Source: Candidatus Zhuqueibacterota bacterium (lineage in GTDB: Bacteria; Zhuqueibacterota; Zhuqueibacteria; Thermofontimicrobiales; Thermofontimicrobiaceae). From it: a stretch of DNA of 14,139 nucleotides. The position numbers and the translations under genes were made by a program. Numbering within the stretch: the stretch's first letter is position 1; the number at the start of each line of letters is the position of its first letter. The notes beneath the pieces are model-generated. The model made no database searches. It had not been told where the DNA came from and saw only the letters and a list, made by a program, of their open reading frames with translations. The stretch lies in assembly GCA_049322915.1 (NCBI GenBank), contig JBMOPW010000018.1, positions 1-14,139 of the forward strand, in the 5' to 3' direction. Positions 1-14,139 of this stretch are shown one piece after another.

Positions 1-127
1 CATAAGGTAGAAGTAAAAAGAAAGGTGAGGATATTACCGGATAGAGAATAATCCGGTAAATCATTATCATCCTGTTATCCTGTCCAAAGTAAACAAATAC
101 AACTTTTGATCCCCTGTGATCAATTAC
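1..127. repeat. Left copy of a perfect 127-bp inverted repeat shared with the right end of the window
   Basis: 1-127 is the exact reverse complement of 14013-14139, and identity stops at 128/14012. Contains hairpins TTACCGGAT-N8-ATCCGGTAA (34-59) and TTGATC-N6-GATCAA (106-123). Confidence 0.97.
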
Positions 128-192
128 TTAAATCAGATATCAAACATTAGAACAATGAAGATTTACCACAAAGTTTTCCGCCGGAGTCAGTC

Positions 193-2211
193 ATGTCCGA
201 AGCAATGTTCAAATGTCCGCAATGCAGCAAAGAGGTGCGCCGGGAAAAGATCATTGCCAACAATTATTCCTGCGTCAATCCGCACTGTTCGTTGAATGGG
301 CGATTGCTGGTGCATGGCGAAGTATCCACCACCGGCAACCTCAGCAAAGTCTACGGCTGGGTGCTTCAGCCCGGCGCCGTATTGGCAAAAAAATATGAAA
401 TCGTGAAAATGCTCGGCAAGGGCGGCTACGGCGCCACCTACCTGGCCCGCGACCATTCCATGTTCCGGCAGCTTCGCGCCATCAAAGAGGTGCCGCGCCA
501 ATTCTGCGACGACACCGAGGACGAATTTTTGACCGTGCTCAATCACCCGGCCATTCCGCGGCTGTACGAGCGATTCAACCACGGCCAGTTTCATTACAGC
601 GTCATGGAATTTGTTGAGGGCGAAAGCCTGGAGCAGATCGTCAAACGCCGCGCCGGCGGACTCGATGCGAACGAACTGATGCATCTGGCGCGCCAGATTG
701 TTGACGTGCTGGATTATATCCATTCCCGGAAAATCGTCCATCGCGATTTGAAGCCGGACAACATCCTCGTCCGCAAGAACGGCGCCATCGCGCTCATCGA
801 TTTTGGCATTGCCAAGCACTTCAGATCCGGCATTGGCACGCGGCATCTGGCGCGGGCCGCGTCCTACTGCTATTCATCTCCGGAACAATACCAGGCAGGC
901 AAAGGCCTGACCGATTTCAAATCCGATATTTACTCGCTGGGCGCGATCCTCTATTTCATGGCCATCGGGGTTGAGCCGCCGGACGCTCTCTCGCGGGATA
1001 GCTCCCGGGATATTTCACCGACGCCGCGCAGCCTGAATTCCAAAGTGTCCCCGCTGTTGGAGCGGGTCATCATCAAAGCCACGCGGATGCAGAAGAATGC
1101 CCGATTCAAAAGCATTTCCGAGATGCGGCAGGCGCTATTCGGACGCGCCACGTCCCAGCGCCGCAATCACTGCCCCCGCTGCCATACGCCGATTGAACCG
1201 GGGGACAAATTCTGCAGCGCATGCGGCTCATCGACTCAGCCTGTCGATCCGGCTACGGTCCCGTCTCTGGCGTTTCGGTCCGGGGAACAGGCGACCAGCA
1301 TCGGGCAACTGGCCGCGCTGTGTCAGAGGCATTGGAGCGAGGCGGTGCAGCTACTTTATCAGGGCAAAATCGAAGCCTGGCTGAAATCCCTGCCGGACGG
1401 CGCAACGCTCGCCCGGCAGACCGTCGCCATACGCAAAACCAATCCCAACAAAAATGAAGGACTGAACCATTTCCTGGTCGCCTCCGGATTTAGCGCGCTT
1501 CCAAAATTGGGAACCACTCAGGCGCGCCTGAGCTGGTCGGGATCAACGTCGACTCCAGGCGACGCCCTCATCCTTGACGTGACCAACGCCGGCGGCGGCT
1601 GCCTGATGGGAACGGTGGTCCCGTCCGCCTCCTGGCTGAGCATTGGCCAGCCATCGTTCTCCTGCCTGAAAGGCAATTGCGTCCGAATTCGAATTCAAGT
1701 CGATGGCGCGGCCGGGAAAAAACAGCGCAACCGCTCCGCAACGCTGCGCATCGAATCCAACGGAGGCAATGTCTCCATCCCGGTGAATTGCACCCCGGCC
1801 GATGGGAAACGCGCCTCCGTGAAATCGCATCGCTTCGCCGGCTTTCTCGCTCCCATCGTCCTGTTCATCGCCTTCATGCTCGCCATCCGCTATCTGGGAC
1901 CAACGGCGCAACCGCGACTGGCGTCGCCGGAGGTCATCCTGGTATCCGGCCTGTTCCTGTCCCTGATGAACATGCGCTTCGGCAAAATCGGCATGGCGCT
2001 GGGATTCATCATGGGCCTGTGCATCGGCGCTTTTCTGGACATCGTCGCCTACTATCTATTCCCGGTCCTCAATTCCGGAATCATCGATCCGGCCATTCAA
2101 TACATCACGTCGTCCTCGTCGGCGCCAAAAAATTTCGCCGGCTGGGGCATGCTGGGCGCGTACATGGGCGGAACGTTCGTCTTTTTCTCCCGAAAGAAAT
2201 TGAGAAAGTGA
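193..2211 (+). CDS. Hanks-type Ser/Thr protein kinase with zinc ribbons, a BACON/Ig-like domain and C-terminal TM helices (672 aa)
   Basis: GGAG RBS at 183-186. Kinase motifs LGKGGYGATY, AIKE, HRDLKPDN, DFG, YSSPEQ, SDIYSLG. CPQC..CVNPHC at the N-terminus and CPRC..CSAC after the kinase domain. NAGGGCL..WL..SNGG beta-sandwich pattern. Hydrophobic C-terminal segments. Confidence 0.93.
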   Translation: MSEAMFKCPQCSKEVRREKIIANNYSCVNPHCSLNGRLLVHGEVSTTGNLSKVYGWVLQPGAVLAKKYEIVKMLGKGGYGATYLARDHSMFRQLRAIKEVPRQFCDDTEDEFLTVLNHPAIPRLYERFNHGQFHYSVMEFVEGESLEQIVKRRAGGLDANELMHLARQIVDVLDYIHSRKIVHRDLKPDNILVRKNGAIALIDFGIAKHFRSGIGTRHLARAASYCYSSPEQYQAGKGLTDFKSDIYSLGAILYFMAIGVEPPDALSRDSSRDISPTPRSLNSKVSPLLERVIIKATRMQKNARFKSISEMRQALFGRATSQRRNHCPRCHTPIEPGDKFCSACGSSTQPVDPATVPSLAFRSGEQATSIGQLAALCQRHWSEAVQLLYQGKIEAWLKSLPDGATLARQTVAIRKTNPNKNEGLNHFLVASGFSALPKLGTTQARLSWSGSTSTPGDALILDVTNAGGGCLMGTVVPSASWLSIGQPSFSCLKGNCVRIRIQVDGAAGKKQRNRSATLRIESNGGNVSIPVNCTPADGKRASVKSHRFAGFLAPIVLFIAFMLAIRYLGPTAQPRLASPEVILVSGLFLSLMNMRFGKIGMALGFIMGLCIGAFLDIVAYYLFPVLNSGIIDPAIQYITSSSSAPKNFAGWGMLGAYMGGTFVFFSRKKLRK

Positions 2212-2333
2212 CACTCCCCCATTCCCGCCGACCCGCTGCGGTTCTTTCGGCCAATTGCCTTCTCCCTTCGGACGGTTCCTCCCTGCCTTCCCTCTCTCGC
2301 AATGTCTTTCGCCTCGGCAGGGCGATAAAATAC

Positions 2334-2362
2334 TTGCATTGTTCAAATTAATTTATTAGTTT
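2334..2362 (+). promoter_or_regulatory. Putative sigma70 promoter for the nucleoside phosphorylase gene
   Basis: TTGCAT (2334-2339), 17-bp spacer, TAGTTT (2357-2362), in an AT-rich intergenic patch. Confidence 0.5.
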
Positions 2363-2466
2363 ACGTTGGCAATTCTGTAACTGGATAGCCTCATGATTGC
2401 GTTGGATTTTCATCCAGAGCGGTGAACGATCGGTACGTATTCTTGCCACAAGAGAGGAGAAAAATT

Positions 2467-3258
2467 TTGGAGTCTGGACAGGCTGGTCTGGAGATCAAGA
2501 AACAATATCCCATTCTTGAATTCGATCCGCAAACGAACGCGGTCATTAATCCTCACGCTGCAATCGAAAAAATCGACATTCCGGAGCACTGCGTCATCTG
2601 CTTTTTTCAGGACGTCATCAATCTTTTCCTGGATCGGGGGCTGTTGACCCAGGTCGCTGTACAGAAAAGCGAGATCAAGCATCACCCGATTTTCTCGCTG
2701 CAATTCATGGACAGGACAATCGCCCTGTTCCATCCCGGCGTGGGAGCGCCGCTGGCTGCCGGTCTGCTGGAAGAGGTGATCGCCCGCGGCTGCACGAAAT
2801 TCATCGTTTGCGGCAGCGCCGGGGTGCTGGATTCGCAACTCGCGCTGGGACATATTCTCGTCCCGACGTCCGCTGTCCGGGATGAAGGGACTTCCTACCA
2901 TTATCTGCCTCCCTCCCGCGAAGCGCACGCCCATCCCGGCGCCGTGCAGGCGATTCAATCCACATTGACCCGATTGAAAATACCCTTTCTGCTGACAAAA
3001 TCCTGGACTACAGACGCGTTTTACCGGGAGACGCCGGACAAAGTTGCGCTACGCAAATCCGAAGGCTGTTTGACGGTGGAAATGGAAGCGGCCGCGTTCT
3101 TCGCCGTGGCAGCCTTTCGAGACGTCGTGCTGGGACAAATTCTCTACGCCGGGGACGATGTCAGCGGCGCCACGTGGGACAGTCGCGAATGGACCAAAGC
3201 CAAAAGCCTGCGGGAGAAATTGGTCTGGCTGGCCGCCGAAATCTGTCTTGAATTATGA
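2467..3258 (+). CDS. Nucleoside phosphorylase (PNP/UDP family)
   Basis: Motifs YPILEFD, GVGAPLAA, GSAGVL, AVRDEGTSYHY, WTTDAFYRET, VEMEAAA. Start placed at in-frame TTG 2467 because GAGGAG lies at 2454-2459; the ORF is open from GTG 2422. Confidence 0.9.
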   Translation: MESGQAGLEIKKQYPILEFDPQTNAVINPHAAIEKIDIPEHCVICFFQDVINLFLDRGLLTQVAVQKSEIKHHPIFSLQFMDRTIALFHPGVGAPLAAGLLEEVIARGCTKFIVCGSAGVLDSQLALGHILVPTSAVRDEGTSYHYLPPSREAHAHPGAVQAIQSTLTRLKIPFLLTKSWTTDAFYRETPDKVALRKSEGCLTVEMEAAAFFAVAAFRDVVLGQILYAGDDVSGATWDSREWTKAKSLREKLVWLAAEICLEL

Positions 3259-3393
3259 TTCGGCTCAGTGAAACAGTGGGCATTGCCTTTTTGAAAGACA
3301 CTCGTGCGGTGCATGAAGGCGTCGCACTCCATTCTCAAGTCATAATTGGTCTTTAGTCGTTTTATCAACCGGTACCTTTACAAAGGAAAATCG

Positions 3394-4245
3394 ATGAGCA
3401 CAAAAAAAGCAAACGTCATTCACTCTGAAAGCGTGTTCTCTGCTGCCGATGGCTACCAACTGCGCGAGCAATCCTGGCTGCCGGACGCCGATCCCAAAGC
3501 GATTGTAGCCATCATTCACGGCTATGCCGAACACAGCGACCGCTACGCCCATGTCGCTGGCTATCTCGCCGCGGCCGGGTACGGCGTTCTGAGTTTTGAC
3601 CTCCGCGGCCACGGCAAATCCGATGGGAAGAATACTCATGTCGGTTCATTCGACGAGTATCTGGCGGATGTAGATATTTTTCTCACCCGCATCCGACAGG
3701 CGTTCCCGGGCAAAAAGCTGTTCCTGCTGGGCCACAGCATGGGCGGCGCCATCGCCAGCCTGTACGTGATCACGCGCCAGCCGGACCTTGCCGGCTTGCT
3801 GCTCAGCGGCGCACTCGTGAAAATAAGCGACGATATTTCACCGCTGCTGGTGAAGCTGTCCGGCTTCATCGGAAAAATACTGCCGAAGTGGCCCACCATC
3901 AAACTGGACAGCAAAGCGATTTCCAGCGATCCCGATGTTGTGCGACGCTACGAAACCGATCCCCTCATCTATCGCGGCGGGATTCCGGCCCGGACCGGGG
4001 CGGAAATGAATCGCGCGGCAACGCGCATTCAGAGCGACATGGAAGCCATCAAACTCCCTGTCCTCATCATGCACGGCACTGCGGATCGATTGTCCGATCC
4101 GGCTGGCAGCCAGCAACTGCACGACCGCGTCTCGTCGACGGACAAGACGTTGAAACTGTACCCCGAATTCTTCCACGAAATTATGAACGAACCGAAGAAG
4201 GAACACGTCCTGGCCGATATCGTCGCCTGGCTGAAACAGCACTGA
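3394..4245 (+). CDS. Alpha/beta hydrolase, monoacylglycerol lipase/lysophospholipase (Hydrolase_4) family
   Basis: IIHGYAEHSDRY, FDLRGHGKS, nucleophile elbow GHSMGG, HGTADRL (Asp) and FFHEIMNE (His). ATG 3394 follows AAAGGA. Confidence 0.92.
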   Translation: MSTKKANVIHSESVFSAADGYQLREQSWLPDADPKAIVAIIHGYAEHSDRYAHVAGYLAAAGYGVLSFDLRGHGKSDGKNTHVGSFDEYLADVDIFLTRIRQAFPGKKLFLLGHSMGGAIASLYVITRQPDLAGLLLSGALVKISDDISPLLVKLSGFIGKILPKWPTIKLDSKAISSDPDVVRRYETDPLIYRGGIPARTGAEMNRAATRIQSDMEAIKLPVLIMHGTADRLSDPAGSQQLHDRVSSTDKTLKLYPEFFHEIMNEPKKEHVLADIVAWLKQH

Positions 4246-4386
4246 TCACGTGAACTATAAACGCTGCCGGCGGATCCCGCTATCAATCCATGGGATGGAA
4301 GCCATGCATTGGGCTATTCCCGGGCCATGCCCGGGGAACCGCTCCGGCGCGTTCAGCGAACAGACTAACCATTTTTGAGGAACGAA

Positions 4387-5838
<1,452 letters not shown>

Positions 5839-5959
5839 AGCGTCGCCGGGGCCAGGAAGTGCGCCGACCTGTGATTATTTCGAACCACGAATATCCCGAA
5901 CGGCGCGAAGTATTACCGAATGGTGCGACTCTCAGGGAATATGTTCCAATCCATTTTCA

Positions 5960-5981
5960 GCGCCGGATATATATCCGGCGC
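5960..5981. repeat. Perfect 22-bp palindrome GCGCCGGATATATATCCGGCGC
   Basis: Self-complementary sequence in the intergenic region downstream of glpK. Confidence 0.85.
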
Positions 5982-5992
5982 GATCAGGAATA

Positions 5993-6068
5993 ATTTTCCC
6001 AAATGAATAGCCCCGATCCCGCGAGGGATCGGGGATGATGAGCATCCAGAAAATTTGGGCTTTAGCCC
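5993..6068. repeat. Solo half-unit of the REP-like family found at 6936-7560
   Basis: ATTTTCCCAAATGAATAG-CCCCGATCCC-GCGA-GGGATCGGGG...GGGCTTTAGCCC matches the right arm of the array units, with a different hairpin loop. Confidence 0.88.
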
Positions 6069-6096
6069 GGATTTTATGTTTTCAGGAGACATCACA

Positions 6097-6930
6097 ATGA
6101 AAAAATTTTCCTCTTCCGTTTTGCTGGTGCTGCTGCTGGCGGCTCAGGCCGGCGCATTCGATTTTCCGCAGATCCATGGATGGACGCCGCTGGGCGAGCC
6201 GGCCATCTACACCCCGGACAATCTCTACGAGTACATCAACGGCGCCGCGGACCAGTTCATCGACTACGGCCTCGTCCTGCTGCACACGCGGGAACTGAGC
6301 GCCGGCGCTGTGCAGGTCGCGCTGGATATTTACGACATGGGCAATCGCCTCAACGCCTTCGGCATGTACAAAACCGAACGGCCGGCGGACCGGCCCCTTC
6401 TGGCCATTGGCAGCGAGGCCGTCATTTCGCCGCCGTACCAGTGCCTGCTGCTCAAAGATCAATTCTATGTCAAGGTGAATGTGTTTGGCGGTGAGATCAC
6501 CGGGGAGATGGGAACGCAGTTGCTGACAGCCGTGGCCCGGGCTTTGCCGGGTCAGGCTGGCCTGCCGGCGGAGTTGGCGCTGCTTCCGGCAGACGGCAAA
6601 ATCCCCGGGTCCGAAGCTTTTGCCAAAAACAACTATCTGGGACGGACCGACCTCACCGATTGCCTCTACGCCGGCTATCGCGACGGCGAGTCAGCGTTTC
6701 AATATTTCGTGCTGACAGCAACGCCGGATTCGGCGCTGGACGCGCGCTGGAATTCGCTGGCAGCGCAATGGACGCCGGCGGCGCAGCCCGGGCGCAGCAT
6801 CCTGATTAAAAAAATTCCCTACAAAGGTTTGATCGGCGTGGTGAAGTTGGAGGATCGGATCATCGGGGTCACCGATTGCAGCGATGAGGGTCAGGTGATC
6901 CGGCGGCTCACGAAGGCGACGACGGAGTGA
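6097..6930 (+). CDS. Secreted/periplasmic hypothetical protein, DUF6599-like
   Basis: AGGAG RBS before ATG 6097. Signal peptide MKKFSSSVLLVLLLAAQAGA. Motif YTPDNLYEYINGAADQF..DIYDMG..NAFGMY, which I recall from DUF6599 proteins. Confidence 0.75.
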   Translation: MKKFSSSVLLVLLLAAQAGAFDFPQIHGWTPLGEPAIYTPDNLYEYINGAADQFIDYGLVLLHTRELSAGAVQVALDIYDMGNRLNAFGMYKTERPADRPLLAIGSEAVISPPYQCLLLKDQFYVKVNVFGGEITGEMGTQLLTAVARALPGQAGLPAELALLPADGKIPGSEAFAKNNYLGRTDLTDCLYAGYRDGESAFQYFVLTATPDSALDARWNSLAAQWTPAAQPGRSILIKKIPYKGLIGVVKLEDRIIGVTDCSDEGQVIRRLTKATTE

Positions 6931-6935
6931 ATCTT

Positions 6936-7560
6936 TCGGGGCTAAAGCCCAAAAATTAAAAGTAAATTTCTGATCCCCGACTTAAAAGTCGGGGCTATTC
7001 AAATTTTGTTAGTATTCAAGCGCGAAAGGCCATTTGAACATCCCGATTCTTTCTCCCAGTTGAATAGCCCCGATCTTCAGATCGGGGATTAATAGCGCTC
7101 AAAATAATTTGGGCTTTAGCCCATTATTTGATTGCACAGAAGCTCGGGCTATTCAAAGCTCGCGGCTATTCAAATTTTGTTAGTATTCAAGCGCGAAAGG
7201 CCATTTGAACATCCCGATTCATTTTCCCAATTGAATAGCCCCGATCTTTAGATCGGGGACTGATAGCGCTCAAAATAATTCGGGCTTTAGCCCATTATTT
7301 GATTGCGCAGAAGCTCGGGGCTAAAGCCCAAAAATTAAAAGTAAATTTCTGATCCCCGACTTAAAAGTCGGGGCTATTCAAATTTTGTTAGTATTCAAGC
7401 GCGAAAGGCCATTTGAACATCCCGTTTCATTTTCCCAAATGAATAGCCCCGATCTTTAGATCGGGGACTGATAGCGCTCAAAATAATTTTTGATAGCACT
7501 GAAGCCCGAATTCTTCGGGCGGGACTTTATGAACTTCGCTCTGAAGAGCGGAGCTATTCA
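6936..7560. repeat. Tandem array of REP/BIME-like palindromic units (about three copies plus a diverged arm)
   Basis: Units at ~6936-7144, ~7145-7314 (left arm largely deleted) and ~7315-7489 (3' end truncated). Full unit is GGGCTAAAGCCC..CCCCGACTTAAAAGTCGGGGCTATTCAA-~60 nt-TGAATAGCCCCGATCTTYAGATCGGGG..GGGCTTTAGCCC. A diverged arm lies at ~7495-7560. Confidence 0.92.
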
Positions 7561-7671
7561 TTATTTTCCCGCCACTGAAAAACGGTATGATTTTGGAAAT
7601 TTCCCGGTGTGGTTCAACAACCACTTGCACAGATCATACGCTTTTTTCTGAATTATCATCTCCTGCGACAT
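7561..7671 (-). pseudogene. avd: Truncated DGR accessory protein Avd-like (four-helix-bundle family) N-terminal fragment, 36 aa
   Basis: Below the ORF-track length cut-off. AAAGGAGG RBS (7677-7684) lies 5 nt before ATG 7671. Translation MSQEMIIQKKAYDLCKWLLNHTGKFPKSYRFSVAGK* fits the Avd N-terminal pattern I.QK.YDL..W......KFPK..RF. It sits 28 bp downstream of an FGE-type target gene. Confidence 0.78.
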
Positions 7672-7699
7672 TTTACCCTCCTTTCAGAGTAACAGATTG

Positions 7700-10600
7700 T
7701 CAGATTTCCAGAGTATCAAAAACTTTGGACTCGGAGAAGACGACGCGAAAACCAACGAAGCTCCAGCCGCCATCGGGATCGTCGCAGACGCGGGAAGGAC
7801 GACGAAGATGGGTATCATCGCTGTCCCAAGAGCCGCCGCGCAACGATCGCGCCGCAGGGTACATATCATGGTTATTGCTCTGCCATTCCCAGACATTGCC
7901 GGCCATGTTCATCAGTCCCTGCGGCGTGGAGCCGTCCGGATAGCGATCCACCGGCGTGGTGGCGCCCACATTTTGACCATAGTTAGCCAGCTTCGGTGTG
8001 GGTTCGCCTTTGTCGCTTGGCCAGGGAAATTCCCGCAGCGAGCCATCAGGTTGACCAAACGCAGCCCATTCCCATTCCCTCTCATGGGGCAATCGGTAAT
8101 GCAGCGTCGCCTCGGCCAGGGTCACGCTATTTTTGGATTTCCCCGAAGCGGTTCCCAGCAGCGTCAGCCACAGGCAATAGGCCATGGCGTCGTACCAGGT
8201 CACACTCGTCACCGGCTGGTCGCTGCCGAGGAATTTCTTATTGTCTTCCTTTGAGGCAAGCTTTTTCGGCCATTGCTTCGGATCCTCCCCCAGGTACTTT
8301 TTGTAACCCTCTTCAATTTTGGAGAATTCCAGCAACTGCTCAATAAACGAATTCAGCAGCAACAGACCATTGAGATCTTCGGCCTCGCCTCTCAAATAAG
8401 CGATGAAGCGATTGTAGCGTTTGTTGGTCACCGGGTGCTTGGCAAAATAGGTATCCGGGACTGTGACTTTTTTCTTTGTCACCGTAAAGGTATAGGTTCC
8501 GCCGGGGATGAGGATGTATTCGGCGTTCTCCTCCAGCGGGTTGCGAAACGAGGTTGGCTTTGTCTCAAACAGCGTTGCAGCAGCCGGAGCGCTGATCGGC
8601 GCCGGTCGTTCGAATTCAGCGGCCATGTCGCGGGCGTGTCGCGCCGCCGTATCCCTTCGCTTTCCGTACTGCGCGATGAGGTGTCTGGCCTCCTTCGTGC
8701 CAATGGTTTTGAGGCAATTCAGGATATAGCGCTTTTTATCGGCGCTGATTCCGGTGGCTGATAGTCGCTGCCACAGGGCGTCGGTCTTTTTTGCCGGGGC
8801 GTCGCTGATCAGCAATTCCAACAGAGTTTGCTGCGCTTGAGTGAGATCGTCCGTCACCGCCGAGGCGAACAGAGCGGCCATGAATCGGTCGAACAGATCC
8901 GCATCCGGCGTGCCCATGAAGAAGCGCAGCGGCTCCTCCCACCAGGCGTTGCCAAAATGGGCCGCCAGTTGGTTCAGATAATCGTCCTCCCCGGCCTGCT
9001 TTTTCATCTGCAAGCTGGCCAGATATTCCCGAAACGATTTATGCCGGAAGATATAGTTGGCGTCGCCCCAGGGGGCCAGAATGCCGGCGCGCTTGCACAG
9101 GTTATCGCAGAACGCTTTAGCGGTGAGGTCTTCCTTCATGGGCGTAATCAACGGTTGCAGTTTGTCGTGCATTTCCTGCCGGGATACATCGTCCCGCCCT
9201 ATTTTCTCCTGCATCCATAAAGAAGCTGGCGCCAGCGCCGCGGTCGCCTGATCAGCGGGCAGCAGCGGATTCAGGCCGCGCTGGCGATCGCGGTAGTCCA
9301 GCAGATAGTTCATCGCCGCGCTGAACAGCTCGGTCCGATTGTGCGCATGGAATGTCCGCTCCCGACCCAGCAGGGCGATGATCTGCAGCAGCAGCGGGGA
9401 ATCGGCCAACTTGCGCACCGCCTGATTCTCCTTCTTCGCCAGATAGTCGATGAGTTCCCCGGCCTTCCGTTCGCCGGCGCGGATATTTTTTTCGCGCCAG
9501 TCCGCAGGAGCATCCGGGGGTGGTATCTCCTGCTGAGCCACGGCGCGGAACCATTTGCCCAGGAACTCCTGCTGCTGGTCCCAGCTAAATTCCCTGATGT
9601 CCGCGCGGACATGGGCGAATACCAGTTCGATGCCGTCCAGTTTGGCGTAGCCGGTCCAGCGCGACGTCACGATGAATCGCGCAGATGGCAACCCGGCCGC
9701 TTTCTGGTCGATCCACGTGCAGGCCTTCTTTCGGGCTTCCACGCTGCTGATTTCATCCAGCCCGTCGAGCAGGATCAGCGTCTTTTTCTCACGCAGCCAG
9801 TCTTCAAACACCTGTTCGTCCGTGGTGCATTCGTGGCAGTTCGTCCAAAGAGTCAGATTGGCGCTGAGCGACTTCCCCACATCCAGATCCCGCAGCGGGA
9901 AATACAGGACGAACACATCTTCAGGCAGACCCAGTCGGCTGGCGTTGCCTTCCAGGCAGGCCATGGCGTAATACTTCAGCAGCGTGGTCTTGCCGGACCC
10001 TGGATCGCCGATGATGAGCAGCAGCCGTTTGCGCGCAAAGGCGCGTTTGATAATTTCATCCGGGGCTAAATCCTGAGCCGCCTGAGCTTCGGCCGTCTCG
10101 CGATGCGGTGATTGATATGGGTCCTCCGACCGCCATGTCTCTGATAGTCGCAGATTGACGAACGCGCCCATCAGGCTGACCGGCACACTTTGAACGTGCG
10201 GCGAGCCCAGCAGGGTGATCGCTCCCAGCTCTTCTATCAGCGCATCTTTGAGCACCTGCTCGGCGGTGCGGACTTTTTTTGCGTTTTGAGATTGATCAAA
10301 ATTTTTCAGTCCTTCAGCCTGGGCAGCGGCGAGTTTCTTTTCCAGTTCAATTTTGTAGGCCTCTATTTCTTTTTCATGCCTCTCCCTCTCTTCCAGGCGA
10401 ATTCGCTCCAACTCCTGCTCATGCAATTTTTTTTCTTCCTGTCGGATTCGCTCCAACTCCCGTTCATGCTTTTTATTTAAATGTCTGTACATTTCGAAAA
10501 ACAGTGCGAGCAGAGCCACAGCAAAAGTCGCGATGGCAACCCAATTCGGCGAAGCGTCTTCTCTGGATTGTTGCGCATTTCCCATAGGGCTTTGCTGAGG

Positions 10601-10708
10601 AGCGGGGCGCATGTCCGGGTGCGTCGCGGCAGAATCCGTACGGCTGGTGTCCTGGGCCGGGAGGGTGAGCGGGATGAAGAGAAAGAGGATAAGTATCAGA
10701 TGTTTCAT
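7700..10708 (-). CDS. Membrane-anchored NACHT NTPase with C-terminal FGE-sulfatase/SUMF1 (CLec-fold) domain; probable DGR target (1002 aa)
   Basis: ATG 10708 follows GGGGA (alternative ATG 10720). Signal peptide MKHLILILFLFIPLTLPA, TM helix WVAIATFAVALLALFF, charged coiled coil. Walker A GDPGSGKTT (~9983-10009), Walker B LILLDGLDEI, IVTSR, SPLLL, FRHKSFREYLA. FGE motifs HPVTNKRY, PVTSVTWYDAMAYC, RLPHEREWEWAA, MAGNVWEW, RGGSW, GFRVV. Confidence 0.92.
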   Translation of the reverse strand: MKHLILILFLFIPLTLPAQDTSRTDSAATHPDMRPAPQQSPMGNAQQSREDASPNWVAIATFAVALLALFFEMYRHLNKKHERELERIRQEEKKLHEQELERIRLEERERHEKEIEAYKIELEKKLAAAQAEGLKNFDQSQNAKKVRTAEQVLKDALIEELGAITLLGSPHVQSVPVSLMGAFVNLRLSETWRSEDPYQSPHRETAEAQAAQDLAPDEIIKRAFARKRLLLIIGDPGSGKTTLLKYYAMACLEGNASRLGLPEDVFVLYFPLRDLDVGKSLSANLTLWTNCHECTTDEQVFEDWLREKKTLILLDGLDEISSVEARKKACTWIDQKAAGLPSARFIVTSRWTGYAKLDGIELVFAHVRADIREFSWDQQQEFLGKWFRAVAQQEIPPPDAPADWREKNIRAGERKAGELIDYLAKKENQAVRKLADSPLLLQIIALLGRERTFHAHNRTELFSAAMNYLLDYRDRQRGLNPLLPADQATAALAPASLWMQEKIGRDDVSRQEMHDKLQPLITPMKEDLTAKAFCDNLCKRAGILAPWGDANYIFRHKSFREYLASLQMKKQAGEDDYLNQLAAHFGNAWWEEPLRFFMGTPDADLFDRFMAALFASAVTDDLTQAQQTLLELLISDAPAKKTDALWQRLSATGISADKKRYILNCLKTIGTKEARHLIAQYGKRRDTAARHARDMAAEFERPAPISAPAAATLFETKPTSFRNPLEENAEYILIPGGTYTFTVTKKKVTVPDTYFAKHPVTNKRYNRFIAYLRGEAEDLNGLLLLNSFIEQLLEFSKIEEGYKKYLGEDPKQWPKKLASKEDNKKFLGSDQPVTSVTWYDAMAYCLWLTLLGTASGKSKNSVTLAEATLHYRLPHEREWEWAAFGQPDGSLREFPWPSDKGEPTPKLANYGQNVGATTPVDRYPDGSTPQGLMNMAGNVWEWQSNNHDMYPAARSLRGGSWDSDDTHLRRPSRVCDDPDGGWSFVGFRVVFSESKVFDTLEI
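7733..7840 (-). other. Candidate DGR variable region (VR)
   Basis: Encodes RGGSWDSDDTHLRRPSRVCDDPDGGWSFVGFRVVFS. Of 36 consecutive codons, 34 end in C/T and the other two are TGG, as expected for codons derived from AAY by adenine-specific mutagenesis. Confidence 0.65.
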
Positions 10709-10860
10709 ATTCGTCCCCATTGAATGATACGTTGTTGTCACAGTGGTAACAGGGGAAACATCGTATTTTTTTATCAAAAAGTCAAGACATATTTGTAACA
10801 GGTGGAATAGTGCACTGCAAAAGAGGAAATTTTCGTTGGCCGTACATCGCAAATTTGGGC

Positions 10861-10889
10861 TTGACTTTTTGAATTGAAATTGCTAATTT
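10861..10889 (+). promoter_or_regulatory. Putative sigma70 promoter of the toxin-antitoxin operon
   Basis: TTGACT (10861-10866), 17-bp spacer, TAATTT (10884-10889), preceded by an extended -10 TG at 10881-10882. Confidence 0.6.
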
Positions 10890-10925
10890 TAAGCGACCAT
10901 AATTTTAAATTTGAAAGGTTCAGTC

Positions 10926-11240
10926 ATGCGAATAAAGCAGTTCAACAATATTTCGGATTCGGATATTTGGGATTTGTCAAAGACCGATGATATTATTTTC
11001 ACCAAAGAAGGCAGTGAAGAGCAACGTGTTTTAATCAATTTTGAAACGTACAAAGCCATCAAAAAGGCGCTTGCAAACCGATCAAAAATTTCTGACAATT
11101 TAACGGCAGCAGAATCCTTCGACCTGAATCCATTTTTGCAGGATTTAATCGACATTGTAAACACAGACCAATTCGAGGACATCACTGACAACGATCATTA
11201 TTTCGAAAACTTTGTAAGGAAACTGAATCAAGGTGAATAG
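10926..11240 (+). CDS. Putative antitoxin, Phd/YefM-like N-terminus (104 aa)
   Basis: GAAAGG RBS before ATG 10926. IIFTKEGSEEQRVLINFETYKAI resembles the Phd/YefM IIT..G....VLI..E.Y pattern. Acidic C-terminus. Overlaps the next gene by 8 nt. Confidence 0.6.
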   Translation: MRIKQFNNISDSDIWDLSKTDDIIFTKEGSEEQRVLINFETYKAIKKALANRSKISDNLTAAESFDLNPFLQDLIDIVNTDQFEDITDNDHYFENFVRKLNQGE

Positions 11241-11535
11241 TTATCATGTCATCGTATCTTCCACTTTCAAAAAATCTCTCGCCCAAATATGCTCTTCTCT
11301 CACAAAAAAGCAATCGCTTAAATTGGCAAAATCAATTGACAATTTAATATTGATCCTCAAGATTTTCCCTGAAAGTTTTCCCATCATTCAATTTGAGAAG
11401 CACAGTGAATTGCCTTTCAGAAAAGCTGTATTATCCAAAGAGTTTATTGTCGTGTATTTATTTCAAAAGGAAAAAGTGTACCTGGTTAATATTTTTCCCA
11501 CCTCGCTGAACTGGCAATCAAATATTTTCAAATAA
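11233..11535 (+). CDS. Putative RelE/ParE-family toxin (100 aa)
   Basis: GTG start coupled to the upstream stop (GTGAATAG). YHVIVSSTFKKSL..I..L..FPESFP..FRKAVL..FIVVY..VYLVNIF matches the RelE/ParE pattern. Basic and about 100 aa. Confidence 0.72.
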   Translation: MNSYHVIVSSTFKKSLAQICSSLTKKQSLKLAKSIDNLILILKIFPESFPIIQFEKHSELPFRKAVLSKEFIVVYLFQKEKVYLVNIFPTSLNWQSNIFK

Positions 11536-11780
11536 CCACGGCAGGTTGGTACGTTGGATGTGGAATTTTATTTTTAGTGAATAAGACCAAATGAAAAAAA
11601 ACGGGCATTGTTGTTATTAATTTTGAACAACCAGGGAGAAACAAAACAATGTACCTGTTTTTCAAAAGCGAGGAAAAAATAGTTGGAAAATGTGCAGCGA
11701 TTTTTATTGGGAAACACCATCCATATTGGCGCCATTGTAACTGGCGTTGTCCATGCCGGCCGGGCTGGCTGCGACAGCCG

Positions 11781-12011
11781 CTACCCGCCGCCGACTTTCT
11801 GGAACAGCTTCACTTCGTCACCGGGACTGAGTCGCTGCGACAGCGGCGCGCGCGAGCCATTCACCGCTGCAAAGGCGATTTCGTCCGCCGGCGTCTGCGC
11901 CAACTCCAGGACCGCGGCCACAGTGGCGCCCTCCGGCAGGTCAAGCGTTTGTTCCGGCTGGCCGGCGTTGTACTTTTTCAGATTGCCGTGAAAGACGAGC
12001 GTTATTCTCAT
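11781..12011 (-). CDS. MoaD/ThiS-family ubiquitin-like sulfur carrier (76 aa)
   Basis: MRITLVFHGNLKKY..LPEGATVAAVLE..AVNG..LSPGDEVKLFQKVGGG* with C-terminal Gly-Gly. GAGG lies 9 nt upstream of ATG 12011. Confidence 0.88.
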   Translation of the reverse strand: MRITLVFHGNLKKYNAGQPEQTLDLPEGATVAAVLELAQTPADEIAFAAVNGSRAPLSQRLSPGDEVKLFQKVGGG

Positions 12012-12404
12012 TGCAATGGGCCTCATGTGAGATGAGTTGTGATGAAGGAACTTGAACCTGGGAAGCTAATAAATTTTTACCACTGAATCAACCTGAATTT
12101 TATACGCATTCAGCCGGACGCGATACGTCCACATTGACCTGGTGTGCGCTGCTTTCACGCGTCGCCCGTCTGCCGCCATTGGGACAGAGGCGATGCGTCC
12201 ATCTTCGGTTCGATTGGAATTCACCTGACTCCGGTGGCCGGACAGCCATGAAATTCATTTTTTATAATTTAGCTCTTGATTCATTGCAAATTTTTTTTTA
12301 TGTTACGGCACTGACACACGCACTTTGAACGAGTGAGACGGCTGAACGATTAATACGAATGACCAGTAGAAATTTTGGCACCTATATCATTATTGGACAT
12401 ACGC

Positions 12405-12432
12405 GTAGAGGACGGTCGCGACCGTCCACTAC
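12405..12432. repeat. GTAG-type REP-like palindrome
   Basis: GTAG-A-GGACGGTCGCGACCGTCC-A-CTAC: a perfect 18-bp palindromic core (12410-12427) flanked by GTAG/CTAC. Confidence 0.7.
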
Positions 12433-12585
12433 AGACACAAAAAAGTATCGAATTTATTGCACATGCGTTCAACTGGTCAATCATATTGTAGCGTAATATG
12501 AACCTCATATTTTCCAAGAGTTGACCATACTATTTTTATCAACGGACTCCCATATCGCTCATTCAAAACAAAGGAGGATGATTCC

Positions 12586-13956
12586 ATGTCGACGTTTGAA
12601 ACCAAAGTATCTGATATTTTCAAGGAAAATCCCAGGCTGGTCCGAAAAATACCTGTTGTCATCAAACGATTGTTCCGCGAATCCGAGGCTGATTTCAGAA
12701 GGCGAATTGACAATTTGCCGGAAAGTGAACAAGAGACCGAATTGATGCGGCTGTTCGACATCCTTTACATTGATTTCTATTTTGATGAACTTAAAGGCAA
12801 TTTCATCAGTTGGGTTGTCAAAAATTATCCGGAGCGATTTACCCCAGCGGAATTAGAGGAAATGCAGGCGCAAGCCGTTTCGCATCTCGATTATTTTGAA
12901 GTTCAGGAAGCGATACCGGGAAAAGGCAGCTACGTCAAATCGCTCACAACCAACAGCGAAGGGTTTTTAAAAGATATCTCAACCTCATCCCAATTGGTCA
13001 AATGGGATATTTTATTATCCCGCTTTTATTTTTATAAAAATAACTATTATGCGACAGGGGCCGCATTGGCGTACACCCCGAATGATAAAGAATTCCTTTT
13101 GGAACGAATCGGGAAGGCCTATCAGGAATATGTGAAAGCCAACCCCGGTGCAGACTATGCCGAATTTGCCAAGCGCCGATGGGATATTTTTTACACGATC
13201 GATGCCGACCTGCGCGAGCGTGCTTTGAACAAAAAAATATATACATCCTTCGGTGAATTTCAATTCTGCGAAGTCCGCTTCAATGTGAATAACCATCGGG
13301 CCATCTTGAATAAGATTAAAACGTTGGACGAGTTCGAATTTATTGAAACCAAAATGGTCAACCGGGGAAAGAAGAAAAATATTCCACGCTTCAGTTTCGA
13401 TTGGATCACACGGGGACTAGAGGAGAAGCTGAATCCCATCCGAACCAATGAGAGAAGCGACGGATACTTCATTCAGATGAATCAGGTGGATTTGGAAGGC
13501 AATCAGATCGGATTTGAAAGTATCGGGAATTTTTACATCGATGCCATGCTTGGCCGGCTCGAAACAAAATCGCTGGAGCTTGCTGAGTTTGCCAGACGCC
13601 ATTTCACCGAAGTGTTCGGCAGTGCACTCACCTTTAAGCGAATTAACAAAATTAGTTTAGATAGTGCGATGAAAGCTCATGGAGAATCCGATGAGCAGGA
13701 ACCTTCCGGCGAGGTTGAAGTTAATCCAGCCCTGAGAGCCAAAATCGAAGAACAGTTATATCTTAATATGCTGGACGATGAAATTCCCATGTTGCAGCAT
13801 AAATCACCCCGCGAAGCAGCTAAAATACCGGAACTGCGTCCCATACTGATTGACTGGCTCAAAGGTATTGAGAACCAATCGGAACGAAGACAGAAATCCG
13901 GGGAAGAGGGTTTCTCTCTTGACAGAATAAAAAAGGAATTGGGAATTAGTTGGTGA
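12586..13956 (+). CDS. Hypothetical protein (456 aa) with a C-terminal Xre/MbcA/ParS-C-like motif
   Basis: Strong AAGGAGG RBS and long ORF. C-terminal LDDEIPMLQHKSPREAA..LIDWLKGIEN..LDRIKKELGI resembles the tail of proteins often annotated as SEC-C domain or DUF2384-like. Confidence 0.75.
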   Translation: MSTFETKVSDIFKENPRLVRKIPVVIKRLFRESEADFRRRIDNLPESEQETELMRLFDILYIDFYFDELKGNFISWVVKNYPERFTPAELEEMQAQAVSHLDYFEVQEAIPGKGSYVKSLTTNSEGFLKDISTSSQLVKWDILLSRFYFYKNNYYATGAALAYTPNDKEFLLERIGKAYQEYVKANPGADYAEFAKRRWDIFYTIDADLRERALNKKIYTSFGEFQFCEVRFNVNNHRAILNKIKTLDEFEFIETKMVNRGKKKNIPRFSFDWITRGLEEKLNPIRTNERSDGYFIQMNQVDLEGNQIGFESIGNFYIDAMLGRLETKSLELAEFARRHFTEVFGSALTFKRINKISLDSAMKAHGESDEQEPSGEVEVNPALRAKIEEQLYLNMLDDEIPMLQHKSPREAAKIPELRPILIDWLKGIENQSERRQKSGEEGFSLDRIKKELGISW

Positions 13957-14012
13957 GGAAGACCGATTTGAACCAATCGCCGGCGTCGGGATGGGGCAAT
14001 CCGTTTTGGCCG

Positions 14013-14139
14013 GTAATTGATCACAGGGGATCAAAAGTTGTATTTGTTTACTTTGGACAGGATAACAGGATGATAATGATTTACCGGATTATTCTCTATC
14101 CGGTAATATCCTCACCTTTCTTTTTACTTCTACCTTATG
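14013..14139. repeat. Right copy of the perfect 127-bp inverted repeat
   Basis: Exact reverse complement of 1-127. Confidence 0.97.

What the first reader, a model, noticed from the sequence alone, without database searches (positions are those of the whole stretch)
7561..10708. NLR-like NACHT-FGE protein that appears to be a DGR hypermutation target (target gene, VR and avd remnant, with no TR or RT in the window)
Seen: a NACHT protein ending in an FGE/CLec domain. Its terminal RGGSW...GFRVV segment has 34 of 36 codons ending in pyrimidine (e.g. GAC AGC GAT GAT..CAT..TCC CGC GTC TGC GAC GAT..GGC GGC TGG AGC TTC), and an Avd-like ORF follows 28 bp after the stop. Known: DGRs diversify this C-terminal segment of FGE-type CLec folds through A-to-N changes in AAY codons, and target-avd-TR-RT is a common gene order; several bacterial NACHT proteins are anti-phage NLR-like sensors. 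Inference: this is an NLR-like receptor whose ligand-binding surface was or is hypermutated. It is either frozen after loss of TR/RT or diversified in trans by a DGR elsewhere in the genome.
Basis: partly seen in the sequence, partly recalled or inferred. Interest (0 to 1): 0.88.

Follow-up and report, generated by a model that had tools for sequence, protein, structure and literature searches.

The report
Orphaned hypermutation target on NLR-like sensor
This gene encodes an immune-receptor-like protein whose binding tip was once rewritten by a mutagenic retroelement, but the retroelement beside it has been deleted, a kind of decay already described in other bacteria.

Summary
The minus-strand gene 7700-10708 encodes a membrane-anchored NACHT NTPase that ends in an FGE-type C-lectin domain. 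In its RGGSW..GFRVV segment (7739-7840), 32 of 34 codons end in a pyrimidine, against 47% in the rest of the gene. A 36-codon Avd stub starts 28 bp after the stop.

The DGR-target reading is supported.
- The closest homologue differs from it mainly at codon positions 1-2 of the same codons.
- Those codons line up with AAY codons in the template repeats (TRs) of intact target-avd-TR-RT cassettes beside metagenomic homologues.

The cassette here is gone. Only Avd residues 1-34 remain, followed by about 630 bp of local repeats, and the window holds no TR or RT.

The genome has one complete DGR (contig C16) and a second TR with two NACHT-FGE targets (C14). Neither TR is cognate: they show 20 and 27 non-adenine mismatches in 96 nt, against 0 for the true pairs. 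An adenine-tolerant scan of the assembly found no other template. The one assembled contig of the possible source sample crosses the VR without variants, which is weak evidence.

Best reading: a frozen, orphaned DGR target. This kind of locus is already published (Doré 2024), and this scan has noted similar wrecks in other genomes.

Side finding: four phased YCTG repeats lie just 3' of the VRs and not 3' of the TRs.

The parts
7700..10708 (-). NACHT-FGE/CLec gene, 1002 aa, intact. It has a signal-like hydrophobic N-terminus, one TM helix, a charged coiled-coil-like stretch, a NACHT NTPase, a helical middle and an FGE-type C-lectin domain.
   Evidence: P0003 called from 10708; hydrophobic segments at aa 1-19 and 56-74, 57% E/K/R/Q over aa 76-140, Walker A GDPGSGKT at 234, Walker B-like LILLDGLDE at 311. 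It aligns over 95% of its length to its closest listed homologues.
9542..10027 (-). NACHT NTPase domain
   Evidence: Pfam PF05729, E 5.4e-15, residues 276-437 of P0001.
7739..8527 (-). FGE-sulfatase (C-type-lectin-fold) domain that carries the VR at its end
   Evidence: Pfam PF03781, E 1.2e-32, residues 776-1038. PDB sequence hits include Treponema denticola variable protein TvpA 2y3c, E 1.2e-6, over the VR-bearing part.
7739..7840 (-). Variable-repeat (VR) relic, RGGSW..GFRVV. The hypervariable codons lie in 7754-7825.
   Evidence: 32 of 34 codons end in a pyrimidine and adenine is 10%. Differences from the G005 homologue by codon position 1/2/3 are 9/11/2 here and 7/3/16 in the 5' flank. The codons coincide with AAY codons of TRs in intact cassettes.
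7685..7712 (-). Four phased YCTG repeats (TCTG-N5-TCTG-N4-TCTG-N5-TCTG) overlapping the stop codon. This element is found next to VRs and not next to TRs.
   Evidence: It does not fold better than shuffled sequence as single-stranded DNA (z -0.64).
7561..7671 (-). avd stub: 36 codons plus stop. Homology to Avd ends after residue 34.
   Evidence: The alignment to the G005 stub shows an 8-bp gap at 7570/7571, followed by loss of similarity.
6931..7560 (.). Repeat-filled spacer where the rest of avd, the TR and the RT would lie. It holds local duplications (171-bp period) and two copies of a 65-bp repeat dispersed about 50 times in the genome (6938-7002, 7317-7381).
   Evidence: TRF and blastn against the genome. 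No Rfam family hit. No Avd or RT homology.

Best explanation
The gene encodes an NLR-like STAND protein. It has an N-terminal membrane anchor, a central NACHT NTPase and a C-terminal FGE-type C-lectin sensor domain. The last ~25 surface codons of the sensor were written by a diversity-generating retroelement (DGR).

The ancestral locus was target-avd-TR-RT, as still seen beside metagenomic homologues. A deletion or replacement removed everything after avd codon 34 and left short local repeats in its place. No template in the assembly matches the VR, so the binding surface is now a fixed allele.

Shown here: the domain architecture, the VR signature, the Avd stub, the absence of TR and RT at the locus, and the non-cognate state of both TRs in the genome.

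Inferred: that the protein senses a ligand through the lectin tip and signals through NACHT oligomerisation to the membrane-anchored N-terminus; that the truncation is evolutionarily recent; and that no diversification occurs now.
For: (1) VR signature. 32 of 34 codons end in Y against 47% elsewhere in the gene, p = 6.7e-9, with adenine depleted.

(2) Closest homologue (G005, same genus). Differences by codon position 1/2/3 are 9/11/2 in the 24-codon variable block, against 7/3/16 and 1/1/2 in the flanks. Fisher p = 1.9e-4.

(3) Family level. The columns after RGGSW, after LRCSAR and after P are hypervariable, while the scaffold is nearly invariant, in 120 homologues.

(4) Intact relatives. 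I analysed the 55 of 75 metagenomic loci whose match reached the C-terminus. Seven carry a cis TR with 10-24 adenine mismatches and 0-1 other mismatches. Among all 75 loci, tblastn found DGR-RT homology in 12 and Avd homology in 15. The order in L079 is target stop 5043, avd 5176-5511, TR 5578-5680, RT 5893-6888. The AAY codons of those TRs align with the window's variable codons.

(5) Stub. It is 74% identical to Avd residues 1-31, and nothing else Avd- or RT-like is in the window.

(6) Genome search. There is one DGR RT (C16). The other RT is an RT-TPR-AEP protein next to a Cas6 gene. There are two TRs, on C16 and C14, each with 13-14 adenine mismatches and 0 other mismatches to its own VRs. 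Against the window VR they have 20 and 27 non-adenine mismatches in 96 nt. An adenine-tolerant scan of all 45 contigs with 156 nt of the VR gave a best non-self hit with 42 non-adenine mismatches. A six-frame motif scan listed 12 VR/TR-like segments and no further template.

(7) A second NACHT-FGE gene in the same genome (C7) is followed by a 41-codon DGR-RT stub, so cassette decay recurs here.

(8) Published parallel. Degenerate DGR loci in which arrays of MITE-like repeats replaced the RT or TR are described next to NACHT-CLec targets (PMC10907252, passages read).
Against: The assembly is 96% complete in 45 contigs, so a template on unassembled DNA cannot be excluded.

Only assembled contigs of the possible source sample could be laid, not reads. 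One 4960-bp contig at depth 68.6 crosses 7459-8500 with no other letters, but contigs drop rare variants.

The stub differs from the G005 stub at 12 synonymous and only 2 non-synonymous codons out of 34. So avd was under purifying selection for most of that divergence. The truncation is therefore recent, or the stub itself is kept, and intact variants may still exist in the population, as was found with long reads in Thiohalocapsa.

The VR-side YCTG element is retained.

The same genome does run a TR without a cis RT (C14), so trans supply of RT and Avd is plausible there.

The protein's sensor or defence function is untested. PADLOC gave only a weak P-loop hit (mad8, E 1.4e-5).
Confidence: 0.78

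Rival explanations
1. The target is still diversified. A cognate TR (with or without its own RT) lies on unassembled DNA or exists only in some cells of the population, and the C16 RT and Avd, or its own, act in trans on this VR.
For: The genome already has a TR with two cognate NACHT-FGE VRs and no RT or Avd beside it (C14; RT and Avd hits only elsewhere). The YCTG element next to the VR is intact. The stub shows purifying selection. Coexisting structural variants with intact and degraded DGR parts were reported in Thiohalocapsa (PMC10907252). The assembly is 96% complete.
Against: No template was found by BLAST, by the adenine-tolerant scan or by the motif scan. Both known TRs are non-cognate. 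The laid contig crosses the VR unbroken and without variants at depth about 69. This last point is weak, because only contigs were available.
Confidence: 0.12
2. The complete DGR on contig C16, or the C14 template, cross-diversifies this VR despite imperfect homology.
For: The VR has the same length and register as both TRs (32 codons from GGSW to GFRV) and shares the scaffold codons.
Against: It has 20 and 27 non-adenine mismatches in 96 nt, against 0 in the three cognate pairs. The 3' end, where homing is primed, also differs. A search with the C16 TR found only its own VR in the genome with 25 or fewer non-adenine mismatches.
Confidence: 0.02
3. The codon bias has nothing to do with a DGR. 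It would be a chance or compositional feature of an ordinary FGE-family enzyme.
For: NCBI names homologues 'SUMF1/EgtB/PvdO family nonheme iron enzyme', and the domain hits FGE and EgtB structures by sequence.
Against: The Avd stub follows 28 bp after the stop. Variation from the closest homologue falls at codon positions 1-2. The variable codons coincide with AAY codons of true TRs. Seven of 55 homologous loci have a cis TR that differs only at adenines. p = 6.7e-9 for the bias.
Confidence: 0.02

Closest known systems
DGR-diversified STAND NTPase (NACHT/nSTAND1)-CLec 'putative antigen sensors' of Thiohalocapsa PB-PSB1 and other clade-5 cellular DGRs, including their 'degenerate' loci (Doré et al. 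2024, PMC10907252; passages read)
   Same: Both have a central NACHT with a C-terminal DGR-type CLec/FGE domain and an N-terminal extension without a known effector domain. In both, the genome holds several such genes, some loci lack RT, Avd or TR, and arrays of MITE-like repeats replace cassette parts. Trans service of a remote TR or target occurs in the same genome.
   Different: This is a different organism; a same-genus relative's record is titled uncultured Cytophagia bacterium. No cognate TR is present anywhere in the assembly. Most of the incomplete PB-PSB1 loci were still diversified, whereas diversification could not be shown here. Their supplementary figures were not read.
FGS (FGE-sulfatase, C-lectin fold) domains coupled to DGRs in NTPase-centred conflict systems (Kaur, Burroughs, Iyer, Aravind 2020, PMC7159879; passages read)
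   Same: The hypervariable FGS domain always sits at the C-terminus of a signalling NTPase protein. The TR can be 'in the same gene neighbourhood or elsewhere in the genome', and a TvpA-type FGS is involved.
   Different: Those passages concern mainly vWA-MoxR ternary and iSTAND systems. No vWA, MoxR or effector-associated-domain partner was found among the window's neighbours.
Bordetella phage BPP-1 DGR (mtd-avd-TR-brt), as summarised in Wu et al. 2018 (PMC5758913; passages read)
   Same: Both have a C-terminal VR on a C-lectin fold, avd directly after the target, and adenine-specific differences in the intact relatives.
   Different: This is a cellular gene, not a phage gene. The target is a cytoplasmic NTPase rather than a tail fibre. 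No GC-rich inverted repeat follows the VR; four phased YCTG repeats lie there instead. TR and RT are absent.
Bacterial NACHT (bNACHT) and Avs anti-phage STAND proteins (bioRxiv 10.1101/2022.07.19.500537, seen in a search listing and abstract only)
   Same: Both have the tripartite layout of N-terminal module, NACHT NTPase with Walker A and B motifs, and C-terminal sensor.
   Different: The sensor here is a DGR-type lectin domain rather than TPR or another repeat. No PADLOC defence family matched beyond a weak P-loop hit. Anti-phage activity is untested.

Membership tests
DGR variable (target) protein, FGE/CLec type | C-terminal FGE-type C-lectin domain | tested here: met
   PF03781, E 1.2e-32, over nearly the full profile. 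TvpA 2y3c, E 1.2e-6. This is sequence-level evidence only; no structure was predicted.
DGR variable (target) protein, FGE/CLec type | VR with variation at positions that correspond to template adenines (AAY codons) | tested here: met
   32 of 34 NNY codons. Differences from the closest homologue fall at codon positions 1-2. The codons coincide with AAY codons of the TRs of six intact relatives.
Active DGR cassette | Cognate TR that differs from the VR only at adenines | tested here: not met
   None in the window or in the 45 contigs. The C16 and C14 TRs show 20 and 27 non-adenine mismatches in 96 nt.
Active DGR cassette | DGR reverse transcriptase at the locus | tested here: not met
   The only RVT_1 hits are on C16 and C34. 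tblastn of two DGR RTs against the window gave no hit with E below 0.069.
Active DGR cassette | Full-length accessory protein Avd | tested here: not met
   Only residues 1-34 remain.
Active DGR cassette | Ongoing VR diversity within the population | tested here: inconclusive
   Only assembled contigs could be laid. One contig spans the VR without variants, but contigs drop rare variants.
NACHT-clade STAND NTPase (NLR-like) | NACHT domain with Walker A and Walker B motifs | tested here: met
   PF05729, E 5.4e-15. GDPGSGKT and LILLDGLDE motifs, both invariant or nearly so in 20 homologues.
Characterised anti-phage bNACHT/Avs systems | Match to a defence-system model, or demonstrated phage protection | tested here: not met
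   PADLOC gave only mad8, E 1.4e-5, over 53 residues around the P-loop. Phage protection cannot be tested with these tools.
Formylglycine-generating enzyme (catalytic SUMF1) | Catalytic cysteine pair and sulfatase-maturation activity | not tested
   Residue-level alignment to FGE structures was not inspected. One search lists FGE chains at E about 1e-6 over query residues 30-230 only, which is upstream of the VR.

The most novel reading that the evidence does not exclude
The locus may not be dead. The four phased YCTG repeats immediately 3' of the VR could be the target-recognition signal of this DGR lineage, taking the place of the BPP-1 cruciform. These repeats are conserved beside VRs across distant homologues and are absent beside TRs. 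Because the window keeps this element, together with a selectively maintained Avd stub, the orphan sensor would still be a competent acceptor for a template carried by only part of the population or on unassembled DNA.
Probability: 0.15. Interest if true: 0.55.

Novelty: new member of a known kind. Interest (0 to 1): 0.3.

Why it matters
The locus adds one more case to the published picture that multi-copy NACHT-lectin 'antigen sensor' genes gain and lose their private hypermutation cassettes.

In this one genome, four NACHT-FGE genes show three states:
- two with a template but no RT of their own (C14);
- one with an RT stub (C7);
- one with an Avd stub (the window).

A frozen VR is a natural experiment. 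It is a single receptor specificity that selection or drift has fixed, and it could be expressed and screened for a ligand more easily than a moving target.

The more useful by-product is the phased YCTG element next to VRs. If it is the acceptor signal, it would give a simple sequence mark for finding remote DGR targets, and a part to test in reconstituted DGR systems.

Tried and rejected
- BLAST of 271 nt around the VR against the own genome found only self and matches of 32 nt or less in the conserved NVWEW region of other FGE genes.
- The genome-contig scan with the protein returned a single locus, the same-genus relative already in hand.
- An Rfam scan of the window found nothing.
- Sequencing runs: only three runs of one study were listed, all kept as contigs. 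X2 had no cover and X3 had a 48-nt stretch from another organism. These say nothing about absence or habitat.
- The C34 RT was considered as a second DGR RT and rejected. It is an RT-TPR-AEP (TOTE-type) protein beside a Cas6 gene.
- The C20 Avd-like hit is a 23S rRNA IVP-family protein and is not next to any RT.
- In G005, a fragment with an avd 3' end and a TR on contig C115 was considered as the missing half of that genome's cassette. By my own reading, its TR differs from the G005 VR at many non-adenine positions, so it was rejected.
- The YCTG element was tested as a hairpin and does not fold better than shuffled sequence (z -0.64).
- A search for papers holding both 'diversity-generating retroelement' and 'TCTG' found 16, of which 10 were listed. 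None of the 10 titles concerns such an element and none was read, so I cannot say whether it is unpublished.
- The script stopped on a JSON error after printing all of its rows.
- One search failed on a coordinate slip and was corrected.
- No structure prediction, complex prediction or representative-library search was run.
Full report
**What is in the window**

The window is a whole 14,139-bp contig (C18) of a 6.25-Mb, 45-contig assembly estimated 96% complete.

On the minus strand an ORF runs 7700-10852. The database's gene call starts at the Met at 10708 and gives 1002 aa (P0003). Pfam finds a NACHT domain (E 5.4e-15) and a full-length FGE-sulfatase domain (E 1.2e-32) at the C-terminus.

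The N-terminus has these features:
- a signal-like hydrophobic stretch (aa 1-19);
- a second hydrophobic helix (aa 56-74), followed by a basic patch;
- a stretch with 57% E/K/R/Q;
- Walker A (GDPGSGKT) and Walker B-like (LILLDGLDE) motifs.

From the basic residues after the second helix I infer that the NACHT and lectin parts are cytoplasmic.

By sequence, the lectin domain matches solved FGE-fold proteins. These include the DGR variable protein TvpA of Treponema denticola (2y3c, E 1.2e-6), over the part that carries the variable segment.

**Check of the observation**

In RGGSW..GFRVV (7739-7840), 32 of 34 codons end in C or T, and the two exceptions are TGG. The rest of the gene has 481 of 1016 (47%). 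The binomial p is 6.7e-9, and this is the top 34-codon window in the gene. Adenine is 10 of 102 bases, against 24.5% gene-wide.

The downstream ORF starts 28 nt after the stop and is 36 codons long. Its Pfam bAvd hit is sub-threshold (21.9 bits against a cut-off of 40) and covers only profile positions 1-30 of 107. It is 74% identical (E 4e-17) to residues 1-31 of a 112-aa Avd in an intact cassette.

**Is it a DGR target?**

Three independent lines say yes.

*1. Closest homologue.* It lies in a genome of the same genus (G005, 51% identity overall). It ends ...RGGSWSDVDNSLRRPSRVNDFPDYNWLYVGFRVV. Codon by codon, the two genes differ as follows:

| Region | Codons | Differences at position 1/2/3 |
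|---|---|---|
| 5' flank | 50 | 7/3/16 |
| Variable block | 24 | 9/11/2 |
| 3' flank | 17 | 1/1/2 |

The pattern is reversed in the variable block (Fisher p = 1.9e-4). Scaffold codons such as CGT CGT CCT TCC CGC GTC are identical in the two genes.

*2. The wider family.* Among 120 homologues (40-57% identity, many phyla), the columns after RGGSW, after LRCSAR and after the conserved P are hypervariable. The scaffold columns are almost invariant.

*3. Intact cassettes beside metagenomic homologues.*
- 75 metagenomic loci encode relatives. I analysed the 55 whose match reached the C-terminus and dropped the 20 that did not.
- Seven of the 55 carry a TR in cis with 10-24 adenine mismatches and 0-1 other mismatches: L079, L092, L098, L104, L111, L113 and L129.
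- Among all 75 loci, tblastn finds DGR-RT homology in 12 and Avd homology in 15.
- The TRs of six of these cassettes have the same 33-codon GGSW..GFRVV register. Their AAY codons fall where the window has its NNY codons.

**What happened to the cassette**

tblastn of three full-length Avds and two DGR RTs against the window recovers only Avd residues 1-37, at 7564-7665. Every other hit has E >= 0.069.

Against the G005 stub, the window has an 8-bp gap right after codon 34, a few more matching bases, and then unrelated sequence.

The 630 bp that follow (6931-7560) hold:
- local duplications with a 171-bp period;
- two copies of a 65-bp repeat that occurs about 50 times across the genome.

Next comes a convergent DUF6599 gene. 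Rfam finds nothing in the window.

**Is it served in trans?**

The genome's DGR inventory, as far as the assembly shows:

| Locus | Content |
|---|---|
| C16 | Complete cassette: 321-aa FGE target, VR, Avd of 117 aa, TR, RT of 357 aa |
| C14 | A second TR flanked by two NACHT-FGE genes; the second has an in-frame stop; no RT or Avd nearby |
| C7 | A DUF4062-NACHT-FGE gene followed by a 41-codon stub 50% identical to residues 6-37 of the C16 RT |
| C18 | The window |

The only other RT (C34) is an RT-TPR-AEP protein next to a Cas6 gene. The only other Avd-like hit (C20) is a 23S rRNA IVP-family protein.

Mismatches in the 96-nt GGSW..GFRV core:

| Pair | Adenine mismatches | Other mismatches |
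|---|---|---|
| Three cognate TR/VR pairs | 13-14 | 0 |
| Window VR vs C16 TR | 23 | 20 |
| Window VR vs C14 TR | 22 | 27 |

An ungapped scan of both strands of all contigs, in which a template A may pair with anything, gives a best non-self hit of 42 non-adenine mismatches in 156 nt. BLAST and a six-frame motif scan that lists all 12 VR/TR-like segments show no further template.

So no template in the assembly can write this VR. The genome does nevertheless seem to use RT and Avd in trans for the C14 template.

**Evidence from sequencing data**

Only Logan contigs of three runs of one study were available, and the run that holds the stretch may be the source of the assembly.

One 4960-bp contig at depth 68.6 crosses 7459-8500 with no differing letter. 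No variant is listed inside the VR. Variants and alternative joints appear only in the repeats below 7490. Contigs drop rare variants, so this only weakly favours a fixed VR.

**Timing, and what argues against 'dead'**

The stub differs from the G005 stub at 14 of 34 codons, 12 of them synonymous. Against a rough neutral expectation of 70% non-synonymous, p = 2.5e-5. avd was therefore under protein-level selection for most of the divergence of the two copies.

The stubs end at different points:
- window: after residue 34;
- G003, another genus of the family: about residue 40;
- G005: about residue 48, followed by a repeat found at several contig ends;
- metagenomic L056: about residue 50.

I read these as separate, fairly recent truncations. 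A functional mini-peptide is not excluded.

Recent loss, a 96%-complete assembly and the published coexistence of intact and degraded variants in one population keep the 'still diversified' rival alive at about one in eight.

**How it most likely works**

This part is inference, drawn from established knowledge of STAND/NLR proteins and from the papers cited. The lectin tip binds a ligand. Binding releases NACHT-driven oligomerisation. The output goes through the membrane-anchored, coiled-coil N-terminus, which has no recognisable enzymatic effector.

No partner effector gene is evident. The divergent upstream ORFs have no confident Pfam hit and no PADLOC hit. The protein itself matches no defence model beyond a weak P-loop hit.

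With the cassette gone, the receptor now carries one fixed specificity.

**Comparison with what is known**

NACHT- or nSTAND-CLec DGR targets, multiple loci per genome, degenerate loci and trans service are described by Doré et al. 2024. The FGS-DGR link to NTPase conflict systems is described by Kaur et al. 2020.

This scan has also noted decayed DGR cassettes with Avd stubs, and NACHT-FGE targets, in other genomes. I did not check those notes.

The locus is therefore a new member of a known kind, and interest is modest.

**Side finding: phased YCTG repeats**

Immediately 3' of the VR, overlapping the stop codon, lie four YCTG repeats at 8-9-nt spacing (7685-7712).

- A strict four-repeat pattern occurs 13 times in 1.12 Mb of the metagenomic loci (both strands counted). 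All 13 are on the target-gene strand. Twelve lie at or just after the end of an FGE-type gene or of a VR-like copy found; I did not place the thirteenth (L092 at 2584).
- In the own genome the pattern occurs 11 times in 12.5 Mb. Two of these follow a GFR codon run: the window and the C7 gene.
- With a looser count, 23 of 52 homologous loci have four or more YCTG within 36 nt after the GFR codons, against 0.6% of random 140-nt segments. All 7 TR-downstream regions have two or fewer. The nominal p is 2e-37, but the loci are related, so that figure overstates the case.
- The element is absent from the more distant L111/L113 class. By my own reading it is also absent from the C14 VRs.
- It does not fold better than shuffles (z -0.64).

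Wu et al. report GC-rich inverted repeats downstream of the IMH in only 34% of DGRs. A different VR-side signal in other lineages is therefore plausible.

One literature search showed no title on such an element. I read none of those papers and make no claim that it is unpublished.

Noticed in passing
window 7685-7712 (-); also L014 (G000:C16) about 8925-8960, G000:C7:210447 (+), and many of L056-L129: Four phased YCTG repeats (8-9 nt spacing) lie directly 3' of VRs. 23 of 52 homologous loci have four or more within 36 nt, against 0.6% of background segments. All 7 TR-downstream regions have two or fewer. The element does not fold as a hairpin. It is a candidate VR-side recognition element for this DGR lineage.
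   Followed up: partly
G000:C14:573533-579553 (locus L132): A second template repeat (at 577148) sits between two NACHT-FGE genes. Their VRs differ from it at 14 adenines each and at no other base in 96 nt. No RT or Avd is nearby, so it is probably served in trans by the C16 RT and Avd. The second target has an in-frame stop at 578981-578983.
   Followed up: partly
G000:C7:207407-210622 (locus L131): A DUF4062-NACHT-FGE gene (1009 aa) with a VR-like end is followed by a 41-codon stub of a DGR RT N-terminus and then repeats. This is a second decayed cassette. The matching locus in the same-genus genome (G005:C27), also followed by a GlnRS-like ORF (my reading of its translation), keeps target-avd-TR.
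   Followed up: partly
G000:C16:7981-10856 (locus L014): A complete DGR: a 321-aa FGE target, Avd, TR and RT. TR and VR differ at 13 adenines and at no other base in the 96-nt core.
   Followed up: yes
window 6938-7002 and 7317-7381: A 65-bp repeat is dispersed about 50 times over at least 20 contigs of the genome. Here it is embedded in local 171-bp-period duplications. It looks REP- or MITE-like, and its structure and origin were not studied.
   Followed up: partly
window 7570-10852 compared with L022 (G005:C41): The two homologues are mosaic. The 5' two-thirds (NACHT and helical part) are 17-62% identical at DNA level, while the FGE domain, VR flanks and avd stub are 61-88% identical. The flanking genes I looked at differ. 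This suggests exchange or mobility of the 3' module.
   Followed up: no
window 193-2211 (+): A 672-aa Ser/Thr protein kinase with a zinc ribbon gives strong matches to PADLOC PD-T4-6 kinase models (E 3e-50). Its C-terminal half has no domain hit. It is separated from the NACHT gene by housekeeping-type genes.
   Followed up: no
G000:C34:429473-433078 (locus L009): An RT-TPR-AEP primase (TOTE-type) fusion protein lies directly downstream of a Cas6-domain gene. It is not a DGR RT.
   Followed up: no
L040 (G005:C115), minus strand, about 1440-1600: An isolated fragment in the sister genome consists of the last ~16 codons of avd followed by an AAY-rich TR, with no RT ORF evident downstream. It is another degenerate DGR piece.
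   Followed up: no
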